Shown in pieces: positions 1-64,000 of a stretch of DNA of 64,000 nucleotides. The position numbers and the translations under genes are program-made. The notes below the pieces were generated by a model. That model was not told the DNA's origin. It worked only from the letters and a program-made list of their open reading frames with translations, and did not search any database. Numbering within the stretch: position 1 is the stretch's first letter; the number at the start of each line of letters is the position of its first letter. Source of the stretch: Escherichia phage slur14; sequence record NC_028448.1; one strand, given 5' to 3'.

Positions 1-614
1 GTTATATTCAAGGTAAGCGTGTCGTAACACAAAATGAAATTGATAGAACTATTCCTGTCGGAGCTATTATGATGTGGGCCGCTGATAGTCTTCCTAGTGA
101 TGCTTGGCGTTTTTGCCACGGTGGAACTGTTTCAGCATCAGATTGTCCATTATATGCTTCTAGAATTGGAACAAGATACGGCGGAAGTTCATCAAATCCT
201 GGATTACCTGATATGCGTGGTCTTTTTGTTCGCGGCTCTGGTCGTGGCTCTCACTTAACAAATCCAAATGTTAATGGTAATGACCAGTTTGGTAAGCCTA
301 GATTAGGTGTAGGTTGTACTGGTGGATATGTTGGTGAAGTACAGAAACAACAGATGTCTTATCATAAACATGCTGGCGGATTTGGTGAGCATGATGATTC
401 TGGAGCATTCGGTAATACCCGTAGATCAAATTTTGTTGGTACACGTAAAGGACTTGACTGGGATAACCGTTCATACTTCACCAATGACGGATATGAAATT
501 GACCCGGCATCACAACGAAATTCCAAATATACATTAAATCGTCCTGAATTAATTGGAAATGAAACACGTCCATGGAACATTTCTTTAAACTACATAATTA
601 AGGTAAAAGAATGA
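1..614 (+). CDS. 12: Short tail fibre protein gp12, C-terminal ~204 codons (5' end lies upstream of window)
   Basis: Frame open from window start to stop at 614; ends ...[12 protein letters not shown] as T4 gp12; followed by wac as in T4. Confidence 0.85.
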
Positions 615-2074
615 CAGATATTGTACTGAATGACTTACCATTCGTTGACGGCCCTCCTGCAGAGGGCCAGAGCCGCATTTCCTGGATTAAAAACGGCGAA
701 GAAATATTAGGAGCTGACACACAATATGGAAGTGAAGGTTCAATGAATAGACCTACAGTTTCTGTACTAAGAAATGTTGAAGTTCTTGATAAAAACATTG
801 GAATACTTAAAACATCTTTAGAAACCGCAAATAGTGATATTAAAACCATCCAGGGCATCTTAGATGTATCTGGTGATATAGAAGCTTTAGCACAAATAAG
901 TATCAATAAAAAGGATATTTCTGACCTCAAAACGCTAACCAGTGAACATACAGAAATATTAAATGGAACTAATAATACGGTTGACAGTATTCTTGCAGAT
1001 ATTGGTCCATTTAACTCCGAGGCCAACTCTGTATACAGAACGATCAGAAATGATTTACTGTGGATAAAGCGTGAACTTGGACAATACACAGGTCAAGATA
1101 TTAATGGTCTTCCTGTTGTAGGAAATCCTAGCACAGGAATGAAGCATCGCATCATTAATAATACTGATGTCATCACTTCACAGGGAATACGTTTAAGCGA
1201 ATTAGAAACAAAATTCATTGAATCTGATGTAGGTTCTTTAACTATTGAAGTTGGTAATCTTCGCGAAGAGCTTGGACCGAAACCACCGTCATTTTCACAA
1301 AACATCTACAGTCGTTTAAATGAAATTGACACTAAACAGACAACATTCGAATCTGACATTAGTGCTATTAAGACCTCAATAGGATATCCAGGAAATAATT
1401 CGATTATCACGAGTGTTAATACAAACACTGATAATATTGCATCTATTAATTTAGAGCTAAATCAAAGTGGAGGTATTAAACAGCGTTTAACAGTTATTGA
1501 AACTTCCATTGGTTCAGATGATATTCCTTCGAGTATTAAAGGACAAATTAAAGATAATACAACTTCAATCGAATCTCTGAATGGAATCGTCGGTGAAAAC
1601 ACTTCATCTGGTTTAAGAGCGAATGTTTCATGGTTAAACCAAATTGTTGGAACTGATTCTAGCGGTGGACAACCGTCTCCTCCTGGGTCTCTTTTAAACC
1701 GAGTTTCTACAATTGAAACTTCTGTTTCAGGCTTGAATAACGATGTTCAAAACCTACAGGTAGAAATTGGTAATAACAGCACAGGAATTAAAGGGCAAGT
1801 TGTAGCGTTAAATACTTTAGTAAATGGAACTAACCCAAACGGTTCAACTGTCGAAGAACGCGGATTAACCAATTCAATAAAAGCTAACGAAACCAACATT
1901 GCATCAGTTACACAAGAAGTGAATACAGCCAAAGGTAGTATATCTTCTCTGCAAGGTGATGTTCAAGCTCTACAAGAAGCAGGTTATATTCCTGAAGCTC
2001 CAAAAGATGGTCAAGCTTACGTTCGTAAAGACGGCGAATGGGTATTACTTTCTACCTTTTTATCACCAGCATAA
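611..2074 (+). CDS. wac: Fibritin (whisker/neck fibre)
   Basis: 487 aa ORF, ATG at 611 overlapping gp12 stop (ATGA); heptad-rich coiled coil; C-terminal foldon [27 protein letters not shown]. Confidence 0.9.
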
Positions 2075-2077
2075 CAT

Positions 2078-2105
2078 GGGGCCGCAAGGCCCCAAAGGAT
2101 TTTTA
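2078..2105 (+). terminator. Stem-loop GGGGCC-GCAA-GGCCCC then T-run downstream of wac
   Basis: Perfect 6-bp GC stem with tetraloop at 2078-2093, followed by aaaggattttt. Confidence 0.45.
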
Positions 2106-2106
2106 A

Positions 2107-3808
<1,702 letters not shown>

Positions 3809-3849
3809 TAAATATTATAAACTAATTAAAGCCCAGATTAGGAGAAATC

Positions 3850-6990
<3,141 letters not shown>

Positions 6991-7018
6991 TATTAAAGCA
7001 TATTAAAGAGGATTAAAA

Positions 7019-8998
7019 ATGACTTTATTATCTCCGGGCATTGAGCTCAAAGAAACTACGGTTCAAAGCACCGTGGTTAATAACTCTACTGGTACAGCAG
7101 CTTTGGCCGGTAAATTCCAGTGGGGTCCTGCTTTTCAAATTAAACAGGTTACAAATGAAGTAGATTTAGTTAATACTTTTGGTCAACCAACCGCTGAAAC
7201 TGCTGACTATTTTATGTCTGCGATGAATTTCTTGCAGTATGGAAATGACTTACGAGTTGTTCGTGCTGTTGATAGAGATACCGCTAAAAACTCATCGCCA
7301 ATTGCTGGTAATATTGAATACACAATTTCTACCCCAGGTAGTAACTATGCAGTTGGAGATAAAATCACGGTCAAATATGTTTCAGATGATATTGAAACTG
7401 AAGGTAAAATTACCGAAGTAGACGCAGATGGAAAAATTAAGAAAATTAATATTCCTACTGCAAAAATTATCGCTAAAGCGAAAGAAGTCGGTGAATATCC
7501 AGCACTAGGTTCTAACTGGACTGCAGAAATTTCTTCGTCTTCCTCTGGTTTAGCTGCAGTAATAACTCTTGGAAAAATTATTACTGATTCTGGTATTTTA
7601 TTAGCTGAAATTGAAAATGCTGAAGCTGCTATGACAGCGGTTGACTTTCAAACAAATCTTAAAAAATACGGAATTCCAGGAGTAGTAGCTCTTTATCCAG
7701 GCGAATTAGGCGATAAAATTGAAATTGAAATCGTATCTAAAGCTGACTACGCAAAAGGAGCTTCTGCATTACTCCCAATTTATCCAGGTGGTGGTACTCG
7801 TGCATCTACTGCTAAAGCAGTGTTTGGATATGGACCACAAACTGATTCACAGTATGCTATTATAGTTCGTCGTAATGATGCTATTGTTCAAAGCGTTGTT
7901 CTTTCAACGAAGCGTGGTGAAAAAGATATTTACGATAGTAACATCTATATTGATGACTTTTTCGCAAAAGGTGGTTCAGAATATATTTTCGCAACTGCAC
8001 AAAACTGGCCAGAAGGCTTCTCTGGAATTTTAACTCTGTCTGGTGGTTTATCATCAAATGCTGAAGTAACAGCAGGAGATTTGATGGAAGCTTGGGACTT
8101 CTTTGCTGACCGCGAATCTGTTGATGTTCAGTTGTTTATTGCGGGTTCTTGTGCCGGTGAATCTTTAGAAACAGCATCTACTGTCCAAAAACACGTCGTT
8201 TCAATTGGGGATGCTCGCCAGGATTGCTTAGTACTGTGCTCACCACCGCGTGAAACTGTAGTTGGAATTCCTGTAACTCGTGCAGTAGATAATTTAGTTA
8301 ACTGGAGAACTGCGGCAGGTTCATACACTGATAATAACTTTAATATCAGTTCAACCTACGCAGCAATTGATGGTAACTACAAGTATCAGTATGACAAATA
8401 TAATGATGTGAATCGTTGGGTTCCATTAGCAGCTGATATTGCTGGTTTATGCGCAAGAACCGATAACGTATCTCAGACTTGGATGTCTCCAGCTGGTTAT
8501 AATCGTGGCCAGATTCTTAACGTTATTAAACTGGCTATTGAAACTCGCCAGGCTCAGCGCGACCGTTTATACCAAGAAGCTATCAACCCGGTAACTGGTA
8601 CAGGTGGTGATGGTTACGTATTGTATGGTGATAAAACAGCTACTTCTGTTCCTTCTCCATTTGATCGTATTAACGTTCGTCGTCTGTTTAATATGTTGAA
8701 AACGAACATCGGACGTAGTTCAAAATATCGTTTGTTCGAATTAAACAACGCGTTTACTCGTTCATCATTCCGCACAGAAACTGCCCAGTACTTACAGGGA
8801 ATTAAAGCTCTCGGTGGAATTTATGAATATCGTGTAGTTTGCGATACAACAAATAACACTCCGTCAGTAATTGATAGAAATGAGTTTGTTGCAACATTCT
8901 ACATCCAACCGGCTAGAAGCATTAACTACATTACCTTAAACTTCGTAGCAACTGCTACTGGTGCAGATTTCGATGAGTTAACTGGTCTTGCAGGTTAA
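7019..8998 (+). CDS. 18: Tail sheath protein gp18
   Basis: 659 aa ORF; size/position as T4 gp18. Confidence 0.9.
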   Translation: MTLLSPGIELKETTVQSTVVNNSTGTAALAGKFQWGPAFQIKQVTNEVDLVNTFGQPTAETADYFMSAMNFLQYGNDLRVVRAVDRDTAKNSSPIAGNIEYTISTPGSNYAVGDKITVKYVSDDIETEGKITEVDADGKIKKINIPTAKIIAKAKEVGEYPALGSNWTAEISSSSSGLAAVITLGKIITDSGILLAEIENAEAAMTAVDFQTNLKKYGIPGVVALYPGELGDKIEIEIVSKADYAKGASALLPIYPGGGTRASTAKAVFGYGPQTDSQYAIIVRRNDAIVQSVVLSTKRGEKDIYDSNIYIDDFFAKGGSEYIFATAQNWPEGFSGILTLSGGLSSNAEVTAGDLMEAWDFFADRESVDVQLFIAGSCAGESLETASTVQKHVVSIGDARQDCLVLCSPPRETVVGIPVTRAVDNLVNWRTAAGSYTDNNFNISSTYAAIDGNYKYQYDKYNDVNRWVPLAADIAGLCARTDNVSQTWMSPAGYNRGQILNVIKLAIETRQAQRDRLYQEAINPVTGTGGDGYVLYGDKTATSVPSPFDRINVRRLFNMLKTNIGRSSKYRLFELNNAFTRSSFRTETAQYLQGIKALGGIYEYRVVCDTTNNTPSVIDRNEFVATFYIQPARSINYITLNFVATATGADFDELTGLAG

Positions 8999-9033
8999 TA
9001 CGGTGCATTCTAAAGGCCTGTTTCGGCAGGCCA

Positions 9034-9041
9034 TATAAATA
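9034..9041 (+). promoter_or_regulatory. Late promoter motif TATAAATA (distal, upstream of gene 19)
   Basis: Exact TATAAATA immediately after a GGCCTG/CAGGCC stem-loop (9015-9032). Confidence 0.45.
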
Positions 9042-9092
9042 CACTATATCCTTAATTCTTTAATTCTATATGCCCTAGGTTAAACATAGGGA

Positions 9093-9100
9093 TATAAATA
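9093..9100 (+). promoter_or_regulatory. Late promoter motif TATAAATA (proximal, upstream of gene 19)
   Basis: Exact TATAAATA 15 nt upstream of gene 19 ATG. Confidence 0.55.
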
Positions 9101-9114
9101 CTACAGAGGCTAAT

Positions 9115-9606
9115 ATGTTTGTAGATGATGTAACACGCGCGTTTGAATCGGGTGATTTTGCGCGACCTAACTTATTCCAAGTAGAAATTTCTTATCTTGG
9201 ACAAAATTTTACGTTTCAATGTAAAGCCACTGCTTTACCAGCTGGTATTGTAGAAAAAATTCCAGTCGGATTTATGAACCGTAAAATTAACGTAGCAGGC
9301 GATCGTACATTCGATGACTGGACTGTTACAGTAATGAACGATGAAGCTCATGATGCTCGCCAGAAGTTCGTTGATTGGCAAAGCATTGCTGCGGGACAAG
9401 GAAACGAAATTACTGGTGGAAAACCTGCAGAGTATAAAAAGAGCGCTATCGTTCGTCAATATGCTCGTGACGCTAAAACAGTAACAAAAGAAATTGAAAT
9501 TAAAGGTCTGTGGCCTACTAACGTGGGTGAACTTCAATTAGATTGGGATTCAAACAATGAAATCCAAACCTTTGAAGTAACTCTTGCTCTCGATTATTGG
9601 GAATAA
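9115..9606 (+). CDS. 19: Tail tube protein gp19
   Basis: 163 aa ORF, synteny. Confidence 0.9.
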   Translation: MFVDDVTRAFESGDFARPNLFQVEISYLGQNFTFQCKATALPAGIVEKIPVGFMNRKINVAGDRTFDDWTVTVMNDEAHDARQKFVDWQSIAAGQGNEITGGKPAEYKKSAIVRQYARDAKTVTKEIEIKGLWPTNVGELQLDWDSNNEIQTFEVTLALDYWE

Positions 9607-9638
9607 AATGAATGGGGAGAAATCCCCATCCTGCTTAA

Positions 9639-11263
<1,625 letters not shown>

Positions 11264-11264
<1 letters not shown>

Positions 11265-11512
11265 TGGAAGGTTTAATTGAAGCTATTAAATCAAACGACC
11301 TCGTAGCCGCTCGTAAATTATTTGCTGAAGCCATGGCTGCAAGAACGATTGATTTAATTAAAGAAGAAAAAATTGCTATCGCTCGTAATTTCTTAATTGA
11401 AGGTGAAGAACCTGATGACGAGGATGATGACGAAGACGAAGATAGTGATGATAAAGACGACAAAAAAGACAAAGACTCTGATGAAGATGACGAAGACGAG
11501 GATGATGAATAA
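11264..11512 (+). CDS. 67: Prohead core protein gp67 with poly-acidic C-terminus
   Basis: 82 aa ORF; start overlaps gene 20 stop; D/E-rich tail. Confidence 0.8.
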
Positions 11513-11937
11513 TGCTTCTGATCCCTGAAACTCATGAATTAGTTCTCGAGAATGTCGAAGCACTTATTCCTGAAGCACAGGGTCGCTTCGACGAATTGTC
11601 TTCTGCTTTAAATAAAGACGATATAAATACAATTGTCGAGAATATGCTTGATGATGAAACTGATTTAGCGGTTGCATTAGCTTCTATTAATGAAAATATG
11701 CCGTTAAATGAATTTATCGTTAAACATGTTTCCGCCCGTGGTGAAATTACTCGCACTAAAGACCGCAAAACGCGTGAACGTAATGCATTTCAAACCACTG
11801 GGCTGTCTAAAGCAAAACGTAGACAAATTGCTCGTAAAGCTACCAAAACGAAGATTGCCAATCCAGCAGGTCAATCTCTTGCTCAGCGTAAGCGTAAAAA
11901 AGCTCTTAAACGCCGTAAAGCATTAGGATTAAGCTAA
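11512..11937 (+). CDS. 68: Prohead core protein gp68
   Basis: 141 aa ORF; start overlaps gene 67 stop; basic C-terminus. Confidence 0.8.
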
Positions 11938-12575
11938 TGAATGAACCCCAATTACTAATTGAAACTTGGGGTCAACCTGGCGAAATTATTGATGGCGTGC
12001 CAATGCTTGAATCTCATGATGGAAAAGACCTAGGTTTAAAACCTGGTTTATACATCGAAGGAATATTCATGCAAGCGGAAGTCGTCAATAGAAATAAACG
12101 TCTTTATCCAAAACGCATATTAGAAAAAGCGGTAAAAGACTATATCAATGAGCAAGTTTTAACTAAACAAGCTCTCGGAGAATTAAATCATCCTCCACGC
12201 GCTAATGTTGACCCGATGCAAGCCGCTATCATTATAGAAGATATGTGGTGGAAAGGAAATGACGTATACGGACGAGCTCGTGTTATTGAAGGTGACCATG
12301 GTCCTGGAGATAAATTAGCAGCTAATATTCGTGCCGGATGGATTCCAGGAGTTTCTTCTCGTGGATTAGGTTCATTGACTGACACAAATAAAGGTTATCG
12401 TATCGTAAACGAAGGATTCAAATTAACTGTAGGTGTTGATGCAGTATGGGGTCCAAGTGCTCCAGATGCATGGGTAACTCCTAAGGAAATTACCGAATCA
12501 CAGACGGCGGAAGCCGATACAAGTGCCGATGACGCCTATATGGCTCTCGCAGAGGCCATGAAAAAAGCGTTATAA
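11937..12575 (+). CDS. 21: Prohead core protease gp21
   Basis: 212 aa ORF; start overlaps gene 68 stop (ATGA). Confidence 0.85.
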   Translation: MNEPQLLIETWGQPGEIIDGVPMLESHDGKDLGLKPGLYIEGIFMQAEVVNRNKRLYPKRILEKAVKDYINEQVLTKQALGELNHPPRANVDPMQAAIIIEDMWWKGNDVYGRARVIEGDHGPGDKLAANIRAGWIPGVSSRGLGSLTDTNKGYRIVNEGFKLTVGVDAVWGPSAPDAWVTPKEITESQTAEADTSADDAYMALAEAMKKAL

Positions 12576-12578
12576 ATA
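12571..12578 (+). promoter_or_regulatory. Late promoter motif TATAAATA upstream of gene 22
   Basis: Exact TATAAATA overlapping gene 21 stop, 28 nt before gene 22 ATG. Confidence 0.55.
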
Positions 12579-12605
12579 TTATTATCTAAACAACAGGACT
12601 ACAAA

Positions 12606-13415
12606 ATGCTTAAAGAACAACTGATTGCCGAAGCGCAGAAAATTGATGCTTCCGTTGCTCTTGATAGTATTTTCGAATCAGTTAATATTTCTCCGGAAGC
12701 AAAAGAAACTTTCGGCACTGTATTCGAAGCTACCGTCAAGCAGCACGCCGTTAAATTAGCTGAATCTCATATCGCTAAAATTGCTGAAAAAGCAGAAGAA
12801 GAAGTAGAAAAAAATAAAGAAGAAGCCGAAGAAAAAGCTGAGAAGAAAATCGCTGAGCAAGCTTCTAAATTCATTGACCATCTTGCGAAAGAATGGCTCG
12901 CTGAAAATAAATTAGCAGTTGATAAAGGCATCAAAGCCGAACTGTTTGAATCCATGCTTGGTGGATTAAAAGAGCTCTTTGTTGAACACAACGTTGTTGT
13001 TCCAGAAGAATCAGTTGATGTTGTAGCTGAAATGGAAGAAGAGCTGCAAGAACATAAAGAAGAATCAGCTCGTCTGTTCGAAGAACTCAATAAGCGTGAC
13101 GCATATATCAATTATGTGCAGCGTGAAGTGGCATTGAGCGAAAGTACTAAAGATCTGACTGAGTCTCAAAAAGAAAAAGTCTCTGCTCTGGTCGAAGGTA
13201 TGGATTATTCAGATGCATTCTCAAGTAAATTGAGTGCAATCGTAGAAATGGTGAAGAAATCTAATAAAGATGAAAGCACTATTACTGAGAGTATAAATAC
13301 TCCTGATACTGAAGCAGCCGGACTGAATTTCGTCACTGAAGCTGTAGAAGATAAAGCTGCACAGGGTGCAGAAGATATTGTAAGTGTATATGCGAAAGTC
13401 GCATCTCGTTTCTAA
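12606..13415 (+). CDS. 22: Prohead scaffolding core protein gp22
   Basis: 269 aa ORF; acidic coiled-coil; synteny. Confidence 0.85.
   Translation: MLKEQLIAEAQKIDASVALDSIFESVNISPEAKETFGTVFEATVKQHAVKLAESHIAKIAEKAEEEVEKNKEEAEEKAEKKIAEQASKFIDHLAKEWLAENKLAVDKGIKAELFESMLGGLKELFVEHNVVVPEESVDVVAEMEEELQEHKEESARLFEELNKRDAYINYVQREVALSESTKDLTESQKEKVSALVEGMDYSDAFSSKLSAIVEMVKKSNKDESTITESINTPDTEAAGLNFVTEAVEDKAAQGAEDIVSVYAKVASRF
13292..13299 (+). promoter_or_regulatory. Late promoter motif TATAAATA inside 3' end of gene 22 (gene 23 promoter)
   Basis: Exact TATAAATA ~135 nt upstream of gene 23 ATG. Confidence 0.5.
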
Positions 13416-13433
13416 TTTTAAAGGTTAACACAA

Positions 13434-14999
13434 ATGACTATCAAAACTAAAGCTGAACTTTTGAACAAATGGAAGCCATTACTGGAAGGTGAAGGTTTAC
13501 CGGAAATTGCTAATAGCAAACAAGCGATTATCGCTAAAATCTTTGAAAACCAGGAAAAAGATTTCCAGACAGCTCCGGAATATAAAGACGAAAAAATTGC
13601 TCAGGCATTTGGTTCTTTCTTAACAGAAGCTGAAATCGGCGGTGACCATGGTTACAATGCTACTAACATCGCTGCAGGTCAGACTTCTGGCGCAGTAACT
13701 CAGATTGGCCCAGCTGTTATGGGTATGGTACGTCGTGCTATTCCTAACCTGATTGCTTTCGATATTTGTGGTGTTCAGCCGATGAACAGCCCGACTGGCC
13801 AGGTATTCGCACTGCGCGCAGTATATGGTAAAGACCCGGTCGCTTCCGGTGCTAAAGAAGCATTCCACCCAATGTATGGTCCAGATGCAATGTTCTCTGG
13901 TCAGGGTGCTGCTAAGAAATTCGCTGCTTTGAAAGCAAGTGATACTCTTGAAGTTGGAACTATTTACACCCACTTCTTCCAGGACACTGGTACTGTATAT
14001 CTGCAAGCTACAGAAGTTAAGCAAATTGATACTAGTGCATCTGACGCAGCTAAATTAGATGCTGAAATTAAGAAACAAATGGAAGCTGGTGTACTGGTAG
14101 AAATCGCTGAAGGTATGGCTACTTCTATCGCTGAACTCCAGGAAGGTTTCAATGGTTCTACCGATAACCCATGGAATGAAATGGGCTTCCGTATCGATAA
14201 GCAAGTTATCGAAGCTAAATCTCGCCAGCTGAAAGCTGCTTACTCTATCGAATTAGCACAAGACCTCCGCGCTGTTCACGGTATGGATGCTGATGCTGAA
14301 CTGTCTGGTATTCTGGCTACAGAAATTATGCTGGAAATCAACCGTGAAGTTGTTGATTGGATTAACTACTCAGCTCAGGTTGGTAAATCTGGTATGACCC
14401 TGACTCCGGGTTCTAAAGCTGGTGTATTTGACTTCCAGGATCCGATTGATATTCGTGGTGCTCGCTGGGCGGGTGAATCCTTTAAAGCTCTGTTGTTCCA
14501 GATTGACAAAGAAGCAGTTGAAATTGCTCGTCAGACCGGTCGTGGTGAAGGTAACTTCATTATCGCTTCCCGTAACGTAGTTAACGTTCTGGCTTCAGTT
14601 GATACCGGCATTTCTTATGCTGCACAAGGTCTGGCTACCGGCTTTAACACTGATACTACCAAGTCAGTATTTGCTGGTGTTCTGGGTGGTAAATACCGCG
14701 TATATATTGACCAGTATGCTAAACAAGATTATTTCACTGTAGGTTATAAAGGTCCGAACGAAATGGATGCTGGTATTTACTATGCTCCATATGTAGCTCT
14801 GACTCCGCTGCGTGGTTCCGATCCGAAGAACTTCCAACCGGTAATGGGATTCAAAACTCGTTACGGTATCGGTATCAACCCATTTGCAGAATCCGCTGCT
14901 CAGGCTCCGGCTTCTCGCATCCAGAGCGGTATGCCTTCTATTCTGAATAGCCTTGGTAAAAACGCTTACTTCCGCCGTGTATATGTTAAAGGTATCTAA
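13434..14999 (+). CDS. 23: Major capsid protein gp23
   Basis: 521 aa; N-terminus MTIKTKAELLNKWKPLLEGEGLPEIANSK and rest near-identical to T4 gp23 from memory; synonymous-site GC-rich codon usage typical of this highly expressed gene. Confidence 0.95.
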   Translation: MTIKTKAELLNKWKPLLEGEGLPEIANSKQAIIAKIFENQEKDFQTAPEYKDEKIAQAFGSFLTEAEIGGDHGYNATNIAAGQTSGAVTQIGPAVMGMVRRAIPNLIAFDICGVQPMNSPTGQVFALRAVYGKDPVASGAKEAFHPMYGPDAMFSGQGAAKKFAALKASDTLEVGTIYTHFFQDTGTVYLQATEVKQIDTSASDAAKLDAEIKKQMEAGVLVEIAEGMATSIAELQEGFNGSTDNPWNEMGFRIDKQVIEAKSRQLKAAYSIELAQDLRAVHGMDADAELSGILATEIMLEINREVVDWINYSAQVGKSGMTLTPGSKAGVFDFQDPIDIRGARWAGESFKALLFQIDKEAVEIARQTGRGEGNFIIASRNVVNVLASVDTGISYAAQGLATGFNTDTTKSVFAGVLGGKYRVYIDQYAKQDYFTVGYKGPNEMDAGIYYAPYVALTPLRGSDPKNFQPVMGFKTRYGIGINPFAESAAQAPASRIQSGMPSILNSLGKNAYFRRVYVKGI

Positions 15000-15013
15000 T
15001 CTTTGACGATTTA

Positions 15014-15044
15014 AGGGACCTTCGGGTCCCTTTAGTTGTTTTTA
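15014..15044 (+). terminator. Rho-independent terminator after gene 23
   Basis: AGGGACC-TTCG-GGTCCCT hairpin followed by ttagttgttttt. Confidence 0.7.
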
Positions 15045-15047
15045 TGG

Positions 15048-15055
15048 TATAAATA
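15048..15055 (+). promoter_or_regulatory. Late promoter motif TATAAATA upstream of gene 24
   Basis: Exact TATAAATA 28 nt before gene 24 ATG. Confidence 0.55.
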
Positions 15056-15082
15056 AATCATATAAACCAAAAGGAAAGCGCA

Positions 15083-16366
15083 ATGGCTAAAATCAACGAA
15101 CTTCTGCGCGAATCAACCACAACGAATAGCAACTCAATCGGTCGCCCAAATCTCGTTGCTTTGACTCGCGCTACCACTAAATTAATATATTCTGACATTG
15201 TAGCAACGCAAAGAACTAATCAACCTGTTGCTGCTTTTTATGGTATCAAATACCTTAACCCAGACAATGAATTTACATTTAAAACTGGTGCTACTTATGC
15301 TGGCGAAGCTGGATATGTAGACCGAGAACAAATCACAGAATTAACAGAAGAGTCTAAATTAACTCTCAATAAAGGCGATTTATTCAAATATAATAATATC
15401 GTTTATAAAGTATTAGAAGATACACCATTTGCTGATATTGAAGAAAGCGACTTAGAGTTAGCTCTTCAGATTGCAATTGTTCTTTTAAAGGTTCGTCTAT
15501 TTTCTGATGCAGCGTCAACAAGCAAATTTGAAAGCTCTGATAGTGAAATTGCGGATGCTAGATTCCAGATTAATAAATGGCAAACCGCAGTTAAATCTCG
15601 TAAACTTAAAACTGGCATCACAGTTGAATTAGCACAAGATTTAGAAGCAAATGGATTCGATGCTCCTAATTTCTTGGAAGATTTGCTTGCAACTGAAATG
15701 GCAGATGAAATCAATAAAGACATTCTGCAGTCTTTGATTACAGTGTCAAAACGCTATAAAGTTACAGGAATTACTGATACTGGATTCATCGATTTGAGTT
15801 ATGCATCTGCTCCTGAAGCTGGTCGTTCATTATACCGAATGGTATGTGAAATGGTTTCGCATATCCAAAAAGAATCAACTTATACGGCAACGTTCTGTGT
15901 TGCTTCAGCTCGTGCCGCTGCGATTCTTGCTGCATCAGGTTGGTTAAAACATAAACCAGAAGATGACAAATATCTTTCACAAAATGCCTACGGGTTCTTA
16001 GCTAATGGTTTACCGCTTTATTGCGATACTAACAGCCCATTAGATTATGTAATCGTTGGCGTAGTAGAAAATATCGGTGAAAAAGAAATTGTTGGATCAA
16101 TTTTCTATGCTCCGTATACAGAAGGTCTTGACTTAGATGACCCTGAACATGTAGGTGCATTTAAAGTTGTAGTTGACCCAGAAAGTTTGCAGCCATCTAT
16201 CGGTTTATTAGTTAGATATGCTTTATCAGCAAATCCTTACACCGTAGCAAAAGATGAAAAAGAAGCAAGAGTAATTGATGGTGGAGACATGGATAAAATG
16301 GCGGGTCGTTCAGATTTGTCTGTTTTATTAGGTGTTAAGCTACCAAAAATTATCATTGATGAATAA
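15083..16366 (+). CDS. 24: Capsid vertex protein gp24
   Basis: 427 aa ORF; paralogue-like of gp23; synteny. Confidence 0.9.
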   Translation: MAKINELLRESTTTNSNSIGRPNLVALTRATTKLIYSDIVATQRTNQPVAAFYGIKYLNPDNEFTFKTGATYAGEAGYVDREQITELTEESKLTLNKGDLFKYNNIVYKVLEDTPFADIEESDLELALQIAIVLLKVRLFSDAASTSKFESSDSEIADARFQINKWQTAVKSRKLKTGITVELAQDLEANGFDAPNFLEDLLATEMADEINKDILQSLITVSKRYKVTGITDTGFIDLSYASAPEAGRSLYRMVCEMVSHIQKESTYTATFCVASARAAAILAASGWLKHKPEDDKYLSQNAYGFLANGLPLYCDTNSPLDYVIVGVVENIGEKEIVGSIFYAPYTEGLDLDDPEHVGAFKVVVDPESLQPSIGLLVRYALSANPYTVAKDEKEARVIDGGDMDKMAGRSDLSVLLGVKLPKIIIDE

Positions 16367-16369
16367 AAC

Positions 16370-16397
16370 AAAGGGACCTTTCGGTCCCTTTTTATTT
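16370..16397. terminator. Bidirectional terminator between convergent genes 24 (+) and rnlB (-)
   Basis: GGGACC-TTTC-GGTCCC hairpin flanked by A-run upstream and T-run downstream. Confidence 0.7.
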
Positions 16398-17400
16398 AAC
16401 TTACCAATTCAATCCAAGCCGGACGAAGTACATCTTGTACCATTTTAACTAATTCCTTTTTAATCAAAGAAGGATTATCCGCTTGAGTTAGAGTAATACC
16501 TTCACGAGAAGTTTCTTCCAAAATATCTTGAACAGTTAGTCCCATCACCTTTCCAAAATCTTTTGGACCAATTTCGCCAATTTTAGAAATAACGTTATTT
16601 ACTCGGTTTAGTGTAACGTAACAAGCTAAAATCCCCACCAATTTGTTATCAGCTTCTGACAGTTCAACTTTAGCTTTAATAGGCTTATCAGACTTTTTCT
16701 TTTCACTAAATTTAGAATTCTTGCATTTGATGGCTACACGATTGCGATTAGGCAGCCAAGAAGGATAACAAGGTTTCAATACATATCCTTCAGCGGTAAA
16801 TACTTCGCCTTTGGCTTCAGCTTTCCAAACACATTTGTTAGCGTCAATTAAACCTGCATTATCTACGGTAAAATTATAAGACGGAACAACAGAATCCAAA
16901 TCATTTGGAAGTTTAATAAGATCTTCAAATTTACCACGACCCAAAAGTGGAGCGATTTTAAACCCAAATGAATTACAAAACGATTCCATCATGTAATCAT
17001 CAACATAAGTTACATCACCACTTTCGGTAGTAACAATAATGTCAAATACATAAAAATCTTTATCGCCATAATCGACATTCTTCTGAATGCCAGGTCCAGC
17101 GAATTCGCCAAAAACTTGATAAGTCACAACAGCTGAAGTTTCCATAATTTCTTGGACAGCTTTAATAGAATCTTCGTAATTCTTTAAAATAATTTCATAA
17201 CCGAAGAAATCTTCAGCAGGAAGAATTGGTCCAGTACGTTTAGCGCAAGTTACTTTATCACGCTCAATAATCAATGAGAAATTTGTGCCGTGAATCTTTT
17301 CACGAGCTACCCATTCGCCGCCAGTCAATCCCAAGCTATAAAGTTTTTCAATAAATTTAGAGTTGTAATGATTTTCAAGACTGCTATACTTTTTAAACAT
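16396..17400 (-). CDS. rnlB: RNA ligase 2
   Basis: 334 aa; nucleotidyltransferase lysine motif EKIHGTN; matches T4 Rnl2 (gp24.1) in length and sequence. Confidence 0.85.
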
Positions 17401-17409
17401 AATTAATCC

Positions 17410-17688
17410 TCAAAATGTAATTTCTAACCAATCACCATCACGCTGATCACTATTAACTTTAAAGCTGAATCCTTCTTTTCTCAGCCAATCACCAATTTCT
17501 TCAGTAATCAATTTATCGCGAGCAGTACAATAATAATTAAAATGTGTTTTACCTTGTTCAGCTGCTTTATTAGCAAGTTCCGAAAAATCTTTAATAAAAC
17601 ACTCTAGCTTAAACTGTTTACTTTTGAATGCTTTTTCGCGTAATTGATTAGCAAAAGATTCATTTTCATAAAGATCATACTGTTCCAT
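17410..17688 (-). CDS. Hypothetical protein (24.2 position)
   Basis: 92 aa ORF, co-directional with rnlB. Confidence 0.5.
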   Translation of the reverse strand: MEQYDLYENESFANQLREKAFKSKQFKLECFIKDFSELANKAAEQGKTHFNYYCTARDKLITEEIGDWLRKEGFSFKVNSDQRDGDWLEITF

Positions 17689-17890
17689 TTTTCACCTTTT
17701 TATTAATATGTCTTTTTCTATAGACAACTTTTTCTCGAGTTTCAAATTTATTCTTAGCAGTCATAGCTCGAGCCCATAATACAGCCACTTCTTTTGCCTG
17801 TAAGTTCAATTCACGAGCAATTTCAATGAATGACTTTCCAGACTCATGGAGAGTAAACACCACAACCTCAGTTCTCATAATCAATCTCAT
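17675..17890 (-). CDS. Small putative helix-turn-helix protein (24.3 position)
   Basis: 71 aa ORF; HTH-like segment GKSFIEIARELNLQAKEVAVLWARA. Confidence 0.45.
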   Translation of the reverse strand: MRLIMRTEVVVFTLHESGKSFIEIARELNLQAKEVAVLWARAMTAKNKFETREKVVYRKRHINKKVKNGTV

Positions 17891-17944
17891 GTTATCGAGT
17901 TGGTGCCATTATATACATCATTTTCTGAGTGTGTTTTGTGTGCT

Positions 17945-17975
17945 TTCAAAATGAAGAAAGGGGCCGAAGCCCCTT
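17945..17975 (-). terminator. Rho-independent terminator downstream of hoc
   Basis: On minus strand GGGGC-TTCG-GCCCC hairpin followed by tttcttcatttt. Confidence 0.6.
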
Positions 17976-17979
17976 ATGA

Positions 17980-19974
17980 TTATGGATAGGTATAGATGAT
18001 ACCAGTTTCTAAAGCAGTTTTATGAATGATGTATCCATTACGCGATTCTTGGACATCAACTTCTGGATAGTCTTTCATCATCTTCTGAAGAGTGTAACGA
18101 TGCAGGTAGTATTTACTATCTGGATCTTCAGTTTTCCAATCTTTACCTTCTTCGGTCATTTTTTGGATTTCATCCATAACCCACCAACCGCACCAGATGT
18201 AAGCTGAAGTGCGATGTGGAAGAGGATGAACATAAGGCAATTCACCTTCTGGTTCTGGAGCAACTTTATCAGTTACCTGAACTTGACCTTCTGCTGTGAT
18301 AGTTTTGCTATCATAATCAGTAGCAGTAACAGTTGCAGTAACTTCAATAGTTTGACTTCCAATAGATGATGTATCAACAGTGTATACATTAGTTGACCCT
18401 TCTACTGGAGAAGAATCTTTCTTCCATGAATATTCGATTTGTGCTTCTTCTGGAGCATCCGTAACATTAGCAGTAAATGTAGCCGAAGCATCTTGCTGAA
18501 CGTTAATAGAAGGAGGAGTCAATGTAACCCGTGGATTCATTGTTTTCTTATTAACAGTCAATGATACTTCATTAGAAGTAACTTCCTTTTCATTGTAATT
18601 TTCTGCAGTTACTTGCGCTACACACTTAACTGTTTTAGCTCCAACTGTGGTAGGAGTATAGTTAAATGTAGTAGTAGTTTCTCCATCGACCAGAGAACCG
18701 TCAACATACCACTGATACGTAGCAGACGCTCCTGGTGGCTGTGAAGCCAAGGCAGCAGTAAATTGAACTGGGGTTCCAATTACTGCTGCAGCAGGATTAG
18801 CAGGAGTTACGGCTAACGTAGTTGTCTGTGTTTTCTTATTAACTGTTAATGATACTTCATTAGAAGTAACTGTTTTTGCGTCATAATCTGTTGCTGTTAC
18901 TTGCGCTACGCATTTAATTCTTTTTACTCCACTTGTAGTTGGAGTATAGCTAAATGTAGCAGAAGTCGCTTCACCAATTTGAGAATCATCTACATACCAC
19001 TGATACGTAGCAGATGCCCCATCAGGTTGAGAAGCTAAGGCAGCAGTAAATTCAACAGCTGTTCCGATTACTCCGGCAGCAGGATTAGCAGGAGTTACAG
19101 ATAGGGTAGTCGTTTGTGTTTTCTTGTTAACAGTCAAAGATACTTCATTCGAAGTAACTTCCTTTTCATTGTAATTTTCAGCAGTTACTTGGGCTACGCA
19201 TTTAATTCTTTTAACCCCACTTGTAGTTGGAGTGTAATTGAACGTAGCATTAGTTTCTCCACCAACTTGTGAATCATCTACATACCACTGATACGTAGCA
19301 GATGCTCCTAGCGGCTGCGAAGCTAAGGCAGCAGTAAATTGAACTGGGGTTCCAATTACTCCTGCTGGAGGACTATCAGGAGTTACTGCCAAAGTAGTTG
19401 TCTGCTCCTTTTTATTAACAGTCAGTGATACTTCATTAGAAGTAACGCTTAGTGCATCATAATCTGTCGCAGTTACTTGAGCCACACACTTAATTCTTTT
19501 TACCCCGCTTTCGGCAGGAGTGTAATTGAACGTAGCGTTAGTTGCTTCGTCTACAGGAGAACCGTCAACGTGCCATTGATACGTAGCGTTTGCACCTGAT
19601 GGCTGTGAAGCTAAGGCAGCGGTAAATTCAATTGGAGTTCCAATCACTCCAGCATCAGGGCTATCAGGAGTTACTGCCAACGTAGTTGACTGAGTTTTAT
19701 TTTTAACCGTGATAGTCGTAGTAATTTCTGCTGTTTCGGGACTACTATCGGCAACTTGATTTGTTGCAACAACTTTAATTGTTTTTGTTCCAGCAGGTCC
19801 TTTTAATACATAATTAAAAGTTGCTTCAGCTCCATCTTGTGGAACATCATCTACGCTCCAAGCATATGTAATAGGTCCATCTCCAGTTTGACCACTGGGT
19901 GTAGCAGTAAACTGCTGAGTCTGATCTATAACTCCAGTGGTGTTTTTAGGAGTTATATCAACTGTAAAAGTCAT
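17980..19974 (-). CDS. hoc: Highly immunogenic outer capsid protein Hoc, expanded Ig-like domain array
   Basis: 664 aa; N-terminal Ig-like domain, four near-identical ~96 aa repeats, a further Ig-like domain, and C-terminal capsid-binding segment ...YIWCGWWVMDEIQKMTEEGKDWKTEDPDSKYY as in T4 Hoc. Confidence 0.85.
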   Translation of the reverse strand: MTFTVDITPKNTTGVIDQTQQFTATPSGQTGDGPITYAWSVDDVPQDGAEATFNYVLKGPAGTKTIKVVATNQVADSSPETAEITTTITVKNKTQSTTLAVTPDSPDAGVIGTPIEFTAALASQPSGANATYQWHVDGSPVDEATNATFNYTPAESGVKRIKCVAQVTATDYDALSVTSNEVSLTVNKKEQTTTLAVTPDSPPAGVIGTPVQFTAALASQPLGASATYQWYVDDSQVGGETNATFNYTPTTSGVKRIKCVAQVTAENYNEKEVTSNEVSLTVNKKTQTTTLSVTPANPAAGVIGTAVEFTAALASQPDGASATYQWYVDDSQIGEATSATFSYTPTTSGVKRIKCVAQVTATDYDAKTVTSNEVSLTVNKKTQTTTLAVTPANPAAAVIGTPVQFTAALASQPPGASATYQWYVDGSLVDGETTTTFNYTPTTVGAKTVKCVAQVTAENYNEKEVTSNEVSLTVNKKTMNPRVTLTPPSINVQQDASATFTANVTDAPEEAQIEYSWKKDSSPVEGSTNVYTVDTSSIGSQTIEVTATVTATDYDSKTITAEGQVQVTDKVAPEPEGELPYVHPLPHRTSAYIWCGWWVMDEIQKMTEEGKDWKTEDPDSKYYLHRYTLQKMMKDYPEVDVQESRNGYIIHKTALETGIIYTYP
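18541..19692. repeat. Four tandem ~288-bp direct repeats inside hoc
   Basis: Unit boundaries at 18541, 18829, 19117, 19405 (recurring tgttttctt(a/g)ttaac motif); each unit encodes one Ig-like repeat. Confidence 0.8.
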
Positions 19975-19983
19975 AAGTTATCC

Positions 19984-20664
19984 TTATTTTAATGTTACGA
20001 AAGAAGAATTGCGTGTTTCACGAATTAAAACTGATCCGTCACGGTTAATGTAATAAATTAAGCTAAATAAAGTTTGGTGTGCTGACGCATGCTCAAAACT
20101 TGTTGGGTGAGATTTCCAATCCGGAGTTTCAGCTATCCATTGATAAATCCACCAAGGAACAGTGCAGAATCCTGGATTTTTTCCAATCAGCTGAAGATTC
20201 GGACTAAAGTTTTCCGGAAGAGTAAATACAGACGGCTTTTCAGATTCAATAATCTCAGCTACAGCCTGCTCGAATTTTTCTTCAACAAAAGGAGTATCTT
20301 CAATCAAAACATCGGTATTTTCAGGAATTTTATCCGTTTCTACTACTTCAATTTTAATGTCAGATTTAACCGGAGAATCAATCAGAAGTGCTGCTTCTGG
20401 ATTGACTTCTTCATCGTCATATTTTAACCCCTCTGCAGCATCAGCAGCATCAATTAAGTCTTTAATAGATAACCCATCAGTCTCTGGCATAGGTTCACTA
20501 GCGAGCTTCTGGAGGGCTTCTTCAATATCATTAACGATATTATCAAAAGATTTATTCTTTTTGACCTTTATACCAAACTGTTCAGCATATTCAGCTAATT
20601 TAGCTTTAGCTTCTTTATTATCATCAAGAGCCTTCAGCTCTGCAATATAATCTTTATCTATCAT
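19984..20664 (-). CDS. inh: Inhibitor of prohead protease
   Basis: 226 aa ORF immediately downstream of hoc; size and position as T4 inh. Confidence 0.75.
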   Translation of the reverse strand: MIDKDYIAELKALDDNKEAKAKLAEYAEQFGIKVKKNKSFDNIVNDIEEALQKLASEPMPETDGLSIKDLIDAADAAEGLKYDDEEVNPEAALLIDSPVKSDIKIEVVETDKIPENTDVLIEDTPFVEEKFEQAVAEIIESEKPSVFTLPENFSPNLQLIGKNPGFCTVPWWIYQWIAETPDWKSHPTSFEHASAHQTLFSLIYYINRDGSVLIRETRNSSFVTLK

Positions 20665-20677
20665 AATATTTCCTCAG

Positions 20678-20685
20678 TATAAATA
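20678..20685 (+). promoter_or_regulatory. Late promoter motif TATAAATA upstream of uvsW
   Basis: Exact TATAAATA 30 nt upstream of uvsW ATG in the divergent inh/uvsW intergenic region. Confidence 0.45.
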
Positions 20686-20714
20686 TAGATATATTTATTA
20701 CATGGTATTTAGAC

Positions 20715-22226
20715 ATGACTGACATTAAAGTACATTTTTATGATTTTAGTCACGTGAGAATTGATTGTGAAGAAAGTACATTTCATGAACTCCGTGATTT
20801 CTTTAGCTTTGAAGCTGATGGGTATCGTTTTAATCCGAAGTACAGATATGGCCACTGGGATGGACGAATCCGTCTTTTAGATTATAATCGTCTTCTTCCA
20901 TTCGGCTTAGTCGGGCAAATTAAAAAGTTCTGTGATAACTTTGGCTATAAAGCCTGGATTGACCCACAAATTAATGAAAAAGAAGAATTATCAAGAAAAG
21001 ATTTTGATGAATGGCTTTCTAAATTAGAAATCTATTCAGGAAATAAAAGAATTGAACCACACTGGTATCAAAAAGATGCAGTGTTCGAAGGATTAGTTAA
21101 TCGTCGTAGAATTCTTAATCTTCCAACATCCGCTGGTAAATCGTTAATTCAAGCTTTGCTTGCGCGATATTATTTGGAAAATTATGAAGGTAAAATTCTT
21201 ATCATTGTTCCAACAACTGCTCTGACAACTCAGATGGCTGATGACTTCGTCGACTATCGTCTATTCAGTCATGCAATGATAAAGAAAATTGGTGGCGGAG
21301 CATCAAAAGATGATAAATATAAAAATGATGCACCAGTCGTTGTTGGTACATGGCAAACTGTAGTAAAACAACCGAAAGAATGGTTCTCACAGTTTGGAAT
21401 GATGATGAATGATGAATGCCATCTTGCTACAGGAAAAAGTATTTCATCTATCATATCAGGTTTAAATAACTGTATGTTTAAATTTGGTTTGTCTGGTTCA
21501 TTACGTGACGGCAAAGCCAATATCATGCAGTATGTTGGAATGTTTGGTGAAATATTTAAGCCAGTAACGACCTCTAAATTAATGGAAGATGGACAAGTAA
21601 CTGAGTTAAAAATTAATAGTATTTTTCTTCGCTATCCCGATGAGTTCACTACTAAATTAAAGGGAAAAACTTACCAAGAAGAAATAAAAATTATTACTGG
21701 GCTCAGTAAAAGAAATAAATGGATCGCTAAATTAGCTATTAAGCTTGCACAAAAAGATGAAAACGCTTTTGTCATGTTTAAACATGTATCGCATGGTAAA
21801 GCTATTTTCGATTTAATTAAAAATGAATACGATAAAGTTTATTACGTATCAGGGGAAGTTGATACCGAAACCCGCAATATAATGAAAACCTTAGCTGAAA
21901 ATGGTAAAGGAATAATTATAGTAGCTAGTTATGGTGTATTTTCTACTGGTATTTCAGTTAAAAATCTACATCACGTTGTTTTAGCGCACGGTGTTAAATC
22001 AAAAATCATTGTATTACAAACAATCGGTCGTGTATTACGTAAGCATGGTTCTAAGACAATAGCAACAGTCTGGGATCTTATAGATGACGCGGGCGTTAAG
22101 CCAAAATCTGCTAATACGAAAAAGAAATATGTTCATTTGAACTATCTTTTAAAACACGGCATTGATCGTATTCAGCGCTACGCAGATGAAAAATTTAATT
22201 ACGTAATGAAAACAGTTAATTTATAA
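20715..22226 (+). CDS. uvsW: UvsW RNA-DNA / DNA helicase
   Basis: 503 aa; SF2 helicase with Walker A LPTSAGKS; N-terminus MTDIKVHFYDFSHVRIDCEE as T4 UvsW. Confidence 0.9.
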   Translation: MTDIKVHFYDFSHVRIDCEESTFHELRDFFSFEADGYRFNPKYRYGHWDGRIRLLDYNRLLPFGLVGQIKKFCDNFGYKAWIDPQINEKEELSRKDFDEWLSKLEIYSGNKRIEPHWYQKDAVFEGLVNRRRILNLPTSAGKSLIQALLARYYLENYEGKILIIVPTTALTTQMADDFVDYRLFSHAMIKKIGGGASKDDKYKNDAPVVVGTWQTVVKQPKEWFSQFGMMMNDECHLATGKSISSIISGLNNCMFKFGLSGSLRDGKANIMQYVGMFGEIFKPVTTSKLMEDGQVTELKINSIFLRYPDEFTTKLKGKTYQEEIKIITGLSKRNKWIAKLAIKLAQKDENAFVMFKHVSHGKAIFDLIKNEYDKVYYVSGEVDTETRNIMKTLAENGKGIIIVASYGVFSTGISVKNLHHVVLAHGVKSKIIVLQTIGRVLRKHGSKTIATVWDLIDDAGVKPKSANTKKKYVHLNYLLKHGIDRIQRYADEKFNYVMKTVNL

Positions 22227-22239
22227 GGGCTTCGGCCCT

Positions 22240-22482
22240 TTGGAGAAAAAGATGTTACTAGGATTTAAACAATTTCTTTATGAAGCTTCTATTGATGAAT
22301 TTATGGGTAAAATTGCCTCTTGTCAAACATTAGAAGGTTTAGAAGAACTTGAAGCTTATTATAAGAAAAGAGTCAAAGAAACTGAATTAAAAGATACTGA
22401 TGACATCTCTGTAAGAGATGCTTTGGCAGGAAAAAGAGCTGAATTAGAAGATTCAGACGATGAAGTAGAAGAAAGCTTTTAA
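22240..22482 (+). CDS. uvsW.1: UvsW.1 small acidic protein
   Basis: 80-codon ORF (alternative in-frame start MLLGF at 22252); directly follows uvsW. Confidence 0.6.
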   Translation: MEKKMLLGFKQFLYEASIDEFMGKIASCQTLEGLEELEAYYKKRVKETELKDTDDISVRDALAGKRAELEDSDDEVEESF

Positions 22483-22537
22483 ATTAAAAAAGGCCCAACC
22501 AAAAAGGAAGGGCCAAAACTATAGACTAAAGGTCACA

Positions 22538-22705
22538 CTATAGCAAAAGTTGTGTTTCATTTAATTGTTCTTCCGAACTTTCTGAAACTGGTAGTTCTTT
22601 AATGTAATTATAGCAAGGCCCAGGATGTACAGGACCTTTGTCTGTTTCAACAACCAATGCAGAATCGATTGGAGTTTTACAGACAACACAAATCTTATCT
22701 GACAT
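22538..22705 (-). CDS. Small Cys-rich protein, 55 aa (below ORF-track size cutoff)
   Basis: Hand translation MSDKICVVCKTPIDSALVVETDKGPVHPGPCYNYIKELPVSESSEEQLNETQLLL; RBS gaggagacaatc before ATG; CxxC ... PxC pattern. Confidence 0.5.
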   Translation of the reverse strand: MSDKICVVCKTPIDSALVVETDKGPVHPGPCYNYIKELPVSESSEEQLNETQLLL

Positions 22706-22733
22706 GATTGTCTCCTCTGAATTATATATCTAT

Positions 22734-22958
22734 TTATACAACTCTCATATGCATATCAATGCCCATATCTTTAGAATAAAAATATTCATCAAGATATCCG
22801 GCAAATTTTCCTTTAATATAAAGGACATCTTCACCACACGGGTGGTCGGCCAGGATACGAATATCCTGACGCTTAAGATTATGCTTTTTCATTAAGAATT
22901 GAATTTCCGTTTCAAATTCTTCTTCATAATTAAAAGCATCATCAATGCTATATCTCAT
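22734..22958 (-). CDS. Hypothetical protein (uvsY.-1 position)
   Basis: 74 aa ORF; start overlaps uvsY stop. Confidence 0.5.
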   Translation of the reverse strand: MRYSIDDAFNYEEEFETEIQFLMKKHNLKRQDIRILADHPCGEDVLYIKGKFAGYLDEYFYSKDMGIDMHMRVV

Positions 22959-23371
22959 TATTTTCCAGCCTCAAATGCTCGCATGTCTTGAATATGCTTA
23001 ATAGCAAATCCGCGTGATTTAATAGCATCAAGAGCTCCGCTACAGAAATCCAATAAAATTCCCCAATATTGCAATGAAGTATCAACCTTTAAAACATCCT
23101 TATCAGCTGATAGAACTGTCTTCATTTCTGATTTCTCGTAACGATCCATACTAAATTCATCACCATCTCCTCGTCCCGAGTAGTAGTCTAATCTAGCTTT
23201 AAGAGCAACTTTTTTCTGTGCGTCAATTCTAAGCATTTCCTTTTTAATACTTGAATGCTTATTAAGCCATTTACTATATAACATCACATTATTAGCTGCT
23301 TCATACTGTAATTTAGTCGAATCTATAAACACATCTTTCTTCAATTCTTCTTGAAGATCTTCTAATCTCAT
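22958..23371 (-). CDS. uvsY: UvsY recombination mediator
   Basis: 137 aa; matches T4 UvsY length and position. Confidence 0.85.
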   Translation of the reverse strand: MRLEDLQEELKKDVFIDSTKLQYEAANNVMLYSKWLNKHSSIKKEMLRIDAQKKVALKARLDYYSGRGDGDEFSMDRYEKSEMKTVLSADKDVLKVDTSLQYWGILLDFCSGALDAIKSRGFAIKHIQDMRAFEAGK

Positions 23372-23409
23372 ATTGTTCTCTATTCAATTGTTATTGGATG
23401 GACTTAGAT

Positions 23410-23440
23410 TCATTATACCACGTTTTAACGTGAAGCATTA
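23410..23440 (-). promoter_or_regulatory. Middle (MotA-dependent) promoter upstream of uvsY; corresponds to the oriF region of T4
   Basis: Minus strand reads aTGCTTCA-13 nt-TATAAT; MotA-box consensus TGCTT(T/C)A at about -30 and sigma70 -10. Confidence 0.55.
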
Positions 23441-23836
23441 TACCCTATTACTCGAAGCCAGTTGCAGTTTTATCTGCTCAATATCATCAGGGTTATCGAT
23501 GACCGAAAAGCGTATTTCTACTATCAGAGTATAATCATCATAAACTGGTATCACATTAACTGATAATTTATCAATACGTGGCTCATAGTTTCTTACTGCG
23601 CTTTCAATATTGCGCTCAACTGTGTCAGCAGTAAGAGGAGTCATATTTTCAAAAAGCTGGTCTGATAAATCACATCCAAATTCAGGGTCAAACGGTCTTG
23701 AACCTTTTCTTGTTGTAATAATTCCCAAAAGACTGTTTTTAATTGACCTTAATCCAAGTGATCTGGAAACATCTTTGTTCCAATCCATTTTCATTTCCGG
23801 GTCAATATCAGAATAAAGCTTATTAATATTTGCCAT
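23438..23836 (-). CDS. 25: Baseplate wedge / sheath initiator gp25
   Basis: 132 aa ORF; synteny. Confidence 0.85.
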   Translation of the reverse strand: MANINKLYSDIDPEMKMDWNKDVSRSLGLRSIKNSLLGIITTRKGSRPFDPEFGCDLSDQLFENMTPLTADTVERNIESAVRNYEPRIDKLSVNVIPVYDDYTLIVEIRFSVIDNPDDIEQIKLQLASSNRV

Positions 23837-24462
23837 TATAGTAACTCAAAGAACTCTTTGAGGCCTCTTATTACGTGAGCATGGGTTTTTCCACACTCTG
23901 GACACTTAATTGGAACAGCCAAATAAACGGTAGGTTTTAAAAGCATATCTTTTATAGCTACAATATCTGACTCTGTGATGATAGAATATAAATCTTCTAG
24001 TTCCTTTTCATTTAAGTCTTCAACTGGAATGCTTTCCCCGTTAGCATGAATCGTTTCTATGCATGATACTATCATATGGGCTATATTTTTATCATCAAAA
24101 ATTTTAGGGTATCGGAATTTAATTTTAATGTCACCCAGTGTATACCAGAGGTCTTCTGGTGCATCTATTTGTGTATGTAATAAATTTATATGGGTTGGTA
24201 TTTCAGTTCCACAGGTGCACTTCCAGGAGTTTTCGTGATTAACTTCACCGAGAGAATGCGCCCATAAATGAATCAACAATAGTTCTGATTCTTGGCGGTT
24301 TAAATCTTTTGCATTTGTGCAGTCTTTGATTAGCTTTTTAACAATTACTTCTACAGAACCATTATTTTTGGCAGTAATAAGTTCTAGATATTCTTTAAGC
24401 GTGAATGCGCGACAATTGATTATTTTAGAACCAACTCTCACATCAAATTTGTATTCATACAT
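23836..24462 (-). CDS. 26: Baseplate hub protein gp26
   Basis: 208 aa ORF; start precedes gp25 with ATGA-type overlap. Confidence 0.8.
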
Positions 24463-24483
24463 ATTTAGCTCCTTTATTTATCA

Positions 24484-24491
24484 TATTTATA
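24484..24491 (-). promoter_or_regulatory. Late promoter motif TATAAATA for gene 26 (minus strand)
   Basis: Plus-strand tatttata; half of palindromic TATTTATAAATA in the divergent 26/51 intergenic region. Confidence 0.5.
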
Positions 24492-24495
24492 AATA
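24488..24495 (+). promoter_or_regulatory. Late promoter motif TATAAATA for gene 51 (plus strand)
   Basis: Exact TATAAATA 18 nt before gene 51 ATG; overlaps minus-strand copy. Confidence 0.5.
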
Positions 24496-24512
24496 GAATA
24501 AAAGGAGCATCT

Positions 24513-25262
24513 ATGGCAAACATTATTCGTTGTAAATTACCAGATGGTGTTCATCGTTTTAAACCATTTACGGTAGAAGATTATCGAGATTTTTTGTTAG
24601 TTCGAAACGATATAGAACATCGGTCACCACAAGAACAAAAAGAAATAATTGCTGATTTAATTGCTGATTATTTTGGAGACTATCCGAAGACTTGGCAACC
24701 ATTTATATTTTTGCAGGTATTTGTAGGGTCGATAGGTAAAACTAAAGTACCGGTCACATTTGTATGTCCAAAATGTAAAAAAGAAAAGACAGTTCCATTT
24801 GAAATATACCAAAAAGAATTAAAGGAACCTGTTTTTGATGTAGCTAATGTTAAAATTAAATTAAAGTTTCCTTCTGAGTTTTATGAAAATAAAGCAAAGA
24901 TGATTACTGAAAATATTCATTCTGTTCAAGTAGATGAAATGTGGTATGATTGGAATGAAATTAGCGAATCAAGTCAAATAGAATTTGTTGATGCCATCGA
25001 GATAGAAACATTAGAAAAAATTCTCGATGCAATGAATCCTATTAATTTAACATTGCATATGTCATGCTGTAATAAATATGTAAAAAAATACACTGATATA
25101 GTAGATGTGTTTAAGCTATTAGTTAACCCAGATGAAATATTTACTTTTTATCAAATCAATCACACGCTCGTAAAAAGTAATTATAGCTTAAATTCAATAA
25201 TGAAAATGATTCCTGCTGAGCGCGGATTCGTATTAAAACTGATTGAGAAGGATAAACAATAA
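24513..25262 (+). CDS. 51: Baseplate hub assembly catalyst gp51
   Basis: 249 aa ORF; synteny. Confidence 0.8.
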
Positions 25263-26437
25263 TGAGTATGTTGCAACGCCCCGGATATCCAAATCTCAGC
25301 GTTAAATTATTTGATAGCTACGACGCTTGGAGTAATAATAGATTTGTTGAATTAGCTGCTACTATTACCACATTAACTATGCGGGATTCTCTTTATGGCC
25401 GAAATGAAGGAATGCTGCAGTTTTATGATTCTAAAAATATCCATACAAAAATGGATGGAAATGAAATAATTCAGATTTCTGTAGCTAATGCAAACGATAT
25501 TAATAATGTTAAAACACGAATTTATGGATGTAAGCATTTTTCCGTGTCAGTAGATTCAAAAGGTGATAACATCATTGCTATTGAATTGGGAACTATTCAT
25601 TCTATAGAAAATCTTAAATTTGGTAGACCATTTTTCCCTGATGCAGGCGAATCTATAAAAGAAATGCTTGGTGTCATTTATCAGGACCGCACATTATTAA
25701 CTCCAGCAATAAATGCTATAAATGCTTATGTTCCTGATATTCCATGGACTAGCACATTTGAAAACTATTTGTCGTATGTTAGAGAAGTTGCTCTAGCTGT
25801 AGGAAGTGACAAATTTGTATTTGTGTGGCAAGACATCATGGGAGTTAACATGATGGACTATGATATGATGATAAATCAAGAACCGTATCCAATGATTGTC
25901 GGTGAGCCATCTTTAATAGGTCAATTCATCCAAGAATTAAAATATCCATTAGCATATGATTTCGTTTGGTTGACTAAATCGAATCCTCATAAACGCGACC
26001 CAATGAAAAACGCTACTATCTATGCTCATTCATTTTTAGATTCTTCATTGCCAATGATTACTACAGGAAAGGGAGAAAACTCTATTGTAGTGTCAAGGTC
26101 AGGTGCTTATTCTGAAATGACTTATAGGAATGGATATGAAGAAGCTATTCGTCTTCAAACTATGGCGCAATATGATGGCTATGCTAAATGTTCTACTGTC
26201 GGTAATTTTAACTTGACTCCTGGTGTTAAAATTATTTTTAATGATAGTAAAAACCAATTTAAAACAGAATTTTACGTTGATGAAGTTATCCATGAATTAT
26301 CCAATAATAATTCAGTAACTCATCTATATATGTTCACTAATGCAACGAAACTGGAAACAATAGACCCAGTTAAGGTTAAAAATGAATTTAAATCTGATAC
26401 TACCACTGAAGAAAGTAGTTCTTCCAATAAGCAATAA
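25262..26437 (+). CDS. 27: Baseplate hub subunit gp27
   Basis: 391 aa ORF; synteny. Confidence 0.85.
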
Positions 26438-26915
26438 AGAAGTTTCTATTCCTAAAATGGGTCTTAAACATTATAATATTTTAAAAGATGTTAAAGGTCC
26501 TGATGAAAATTTAAAACTTCTTATTGATTCTATTTGTCCGAATTTATCACCGGCAGAAGTTGATTTCGTTTCTATTCATTTATTGGAATTTAATGGAAAG
26601 ATTAAATCTCGTAAAGAAATAGATGGCTATACTTATGACATAAATGATGTTTATGTATGCCAAAGATTAGAGTTTCAATACCAAGGAAATACATTTTATT
26701 TTAGACCTCCTGGAAAATTTGAACAATTTTTAACGGTGAGCGATATGTTATCCAAATGCTTGCTTAAGGTCAATGATGAAGTTAAAGAAATTAATTTTCT
26801 TGAGATGCCAGCATTCGTTTTAAAATGGGCAAATGATATTTTTACAACTTTAGCAATTCCTGGCCCTAATGGTCCAATAACTGGAATTGGCAATATTATT
26901 GGATTATTTGAATGA
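26382..26915 (+). CDS. 28: Baseplate hub distal subunit gp28
   Basis: 177 aa ORF; overlaps 3' end of gene 27 by 56 nt in another frame. Confidence 0.8.
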
Positions 26916-28684
26916 AAAAGCCACAAGAAATGCAAACGATGCGTAGAAAAGTTATTTCAGATAATAAACCAACACAGGAAGCGGCTAAATCCGCTTCTAA
27001 TACTTTATCTGGGCTTAATGACATTTCTACGAAATTGGATGATGCTCAAGCTGCTTCTGAATTAATAGCTCAAACTGTCGAAGAAAAATCGAATGAAATA
27101 ATTGGAGCAATTGATAACGTAGAAAGCGCAGTGAGTGATACTACTGCTGGTTCTGAGTTAATTGCTGAAACTGTCGAAATTGGCAACAATATTAATAAAG
27201 AAATCGGTGAATCACTCGGAAGCAAATTAGATAAATTAACAAGTTTACTAGAGCAAAAAATTCAGACAGCTGGAATTCAACAGACGGGAACTAGTTTAGC
27301 CACGGTTGAAAGCGCTATTCCTGTTAAAGTCGTTGAGGATGATACTGCCGAATCTGTGGGTCCTTTATTACCAGCTCCCGAAGCAGTTAATAATGATCCT
27401 GACGCTGATTTTTTCCCTACCCCTCAACCAGTTGAACCCAAACAAGAATCACCAGAAGAAAAACAGAAAAAAGAAGCATTTAACTTAAAATTATCTCAAG
27501 CTTTAGATAAATTAACAAAGACAGTTGATTTTGGATTTAAGAAATCTATTTCAATTACTGATAAAATATCAAGCATGCTATTTAAGTATACCGTTAGTGC
27601 TGCTATTGAAGCTGCTAAAATGACTGCAATGATATTGGCTGTTGTTGTTGGAATAGACCTGTTGATGGTTCATTTTAAATACTGGTCAGATAAATTTTCA
27701 AAAGCCTGGGATTTATATAGTACTGATTTTACTAAATTCTCTAGCGAAACCGGAACATGGGGTCCTTTATTACAGAGCATCTTTGATTCTATTGATAAAA
27801 TTAAACAACTTTGGGAAGCGGGAGATTGGGGTGGATTGACAACAGCTATCATAGAAGGACTTGGAAGTGTTCTTTTTAATTTAGGAGAGCTTATTCAATT
27901 AGGTATGGCTAAATTATCTGCAGCAATTCTTCGAGTCATTCCTGGTATGAAGGATACTGCTGATGAAGTAGAAGGAAGAGCATTGGAAAATTTCCAAAAT
28001 TCTACTGGAGCATCTCTCAATAAAGAAGACCAAGAAAAAGTTGCAAATTATCAATATAAAAGAATGAATGACGATCTTGGTCCAATAGCAAAAGGGCTAG
28101 ACAAAATTGCGAACTGGAAAACTCGTGCATCTAATTGGATTCGTGGGGTTGATAATAAAGAAGCACTAACTACCGACGAAGAACGCGCAGCAGAAGAAGA
28201 AAAATTAAAGCAACTTTCACCTGAAGAAAGAAAAAATGCTTTAATGAAGGCTAATGAAGCCCGTGCCGCAATGATTCGCTTTGAAAAATATGCTGATTCA
28301 GCTGATATGAGTAAAGACTCAACGGTTAAATCTGTTGAATCTGCCTATGAAGACCTTAAAAAACGAATGGATGACCCGGATTTAAACAATTCACCGGCAG
28401 TTAAAAAAGAACTTGCTGCTAGATTTTCTAAAATTGATGCTACTTATCAAGAGCTCAAGAAAAATCAGCCTAATGCCAAACCTGAAACTTCTGCTAAATC
28501 GCCAGAAGCGAAACAGGTCCAGGTTATTGAAAAGAACAAAGCACAGCAAGCTCCTGTTCAGCAAGCATCTCCTTCAATCAATAATACTAATAATGTTATT
28601 AAGAAAAATACTGTCGTTCATAATATGACACCCGTAACGAGCACGACTGCTCCTGGTGTATTTGATGCGACTGGAGTTAATTAA
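26912..28684 (+). CDS. 29: Baseplate hub / tail length determinator gp29
   Basis: 590 aa ORF; low-complexity central region; synteny. Confidence 0.85.
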   Translation: MKKPQEMQTMRRKVISDNKPTQEAAKSASNTLSGLNDISTKLDDAQAASELIAQTVEEKSNEIIGAIDNVESAVSDTTAGSELIAETVEIGNNINKEIGESLGSKLDKLTSLLEQKIQTAGIQQTGTSLATVESAIPVKVVEDDTAESVGPLLPAPEAVNNDPDADFFPTPQPVEPKQESPEEKQKKEAFNLKLSQALDKLTKTVDFGFKKSISITDKISSMLFKYTVSAAIEAAKMTAMILAVVVGIDLLMVHFKYWSDKFSKAWDLYSTDFTKFSSETGTWGPLLQSIFDSIDKIKQLWEAGDWGGLTTAIIEGLGSVLFNLGELIQLGMAKLSAAILRVIPGMKDTADEVEGRALENFQNSTGASLNKEDQEKVANYQYKRMNDDLGPIAKGLDKIANWKTRASNWIRGVDNKEALTTDEERAAEEEKLKQLSPEERKNALMKANEARAAMIRFEKYADSADMSKDSTVKSVESAYEDLKKRMDDPDLNNSPAVKKELAARFSKIDATYQELKKNQPNAKPETSAKSPEAKQVQVIEKNKAQQAPVQQASPSINNTNNVIKKNTVVHNMTPVTSTTAPGVFDATGVN

Positions 28685-28692
28685 GGAATAAT

Positions 28693-29787
28693 ATGGCAAT
28701 TGTTAAAGAAATAACTACTGATTTAATTAAAAAGTCCGGTGAGAAAATTTCAGCCGGACAGAGCACTAAATCAGAAGTAGTAACTAAAACATACACTGCC
28801 CAGTTTCCAACTGGGCGTGCTAGTGGTAATGACACTACAGGGGACTTCCAGGTAACAGATCTATATAAGAATGGATTATTATTTACTGCATACAATATGT
28901 CATCTAGGGATTCTGGAAGTCTTAGATCGATGAGATCTAACTACTCTTCTTCATCTTCGAGTATTTTAAGTACAGCTAGAAACACTATTAGTAGTACAGT
29001 ATCAAAACTATCAAATGGATTAATATCAAATAATAATTCAGGAACAATAAGTAAAGCTCCTGTCGCAAACATTCTTTTACCGAGATCTAAATCTGATGTT
29101 GACACATCATCACATAGATTTAATGATGTTCAAGAAAGCCTTATCAGTAGAGGCGGAGGTACTGCTACTGGTGTGCTAAGTAATGTTGCTTCAACTGCAG
29201 TATTTGGGGCACTGGAAAGTATAACACAAGGTATAATGGCTGATAATAATGAACAGATTTATACGACAGCCAGAAGTATGTATGGTGGTGCTGAAAATAG
29301 AACTAAAGTGTTTACATGGGATTTGACTCCACGTTCAACAGAAGATTTAATGGCTATTATTAATATCTATCAATATTTTAACTATTTTTCTTATGGTGAA
29401 ACAGGTAAATCTCAATACGCTGCTGAAATAAAGGGGTATTTAGATGATTGGTATCGTTCTACGTTAATTGAACCTTTATCTCCGGAAGACGCAGCTAAAA
29501 ATAAAACACTATTTGAGAAAATGACAGCAAGTTTAACGAACGTTCTTGTAGTTTCAAACCCGACAGTTTGGATGGTGAAAAACTTTGGTGCAACATCTAA
29601 GTTTGATGGAAAAACGGAAATATTTGGTCCATGCCAAATACAGAGCATTAGATTTGATAAAACACCTAATGGTAACTTTAACGGATTAGCTATTGCTCCA
29701 AACCTCCCTAGTACATTTACTCTCGAGATTACTATGAGAGAAATTATCACGTTAAACCGTGCTTCTTTATATGCGGGGACTTTTTAA
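28693..29787 (+). CDS. 48: Baseplate tail-tube junction protein gp48
   Basis: 364 aa ORF; synteny. Confidence 0.85.
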   Translation: MAIVKEITTDLIKKSGEKISAGQSTKSEVVTKTYTAQFPTGRASGNDTTGDFQVTDLYKNGLLFTAYNMSSRDSGSLRSMRSNYSSSSSSILSTARNTISSTVSKLSNGLISNNNSGTISKAPVANILLPRSKSDVDTSSHRFNDVQESLISRGGGTATGVLSNVASTAVFGALESITQGIMADNNEQIYTTARSMYGGAENRTKVFTWDLTPRSTEDLMAIINIYQYFNYFSYGETGKSQYAAEIKGYLDDWYRSTLIEPLSPEDAAKNKTLFEKMTASLTNVLVVSNPTVWMVKNFGATSKFDGKTEIFGPCQIQSIRFDKTPNGNFNGLAIAPNLPSTFTLEITMREIITLNRASLYAGTF

Positions 29788-30752
29788 TGTATTCTTTAGA
29801 GGAATTTAATAATCAAGCAATAAACGCAGATTTCCAACGTAATAATATGTTTAGCTGCGTTTTTGCAACAACTCCATCAACTAAAAGCTCTTCGTTGATA
29901 AGTTCAATTAGCAACTTTTCTTATAATAACTTGGGCCTAAATTCAAATTGGTTAGGATTAACTCAAGGTGATATTAATCAGGGAATTACCACGCTAATTA
30001 CAGCTGGCACACAAAAACTGATAAGAAAATCAGGGATTAGTAAATATCTTATTGGTGCCATGAGTCAACGTACAGTTCAAAGTTTATTAGGCTCATTTAC
30101 AGTTGGTACATATTTAATTGACTTCTTTAACATGGCATATAACTCATCTGGATTGATGATATACTCTGTAAAAATGCCAGAGAATAGATTATCCTATGAA
30201 ACTGACTGGAACTATAATTCTCCTAATATTCGTATAACTGGGAGAGAATTAGACCCTTTGGTTATTTCATTTAGAATGGATTCAGAAGCTTGTAACTATC
30301 GTGCAATGCAAGACTGGGTTAACTCTGTTCAAGACCCAGTAACTGGACTACGTGCTTTGCCGCAAGATGTCGAGGCAGATATTCAGGTTAATCTTCATTC
30401 TCGCAATGGATTGCCTCATACTGCGGTGATGTTCACCGGATGCATTCCAATATCAGTGAGCGCTCCTGAGCTATCATATGATGGAGATAACCAAATAACT
30501 ACATTTGATGTTACTTTTGCGTATAGAGTGATGCAGGCTGGAGCAGTTGATAGGCAAGCTGCGCTTGAATGGCTTGAATCTGCTGCTATAAATGGTATTC
30601 AAAGCGTTCTCGGAAATAGTGGAGGTGTTACTGGACTATCTAATTCGCTTTCACGACTCAGTAGATTAGGTGGAACTGCAGGAAGCATTTCAAACATTAA
30701 TACTATGACAGGAATTGTCAATTCGCAAAGTAAAATATTAGGAGCAATATAA
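29787..30752 (+). CDS. 54: Baseplate tail-tube initiator gp54
   Basis: 321 aa ORF; start overlaps gene 48 stop. Confidence 0.85.
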   Translation: MYSLEEFNNQAINADFQRNNMFSCVFATTPSTKSSSLISSISNFSYNNLGLNSNWLGLTQGDINQGITTLITAGTQKLIRKSGISKYLIGAMSQRTVQSLLGSFTVGTYLIDFFNMAYNSSGLMIYSVKMPENRLSYETDWNYNSPNIRITGRELDPLVISFRMDSEACNYRAMQDWVNSVQDPVTGLRALPQDVEADIQVNLHSRNGLPHTAVMFTGCIPISVSAPELSYDGDNQITTFDVTFAYRVMQAGAVDRQAALEWLESAAINGIQSVLGNSGGVTGLSNSLSRLSRLGGTAGSISNINTMTGIVNSQSKILGAI

Positions 30753-30756
30753 CAAT

Positions 30757-30786
30757 GGGGACCGAAAGGTCCCCATATTTTTATTT
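30757..30786. terminator. Bidirectional terminator between gene 54 (+) and a convergent minus-strand ORF
   Basis: GGGGACC-GAAA-GGTCCCC hairpin followed by atatttttattt. Confidence 0.7.
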
Positions 30787-31071
30787 ACGGAATGAAATGA
30801 AAGCAGCAACTGAAGCAACTAAACCGTCTTCAATATAAACTTCAATTTTTACAGGAGCTTCTGACTCAAATTTACCTGTTACTACACCCTGAAAAATACT
30901 TTCAGTCTGTTCTGGCTTTGAAAAATTTTCAGAAGGAAAAATTCCAAACTTTTTATCTGTTCCGAAAATTTTGATAAATTCATCGTAAACCGCTTCGTTA
31001 AAAGCATTATCAGCAGGAATAACGCCTTCAACTACAAGTTCTTGACCTAAAAAGCGTAAAGAAGATTTCAT
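30781..31071 (-). CDS. Hypothetical protein (alt.-3 position)
   Basis: 96 aa ORF; RBS gagga 7 nt upstream; driven by the 54-bp early promoter cassette. Confidence 0.55.
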   Translation of the reverse strand: MKSSLRFLGQELVVEGVIPADNAFNEAVYDEFIKIFGTDKKFGIFPSENFSKPEQTESIFQGVVTGKFESEAPVKIEVYIEDGLVASVAAFISFRK

Positions 31072-31078
31072 TTTGTGT

Positions 31079-31132
31079 TCCTCATGTTATGTCAGTAAGA
31101 CTACTATAACACAACACGAGGGACTTGTAAAC
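31079..31132 (-). promoter_or_regulatory. Conserved early promoter cassette, copy 1 (TTTACA-17-TATAGT plus leader and SD)
   Basis: 54 nt identical to 45355-45408; minus strand gtttacaagtccctcgtgttgtgttatagtagtcttactgacataacatgagga then ATG. Confidence 0.65.
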
Positions 31133-31492
31133 TACATTTTGAACTTTTTAGTACGCGGAATAGGCATGCGTCGATTTTATACTGTTTCATTGTTTGAAGA
31201 GCAGTATCAAAAACAGCATTAATGACACCAATTGGATTTCCACTCAAGTTTTTAAGCTTAACTAATGATAGTTTCTCATTAACACCTATCATTACGATAT
31301 GCATCATTTTGTCGCCTGGTTTAACGTTTTATCTGTATCACCGCCAGAGGTGTATGTACAAAATCTAAATCCAGGAAGCACGCTTTCTTCGCCGGCTTGA
31401 ATAGCAAAAATTTGTGGTATTTTATGCTTAGGATTTAAGTTAACAACCGGCGCCGAAGCGCCGTCAAATAATTATGTAATAAGTTCCATGAT
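31104..31492 (-). pseudogene. Decayed duplicate of the alt 5' region (first ~125 codons): premature TAA at codon 6 and a frameshift; residual 67-codon ORF 31104-31307
   Basis: About 70% DNA identity to alt 33230-33586 by eye; translates MELIT*...PQIF...GFRFCTYTSGGDT...MMHIV...MKQYKIDAC versus Alt N-terminus. Confidence 0.6.
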
Positions 31493-33586
31493 TTATCCTT
31501 GAACGAACTTGTAAGGCATGTTTGCAATATCTATGCAAGACGCAATAATTCCAAGAGATGATTCTACTTTCTGTTTAACATTTGATGAAACAAATGATGC
31601 AAAGTCAACTCTGTCTTCTATTTCAATATCACCTGTCATTGCAACCAATTCACCAGTTTCCATTAAATGGTCTCCATCATAGATTACCGATTCGGTGAGC
31701 TCTTCCGTGGTCATAACTTCAGCTTGAATGAGTTTTGTATTATTAGATGTTGTTCCGTCATTATTAGAAGCATCAGTTATTTTATTAACTTTGACCATCA
31801 ATCCACGCGGTAGAATAACTTCAGCTTCTGTTGCTATTCCGAGACTTCCTGGATATACAACATTAACTTTATGAGCTCCATCAATTGCCCATCCTATTTG
31901 AACTTTAACGTATTCAGGATTTTCTTTATACGCTCTTATTTCGTTTGGATTAATAGTTATTCCTTCTTCATTTTTATCAACTGTTAATTCATTGCGAGCT
32001 TCTGGTTCTAAAAGACCAATACCAGCATGTGTAATTCCAAAACGTCCAAAAATGATAGGAGTTAAAGAAGTAGATACAAAATTTCTGAAATAGAATACTT
32101 TATTTTTAACTAGTGCTTCGTATATAGGAGCAGTCATACTTTGAGCACGATAAACTGTAATGCCTTCTGGTATACGATCACCATTTTCAAAAGCAGAATC
32201 TAAATTAGTTATAGCAGCTTCAATTTCTTTTTCACTCATTACTTCATAACGTTCTGGATCATAACGACCCAAAAGAAGATTATTGATGTCAGTATATCCT
32301 GAACCGCAATACTCTCTAATGCCACGCTTTTGTGATGGAGTATATTTAGAACCATCACGGGCAATAGTAATATCAATCATTGGACCTGCACCAATTCCAG
32401 AGAAACTATAAATCATTCTTTTGAGGAATTTAGTTTTTGTCGCGTTCCAGGAATTTTTAGTTATTTCTTCCCAGACTTCATCTGGCTGTCCTTTACGGGT
32501 TTTATTATGTTTATCAAGCCAAGTATCTTTATATTCTTCAAATAATTGATTAACAGCTGCTGCGTATTTCTCTAAACATTTTATTGAAGTAGTCGGTTCA
32601 TTTTTAATCGCATTAAGAATTACATCTTTAATTTTTTCAGAAACTTCATTAACCTCACTTTTTGAAAAGAATTTATAGTCATAATGAAGTTCATCTGCAG
32701 TTCCTTCGGCAATGATTTTTGCTGCCTTAGTTTTAGAAGCTAATGAATTAATTCCAATTTTCATTTCTTCTGCTTCGGGAATTAAAGGTGCAGTAGCTGG
32801 TTTATTAAAATTAGCTGCTGTAGATTCATACTTCTGGAATAATTCACTTTCAAATCTAGAAGACTCTAATGATTGACTTTGTGCAATTGCTCTACGGGAA
32901 ATTTTAACTTTAACGATTACAGCTTGATCAGAACGTTTATCATTTTCTTGTGCAATAGATGCTGCAATTGCCTCATTTTTAGTTACTTGAGCTCCAGTAT
33001 CTTTATTGATATAAACATCACCGACCTTCGATTCAACTTTAGTAAAGAGCTCGGTACTAATTTCCGGAACCCCTGGAATGTCTTCTAGCGATACATTTTT
33101 GCGATGTATAAGAATATATGCATACTTTTTATCATAATCCCAGAGTTCCTTAAGAAGGACGTATCTGCCACCTGAACGACTACGGATAAGTCTATCAGCA
33201 ATAACTTGAATTTGTCGAGCTTGACCAGCAGTTTTAGACTTAAGAATACGGAGCATACAGGCATCAATTTTATACTGACGCATTGTTTGCATTGCAACAG
33301 TAAAAACCGAATTGATATAATTAATTGGGCTTGGACCAAGACCTTTCAATTTAGCAATTGAACCTTTAGCGGTTAATGTAAAAGGAACAATATGCATCAT
33401 TTTATCGCCCATCTTTAAATCGCGATTAGTATCACCTCCAGATGTATAGGTACATAAACGAAAACCTGGTTGTTCAATTGCGTCATCAACATGAACTGAA
33501 AAAATTTGTGGTATTTTCTTCTTTGGATTTAAGTTTGTAATTGGAAGAGTAGTATCTTCGTCAAATAATTCTGTAATTAGTTCCAT
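31493..33586 (-). CDS. alt: Alt ADP-ribosyltransferase (packaged in the capsid)
   Basis: 697-698 aa (tandem ATG ATG; second has better SD spacing); N-terminus MELITELFDEDTTLPITNL as T4 Alt. Confidence 0.85.
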   Translation of the reverse strand: MELITELFDEDTTLPITNLNPKKKIPQIFSVHVDDAIEQPGFRLCTYTSGGDTNRDLKMGDKMMHIVPFTLTAKGSIAKLKGLGPSPINYINSVFTVAMQTMRQYKIDACMLRILKSKTAGQARQIQVIADRLIRSRSGGRYVLLKELWDYDKKYAYILIHRKNVSLEDIPGVPEISTELFTKVESKVGDVYINKDTGAQVTKNEAIAASIAQENDKRSDQAVIVKVKISRRAIAQSQSLESSRFESELFQKYESTAANFNKPATAPLIPEAEEMKIGINSLASKTKAAKIIAEGTADELHYDYKFFSKSEVNEVSEKIKDVILNAIKNEPTTSIKCLEKYAAAVNQLFEEYKDTWLDKHNKTRKGQPDEVWEEITKNSWNATKTKFLKRMIYSFSGIGAGPMIDITIARDGSKYTPSQKRGIREYCGSGYTDINNLLLGRYDPERYEVMSEKEIEAAITNLDSAFENGDRIPEGITVYRAQSMTAPIYEALVKNKVFYFRNFVSTSLTPIIFGRFGITHAGIGLLEPEARNELTVDKNEEGITINPNEIRAYKENPEYVKVQIGWAIDGAHKVNVVYPGSLGIATEAEVILPRGLMVKVNKITDASNNDGTTSNNTKLIQAEVMTTEELTESVIYDGDHLMETGELVAMTGDIEIEDRVDFASFVSSNVKQKVESSLGIIASCIDIANMPYKFVQG

Positions 33587-33638
33587 CATATCCTCTCTAG
33601 TGTTTATTCTATTTATAAAATTAAAGGCCCGAAGGCCT

Positions 33639-33827
33639 TTAGTAATCTAGTGGTAAGAGAGTACGATATATTTCAAACTTTGGTCCTTTTTCATAGGCAT
33701 CAAATGTTTCTGTAAATTTATTATAAGCGTATGCATCTACAAATTCGAGAATGACTTGTGATACAGAAGTAGAAACATCTCCACCTTCTTTTTGAGCAAT
33801 GACAATTGTTTCTAAGTAAGCTTTCAT
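33639..33827 (-). CDS. Hypothetical small protein
   Basis: 62 aa ORF; ATG overlaps gene 30 stop (ATGA). Confidence 0.45.
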   Translation of the reverse strand: MKAYLETIVIAQKEGGDVSTSVSQVILEFVDAYAYNKFTETFDAYEKGPKFEIYRTLLPLDY

Positions 33828-35287
33828 AGACCAGTTACCTCATGAAAATCACCAAATACATCCTCGAATGTATTAGCTTTAGTTTTATCTTCACGTAAAC
33901 GAATCGCAATCGGAAGAAATAATTTAACGTAATCAGTGCGGCCATCAGATTTTAACCAACCGTTGCATTCGCACTCTAGAATTTTTCCAATATAATAATT
34001 TTGGTTTTCCATAATGCGAGTACGGTCAAGTTCATGTGATTTTACACCGGCTTTATCTTTTAAGCCTGAACCAGCATTTACCTTAATTTTTCCACACTCT
34101 GACTCAAGAATAAATCCACCCGCTTTAGTAGGGTCTTTACGGTGAGGATAAATTCCTACAATTTTTAAATCAACATCAATTACTTCTTTAAATTTATAGA
34201 GATTTTTTGAACGAGCATTTTCCCATAATCCATCGATATTTTTGAGAATAATACCTTCAAGACCTTGGTCAATATACTTTTTATAAATTACCTTAGCTTC
34301 ATCTAGGTTATTTACTACCTGGTTTTCAATTAAAATTACTTTATCATAGCCTGATGTCATTTGTTCTAGTTTAGAAAAACGTACATCATATTTTAAACGA
34401 AACGCCGGAAGACCGTATATTTCTACCAACGGGACATAATCCCAGACCTGAAACTTCATGCATTGAGCTTCTTTTTCGGAAATGGTTCCCTTTAAAGATT
34501 TATTAGCGATTCCATTAGAAGTAGTACGTGATTCAGCTACTTCGGCGAATTCTTTGGCTTTACTAATTTCAGGATAAGCATCAAAAAGAAAATCTAGGCC
34601 TTCTGGCTCCTTTTTAACTTGCTCATGGTATACCAATTCGCCATCAATTAACACGCCTTCTGGATGAATCTGGCGGGCTTCAGCGGTCATTTTGATTAAT
34701 TCTTCCTTAAGAAGATCTAATCCTAGATATTCATTACCGGCTCGTGATAAAAGACGAACATCATCTAATTCATCACCTCTGACTTCGGCAAAGCACCGAG
34801 CCCCATCAGCTTTTAACTGGGCAAAGGCTGGAAATTTGATATTCTTATTAATGCCTTTTTCATCATAAGAACTTGCCAGCATTTGAGGTTGTTCAGGAAT
34901 TAAACCTGGCCAAACTTTGTTTGCAATAGATACTGAAGCACCACATTCAAGGTCTCGCATCATCACTCGACGCAAAACTTCAACATCATCTTTTTTACCA
35001 TCGGTGATATATCCAGTTAATTCCTCAATTGCTGCATTTCCAGTCAATTTCCGAGTAGCTAATGTGAATTCAATGAAGTCAAGCATATCGGTAAGAGTCA
35101 ACATTCCAAAACTCTGGGTAGCAATACCAGGTTTAGGCCATTTCTTGATATAATACTGCAGCCCACGAGAATAAGTCAGACGATATACTCGTTTAAGCAA
35201 TTCATTATCTTTATTCTTTTCAAGAATTGCTTGCTTCTGCTTAGTTGAACCAATAGATGCTATTTCGTTCAGAATTTTAAGAATCAT
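33824..35287 (-). CDS. 30: ATP-dependent DNA ligase gp30
   Basis: 487 aa; adenylation motif KADG (QLKADGARCF); length as T4 ligase. Confidence 0.9.
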   Translation of the reverse strand: MILKILNEIASIGSTKQKQAILEKNKDNELLKRVYRLTYSRGLQYYIKKWPKPGIATQSFGMLTLTDMLDFIEFTLATRKLTGNAAIEELTGYITDGKKDDVEVLRRVMMRDLECGASVSIANKVWPGLIPEQPQMLASSYDEKGINKNIKFPAFAQLKADGARCFAEVRGDELDDVRLLSRAGNEYLGLDLLKEELIKMTAEARQIHPEGVLIDGELVYHEQVKKEPEGLDFLFDAYPEISKAKEFAEVAESRTTSNGIANKSLKGTISEKEAQCMKFQVWDYVPLVEIYGLPAFRLKYDVRFSKLEQMTSGYDKVILIENQVVNNLDEAKVIYKKYIDQGLEGIILKNIDGLWENARSKNLYKFKEVIDVDLKIVGIYPHRKDPTKAGGFILESECGKIKVNAGSGLKDKAGVKSHELDRTRIMENQNYYIGKILECECNGWLKSDGRTDYVKLFLPIAIRLREDKTKANTFEDVFGDFHEVTGL

Positions 35288-35553
35288 TGTTCATCCTTCA
35301 GAGTTTGATTTACAGCTCTATTATAAATCAATTCATCATTAAGCTCAGTTAAAGACCTATGATATGTAGTTCTAACTTTATTTCCTTGCATCCAGTGCTT
35401 GATATAAATGAAACCTTGCTCTACACATTTTTTAAAAATTCGTTCGTCTTTTTGAGCTCGGAATTCTGGATTGCATCTAAAAAATTGATTTACGTGACCG
35501 TAATCACGTGTAGTATTACCTTCATTTTCATAAATAGTGTGAACAACAAACAT
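35284..35553 (-). CDS. Hypothetical protein (30.1 position)
   Basis: 89 aa ORF with overlapping stop/start junctions. Confidence 0.5.
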   Translation of the reverse strand: MFVVHTIYENEGNTTRDYGHVNQFFRCNPEFRAQKDERIFKKCVEQGFIYIKHWMQGNKVRTTYHRSLTELNDELIYNRAVNQTLKDEQ

Positions 35554-36392
35554 TAGAATGCTCCTTGGAAAATATTATCACCACAAGTAGGTCTATTATA
35601 CAAATACTCTATACCGCCGGGTTTAATATAGTTCCATGTCTGAAACGGATGTGTCTGATATGGATGATATAGATGATTATAAGGATTAAATCCAGGAGTT
35701 CTCCAGGTAGTGTTCCAACGAAAAGAATCGTTTTTAATCATCTTTTCAATTACATCTTTTATAGCTTTTTCACTATCAAAACTTTCTTTATTTTCCTTTG
35801 GTGAAAAAAGCTTATTCTCTACATCGTTCCATGTATAAACTCGCTGAGCAGTTTTTGGAATACTGTCACGTTCCCCTCGAGCCATCCAATAAACAGGAAC
35901 ACTTAATATTTCACTCGCGTGATCGCAGTGGTGAGCGAGATCGTCAATATAACAAATTACGTTATATTTCTCTTTTGCCTTTTTGAACAACTCTTCTTTT
36001 GAAGAATCATGACCACACATCAGTACTTCTGAGAAGGCACCAGGAAAAAGAGCATTCAAATTAAATTGACGATTCAGCAGAGCGTCAATAGAATCACCCA
36101 GCGCTGTAACAGCTACAAAATTATAATCTTCTTTTAATTTGTTAATTACACACAGAGCATCTTTATATGGAGACAAGTAACGAATAAAATCTGAACGATT
36201 GTATTTTTCAATTAACTTGACACCAAGTTCTTCATCACAATTAAAAAGTTTACCAGGAGAAATAAATTTTTCATCTTGGATCATTTTTAAAATATGTTCC
36301 AACGGAAGATTATATTTCTGAGCAAAATAAGGAAGGCCTGATTGCCAGCTTAAACACACTCCATCAATATCAGTTAAAATAGTAGGCTTCAT
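35553..36392 (-). CDS. Putative HAD-superfamily 5'(3')-deoxyribonucleotidase-like protein with C-terminal extension
   Basis: 279 aa; N-terminal DxDGV motif (ILTDIDGVCLSW), later VTA and YIDD motifs typical of HAD phosphatases. Confidence 0.5.
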   Translation of the reverse strand: MKPTILTDIDGVCLSWQSGLPYFAQKYNLPLEHILKMIQDEKFISPGKLFNCDEELGVKLIEKYNRSDFIRYLSPYKDALCVINKLKEDYNFVAVTALGDSIDALLNRQFNLNALFPGAFSEVLMCGHDSSKEELFKKAKEKYNVICYIDDLAHHCDHASEILSVPVYWMARGERDSIPKTAQRVYTWNDVENKLFSPKENKESFDSEKAIKDVIEKMIKNDSFRWNTTWRTPGFNPYNHLYHPYQTHPFQTWNYIKPGGIEYLYNRPTCGDNIFQGAF

Positions 36393-36853
36393 AGAGAGTC
36401 TCTTAATAGGTTTAACACATCAATAAATTCAGCTTCGGTTAGTATTGTATCATCTTTTGTTAGACCACTAGCCATGCTGTGCTTCAAAACTTTTCCTTTC
36501 GAGGCTTGTAATGCATCACGAAAGCCCTTGTTTTGGATCACTGCTTCAAAATATGCATTTGTGTATAATTCTTTCCACGCCGGGGAGTATCTTGAAAATG
36601 GAACTCCAAGCCAGAAGAGGGTTCCACGGTCCTGAGCTCTTGCATAAGACCTTCCAGCTTGTTGGGCGGCAAGCCCGGATAACCCAAATATACGACGTTG
36701 TTGTTCAACGTTTTTCACCTTGCATCCTTGGAGGAATCCTTCAAGACCTCCAAATTGAATACCATCCATAACGAAAGGCCATTGGGCGAAATTACTTAAT
36801 GTACATGATGGCCACCTAAAATTGCTTCTAATCTCTAACTCAGACATTTTCAA
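36389..36853 (-). CDS. NADAR / YbiA-family (DUF1768) protein
   Basis: 154 aa; motif LSNFAQWPFVMDG resembles E. coli YbiA FSNFAAWPIKVDG recalled from memory. Confidence 0.5.
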   Translation of the reverse strand: MKMSELEIRSNFRWPSCTLSNFAQWPFVMDGIQFGGLEGFLQGCKVKNVEQQRRIFGLSGLAAQQAGRSYARAQDRGTLFWLGVPFSRYSPAWKELYTNAYFEAVIQNKGFRDALQASKGKVLKHSMASGLTKDDTILTEAEFIDVLNLLRDSL

Positions 36854-37046
36854 TGCTTATAATTTCAACATCAGCCCAATGACCATAGCAAGGAAGACGA
36901 AATTCAACTGGCCAGTTAGGGTCCTTTTCTAATATAATAGACTCAACTCGTGGTTCTTCACGTTCATCAGTATATGGATTTTTATCTGTTACTTTATATG
37001 TGACCTTAATGTACTGAATTCCAAAAATCTTATTAATTATATTCAT
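36840..37046 (-). CDS. Hypothetical small protein
   Basis: 68 aa ORF in operon-like array. Confidence 0.45.
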   Translation of the reverse strand: MNIINKIFGIQYIKVTYKVTDKNPYTDEREEPRVESIILEKDPNWPVEFRLPCYGHWADVEIISIENV

Positions 37047-37240
37047 ACTAATTCCTTTAATCCGTAGATAGGAGATAATTCATCACCCATACGAAGGTCT
37101 TCATTTCCATCTACCCAGGAAACAATATAAGCCTCTTTTATTTGAATACCACTCCATTTAAATGGAGGTAGAACCTTAGAAATTAATCCAGGTATACCAA
37201 CTCCCTTTAATTCAACAGTTTGACCTAAAAAGAATTTCAT
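37043..37240 (-). CDS. Hypothetical small protein
   Basis: 65 aa ORF, overlapping junctions. Confidence 0.45.
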   Translation of the reverse strand: MKFFLGQTVELKGVGIPGLISKVLPPFKWSGIQIKEAYIVSWVDGNEDLRMGDELSPIYGLKELV

Positions 37241-37527
37241 TAGAACCTCATCTGAAAACCGTGCGATTTAACATTACCGCCGCCAATATCAGAGATATTA
37301 ATTTCGCGCGCAATTGAAGGGTCAATGTCAATTTCGCGATTGAGTTTAGTGATAGCTAAAGTATCACGCCCATTTACAGTACGGAACTCTAAAGGACAAA
37401 CCACATCAACGTAGTTTTTAATCGATTCGCTAGTAGGCTGCAAATGAGCAGGAAGGTCTTTAGGCGCCTTTGAGAAAACCACTTCACAGAAATTTTTGCG
37501 GGTATCAAAATAAGTAGTCATAAACAT
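37240..37527 (-). CDS. Hypothetical protein
   Basis: 95 aa ORF; SD gagg upstream. Confidence 0.5.
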   Translation of the reverse strand: MFMTTYFDTRKNFCEVVFSKAPKDLPAHLQPTSESIKNYVDVVCPLEFRTVNGRDTLAITKLNREIDIDPSIAREINISDIGGGNVKSHGFQMRF

Positions 37528-37568
37528 AGTATTTTCCTCAGTAAGGGGCCGAAGCCCCTCATTTTATT

Positions 37569-37946
37569 TTAAATATCAAATTCGTTAAGAACTACATCAA
37601 AGATTGCTTCAAGATGCTCAGGTTTAGCTCTGTTACTCAGAATATGACGAATCCAAGTTTTAACCAGAAGCTTGCGATTAACGCCATTCCAGCAAGGATG
37701 AGTCCCTAAATCGCGTTGACGAAAATCATCATCCAAAGCAATTTTGAAGTTGGAACCTTCCATTGTGATTGAAACCGTGATGCCATTTTCAAATCGCATA
37801 TAAACGTAGTTAGGAGTCATATACTGTTCAATTTCGCATACTGATCCATTTTGATGTTTCCAAAGGCAGATGGTATCAATAGAACCTGCAATACCATTAG
37901 AAACATATTTACGTTCAAAGTTAATGTAGTTCATTTTATTCTCCAA
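37569..37946 (-). CDS. Hypothetical protein
   Basis: 125 aa ORF; RBS ggagaa. Confidence 0.5.
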   Translation of the reverse strand: MENKMNYINFERKYVSNGIAGSIDTICLWKHQNGSVCEIEQYMTPNYVYMRFENGITVSITMEGSNFKIALDDDFRQRDLGTHPCWNGVNRKLLVKTWIRHILSNRAKPEHLEAIFDVVLNEFDI

Positions 37947-37963
37947 GATGTTTAATTGCGGTA

Positions 37964-38000
37964 CAGGTATATAATATCATGTCCTGTACCAAAGTAAACA
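37964..38000 (-). promoter_or_regulatory. Candidate early promoter (GTTTAC ... TGaTATTAT) overlapping an 8-bp inverted repeat
   Basis: Minus strand gtttactttggtacaggacatgatattatatacc upstream of ORF 37569-37946. Confidence 0.35.
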
Positions 38001-38001
38001 A

Positions 38002-38334
38002 TTATTTTACTACTTTCCAATGCTGCATGTCAAGTTTACCAACTTTTTTCATCTTCTCAATTAAGCGTTCGGCACGTTGGCGAGCTGTAACATAATACCA
38101 TTCACCTAATTCATTTTGTTCAATTTTTCCAACGATTACTGTATTCAATTCATAAATCCAACCAGTAAAGAAATTATGAACTTGAATTGTAAAGGTGAAA
38201 TCTGTTCCCATACCTTCTGTTGTTTCTACTTCAATAATATCACCTTCAACTGCCATTAAGAACCACATAGTTTCATCATATTTACCATTGAAGCATTTAG
38301 TTTTAACTGCAGCGTTCAGATTAATCGTTTTCAT
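38002..38334 (-). CDS. Hypothetical protein
   Basis: 110 aa ORF; RBS aaggag. Confidence 0.5.
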   Translation of the reverse strand: MKTINLNAAVKTKCFNGKYDETMWFLMAVEGDIIEVETTEGMGTDFTFTIQVHNFFTGWIYELNTVIVGKIEQNELGEWYYVTARQRAERLIEKMKKVGKLDMQHWKVVK

Positions 38335-38359
38335 TTTATTCTCCTTTGTTTGTGTAAGA

Positions 38360-38392
38360 TAATACTATCACAAAGGAACCATACTGTAAACA
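38360..38392 (-). promoter_or_regulatory. Candidate early promoter (TTTACA-17-TAGTAT)
   Basis: Minus strand ttgtttacagtatggttcctttgtgatagtattatc ~25 nt upstream of ORF 38002-38334. Confidence 0.4.
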
Positions 38393-38407
38393 ACTTTATG
38401 CAATCTT

Positions 38408-38440
38408 TGGAAAATAAAAAAGGACTCCCGAAGGAGTCCT
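38408..38440 (-). terminator. Rho-independent terminator downstream of the small basic-protein gene
   Basis: Minus strand AGGACTCC-TTCG-GGAGTCCT hairpin followed by ttttttattttcc. Confidence 0.7.
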
Positions 38441-38444
38441 CAAC

Positions 38445-38621
38445 TTATGCTTTCTGCTTACCAAAACGAGAAGCATCATCTCGAAGAACCGCACGTGCTC
38501 GGCGCATGATCTTCTCAACAGTTTGATTGATACGAGAGTTCGACCCACGCTTGTAGCCAGCGCGTTTAGAATCACCAACTTTCTTTTCAACTGCTTTCTT
38601 TGCTTTAGCTTGTTTTGCCAT
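38445..38621 (-). CDS. Small highly basic protein (Lys/Arg-rich)
   Basis: 58 aa from ATG at 38621 (MAKQAKAKKAVEKKV...); track ORF extends to 38663 from a weaker upstream start. Confidence 0.45.
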   Translation of the reverse strand: MAKQAKAKKAVEKKVGDSKRAGYKRGSNSRINQTVEKIMRRARAVLRDDASRFGKQKA

Positions 38622-39019
38622 TATAAATTCTCTTTTAAATGAAAATGCAGGACTTATTGGCATTGCCTGCGCAAGCCCTCAAGGGGAACATAGGTTTTTG
38701 GATATTTAACGACCAGGATAACCATAAACCCGTCATCATACCTTATAGCTCTTATCTGTTGCACACCGTTAGCTTAAAGGTTCCGGGTTCGATTTCTCGA
38801 GGATAAGATATATACTGATGGATATATAGGCCTTGAGGCGTACTCCCGATTGGCCATCACCTCGGGGTAGCATGCACTTGCCGCTATAAGAATAACATTC
38901 AAGAGGTACACCGTAAAACTGCCGGGGTCTTAAAACTATAATGATTCGCAAATCATTAATCAGACAGTTCGACGGCTCCTCGATTTTAGCTCACACTAAG
39001 GCAGTGAATCTCCAGTAAA

Positions 39020-39268
39020 TTACTTCAGTGTTACCACAAAGTGACGAACTGCTTTTCGTGCAGCAGAAGCCAAAGGCTTAGCATATTTAAGTTCATCTTT
39101 TTCCTGAAGCTCAGCAGCTAATGCAGTTTGAGCAGGATTCAGATGTTTGAAATAACGCAGGATTTCAAGAGCTTCGGCTTCAACATCAATAGATGCGCCA
39201 TAGTTTTCGTGACCATTATTCCATGCGTTTCGTTGCAGTTCAAGAGCGTGTTGTAATTGTTTAATCAT
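39020..39268 (-). CDS. rIII: rIII lysis-inhibition accessory protein
   Basis: 82 aa ORF, same length as T4 rIII; lies upstream of gene 31. Confidence 0.75.
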   Translation of the reverse strand: MIKQLQHALELQRNAWNNGHENYGASIDVEAEALEILRYFKHLNPAQTALAAELQEKDELKYAKPLASAARKAVRHFVVTLK

Positions 39269-39415
39269 TTAAAAATTCTCGTTAGAGATTAAAACTCGGT
39301 AGTCACGTTCTTCTGAATTTCATCTTCTTTCGACAGATCTCTCAGTTGTAGACTACCACATAGAATTGTTCGGTTAACTTATTATTCCGACACCCAATTC
39401 ATATTATTATTTATA

Positions 39416-39751
39416 TCACTTATAAAGACACGGAATAGCTTTATAGTGACAGGTAACAAATTTTTGTTTAATTTCTTTTGGCTGCTTAAGACCCAGAGCT
39501 ACAAAAGGATGCGGAACATTTCGAATTTGACCAACTGGGAGAGAAGTCAAATCACCAACTTCGCAGAAACCTTCAGGAACATCAGGACCGACAGAGTGAA
39601 TTACACACAGTTCAGGAACTTCACCTTGAACACGTTTACCGATAATAAGTCCTGATTCTGTAACTTCTTCATCACCGGCTTGTGCAGGTTCAGAAACTAA
39701 AATAACATATTCACCGACAGCACGAATTGGTAGCTGTTGTACTTCAGACAT
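39416..39751 (-). CDS. 31: Co-chaperonin gp31 (GroES functional analogue)
   Basis: 111 aa ORF; matches T4 gp31 in length and position. Confidence 0.85.
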
Positions 39752-39779
39752 CGTTTTTCCTTTTTGTTAACAGATGAGT

Positions 39780-39808
39780 TAATAATAACAAATAATTCTT
39801 AAAGCATT
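39780..39808 (-). promoter_or_regulatory. Candidate middle promoter for gene 31 (MotA box TGCTTTA-12 nt-TATTAT)
   Basis: Minus strand aatgctttaagaattatttgttattat ~25 nt upstream of gene 31 SD/ATG. Confidence 0.45.
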
Positions 39809-40116
39809 TATTTACCAATAAATTGAAGCAAATGCTCAACTTTCATACCATTAACAGAAATCAATTTGTCAATAGAAAAACCTCGCCATGCACCGAGCTC
39901 AACATCAAATACTGGAATCATATCCGTAGATTCTTTCCGAGTAGATTCAGTCAATTTACCGGTTTGCATGGTTGGCATAAAGTCTGCATCACGAGTACCT
40001 TTCATAGTACGAATAGTACCATCAGACTTTTCAAAAACTACGTTTGAAACACCCATGGACAATTTAGTTTTCAAAATTTCACGAATTGCTACTTTCTGCT
40101 CAGTTGTTAGTTTCAT
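39808..40116 (-). CDS. Hypothetical protein (31.1 position)
   Basis: 102 aa ORF. Confidence 0.5.
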   Translation of the reverse strand: MKLTTEQKVAIREILKTKLSMGVSNVVFEKSDGTIRTMKGTRDADFMPTMQTGKLTESTRKESTDMIPVFDVELGAWRGFSIDKLISVNGMKVEHLLQFIGK

Positions 40117-40353
40117 TTATTTACCTATCACAGTTTTAATATGAGTTGTTCCACGTTCTTTAAGGGTGGAAAGTAATTTTTGGCATTTTTCTAAATCAGA
40201 TTTCCAACTATATGGTCTATCAATACTAGTCCAATCAGTTTTATAATACTGTTTCCATTTAGAGAAAAAATATTTCTTATACTCTACAGCAAATGAGATG
40301 TTCTCGTTAGAATAAGAACTAATTGCTGTGAGCTTTACCAAACGAAATTTCAT
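40117..40353 (-). CDS. Hypothetical protein (31.2 position)
   Basis: 78 aa ORF; start overlaps cd stop. Confidence 0.5.
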   Translation of the reverse strand: MKFRLVKLTAISSYSNENISFAVEYKKYFFSKWKQYYKTDWTSIDRPYSWKSDLEKCQKLLSTLKERGTTHIKTVIGK

Positions 40354-40934
40354 TATTCACCGCAGAATTCGTTGATATTTTCCCAGTTTAACTTATTCAA
40401 GTTTTTCTTAGGAACATTAAACACTTCAATACCTGCATTTCGCAGAATATCATCCCAACCAGGTTTATTTTTGTCGTATGTTTCACAATAAACCAGCTTT
40501 TTAATACCAGATTGAGCTATCGCTTTTGCGCAATCTGGGCAAGGAGAAAGTGTTACATACATAGTAGCACCTTCAATAGAAGAACCATTTCGTGCAGCAA
40601 ACAAAATTGCATTTAGTTCAGCATGAATTTCATTTTTAGATGACCATTCCGAGTGAGCACTACGATGTTCTTTCGCCAAAACAAAACGATCAGTTGAACC
40701 AAATGATACGCATTCAGGCTTATGACCTTGAATGATAGTATGTTTAGGCTTATTCAGCAACCAACCTTGCTCAGCAGCATAATCGCAGCAATTCACACCC
40801 CCGGCAGGTGAACCATTATATCCGGTAGAAATAATACGTCCATTCTTTTCAATTACCGCTCCTACCTTCCAGGAGCAACATTTTGATTCTTGTGATACTA
40901 AATATGCAATTTGAAGTACTGTACTCGCTTTCAT
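40353..40934 (-). CDS. cd: dCMP deaminase
   Basis: 193 aa; zinc-binding motifs HAE(LNAI) and PCxxC (SPCPDCAKA). Confidence 0.9.
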   Translation of the reverse strand: MKASTVLQIAYLVSQESKCCSWKVGAVIEKNGRIISTGYNGSPAGGVNCCDYAAEQGWLLNKPKHTIIQGHKPECVSFGSTDRFVLAKEHRSAHSEWSSKNEIHAELNAILFAARNGSSIEGATMYVTLSPCPDCAKAIAQSGIKKLVYCETYDKNKPGWDDILRNAGIEVFNVPKKNLNKLNWENINEFCGE

Positions 40935-41269
40935 TTCATAATCACCAGATAAGCAGATTTAGCAGTTTCAACACGATAAATTTCGTGACGAAGTTTAGTT
41001 ATACTTTTAATAACAGAACTAATTATATTCTGCCCATCTTTAAAGCGGTTTTTCTTATCAATAAAAATTGCACCAACCATCTTTTTGTGAAGCTCAACTG
41101 GATACTTCGTCACAATAATAGCATCATATACAGAAGGATGAATACTATTTACTAGAGTGTCATTCATTAAAGTTATTCTAATGAACTGTGCTGTTTCAGA
41201 GTCAAGCGCTCTATGATCGCCAGTATCATTTTCAAGACAATTATCAATTATATCAGTTAAATTCATCAT
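40931..41269 (-). CDS. Hypothetical protein
   Basis: 112 aa ORF; overlapping junction with cd. Confidence 0.5.
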   Translation of the reverse strand: MMNLTDIIDNCLENDTGDHRALDSETAQFIRITLMNDTLVNSIHPSVYDAIIVTKYPVELHKKMVGAIFIDKKNRFKDGQNIISSVIKSITKLRHEIYRVETAKSAYLVIMK

Positions 41270-41502
41270 AGTACGCCATACACCCTTTGTGCTTCAACTA
41301 ATCCATCAAAATCCAGTTTAAGATGCGATATTTGATCGCCATCGCCTGGATTCACAATTACTAATACTGAACGAGGAGTTTCGGTAATAACACGAACCGA
41401 TGTTTCAGGAAATCGTTCAGAAACCTTATTTACCAATTCCTGAGCAAATAGTTTAACTTTTTCTTGGAATTCTTTAACAGTAATTGGTTTTTCACTTAGC
41501 AT
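41266..41502 (-). CDS. Hypothetical protein
   Basis: 78 aa ORF. Confidence 0.5.
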   Translation of the reverse strand: MLSEKPITVKEFQEKVKLFAQELVNKVSERFPETSVRVITETPRSVLVIVNPGDGDQISHLKLDFDGLVEAQRVYGVL

Positions 41503-42023
41503 GTTGATCCCAGCTCCTTACTTTCAACGTTTTTAACTAATTTGACAGAAACTAATTCAGCATCTTGAGTAATCATTACCGGGCCTTCTTCATACTCTTC
41601 AAGATATTCTAGAGCTTTCTTTTTAGCTTCTTCCTTCGTATCAGTTTGAGCATAGATATAAAACATACAACCAGTAATACCTACTACTTTCCACTTAATT
41701 TCTTTATCAGTTTTAATTTCAAATTTACTGACAGAATCATCTTTTTGAACTTCTTCGAAAAAAGAATATTCTAACATATAAGCAATTGAAAATAACGGGC
41801 TAACTTTATAAGATTCGCCCATTACATCAACAGCTTTATACCAACAATCATCAATTTCGCGTTTAATGCTAATAACATTTTTCGCAGGATCTATTTTTAC
41901 TTTAAATGAATTTTCCCCAATAAACTGGGCAATTCGTTTATTAGCCCCGCAAGTTTCATTAAAAATATCTTTATATCCAGCTTTAAAGCGATAAACCTTA
42001 TCTTCTTCAAACCATTCGCTCAT
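41496..42023 (-). CDS. Hypothetical protein
   Basis: 175 aa ORF. Confidence 0.5.
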   Translation of the reverse strand: MSEWFEEDKVYRFKAGYKDIFNETCGANKRIAQFIGENSFKVKIDPAKNVISIKREIDDCWYKAVDVMGESYKVSPLFSIAYMLEYSFFEEVQKDDSVSKFEIKTDKEIKWKVVGITGCMFYIYAQTDTKEEAKKKALEYLEEYEEGPVMITQDAELVSVKLVKNVESKELGSTC

Positions 42024-42085
42024 TTCAATTTCCTCATTTGTTTTGGTAGAGCTATAATATCACAACTCTACCGTAAAGTAAACTA

Positions 42086-42391
42086 TTAAATTGCTTTGAA
42101 TTCTGATGTCTGTGATTCAAAGCGAATATCGCCTTTGATGACTAGCTCAGCATCAAGACCGAATACAACAATGATATGCGCTGAACCTGGATACAACGTG
42201 ATGGCAACAGAATCCACCTGGTCTGGAAGCAAAGTATTCAATACATGAGTCACTTGAGCGTGGATTCGAAGTTCAGCTGCATTATCAAGCTTTTCAAACA
42301 TGTTATTAGCGATAATTTGGCTAAACACTACTTCTACGATTTTAGAGTAAGTCGGAAACATATTTACCTCACATAATTTTCTTCGAGCCAA
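42086..42391 (-). CDS. Hypothetical protein
   Basis: 101 aa ORF. Confidence 0.5.
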   Translation of the reverse strand: MARRKLCEVNMFPTYSKIVEVVFSQIIANNMFEKLDNAAELRIHAQVTHVLNTLLPDQVDSVAITLYPGSAHIIVVFGLDAELVIKGDIRFESQTSEFKAI

Positions 42392-42564
42392 TCAATAACA
42401 TCCAAAGCGTTATCAAAAGTTGAACCATCTACTTTGTCTTCTGTTTCATAATCAAGAACATCTAGGCCTACTCTTCCGTCAACAATAGGCCATAAACAAA
42501 ATAGATATTTCTTTTCTTTTTCAATTTTATCACAAAGACGATAAATCTTTTCTATATTATTCAT
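42364..42564 (-). CDS. Hypothetical small protein
   Basis: 66 aa ORF. Confidence 0.4.
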   Translation of the reverse strand: MNNIEKIYRLCDKIEKEKKYLFCLWPIVDGRVGLDVLDYETEDKVDGSTFDNALDVIDWLEENYVR

Positions 42565-42753
42565 AAGTTTTCCATGGTAAAGGCAGTTTAGTTTTCTTTA
42601 CTGTTAGTTCAATATCAGGATTCTTTTCTCTTAATTTAAGGCATTCCTCCCAAGCTCTGATTTCACTAGTGAATACACAAAATTGCCCATTACTAGTACC
42701 AACTAAACCACTATTTACAATAACAATAGACCAAGTTTCATGATGCCACGCCA

Positions 42754-42754
<1 letters not shown>
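42557..42754 (-). CDS. Hypothetical small protein
   Basis: 65 aa ORF; start overlaps pseT stop. Confidence 0.4.
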
Positions 42755-43979
<1,225 letters not shown>

Positions 43980-43982
43980 TTA

Positions 43983-44213
43983 TTATTTCTCAACCAATGA
44001 TTGAATATAATCATGCAGGTCTTTAGATGCTTTACCCCACTTATTTTGGTATTCATTTTTAAGATTAGCCCGAGATTGAGCTAATAAAACATCATTAGTT
44101 GGAGGTAAAGATTCTAACCGTTGAATCTGGCGTCCATAAATCATTGCAGCCATCTCGGATTCATAAATCAATCCTTTGAGATGTTCAAATTGATGCCATG
44201 AAATCATTTGCAT
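43983..44213 (-). CDS. Hypothetical protein
   Basis: 76 aa ORF. Confidence 0.45.
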   Translation of the reverse strand: MQMISWHQFEHLKGLIYESEMAAMIYGRQIQRLESLPPTNDVLLAQSRANLKNEYQNKWGKASKDLHDYIQSLVEK

Positions 44214-44503
44214 TTATCCTCTTTTAGCTCTTGACGATAATAACATATCATAGTTTTTTGGTCATGTACATATCGTTTTACATCATTAAGCCAAATACGA
44301 AATTCCTGGGAATCTTCAAATGGCATACCGACCCAAGCTTTACCATCAATAACTTTAACTTGCCAAGATAGTTTAGCTTCATCATATGACTTTATTTGTA
44401 CAGGCCAATTAGGATGAACTGTTTCTTTCTTTACTTCTAGAGGCTTTGTCGAACAACCAACTAGAAGACCAATAGATAATATTACTGCTGATAGTTTAAT
44501 CAT
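44204..44503 (-). CDS. Outer-membrane spanin (o-spanin) lipoprotein
   Basis: 99 aa; signal peptide with lipobox LVGC (MIKLSAVILSIGLLVGCSTK); overlaps upstream i-spanin gene by 4 nt. Confidence 0.55.
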   Translation of the reverse strand: MIKLSAVILSIGLLVGCSTKPLEVKKETVHPNWPVQIKSYDEAKLSWQVKVIDGKAWVGMPFEDSQEFRIWLNDVKRYVHDQKTMICYYRQELKEDKCK

Positions 44504-44853
44504 TTAGAAAGGTCCTGGATGTCTTCTGCGAACTTGTTGAAGGAGTTGTTGATTTGTTTTTCAACCAATCCTGGCTTATGAGCCACCACATCCGCCTTCT
44601 TTGCGTCTTTGCGCAGTTTTTCATTTTCACGCTCAATAGCAGCAATTGCCTCACGATTTTTATTATTCATCGCATCAATATAATTATACTGAATTCGCAA
44701 ATTGTTTAATGCTAAAGCGTTTTCATTGGCCGTTTTTGTAATTTCTACAACAGACGTTTCTAATCTTTCAATTTTATTTTTTAAAATTAAAGAAGTTCCG
44801 CCCAATGCAATTACAATTAATAGCAAACCTGTTGTCGTATTACTTAATTGCAT
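44500..44853 (-). CDS. Inner-membrane spanin (i-spanin)
   Basis: 117 aa; N-terminal TM segment TTGLLLIVIALGGTSLIL then predicted coiled-coil periplasmic domain. Confidence 0.55.
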   Translation of the reverse strand: MQLSNTTTGLLLIVIALGGTSLILKNKIERLETSVVEITKTANENALALNNLRIQYNYIDAMNNKNREAIAAIERENEKLRKDAKKADVVAHKPGLVEKQINNSFNKFAEDIQDLSK

Positions 44854-45347
44854 AAAGTTTTAATAACCTCTATAATATCGTCTTGAGAAAGACCGTTAAT
44901 TAAAATATGATGTTCCGCCGGAGATTTAGAAATTTTAAAGCATGCCGCAACATCTTCTGCCATATCTGATGCACTACGATTTGGATTACTAATCCCAAGG
45001 CGGTGTTTTCCCGTTAAAGGATTAACGATGATATAGCATTTACAGTTGTTAACATGAACATTAGGTTGAGTCTGATTAATGAACACATCACAATCATATT
45101 TCGCAAGCTGATTTTCTAAAAAGACTTTCATCTCCTCAACCGCATCAGGAAGCATATCACGGGCTTGCTCAAGACGACGATTTCGATATTCTTTAATGGT
45201 CGTTTTCCGCTTGACTTGCTTAGCTAAATCTTTCTTAAGATCGGTGATATATCCAACTCGACGATTTCCTTTGAATACAGAAATCCCATCTGTAGTATCA
45301 CCGTATGCTTCAACGACCATTTCAGTAGTAATAAGTTGTAAATCCAT
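44844..45347 (-). CDS. alc: Alc (host transcription shut-off) protein
   Basis: 167-168 aa; N-terminus MDLQLITTEMVVEAYG; driven by the 54-bp early promoter cassette. Confidence 0.8.
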   Translation of the reverse strand: MDLQLITTEMVVEAYGDTTDGISVFKGNRRVGYITDLKKDLAKQVKRKTTIKEYRNRRLEQARDMLPDAVEEMKVFLENQLAKYDCDVFINQTQPNVHVNNCKCYIIVNPLTGKHRLGISNPNRSASDMAEDVAACFKISKSPAEHHILINGLSQDDIIEVIKTLCN

Positions 45348-45354
45348 CATAAAG

Positions 45355-45408
45355 TCCTCATGTTATGTCAGTAAGACTACTATAACACAACACGAGGGAC
45401 TTGTAAAC
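45355..45408 (-). promoter_or_regulatory. Conserved early promoter cassette, copy 2 (upstream of alc)
   Basis: 54 nt identical to 31079-31132; -35 TTTACA, 17-nt spacer, -10 TATAGT, leader with SD gagga. Confidence 0.65.
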
Positions 45409-45411
45409 AGC

Positions 45412-46999
<1,588 letters not shown>

Positions 47000-47026
47000 A
47001 ATAAAATGGGCCTTGCGGCCCACTCC

Positions 47027-48196
47027 TTAAAAATATTTTTTAAAACTCATCATAACTTTATCATCAACATCATTATCAATCTGTGCTACAAGGTAAGATG
47101 ACAGTTCTACTTCTTGCGGCGCGGATTGAACATTATCAGAATTAAGGTATTCACGAATCCAAGGATATGGATGTTTAACCGGAGCATCGGTAATTGGGCA
47201 TGGAAGACCGCACTGTTTCATACGAGATACAGTTAAGTAATCAATAAAGCTCCACATGCTATTTGTATTTAATCCAGGAACATCACCATCTTTAAATAAA
47301 TGAACTGCCCAATCTTTTTCTTGGCGGTTAACTTCCATGAAAATATCAACTGCTTCTTGTTCACACTCTTGAGCAATTTTAACCCATTCATCGCCATCAG
47401 TGCCAAGTTGAAGTTGACGAATAATATATTGAGTGCCTTTAAGGTGAAGCTGCTCATCACGTGCAATGAACTTCATAATCTTGGCATTACCTTCCATGAT
47501 TTCCATATTCTTGTGGAAGTTAAAGGTACATGCGAAAGATACATAAAAACGAATAGCTTCTAAGGCATTAATAACGTGCAAACAGAGGTAAAGAGATTTC
47601 ATTAGCTCTCGTTTGGCGTATTCAACGACTTTACCAAGTTCATCTTTGCGCCAACCTTCAGACAAAATTCCTTCGTATTCTTCTTTAGCGTTTTCCCATT
47701 CACGGGTTTTAACCAAGACATCATCGTAATATCGCCCAATGGACTCAGCACGTTTCATAATAGCTTCATCTAATACAATCTCATCAAACACCTTCGATGG
47801 ATCAGTATAAAGATTTCGCATGATATGTGTATATGAACGGCTGTGAATAGTTTCACTAAAAGTCCACGTAGCAACCCATGTATCAAGGCTTGGGTCTGAA
47901 ATTAATGACATAAGTACAGCAGATGGCGCGCGACCCTGAATGCTATCCAAAAGTGATTGATACTTCAGGTTATTAGTAAAAATATTCTGTTGATACTGAG
48001 GAAGTTTATTAAATTGTGCAGCATCCATCATCAAGTTTACTTCTTCAGGACGCCAGAAAAATGATAATTGCTTTTCAGTCAAATCTTCAAAAACTTTATG
48101 GCGTTGAATATCATAACGCGCAATACCAAGACCTGAACCGAAGAACATAGGTTCTTTTAAAACATCAACTGGATTTGTATTAAAAACTGTGCTCAT
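47027..48196 (-). CDS. nrdB: Ribonucleotide reductase small subunit, uninterrupted
   Basis: 389 aa continuous ORF; di-iron ligand motifs; no intron. Confidence 0.9.
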   Translation of the reverse strand: MSTVFNTNPVDVLKEPMFFGSGLGIARYDIQRHKVFEDLTEKQLSFFWRPEEVNLMMDAAQFNKLPQYQQNIFTNNLKYQSLLDSIQGRAPSAVLMSLISDPSLDTWVATWTFSETIHSRSYTHIMRNLYTDPSKVFDEIVLDEAIMKRAESIGRYYDDVLVKTREWENAKEEYEGILSEGWRKDELGKVVEYAKRELMKSLYLCLHVINALEAIRFYVSFACTFNFHKNMEIMEGNAKIMKFIARDEQLHLKGTQYIIRQLQLGTDGDEWVKIAQECEQEAVDIFMEVNRQEKDWAVHLFKDGDVPGLNTNSMWSFIDYLTVSRMKQCGLPCPITDAPVKHPYPWIREYLNSDNVQSAPQEVELSSYLVAQIDNDVDDKVMMSFKKYF

Positions 48197-48247
48197 AAAT
48201 TTTCCGCTTAGTTAATAGTTGGTGACTCGTCCATGAGTCAAATTATA

Positions 48248-50512
48248 TCATAATTTACAGGATGAACAATCTTCAGCTTTAGGAGTTTCTATTTCATAAT
48301 CATCAGTACCAGAACCATCGCGGGTATTATGATAATAGAAATTTTTTCCGCCAAAATACCAAAAATACAAAAGGTCATCAATCATTATTGACATTGGAAC
48401 CTTGCCTTTAGGGAAGATTTGGGGGTCATAGTATGTATTCGCCGAAGCTGATTGACAAACCCATTTCAGCATAATAGCTACCTGCGTAAGATAAGGTTTA
48501 TTACCTTTCTTAGCTAATTTCCATGTATAGTCGTAAAGGTCTATGTTATGCTCAATATTGGGCACGACTTGATTAAAGGAGCCCTCTTTTGATTCTTTAA
48601 CAGAGACTGGTCCACGTGGAGGCTCGATACCGTTTGTACTGTTAGAAACTTGGGAAGATGACTCACATGGCATAAGTGCTGATAATGTGCTATTACGGAT
48701 GCCAAAGAGCTTAAGGTCTTCCCGCAGCGACGACCAGTCACAAACGTATTTTGGAGCTGCGATTTGGTCAATCTTTTTATTGTACCAGTCGATAGGTAAT
48801 TCGCCTCGAGACCAACGAGTGTCTGAATAATATTCGCAAGGTCCTTTTTCTTTGGCGAGCTTAATGGATGCTTTAATGAGTCCATACTGTAATCTCTCAA
48901 ATAGTTCATGTGTTAAATCGTTAGCATCTTCATAAGAAGCAAAGTTACTTGCCAGCCAAGCTGCATAGTTAGTAACACCTACACCAAGGTTTCGACGCTT
49001 TTTAGCTTTTTCTGCTTCAGGAACTGGATATCCTTGGTAATCCAAAAGATTATCAAGAGCACGAACTTGAACTTCTGCCAATTCATTAATTTTATCTTGG
49101 TCTTGCCAGTCAAAATTATCCAGTACGAATGCAGAGAGAGTACACAATCCAATTTCAGCATCAGGACTATTCACATCATTTGTTGGAATAGCAATTTCAC
49201 AGCACAAGTTACTCTGACGAATAGGTGCCTTTTCACGAATAAACGGAGTATAGTTATTCGTATTATCAATGAACTGCACATAAATCCTTGCTGTTCCTGA
49301 ACGTTCAGTCATGAGCAATTCAAATAGTTCACGGGCTTTAATACGCTTTTTACGAATATTAGGGTCTTTTTCTGCTGCTTCGTATAATTCACGGAAACGG
49401 TCTTGGTCTTTAAAATAAGAATAATAAAGCTCGCCACCCATTTCATGCGGACTGAACAAAGTAATGTAATCGTTCTTTCCGAATCGTTCCATCATCAAAT
49501 CATTCAGCTGAACACCATAATCCATATGACGAATGCGGTTTTCTTCTACGCCTTTGTTATTTTTCAAAACGAGAAGATTTTCAACTTCCAAATGCCAAAT
49601 AGGATAATAAGCAGTAGCAGCGCCGCCACGAATTCCACCCTGTGAACATGATTTAACTGCAGTCTGAAAATGTTTCCAAAAAGGAATAACACCAGTATGG
49701 CGTACTTCACCCATGCCAATCTTAGAACCTTCAGCACGAATCATACCTACGTTAATTCCAATTCCAGCGCGTTTAGAAATATATTCAACAATTGAAGCAG
49801 AAGCTTTATTAATTGACTTCAATGAATCACCAGCTTCAATAACAACGCATGAACTAAACTGTCGAGTCGGAGTACGGCAACCAGCCATAATAGGAGTTGG
49901 CAATGAAATCTGTCGAGTAGATACTGCTTCATAAAAACGAATAACATGTTTTAATCTATCAACAGGTTCATCTTGATGCAATGCCATTCCAATAGTCATA
50001 AATGCAAACTGTGGAGTTTCATAAATTTGACCAGTGGTTTTATCTTTAACTAGATATTTTTCTTTTAATTGCATCGCCCCGGAATAAGTAAATTCCATAT
50101 CCCGCTCGTGCTTAATTTTTGATTCTAAAAATGTAATTTCTTCTGCTGAATATTTTGACAATAATTCAGGGTCGTATTTACCTTCATTTACACAGTAAGA
50201 AATATGGTCAATAAATGAACGTGGTTCATACTGTCCATAAACATGCTTACGAAGAGCAAACATTAAACAACGTGCAGCTACATATTGATAATCAGGCTCT
50301 TCAACCGAAATAGAATTCGCAGCAGCCTTAATGACAATAGTCTGAATATCATTAGTTGTCATTCCATCACGGAGATAAGATTTAATATTTTCATATAATT
50401 CATAAGGATCTACTGATGTTCCTTCAGCTGCCCAAGATAAAACTTTAATAATTTTTTGTGGGTCAAAGCTCTGAGAAACACCACTACTTTTGATAACATT
50501 AATTAATTGCAT
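48248..50512 (-). CDS. nrdA: Ribonucleotide reductase large subunit
   Basis: 754 aa; ATP-cone N-terminus; active-site region NLCCEI. Confidence 0.9.
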   Translation of the reverse strand: MQLINVIKSSGVSQSFDPQKIIKVLSWAAEGTSVDPYELYENIKSYLRDGMTTNDIQTIVIKAAANSISVEEPDYQYVAARCLMFALRKHVYGQYEPRSFIDHISYCVNEGKYDPELLSKYSAEEITFLESKIKHERDMEFTYSGAMQLKEKYLVKDKTTGQIYETPQFAFMTIGMALHQDEPVDRLKHVIRFYEAVSTRQISLPTPIMAGCRTPTRQFSSCVVIEAGDSLKSINKASASIVEYISKRAGIGINVGMIRAEGSKIGMGEVRHTGVIPFWKHFQTAVKSCSQGGIRGGAATAYYPIWHLEVENLLVLKNNKGVEENRIRHMDYGVQLNDLMMERFGKNDYITLFSPHEMGGELYYSYFKDQDRFRELYEAAEKDPNIRKKRIKARELFELLMTERSGTARIYVQFIDNTNNYTPFIREKAPIRQSNLCCEIAIPTNDVNSPDAEIGLCTLSAFVLDNFDWQDQDKINELAEVQVRALDNLLDYQGYPVPEAEKAKKRRNLGVGVTNYAAWLASNFASYEDANDLTHELFERLQYGLIKASIKLAKEKGPCEYYSDTRWSRGELPIDWYNKKIDQIAAPKYVCDWSSLREDLKLFGIRNSTLSALMPCESSSQVSNSTNGIEPPRGPVSVKESKEGSFNQVVPNIEHNIDLYDYTWKLAKKGNKPYLTQVAIMLKWVCQSASANTYYDPQIFPKGKVPMSIMIDDLLYFWYFGGKNFYYHNTRDGSGTDDYEIETPKAEDCSSCKL

Positions 50513-50829
50513 AAGTCCTCAACTTGAAAATCGTCTTTAAACAATCGGTTAACTATATGAGCTATTATATCACCATGACACGGCTTTGGTTTACATGTGC
50601 ATCCTAGCCTCATTCCACGTAAAGGCTCTAAATGTGCTTTAGTTATTTCTCCGGATTTAATTCGACGTATAAAATCTTTTTTGAATAATTCAATGGCAGC
50701 CTCCCGGCTGCCAGCATCTTTACCGACGTAATTTCCCCAAAATGTACCGCGGTGAATATTAACATCAAAGTCGGATTTGTATTTATTCACTACCCGACAT
50801 AGACGGCCAGCGCGGTGATGATTCGGCAT
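50503..50829 (-). CDS. Hypothetical Cys/His-motif protein
   Basis: 108 aa; motif [14 protein letters not shown]. Confidence 0.5.
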
Positions 50830-51046
50830 ATTGTTTTTCCGTTAATACAGTAATATCGTAGTAACAGTCAGAAGAAGTTTTAACTGTGGAAATTTTATTG
50901 TCAAAATATTCACGAGTCATTTTATGAGTATAGTATTTTTTACCATAAATGATAATAGGCTGTTCTGGTCCTGGAACTTCTAACTCGCTTGGGTTAGGAA
51001 GTGTAAAAAGAACAACGCCAGAAGTATCTTTAAATCGTAAAATCAT
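50783..51046 (-). CDS. Hypothetical protein
   Basis: 87 aa ORF; start overlaps td stop. Confidence 0.45.
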
Positions 51047-51903
51047 ATTGCCATTTTCCCTTTAATTGCTGGATGCGATTCATAATTTTCAAGGATAAAA
51101 TCTTTCGGTTTCATGTATTCAGTTAACCAGTAAAGCTGTGTTTCGGTGTCACAATTTCCAAACTCTATAGGCCAATCAATTTTAAGTTCACACAGTTCTT
51201 TAGGCTCACGACGTAAAATTTCTTTACATTGCTCAGTATGATTCATATAGATGTGAGTATTACCACCAGAAAATATCAAATCTCCTGGGATAAGATTACA
51301 CATCTTAGCCACAATATGCGTCAAGGCAGCGTACGAGGCAATGTTGAATGGCAATCCCAAGAAAACATCTACACTTCTTTGGTACCATTGTAAATCAAGA
51401 TAACCATTACGCACATTAAACTGATAGAACATATGACAGGGCGGTAATGCCATTTGATTGATTTCAGCTGGATTCCATGCTGAAACGATTTGACGTCGAT
51501 CAGTTGGTAATTTTTTAATACGATCAATAGTTTCAACTAATTGATCCACACCACCGAAATCACGCCATTGTTTACCGTATATAGGACCAAGTTCACCACT
51601 ATGATATCCTAGGTCTTTAGCTTGGTTTTCATAGTTATCGTCCCAAATAGTTTTACCTTGAATAAGACTGCCATGAGTGCGAAGACGTAAATCATTAACA
51701 TTGGTAGAACCGGAAATAAACCATAGAAGCTCAGCAATGCATGCATTCCAGGCGAGCTTTTTAGTTGTTACTGCAGGAAAACCTTTTGTTAAATCCCAAC
51801 GCAATTTAGTACCGAACAAAGCAATTGTTCCTGTGCCTGTTCGGTCATCGGTTTCATAGCCATTTTCAAAAATGTCTTTAATTAAATCTTGGTATTGTTT
51901 CAT
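51043..51903 (-). CDS. td: Thymidylate synthase, uninterrupted
   Basis: 286 aa continuous [19 protein letters not shown]...; catalytic PPCH motif; no intron. Confidence 0.9.
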
Positions 51904-51948
51904 TTAGTACCTTATATAAATTATAATACATTTTATGAAGCTAAATAA

Positions 51949-53145
<1,197 letters not shown>

Positions 53146-53156
53146 ATTATCTCCTA

Positions 53157-53489
53157 TTAAAAAGGATCAGGAACATATCCGCTAGCTTTAATCATTTTAA
53201 TTAACGTTAACATTCCTTTGTTAACTGCTCGTGAGATTTCATCAAAAACTTCATCACTAAAAAGTTCTAACACGCCCTTCTGAACTTTTAATTTACAGCC
53301 AACAATTTCGTCATCGCCTATAGTAAATTCATTACCACCAATTCCACCGAAAAACTTAATTACACCAGTTAACTGTCTTCCACGAGAATATGGGTCGTGT
53401 GATAAAGTAATATGAGTCACCCCGGGTACAGTTTTAAATTGGCAGCGAATATTTACTTGTGAAATTCCAGTTACATGAATGTCAGACAT
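53157..53489 (-). CDS. Hypothetical protein
   Basis: 110 aa ORF. Confidence 0.5.
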   Translation of the reverse strand: MSDIHVTGISQVNIRCQFKTVPGVTHITLSHDPYSRGRQLTGVIKFFGGIGGNEFTIGDDEIVGCKLKVQKGVLELFSDEVFDEISRAVNKGMLTLIKMIKASGYVPDPF

Positions 53490-53499
53490 AATATTTTCC

Positions 53500-53742
53500 T
53501 CAAATAGACTTTTTCACAATTTTCCAATCAGCTTTAAACTGATCGACGTCAGAGTGATAAATCCAAAATCCTGCGCTTTCTCCGTCTTCATAAAGAGGAC
53601 ATCCATCGCATTCATCTTCCCACCCCATATCGCGTAAAAGGTGTTCAGCTTTTTCAACAAGCTCAGAATCTTTACCGATGATATTAAAATACCATTTACC
53701 TCTAACTTCTGAATCTTTGATGCTCTGGCGTTGTAATCTCAT
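53500..53742 (-). CDS. Hypothetical protein
   Basis: 80 aa ORF; RBS aaggag. Confidence 0.5.
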   Translation of the reverse strand: MRLQRQSIKDSEVRGKWYFNIIGKDSELVEKAEHLLRDMGWEDECDGCPLYEDGESAGFWIYHSDVDQFKADWKIVKKSI

Positions 53743-53752
53743 TTTATTCTCC

Positions 53753-53821
53753 TTAGCAAGCTTTAATCAAAAGATATAAACAGACCAACATAACTGCTGC
53801 CATAATATAAGGTGCGAACAT
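53753..53821 (-). CDS. Possible 22-aa hydrophobic micro-protein
   Basis: Hand translation MFAPYIMAAVMLVCLYLLIKAC; RBS ggagaaaag 5 nt upstream; below ORF-track cutoff. Confidence 0.3.
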   Translation of the reverse strand: MFAPYIMAAVMLVCLYLLIKAC

Positions 53822-53849
53822 TTTCTTTTCTCCATTAGTTTTGATAGGG

Positions 53850-53883
53850 TAATAGTATCACACTACTACCCTTCTGTAAACTA
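53850..53883 (-). promoter_or_regulatory. Candidate early promoter (TTTACA-17-TACTAT)
   Basis: Minus strand gtttacagaagggtagtagtgtgatactattacc upstream of the micro-ORF and ORF 53500-53742. Confidence 0.4.
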
Positions 53884-54243
53884 CTTTTTGAAAGTTTTTC
53901 GCAAAAGTTCAATGATTTCATCTACATTGTTTTCGTCAACAATGCAGTGAATTTTTGTTACGCCAGAAACCTTGTCTTCTATTTCATCTTCAGAAGTCGG
54001 TTCTTTATACTCACGAAAACAATGAAATTCATCTTCGCAGACGTTGAAGTAAAAATGCTTTCCATTGGCGCATTCTACGTGTTTTACTACTTTAAATTCA
54101 TCAGCAAAGAAAACTTCTTTAACTTCAAACCATCCGCCATTTTCTTGAATAGCTTTAACTATTAATGAATTAGAACGCGGGCGATAATTAATAAATGTAT
54201 CAATAAGTCTTGGAACAAGTTCGTACTTTTTATCAATATACAT
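53881..54243 (-). CDS. Hypothetical protein
   Basis: 120 aa ORF. Confidence 0.5.
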   Translation of the reverse strand: MYIDKKYELVPRLIDTFINYRPRSNSLIVKAIQENGGWFEVKEVFFADEFKVVKHVECANGKHFYFNVCEDEFHCFREYKEPTSEDEIEDKVSGVTKIHCIVDENNVDEIIELLRKTFKK

Positions 54244-54287
54244 TATGTTTTCCTCATTTTAATAGGGGCTTGATAGCCCCTCGATAA

Positions 54288-54539
54288 TTACTGTTCAATC
54301 AATCCCATGTAAAATTCTGCATCTTCAGCATCCATACCATCACAGTATTCATTAGCCATAAATCGTTCAAGAACTTCTAAAGGACCTTCAATAACAATAG
54401 AAAAATTGCAATAATTGGGATCATCATGAATACTTGTGATACTAAGTTCAGGATAACGATTACGAATAATTTCTTCAATATATTCAAAATCAACGATGTC
54501 AATATCAACTTTAGCCATATTGTTTTCCTCTTTAATCAT
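54288..54539 (-). CDS. Hypothetical acidic protein
   Basis: 83 aa ORF; preceded by stem-loop AGGGGCT-TGAT-AGCCCCT (54272-54289). Confidence 0.5.
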
Positions 54540-54609
54540 CAGCAGTATTGCCGATAGTTGTATAGTACCATAAAGCTTTATGCTTGTAAACCGTTTTGTG
54601 AAAAAATTT

Positions 54610-54641
54610 TTGAAATAAAAAAGGGGACCTCTAGGGTCCCC
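54610..54641 (-). terminator. Rho-independent terminator downstream of gene 32
   Basis: Minus strand GGGGACC-CTAGA-GGTCCCC hairpin followed by ttttttatttc. Confidence 0.75.
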
Positions 54642-54663
54642 AATTAATTAGTAATATAATCTA

Positions 54664-55572
54664 TTAAAGGTCATTCAAAAGGTCATCCAGGTCCGTGTCA
54701 TCAGCACTAGATGAACTGCCAGAGCTTGAGCTCATAAAATCATCTTCAGTTTTTGTATTGAAGTCATCAACATTGAATGCATCCAAATCATCAGCAACTT
54801 TATCAGCTTTCTTAGCAGCAGTTGCTGCGGCACCACCCATAGCAGCAGTTCCCATAACTTGACTGAACTTAGTGCTCAGTTCTTCAAACGATTTGAATTT
54901 ATCTTTAGAAGTCATTTCAGAAAGGTCAACCATTTGTTCGAACAGTTCTTTTTGGAAAGATTCATCATCAATGTTTGGAATCGCAGATTGATTCAGGAAT
55001 TTAGATTCGTCGTAGTTACTAAAACCAGAAACTTGTTTAACTTTCAGTACAAAGTTAGCACCTTCCCACGGACAAGTTACATCAACCGGAGTTTCACCCA
55101 TTTCAACATCAACTGCAATCATTGCATTGATTTTATCCCAGATTTTCTTACCGAAACGGTATTTAAATACTTTACCTTCGTTTTCTGGAGCAGCCGGGTC
55201 TTTTACTACAAGAATGTTAGCCCAGTAAGAAGTTTTACGTTTAACAAGGCTGTACTCTTTATTGTCAGTGTTGTACAAATCATTTTTACTGATGTATTGA
55301 CATACTGGACAAGAATCGTAATCACCGTGGGTAGATGAACAGTTTTCAATATACCATTTACCATTTTTCTTGAAACCGTGATTTACAAGAATTGCGAATG
55401 GTGCTTGTTCATCATTTTTAGACGGAAGAAAACGAATTACTGCTTGACCGTTACCCGCATTGTCGAGTTTCAGTTTCCACTCGCCTTTATCTTCAGAAGA
55501 AAAACCACCTTTATTTCCAGCCAGTTTAGCCATTTGTGCAGCGAGTTCAGCAGTAGATTTACGTTTAAACAT
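54664..55572 (-). CDS. 32: Single-stranded DNA-binding protein gp32
   Basis: 302 aa; N-terminus [17 protein letters not shown], zinc ligands, acidic C-terminus ...[12 protein letters not shown]. Confidence 0.95.
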
Positions 55573-55640
55573 TTTTATTTCCTTTTTAATTTAATTAACA
55601 GTTGGTGCTATGACGATGTATGACCTCATAGCTGGTCAGT
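55573..55640 (-). promoter_or_regulatory. Gene 32 translational operator: 5' pseudoknot plus unstructured A/U-rich leader
   Basis: Minus strand tgaccagctatgaggtcatacatcgtcatagc (stem 1 TGACC/GGTCA, stem 2 TATGA/TCATA) then aattaaattaaaaaggaaataaaa before ATG. Confidence 0.65.
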
Positions 55641-55655
55641 GAGATAATTATAATC

Positions 55656-55663
55656 TATTTATA
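55656..55663 (-). promoter_or_regulatory. Late promoter motif TATAAATA upstream of gene 32 leader
   Basis: Plus strand tatttata; minus TATAAATA ~85 nt upstream of gene 32 ATG. Confidence 0.45.
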
Positions 55664-55671
55664 ATAAGCAA

Positions 55672-56325
55672 TTAATACTTGCAAGATTTCACAGTTTCAA
55701 TAAAAACATTTTTAGCTTTCTGTGAATCAATATTTAAAATTTTTCTATAAGCCTTTAACTTTATAGAATAATTATTCCAGACTAAATTATCAGTCTGTTC
55801 ATCATGTTTATCAATTATATTTAAAAACGAATCAAGCAAGATAAACGTTTCAAACGAAATTATATTCGACTGAAGCAGTTTAAAAATATAACTTGATTGA
55901 ACCTTTGGATTATATTCAAAGATTTCTTTAAAAGCAGAAACTTCAACTTTTTTACTAAAATAATAAATGTTGCGAATATCTTCTTCAAACTTAAATTTAA
56001 TTTGCTTTAAGCGTCCGATATATTCACGATAAAACACAAGTGCATCAGCGTCAGAGATGTCACCAATCCAAGCATCTTGGTTAGCAACAAGATTGCTTAT
56101 AAAGATTAAAGCAAGTTCCTTTAATTTATATTTTTCTGATAACTTCTGGAAAAAATACTTATCCCTTCGCTTTTGATAAGCGGCATCAGACACCCGCATG
56201 CACCAATTATACTTAATTACATCATACTTTCCATTCATATGTTGTTTTATCATTAAGTATAATTTATAAACTGATTTACCATCAATATATCTTTCACCAC
56301 CAGCAGGCATGCGGAGTTTAATCAT
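55672..56325 (-). CDS. 59: gp59 loader of the gp41 helicase
   Basis: 217 aa ORF; synteny next to gene 32. Confidence 0.85.
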   Translation of the reverse strand: MIKLRMPAGGERYIDGKSVYKLYLMIKQHMNGKYDVIKYNWCMRVSDAAYQKRRDKYFFQKLSEKYKLKELALIFISNLVANQDAWIGDISDADALVFYREYIGRLKQIKFKFEEDIRNIYYFSKKVEVSAFKEIFEYNPKVQSSYIFKLLQSNIISFETFILLDSFLNIIDKHDEQTDNLVWNNYSIKLKAYRKILNIDSQKAKNVFIETVKSCKY

Positions 56326-56660
56326 AATAGAAAATCTAATGTATTAGTTTTTTCACAACGAACAACAGAAGGACGTAAAAGATTTTCGTCAATAGCTTCT
56401 GACTGAATTTTTTCAATTATACCCGAAGGAATAAATTTAGCAAATTGAGTTTCAGGAATAGAATTTTCTTCCAAGAATGCTGTTGTAGCTTCAAGATAAC
56501 TCATTCCAAACTCTTCTACCATTTTTTCAATAATAAATCCATTTTCTTGGCGGTCAAGAAGCTTTGCAATTTCATCCTTTTCTTTCTTAATTGAGAGTTC
56601 TTTTTCTGAAAGACCGGTCTCATCGACCGGACGAATATCATTTAGAGAAAACTGTGTCAT
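56322..56660 (-). CDS. 33: gp33 late-transcription co-activator
   Basis: 112 aa from MTQFSL...; overlaps gene 59 start. Confidence 0.8.
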   Translation of the reverse strand: MTQFSLNDIRPVDETGLSEKELSIKKEKDEIAKLLDRQENGFIIEKMVEEFGMSYLEATTAFLEENSIPETQFAKFIPSGIIEKIQSEAIDENLLRPSVVRCEKTNTLDFLL

Positions 56661-56907
56661 AAAGTTCAACTACCTCTTCAGTTTCAGCTTCAAACACATC
56701 ACGGTTATCTTTATGATACAAAGCTAATAGACGATTAAACATCTTACCATCAACGCCAAGTTCATCTTTGGCACGAATTCGAATATCTTTAATCAATTCA
56801 TTATAACCAGAAATTTTCAGTTTATGATCAGATGCTTCTTTAATAAATTTAGCCAAGTCTTCGCCGTGGATAGCTTCATCAAATTCAACCATTTCTTTTT
56901 TAGCCAT
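56638..56907 (-). CDS. dsbA: DsbA double-stranded DNA-binding protein
   Basis: 89 aa ORF; synteny. Confidence 0.75.
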   Translation of the reverse strand: MAKKEMVEFDEAIHGEDLAKFIKEASDHKLKISGYNELIKDIRIRAKDELGVDGKMFNRLLALYHKDNRDVFEAETEEVVELYDTVFSK

Positions 56908-56915
56908 TATTCACC

Positions 56916-57833
56916 TCAAAATTCATTAATGCTATTAGTTAATTTAGAAAGACCCGCTTTTACAAAATATGAATAAATTTTGCCACGCGGTGGTAATTTA
57001 TATGAATTATAGTAATTCACAATGTTTGAAGCAATATTATCAGGAATATAATCAAAATCAATTAGAACTAAATTTTCTTTATAACGATTATATTCAGATT
57101 CAGTGAGAAGCACCTTAGCTTGCTCACGGTCATTAGCAATAGCTTCAACAATAGAGGTTTTCATTGAAGGAGTTCGTTCACCTTCAACTCTAGTAAACCA
57201 AAAGTCAGATCGTACTTTAACTGAAGCAACGTTATCCTTTTTGTCGCCTTTAAGGATTTTAGTCATACAGTCAATTTCAGCAGAACCGCTTTTAATTTTA
57301 ACCCATTTCTTATGCATCGGTGACCATTGCTTAACATTTGGGTATTTGTGAAGCTGTGTAAAGTCACCATCCGATGAAATGATTAAAATCTTGTGTCCTT
57401 CTAAAGAGAACTTTTTAACAAGAACAGCAATGTGGTCATCTGCTTCATACTTATCAATATCCATAACAATGTATGGCATATAAGCTTTCAATTCATCTAT
57501 AACTTTATGGCTGGATTCAAAATAACCTTCCCAGTCCCAAGTAGATTCTTCTCGTGCTTTTCCACGGTTTTTCTTGTAATAGTAAGCAAAATCACGACGC
57601 CAGTATCCAGATTTCGCGTTATCAATACACAGTACAATTTTAGTGTATCCAAGCGTTTTTGCTTTTTTAACATTAAACTTAATTGAGTTCAATATCAAAT
57701 GACGAACCATTGATAAATTAATTTTTTCTTTATCTGGGAAGTTTACCAAAGCAGTTGAAAGCGCAATTTGACTAAAGTCAATTAAGCAGATTCCTTCTTT
57801 GTAATCTTCATCCAGCATCATTTCTAAATCCAT
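56916..57833 (-). CDS. rnh: RNase H (5'-3' exonuclease / flap endonuclease)
   Basis: 305 aa from ATG at 57833 (track ORF begins at in-frame TTG 57848); acidic active-site residues. Confidence 0.85.
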   Translation of the reverse strand: MDLEMMLDEDYKEGICLIDFSQIALSTALVNFPDKEKINLSMVRHLILNSIKFNVKKAKTLGYTKIVLCIDNAKSGYWRRDFAYYYKKNRGKAREESTWDWEGYFESSHKVIDELKAYMPYIVMDIDKYEADDHIAVLVKKFSLEGHKILIISSDGDFTQLHKYPNVKQWSPMHKKWVKIKSGSAEIDCMTKILKGDKKDNVASVKVRSDFWFTRVEGERTPSMKTSIVEAIANDREQAKVLLTESEYNRYKENLVLIDFDYIPDNIASNIVNYYNSYKLPPRGKIYSYFVKAGLSKLTNSINEF

Positions 57834-57895
57834 ATGAACCTCGTTCAATTAGTGAGATTTCTATTATATACCATCCAAATCTTAAAGTAAACAAG

Positions 57896-57903
57896 TATAA
57901 ATA
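57896..57903 (+). promoter_or_regulatory. Late promoter motif TATAAATA upstream of gene 34
   Basis: Exact TATAAATA 35 nt upstream of gene 34 ATG; RBS aggag. Confidence 0.55.
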
Positions 57904-57937
57904 CTTATTATTGAAAACACAATAGGAGCCCGGGAGA

Positions 57938-60900
57938 ATGGCCGAGATTAAAAGAAAGTTCAGAGCAGAAGATGGTCTGGACGCAGGTGGCGATAAAATA
58001 ATCAACGTAGCTTTAGCTGATCGTACCGTAGGAACTGACGGTGTTAACGTTGATTACTTAATTCAAGAAAACACAGTTCAACAATACGATCCAACTCGTG
58101 GATATTTAAAAGATTTTGTAATCATTTATGATAACCGCTTTTGGGCTGCTATAAATGATATTCCAAAACCGGCAGGAGCTTTTAATAGCGGACGCTGGAG
58201 AGCATTACGTACCGATGCTAACTGGATTACAGTCTCATCTGGTTCATATCAATTAAAATCCGGTGAAGCTATTTCGGTTAACACTGCAGCTGGTAATGAT
58301 ATTACATTTACTTTACCATCTACCCCAATTGACGGTGATACTATCGTTCTCCAAGATATTGGAGGAAAACCTGGAGTTAACCAAGTTTTAATTGTAGCTC
58401 CAGTGCAAAGTATTGTAAACTTTAGAGGTGAACAGGTACGTTCAGTACTAATGACTCATCCAAAGTCACAGCTAGTTTTAATTTTTAGTAATCGTCTGTG
58501 GCAAATGTATGTAGCTGATTATAGTAGAGAAGCTGTAGTTGTAACACCAGCGAATACTTATCAAGCGCAATCTAATGATTTTATCGTGCGTAGATTTACT
58601 TCTGCTGCACCAATTAATGTTAAACTTCCAAGATTTGCTAATCATGGCGATATTATTAATTTCGTCGATTTAGATAAACTGAATCCACTTTATCATACAA
58701 TTGTTACTACATACGATGAAACGACTTCAGTACAAGAAGTTGGAACTCATTCCATTGAAGGCCGTACATCGATTGACGGTTTCTTGATGTTTGATGATAA
58801 TGAGAAATTGTGGAGATTGTTTGACGGTGACAGTAAAGCGCGTTTACGCATTATAACGACTAATTCTAATATTCGTCCAAATGAAGAAGTCATGGTATTT
58901 GGTGCGAATAACGGAACAACTCAGACAATTGAACTTCAGCTTCCAACTAATATTTCTGTTGGTGATACTGTTAAAATTTCCATGAATTACATGAGAAAAG
59001 GACAAACAGTTAAAATCAAAGCTGCCGGTGAAGATAAAATTGCTTCTTCAGTTCAATTGCTGCAATTCCCAAAACGCTCAGAATATCTGCCTGAGGCTGA
59101 ATGGGTAACAGTTCAAGAATTAGTTTTTAATGGTGAAACTAATTATGTTCCAGTTTTACAACTTGCTTATATAGAAGATTCTGATGGAAAATACTGGGTT
59201 GTGCAACAAAATGTTCCAACTGTAGAAAGAGTTGATTCTTTAAATGATTCTACTAGAGCAAGATTAGGCGTAATTGCTTTAGCTACACAAGCTCAAGCTA
59301 ACGTCGATTTAGAAAATTCTCCACAAAAAGAATTAGCAATTACTCCAGAAACATTAGCTAACCGTACTGCTACAGAAACTCGTAGAGGTATCGCAAGAAT
59401 AGCAACTACTGCTCAAGTGAATCAGAACACCACATTCTCTTTTGCAGATGACCTTATCATTACTCCTAAAAAGCTGAATGAAAGAACTGCTACAGAAACT
59501 CGCAGAGGTGTTGCTGAAATTGCTACGCAGCAAGAAACTAATACAGGAACCGATGATACTACAATCATCACTCCTAAAAAGCTTCAAGCTCGTCAAGGTT
59601 CTGAATCATTATCTGGTATTGTAACTTTTGTATCTACTGCAGGTGCTACTCCAGCTTCTAGCCGTGAATTAAATGGTACAAATGTTTATAATAAAAACAC
59701 TAATAATTTAGTTGTTTCACCTAAAGCTTTGGATCAGTATAAAGCTACGCCTACTCAACAGGGTGCAGTAATTTTAGCAGTTGAAAGTGAAGTAATTGCT
59801 GGACAAAGTCAGCAAGGATGGGCAAATGCTGTTGTAACGCCAGAAACGTTACATAAAAAGACATCAACTGATGGAAGAATTGGTTTAATTGAAATTGCTA
59901 CGCAAAGTGAAGTTAATACAGGAACTGATTATACTCGTGCAGTCACTCCTAAAACTTTAAATGACCGTAGAGCAACTGAAAGTTTAAGTGGTATAGCTGA
60001 AATTGCTACACAAGTTGAATTCGACGCAGGCGTCGACGATACTCGTATCTCTACACCATTAAAAATTAAAACCAGATTTAATAGTACTGATCGTACTTCT
60101 GTTGTTGCTCTATCTGGATTAGTTGAATCAGGAACTCTCTGGGACCATTATACACTTAATATTCTTGAAGCAAATGAGACACAGCGCGGTACACTTCGTG
60201 TAGCTACACAAGTTGAAGCTGCTGCAGGAACATTAGATAATGTTTTAATAACTCCTAAAAAGCTTTTAGGTACTAAATCTACTGAAGCACAGGAAGGTGT
60301 TATTAAAGTTGCAACCCAGTCTGAAACTGTGACTGGAACGTCAGCGAACACTGCTGTATCTCCAAAAAATTTAAAATGGATTGTGCAGAGTGAACCTACT
60401 TGGGCAGCTACTACTGCGATAAGAGGTTTTGTTAAAACTTCATCTGGTTCAATTACATTCGTTGGTAATGATACAGTCGGTTCTACACAAGATTTAGAAC
60501 TGTATGAGAAAAATAGCTATGCAGTATCACCATATGAATTAAACCGTGTATTAGCAAATTATTTGCCGTTAAAAGCAAAAGCTGCTGATACAAATTTATT
60601 GGATGGTCTAGATTCATCTCAGTTCATTCGTAGGGATATTGCACAGACGGTTAATGGTTCACTAACCTTAACCCAACAAACGAATCTGAGTGCCCCTCTT
60701 GTATCATCTAGTACTGCTACGTTTGGTGGTTCAGTTTCGGCAAATAGTACATTAACTATTTCTAATACTGGAACGGCAACTCGTCTGATTTTTGAGAAAG
60801 GACCTCAGACTGGAACTAACCCAGCACAGACGATGACTATCAGAGTATGGGGAAATCAGTTTGGTGGCGGATCAGATACAACACGTTCTACTGTATTTGA

Positions 60901-61807
60901 AGTTGGTGATGAAACGTCTAATCATTTTTATTCTCAACGTAATAAAGATGGGAATATAGCGTTTAGCATTAATGGTACTGTAATGCCAATAAACATTAAT
61001 GCTTCCGGTTTGATGAATGTGAATGGTGTTGCAACATTCGGTCGTTCAGTTACAGCCAATGGTGAATTCATTAGCAAGTCTGCAAATGCTTTCAGAGCAA
61101 TAAATGGTGATTATGGATTCTTTATCAGGAATGATGGCGGTAGCACATATTTTATGCTTACTGCATCTGGTGATCAGACTGGCGGATTTAATGGATTACG
61201 TCCATTATCAATTAATAATGCATCTGGCCAAGTAACGATTGGTGAAAGCTTAATCATTGCCAAAGGTGCTACTATAAATTCAGGTGGTTTGACTGTTAAC
61301 TCGAGAATTCGTTCTCAGGGTACTAAAACATCTGATTTATACACCCGTGCACCAACATCTGATACTGTAGGATTCTGGTCAATTGATATTAACGATTCAG
61401 CCACTTATAACCAGTTTCCGGGTTATTTTAAAATGGTTGAAAAAACTAATGAAGTGACTGGGCTTCCATACTTAGAACGTGGAGAAGAAGTTAAATCTCC
61501 TGGTACACTGACTCAGTTTGGTAACACACTTGATTCGCTTTACCAAGATTGGATTACTTATCCAACGACGCCAGAAGCGCGTACCACTCGCTGGACACGT
61601 ACATGGCAGAAAACCAAAAACTCTTGGTCAAGTTTTGTTCAGGTATTTGACGGAGGTAACCCTCCTCAACCGTCTGATATCGGTGCTTTACCATCTGATA
61701 ATGCTACAATGGGAAATCTTACTATTCGTGATTTCTTACGAATTGGTAATGTTCGCATTATTCCTGACCCAGTGAATAAAACTGTTAAATTTGAATGGGT
61801 TGAATAA
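57938..61807 (+). CDS. 34: Long tail fibre proximal subunit gp34
   Basis: 1289 aa; internal repeated TPKKL/ATQ motifs; length as T4 gp34. Confidence 0.9.
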   Translation: MAEIKRKFRAEDGLDAGGDKIINVALADRTVGTDGVNVDYLIQENTVQQYDPTRGYLKDFVIIYDNRFWAAINDIPKPAGAFNSGRWRALRTDANWITVSSGSYQLKSGEAISVNTAAGNDITFTLPSTPIDGDTIVLQDIGGKPGVNQVLIVAPVQSIVNFRGEQVRSVLMTHPKSQLVLIFSNRLWQMYVADYSREAVVVTPANTYQAQSNDFIVRRFTSAAPINVKLPRFANHGDIINFVDLDKLNPLYHTIVTTYDETTSVQEVGTHSIEGRTSIDGFLMFDDNEKLWRLFDGDSKARLRIITTNSNIRPNEEVMVFGANNGTTQTIELQLPTNISVGDTVKISMNYMRKGQTVKIKAAGEDKIASSVQLLQFPKRSEYLPEAEWVTVQELVFNGETNYVPVLQLAYIEDSDGKYWVVQQNVPTVERVDSLNDSTRARLGVIALATQAQANVDLENSPQKELAITPETLANRTATETRRGIARIATTAQVNQNTTFSFADDLIITPKKLNERTATETRRGVAEIATQQETNTGTDDTTIITPKKLQARQGSESLSGIVTFVSTAGATPASSRELNGTNVYNKNTNNLVVSPKALDQYKATPTQQGAVILAVESEVIAGQSQQGWANAVVTPETLHKKTSTDGRIGLIEIATQSEVNTGTDYTRAVTPKTLNDRRATESLSGIAEIATQVEFDAGVDDTRISTPLKIKTRFNSTDRTSVVALSGLVESGTLWDHYTLNILEANETQRGTLRVATQVEAAAGTLDNVLITPKKLLGTKSTEAQEGVIKVATQSETVTGTSANTAVSPKNLKWIVQSEPTWAATTAIRGFVKTSSGSITFVGNDTVGSTQDLELYEKNSYAVSPYELNRVLANYLPLKAKAADTNLLDGLDSSQFIRRDIAQTVNGSLTLTQQTNLSAPLVSSSTATFGGSVSANSTLTISNTGTATRLIFEKGPQTGTNPAQTMTIRVWGNQFGGGSDTTRSTVFEVGDETSNHFYSQRNKDGNIAFSINGTVMPININASGLMNVNGVATFGRSVTANGEFISKSANAFRAINGDYGFFIRNDGGSTYFMLTASGDQTGGFNGLRPLSINNASGQVTIGESLIIAKGATINSGGLTVNSRIRSQGTKTSDLYTRAPTSDTVGFWSIDINDSATYNQFPGYFKMVEKTNEVTGLPYLERGEEVKSPGTLTQFGNTLDSLYQDWITYPTTPEARTTRWTRTWQKTKNSWSSFVQVFDGGNPPQPSDIGALPSDNATMGNLTIRDFLRIGNVRIIPDPVNKTVKFEWVE

Positions 61808-61815
61808 GAGGTATT

Positions 61816-62934
61816 ATGGAAAAATTTATGGCAGAGTTTGGACAAGGATATGTCCAAACGCCATTTTTATCGGAAAGCAATTCAGTAAGATATAAAATAA
61901 GTATAGCGGGTTCTTGCCCGCTTTCTACTGCAGAAGGACCATACGTTAAATTTCAGGATAATCCTGTTGGAAGTCAAACATTTAGCGCAGGACTTCATTT
62001 AAGAGTTTTTGACCCTTCTACAGGAGCATTAGTTGATAGTAAGTCATATGCTTTTTCGACTTCAAATGATACTACATCAGCTGCTTTTGTTAGTTTCATG
62101 AATTCTTTTTCAAACAACAGACTTGTTGCTATATTAACCAGTGGAAAGGTTAATTTTCCTCCTGAGGTAGTATCTTGGCTAAGAACCGCTGGAACGTCTG
62201 CTTTTCCATCTGACTCTGTACTGTCAAGATTCGACGTATCATATGCTGCTTTTTATACTTCTTCTAAAAGAGCTATTGCATTAGAGCATGTTAAACTGAG
62301 TAATAGAAAAAGCACAGATGATTATCAAACTATTTTAGATGTTGTATTTGACAGTTTAGAAGACGTCGGAGCTACCGGCTTTCCAAGAAGAACGTATGAA
62401 AGCGTTGAGCAATTTATGTCAGCGGTTGGTGGAACTAATAACGAAATTGCGCGTCTACCAACTTCGGCTGCAATAAGTAAACTCTCTGATTATAATTTAA
62501 TTCCTGGTGATGTTCTTTATCTTAAAACACAGCTATACGCCGATGCTGATTTACTTGCTCTTGGAACTACAAATATATCTATCCGTTTTTATAATGCATC
62601 AAATGGATATATTTCCTCGACACAAGCTGAATTTACTGGGCAAGCTGGGTCATGGGAATTAAAGGAAGATTATGTAGTTGTTCCAGAAAACGCAGTAGGA
62701 TTTACGATATATGCACAGAGAACTGCTAAAGCTGGCCAAGGTGGCATGAGAAATTTAAGCTTTTCTGAAGTATCAAGAAATGGCGGCATTTCAAAACCTG
62801 CTGAATTTGGCGTCAATGGTATTCGTGTTAATTATATCTGCGAATCTGCTTCACCTCCGGATATAATGGTACTTCCTACACAAGCATCGTCTAAAACTGG
62901 TAAAGTGTTTGGGCAAGAATTTAGAGAAGTATAA
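61816..62934 (+). CDS. 35: Long tail fibre hinge connector gp35
   Basis: 372 aa ORF; synteny. Confidence 0.85.
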   Translation: MEKFMAEFGQGYVQTPFLSESNSVRYKISIAGSCPLSTAEGPYVKFQDNPVGSQTFSAGLHLRVFDPSTGALVDSKSYAFSTSNDTTSAAFVSFMNSFSNNRLVAILTSGKVNFPPEVVSWLRTAGTSAFPSDSVLSRFDVSYAAFYTSSKRAIALEHVKLSNRKSTDDYQTILDVVFDSLEDVGATGFPRRTYESVEQFMSAVGGTNNEIARLPTSAAISKLSDYNLIPGDVLYLKTQLYADADLLALGTTNISIRFYNASNGYISSTQAEFTGQAGSWELKEDYVVVPENAVGFTIYAQRTAKAGQGGMRNLSFSEVSRNGGISKPAEFGVNGIRVNYICESASPPDIMVLPTQASSKTGKVFGQEFREV

Positions 62935-62939
62935 ATTGA

Positions 62940-62966
62940 GGGAGCCTTCGGGTTCCCTTTTTCTTT
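62940..62966 (+). terminator. Terminator-like hairpin after gene 35
   Basis: GGGAGCC-TTCG-GGTTCCC followed by tttttcttt. Confidence 0.55.
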
Positions 62967-62973
62967 ATAAATA
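62966..62973 (+). promoter_or_regulatory. Late promoter motif TATAAATA upstream of gene 36
   Basis: Exact TATAAATA 24 nt before gene 36 ATG. Confidence 0.5.
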
Positions 62974-62996
62974 CTATTAAAATAAAGGGGCATACA

Positions 62997-63659
62997 ATGG
63001 CTGATTTAAAAGTAGGTTCAACAACCGGAGGCTCTGTCATTTGGCATCAAGGAAATTTTCCATTGAATCCAGCCGGTGACGATGTACTCTATAAATCATT
63101 TAAAATATATTCAGAATATAATAAACCACAAGCTGCTGATAACGATTTCGTTTCTAAAGCTAATGGTGGTACTTACGCTGCGACTGTTCGATTTAATGGA
63201 GGCGTACATGTTCCTACTATAGGTAGTAATCAACAGTGCGGTGTTTATCCAGGTAACGGTGATGCAGCTACTTTTGCTATGGCAAATATTGACATCGTTT
63301 CGTGGAATGGTATTGGTTTTAAATCATCACAAGGTTCAGCAGACCGAACTGTTGTAATTAATGCACGTAATGGTGATATTAGTACAAAAGGCATTGTGAC
63401 AGCAGTAGGTCAAATAAGAAGTAATGCAGTTTCTCCTGTATCAGCAAATGACCTTACTAGAAAGGACTATGTTGATGGAGCAATAAATACTGTTACAGCA
63501 AATGCGAACTCTAGAGTGTTGCGTTCTGGTGACACTATGACAGGTAATTTAACGGCGCCAAACTTTTTCTCGCAGAATCCCGCATCTCAACCTTCACATG
63601 TTCCACGATTTGACCAAATCGTAATTAAGGATTCTGTTCAAGATTTCGGCTATTATTAA
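62997..63659 (+). CDS. 36: Long tail fibre distal connector gp36
   Basis: 220 aa ORF; synteny. Confidence 0.85.
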
Positions 63660-63667
63660 GAGGACTT

Positions 63668-64000
63668 ATGGCTACTTTAAAACAAATACAATTTAAAAGA
63701 AGCAAAACCGCAGGTGCACGTCCTGCTGCTTCAGTATTAGCCGAAGGTGAATTGGCTATAAACTTAAAAGATAGAACAATTTTTACTAAAGATGATTCAG
63801 GAAATATCATTGATTTAGGTATTGCTAAAGGCGGTCAAATTGATGGAAATGTAACTATCAATGGTCTTTTGAGATTAAATGGCGATTATGTACAAACGGG
63901 TGGAATGACTGTAAATGGACCTATTGGTTCTACTGATGGCGTAACAGCAAAAGTTTTCAGATCTACACAGGGTTCATTTTATGCAAGAGCAACAAACGAT
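63668..64000 (+). CDS. 37: Long tail fibre distal subunit gp37, N-terminal 111 codons (3' end beyond window)
   Basis: ATG at 63668 with RBS aagagga; [39 protein letters not shown]; frame open to window end. Confidence 0.8.

Follow-up and report, generated by a model that had tools for sequence, protein, structure and literature searches.

In T4, T2 and RB69, the mechanism of gene 32 autoregulation is established in the literature, and a pseudoknot followed by a UUAA(A) tract in the leader constitutes the autoregulatory site (PMC3014915, PMC535899). Repression needs both the pseudoknot and the UUAAA elements, which are covered by the footprints of gp32 (PMC3014915, PMC535899). The action of gp32 in T4 and RB69 is known from footprinting and in vitro translation, the footprints of the two proteins being different (PMC535899), and autogenous repression in RB69 was shown experimentally (Borjac-Natour et al. 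2004, PMC535899). T4 gp32 protects the T4 RNA from +3 to -70 (PMC3014915, PMC535899). Chemical probing of the RB69 RNA revealed accessible positions from -1 to -45 (PMC535899), a stretch that, by the numbering used here, begins right after stem 2. For T2, an NMR structure of the pseudoknot with two coaxially stacked A-form helices (PDB 2TPK) is described in the review PMC3014915. Through this autogenous control, a protein of replication and recombination is kept at a level that follows the amount of single-stranded DNA in the infected cell.

The leader analyzed here lies in a 64-kb stretch of DNA (the window), on the minus strand, which is the sense strand of gene 32 as read from the sequence. 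A segment of 161 nt, running from the end of gene 59 through the leader into the beginning of gene 32, is 100% identical to T2, T6 and RB33, and 285 records have at least 99% identity with it. Over 20 kb (window positions 44000-64000), the DNA is 100% identical to the Escherichia phages slur03 and slur08 (Tequatrovirus), with 98.9% for the next best record. An earlier note on this DNA had described the operator as conserved and useful as an internal control for a T-even origin; the identity of the leader to T2, T6 and RB33 bears out the first point, and the match of the last 20 kb to two members of Tequatrovirus the second.

Homology with T4 starts only inside stem 1, at about 55635, because segG sits between genes 59 and 32 in T4; segG is absent from the same interval here (55573-55671, minus strand). 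By its sequence, the leader belongs to the T2/T6 allele rather than to that of T4, and marks the segment as T2/T6-type Tequatrovirus. We consider it highly likely that the element is the gene 32 translational operator of such a phage, formed by an H-type pseudoknot and an A/U-rich tract. The element is already known, a classical, textbook autoregulatory RNA that is present and intact in this genome, and only the comparative picture and a conserved ACUGU box offer mildly new material.

Layout of the leader and neighboring signals

The spacer between genes 59 and 32 has 99 nt and contains the pseudoknot, whose 3' end is 34 nt from the AUG (Table 1). On the minus strand, from 55638 to 55607, the order is UGACC-A-GCUAUGA-GGUCA-UACAUCG-UCAUAGC, preceded by c, corresponding to a compact H-type pseudoknot with a 5-bp stem 1, a loop 1 of 1 nt, a 7-bp stem 2 and a loop 2 of 7 nt. 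The 5' strand of stem 2 is placed between both strands of stem 1, with 0 nt separating it from the stem 1 3' strand. Numbered from the AUG, the pseudoknot spans -66 to -35 and the A/U-rich tract -34 to -1. Since the stem words are inverted repeats, identical words can be read on the plus strand too. Loop 2 varies from 3 to 7 nt among relatives, with 5 nt in T4 and RB69.

The interval 55573-55640, delimited by the earlier note, is appropriate: it opens 2 nt ahead of the pseudoknot and closes at the last base in front of the AUG. The note names no strand; the functional one is the minus strand. Both stems that it proposed (TGACC/GGTCA and TATGA/TCATA) are found there, but the second one is longer, with 7 bp (GCUAUGA/UCAUAGC) instead of 5. 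Its description of an unstructured A/U-rich tract agrees with the composition, the predicted lack of pairing and the UUAA(A) repeats observed. In the last 45 nt of the leader, the words UUAA and UAAA occur three times each, and the Shine-Dalgarno sequence is kept as AAGG(A/U)AA in relatives.

Near-identical Tequatrovirus leaders (the window at 55583-55598, L081, L086, L087 and L090) vary in the number of copies of a 5-nt AUUAA repeat: 2 in the window, T2 and pSe_SNUABM_01, 3 in T4, 4 in JK08 and 5 in Ptacy1496. This number shifts the distance from the pseudoknot to the Shine-Dalgarno sequence in steps of 5 nt.

Table 1. Features of the gene 32 leader and its surroundings (window coordinates).
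Feature	Position	Strand	Basis or remark
Intrinsic-terminator-like hairpin GGGGACC-CUAGA-GGUCCCC	54623..54641	-	22 nt past the gene 32 stop codon
Gene 32 (gp32, 302 aa)	54664..55572	-	ORF; PF08804
Gene 32 AUG	55572-55570	-	sequence
A/U-rich operator tract ACCAACUGUUAAUUAAAUUAAAAAGGAAAUAAAA, 34 nt	55573..55606	-	82% A+U, predicted unpaired
Shine-Dalgarno region AAGGAA	55579..55584	-	sequence reading; gap of 8 nt from GG to AUG
UUAAAAA	55589-55583	-	repeat within A/U-rich tract
UUAAA	55594-55590	-	repeat within A/U-rich tract
UUAA	55598-55595	-	repeat within A/U-rich tract
AACUGUUAA box	55595..55603	-	inside the operator, 3 nt past the pseudoknot
Stem 2 3' strand UCAUAGC	55607..55613	-	sequence, architecture scan, covariation
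Loop 2 UACAUCG, 7 nt	55614..55620	-	sequence
Stem 1 3' strand GGUCA	55621..55625	-	sequence, architecture scan, covariation
Stem 2 5' strand GCUAUGA	55626..55632	-	sequence; partner 55607-55613; stem in nested MFE fold
Loop 1, single A	55633	-	sequence; A invariant in 9 of 9 variants
Stem 1 5' strand UGACC	55634..55638	-	sequence; partner 55621-55625
-10-like TATAAT	55652-55647	-	consensus reading only
Late-promoter-like TATAAATA	55663-55656	-	consensus reading only
MotA-box-like TGCTTA	55670-55665	-	consensus reading only
Gene 59 (helicase loader)	55672..56325	-	PF08993 and PF08994; upstream neighbor

The gene downstream encodes the cognate protein, with a Pfam match to PF08804 of 225.9 bits (E 7e-67). 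It aligns end to end with T4 gp32 (PDB 8GME, E 1e-196), from which it differs by 5 substitutions and 1 inserted residue (about 98% identity), and both the N-terminal MFKRKST... and the acidic C-terminus ...DLDDLLNDL are intact. The differences are N18A, a G inserted after K21, T to N in YIE(T/N)C, and N to S, G to S and V to A in the C-terminal third. The basic KRKST segment is the one needed for cooperativity, the cysteine of YIE(T/N)C belongs to the zinc-binding region, and the full-length alignment also takes in the OB/zinc core. Past the gene, the strong terminator-like hairpin has 7 bp, 6 of them G-C, and is followed by the U run UUUUUUAUUU.

Three promoter-like elements are packed in the 35 nt from the gene 59 stop codon to stem 1 (55647-55670), matched to the consensus sequences of T4 middle and late promoters; these promoter types are outside the coverage of the sigma-70 scan. 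The late-promoter-like TATAAATA is found at the same relative position in RB69 and in the loci L017 and L021. If used, these putative elements would put the 5' ends of transcripts about 2-12 nt before stem 1.

Such starts parallel the RNase E-processed end of T4 at -71, 4 nt before the T4 stem 1 at -67 (PMC3014915), and they bring in another possible function for the element, mainly as a 5'-terminal stabiliser or RNase E processing determinant of the unusually long-lived gene 32 mRNA, with repression being secondary. Decay that depends on the 5' end would be slowed by a compact fold located there, and the promoter-like elements of the window, RB69, L017 and L021 would all start transcripts a few nt before stem 1. 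In the literature, however, repression requires the pseudoknot together with the UUAAA elements and the gp32 footprints cover both (PMC535899), and we regard stabilisation as an improbable main role. It is compatible with the operator and is better viewed as a possible second role of the same RNA.

A role at the DNA or transcriptional level, as a terminator or attenuator after gene 59 or as a plus-strand promoter, is hardly credible. One weak sigma-70-like match does exist on the plus strand (55620-55648, 9/12), but the region has no more promoter-like matches than chance would give (4 found, 5.9 expected), neither stem is followed by a U run, and the site was not called as terminator-like. 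Moreover, the covariation described below keeps RNA pairing, including G-U pairs, which are specific to the minus-strand transcript. The terminator and plus-strand promoter readings were rejected due to the missing U run and to the matches at or below chance.

Pairing, covariation and folding of the two stems

The pairing pattern is no proof by itself. A scan of both strands of the 64 kb for 5 + 7 Watson-Crick pairs, with a loop 1 of 1-2 nt and a loop 2 of 3-9 nt, gave exactly 1 match, the leader pseudoknot. This is not beyond chance at the scale of the window, because 150 dinucleotide-preserving shuffles contain a mean of 0.59 such pseudoknots per 64-kb window, and the analytic expectation is 0.51. 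At least one arrangement of this kind was present in 58 of the 150 shuffled windows, as would suit functionless inverted repeats arising by chance in AT-rich phage DNA, but for one strand of the 99-nt spacer, where the match is located, the expectation falls to about 4e-4.

Gene 32 leaders were gathered by protein homology in IMG/VR, from annotated phage genomes and with the beginning of the coding sequence as an anchor. Nine distinct pseudoknot variants from 5 genera (Tequatrovirus, Mosigvirus, Marfavirus, Winklervirus and Jiaodavirus) composed the covariation set and are listed in Table 2. The automatic MAFFT alignment was replaced, because indels in loop 2 left the 3' strand of stem 1 out of register, and we used constructs of equal length, made of the stems plus the final 2 nt of loop 2.

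Table 2. Stem sequences of gene 32 pseudoknot variants (5' strand/3' strand).
Leader	Stem 1	Stem 2
Window (T2/T6 type)	UGACC/GGUCA	GCUAUGA/UCAUAGC
T4	UGCC/GGUA	as in the window
RB69	AUACC/GGUAU	GCUACGA/UCGUAGC
Klebsiella phage Marfa and a relative	GUCC/GGAC	GGUGCAA/UUGCAUC or UUGCACC
Klebsiella phage KPV15	GUCC/GGAC	GUUGCAA/UUGCAAC
Serratia phage CHI14 and a relative	AUGCC/GGCAU	GGUGUGA or GAUGUGA/UCACAUC
L021	UACC/GGUA	GAUGCAA/UUGCAUC

Among the 9 variants, 95.4% of the cells are paired, against 75.7 +/- 3.0 in column shuffles, none of the 500 reaching the observed value. Changes on both sides were found at 7 of the 12 pairs (27 cells), and sliding the 3' partners by 1-3 columns reduced pairing to 26-54%. 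Stem 2 is paired in 100% of the cells, with 4 of its 7 pairs changed on both sides. In stem 1, 3 of 5 pairs changed on both sides, and the four inner pairs hold in 9 of 9 variants and the outermost one in 4. Two inner pairs of this stem covary, from UA to GC at one position and among AU, UA, GC and GU at another. The register of the alignment was chosen from the invariant junction and from complementarity, and for this reason leans towards pairing, which is partly offset by the IMG/VR negative control. With the caveat of a structure-guided register, these data show that both helices are maintained by compensatory substitutions.

For the negative control, IMG/VR was searched with an anchor-only pattern (CCAG.T...RGG ... 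CAACTGT.AA), in which the invariant anchors are fixed and the stem interiors are free. Most matches come from unrelated contigs. Among the matches listed (at least 80), and with equal latitude in the length of loop 2, only 7 can form a stem 1 of at least 4 bp and a stem 2 of 7/7, and all 7 are then followed by a Shine-Dalgarno sequence and ATGTTTAA(A/G)CGTAAA, the start of gene 32. The covariation and this control together show that the pairing of the leader is under selection. With compensatory changes in five genera added to the negative control, chance repeats no longer have any realistic standing as an explanation, and we consider that reading refuted.

Folding of the single sequence gives a less complete picture. 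The nested MFE fold of the 71-nt leader has -11.4 kcal/mol (z = -2.1), with stem 2 formed and the tract (55606-55573) wholly unpaired; the mean unpaired probability of the tract is 0.79 in this context and 0.69 in a 151-nt context. As isolated hairpins, stem 1 has -6.1 and stem 2 -7.0 kcal/mol, and they have no nucleotides in common. A greedy two-level fold (fold, mask, refold, with lonely pairs disallowed) recovered stem 1 in T4, RB69, Marfa and KPV15 but did not add it for the T2-type sequence of the window. In this allele, stem 1 has a competitor in a helix of 3 bp inside the loop of stem 2 (55614-55625, minus strand), where GGU from the stem 1 3' strand can pair with AUC from loop 2. This helix is missing from T4, RB69, Marfa and KPV15.

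One could then argue that the element is a simple hairpin made of the 7 bp of stem 2, not a pseudoknot, and that the stem 1 complementarity is incidental, which would fit both the folds of the window sequence and the outermost stem 1 pair being kept in just 4 of 9 variants. We find this very unlikely: none of the 9 variants lacks any of the four inner pairs of stem 1, two of these pairs covary, the two-level fold does find the stem in the four phages mentioned, and both helices, coaxially stacked, are seen by NMR in T2 (PMC3014915). Structure prediction, which the earlier note had suggested as a check, was thus informative for stem 2, formed in the nested fold, but not for stem 1, which simple folding did not add for this allele, and therefore stems that do not pair in a prediction are an unreliable and misleading refutation. 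Single-sequence thermodynamics is not decisive here, the relevant evidence being evolutionary, along with the published T2 NMR structure.

An Rfam search had been suggested as well and gave no support: no Rfam 15 family reached its gathering threshold over 54500-56500 (scan at E <= 10). The best overlap, with the DUF2815 RNA (55570-55626, minus strand), has 19.1 bits for a gathering value of 41.2 (E 2.3). It is almost wholly based on the ribosome-binding region UUAAAAAGGAAAUAA..AUG and is probably noise.

The ACUGU box and the leaders of other lineages

We surveyed Tevenvirinae-type leaders (the window, L005-L011, L013, L014, L019 and L212-L237) for the box found in the window 3 nt past the pseudoknot. 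All 34 distinct gene 32 leaders have one or more ACUGY boxes in the interval from -62 to -12, usually as AACUGU(U/A)AA. The same word is found in 7 of 63 other long-ORF leaders of the window, and the background expectation is 0.11 per leader. Leaders without the pseudoknot have 2-4 copies of the box. In the Karamvirus CC31, three copies extend into the 3' end of gene 59, each in a codon phase of its own, a pattern in favor of selection on the nucleotides themselves.

The pseudoknot scored positive in 17 of the 34 leaders, or 19 when L085 and L089, cut by the 80-nt extraction, are included. Its compact form is present in Tequatrovirus, Mosigvirus, Marfavirus, Winklervirus and Jiaodavirus. Both the spacer and the pseudoknot are missing from Karamvirus (CC31, L006) and several other lineages, and RB49 was likewise reported to be without a pseudoknot (PMC3014915, PMC535899). 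Tegunavirus (Yersinia phage fHe-Yen9-01; L024 and L025) has a larger pseudoknot-like layout about 90-45 nt upstream of the gene 32 start, consisting of an 8-bp helix (ACAAUGAA/UUCAUUGU) that encloses GGUGUAG, with a complementary CUACAUC 9 nt downstream of the helix.

The survey supports a point left open by the 2010 review, namely that the pseudoknot is widespread but not universal in T4-like phages, whereas the ACUGU-containing box is universal within the sample examined. The AACUGU(U/A)AA box is not discussed in PMC3014915 and PMC535899, which emphasise the UUAAA/UAAA elements; this comparison covers these two papers. As a tentative and rather doubtful suggestion, the box could be a sequence-specific determinant of gene 32 regulation, older and more general than the pseudoknot, with its repeats substituting for the latter as a nucleation or specificity element for gp32 or another factor.

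In marine and environmental T4-like contigs (L029-L080), the region about 100 nt upstream of the gp32 homologue has a sigma-70-like promoter in common (GTTGACACCATCCCC...TGGTGTAATAT). A conserved segment ATTATGAA(A)TA(C/T)GTGGA and several (A)AUACA repeats are also found before the Shine-Dalgarno sequence. Neither the T-even-type pseudoknot nor the ACUGU box is present in these leaders, which may represent a different operator design for the same gene.

Proposed mechanism and comparison with known operators

Everything expected of the operator is present and intact in this genome: position, strand, identity with T2/T6, conservation of the helices, composition and predicted single-strandedness of the tract, and a cognate gp32. 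The pseudoknot would form the 5' end of the gene 32 mRNA or lie close to it, with the ribosome-binding site contained in the tract. When in excess of the available single-stranded DNA, gp32 would bind the pseudoknot as a nucleation site. Cooperative polymerisation of gp32, mediated by its N-terminal domain, would then proceed 3' over the unstructured tract. The coating would cover the Shine-Dalgarno sequence and the AUG, blocking initiation. We infer gp32 binding and repression at this particular leader from its identity with T2/T6 and near identity with T4.

For engineering around genes 59 and 32, the interval 55573-55638 (minus strand) should be left unaltered. Insertions between the two genes, at the site of segG in T4, are tolerated no further than the 5' edge of stem 1.

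The closest described system is the T2/T6 pseudoknot, which has the same sequence over the 161 nt, the same 5-bp stem 1, A in loop 1, 7-bp stem 2 and 7-nt loop 2, and the same gene order 59-32 without segG. No difference was detectable from the genome records, which are what was compared; the genome that carries the element is slur03/slur08 and not T2 itself. The T4 operator shares stem 2 (GCUAUGA/UCAUAGC), the A of loop 1, the ACCAACUGUUAAUUAAAUUAAA...AAGGAAAUAAAAAUG tract and a gp32 with about 98% identity. It differs in stem 1 (UGCC/GGUA, with 4 bp including one G-U), in loop 2 (AAGUG, 5 nt) and in one extra AUUAA repeat in the tract. In addition, the segG ORF of T4 extends at its 3' end into the first strand of stem 1 (PMC535899), while here a promoter-like spacer follows gene 59.

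The RB69 operator (PMC535899) is also of the H-type, with the invariant CCAG...GG junction and, past stem 2, the ACCAACUGU box. Its stem 1 is AUACC/GGUAU, and its stem 2 (GCUACGA/UCGUAGC) contains a compensated change from U-A to C-G. Loop 2 has 5 nt, and the tract is longer, with UAAA and AAUCUAAAUAA repeats in place of UUAAA. A more distant parallel, drawn from the review PMC3014915, is the rpsO (S15) operator of E. coli, where autogenous translational repression also acts through a pseudoknot in the leader mRNA. The sequences are unrelated, and rpsO is devoid of an A/U-rich polymerisation tract. S15 traps the ribosome on the mRNA, whereas gp32 would exclude it by cooperative coating.
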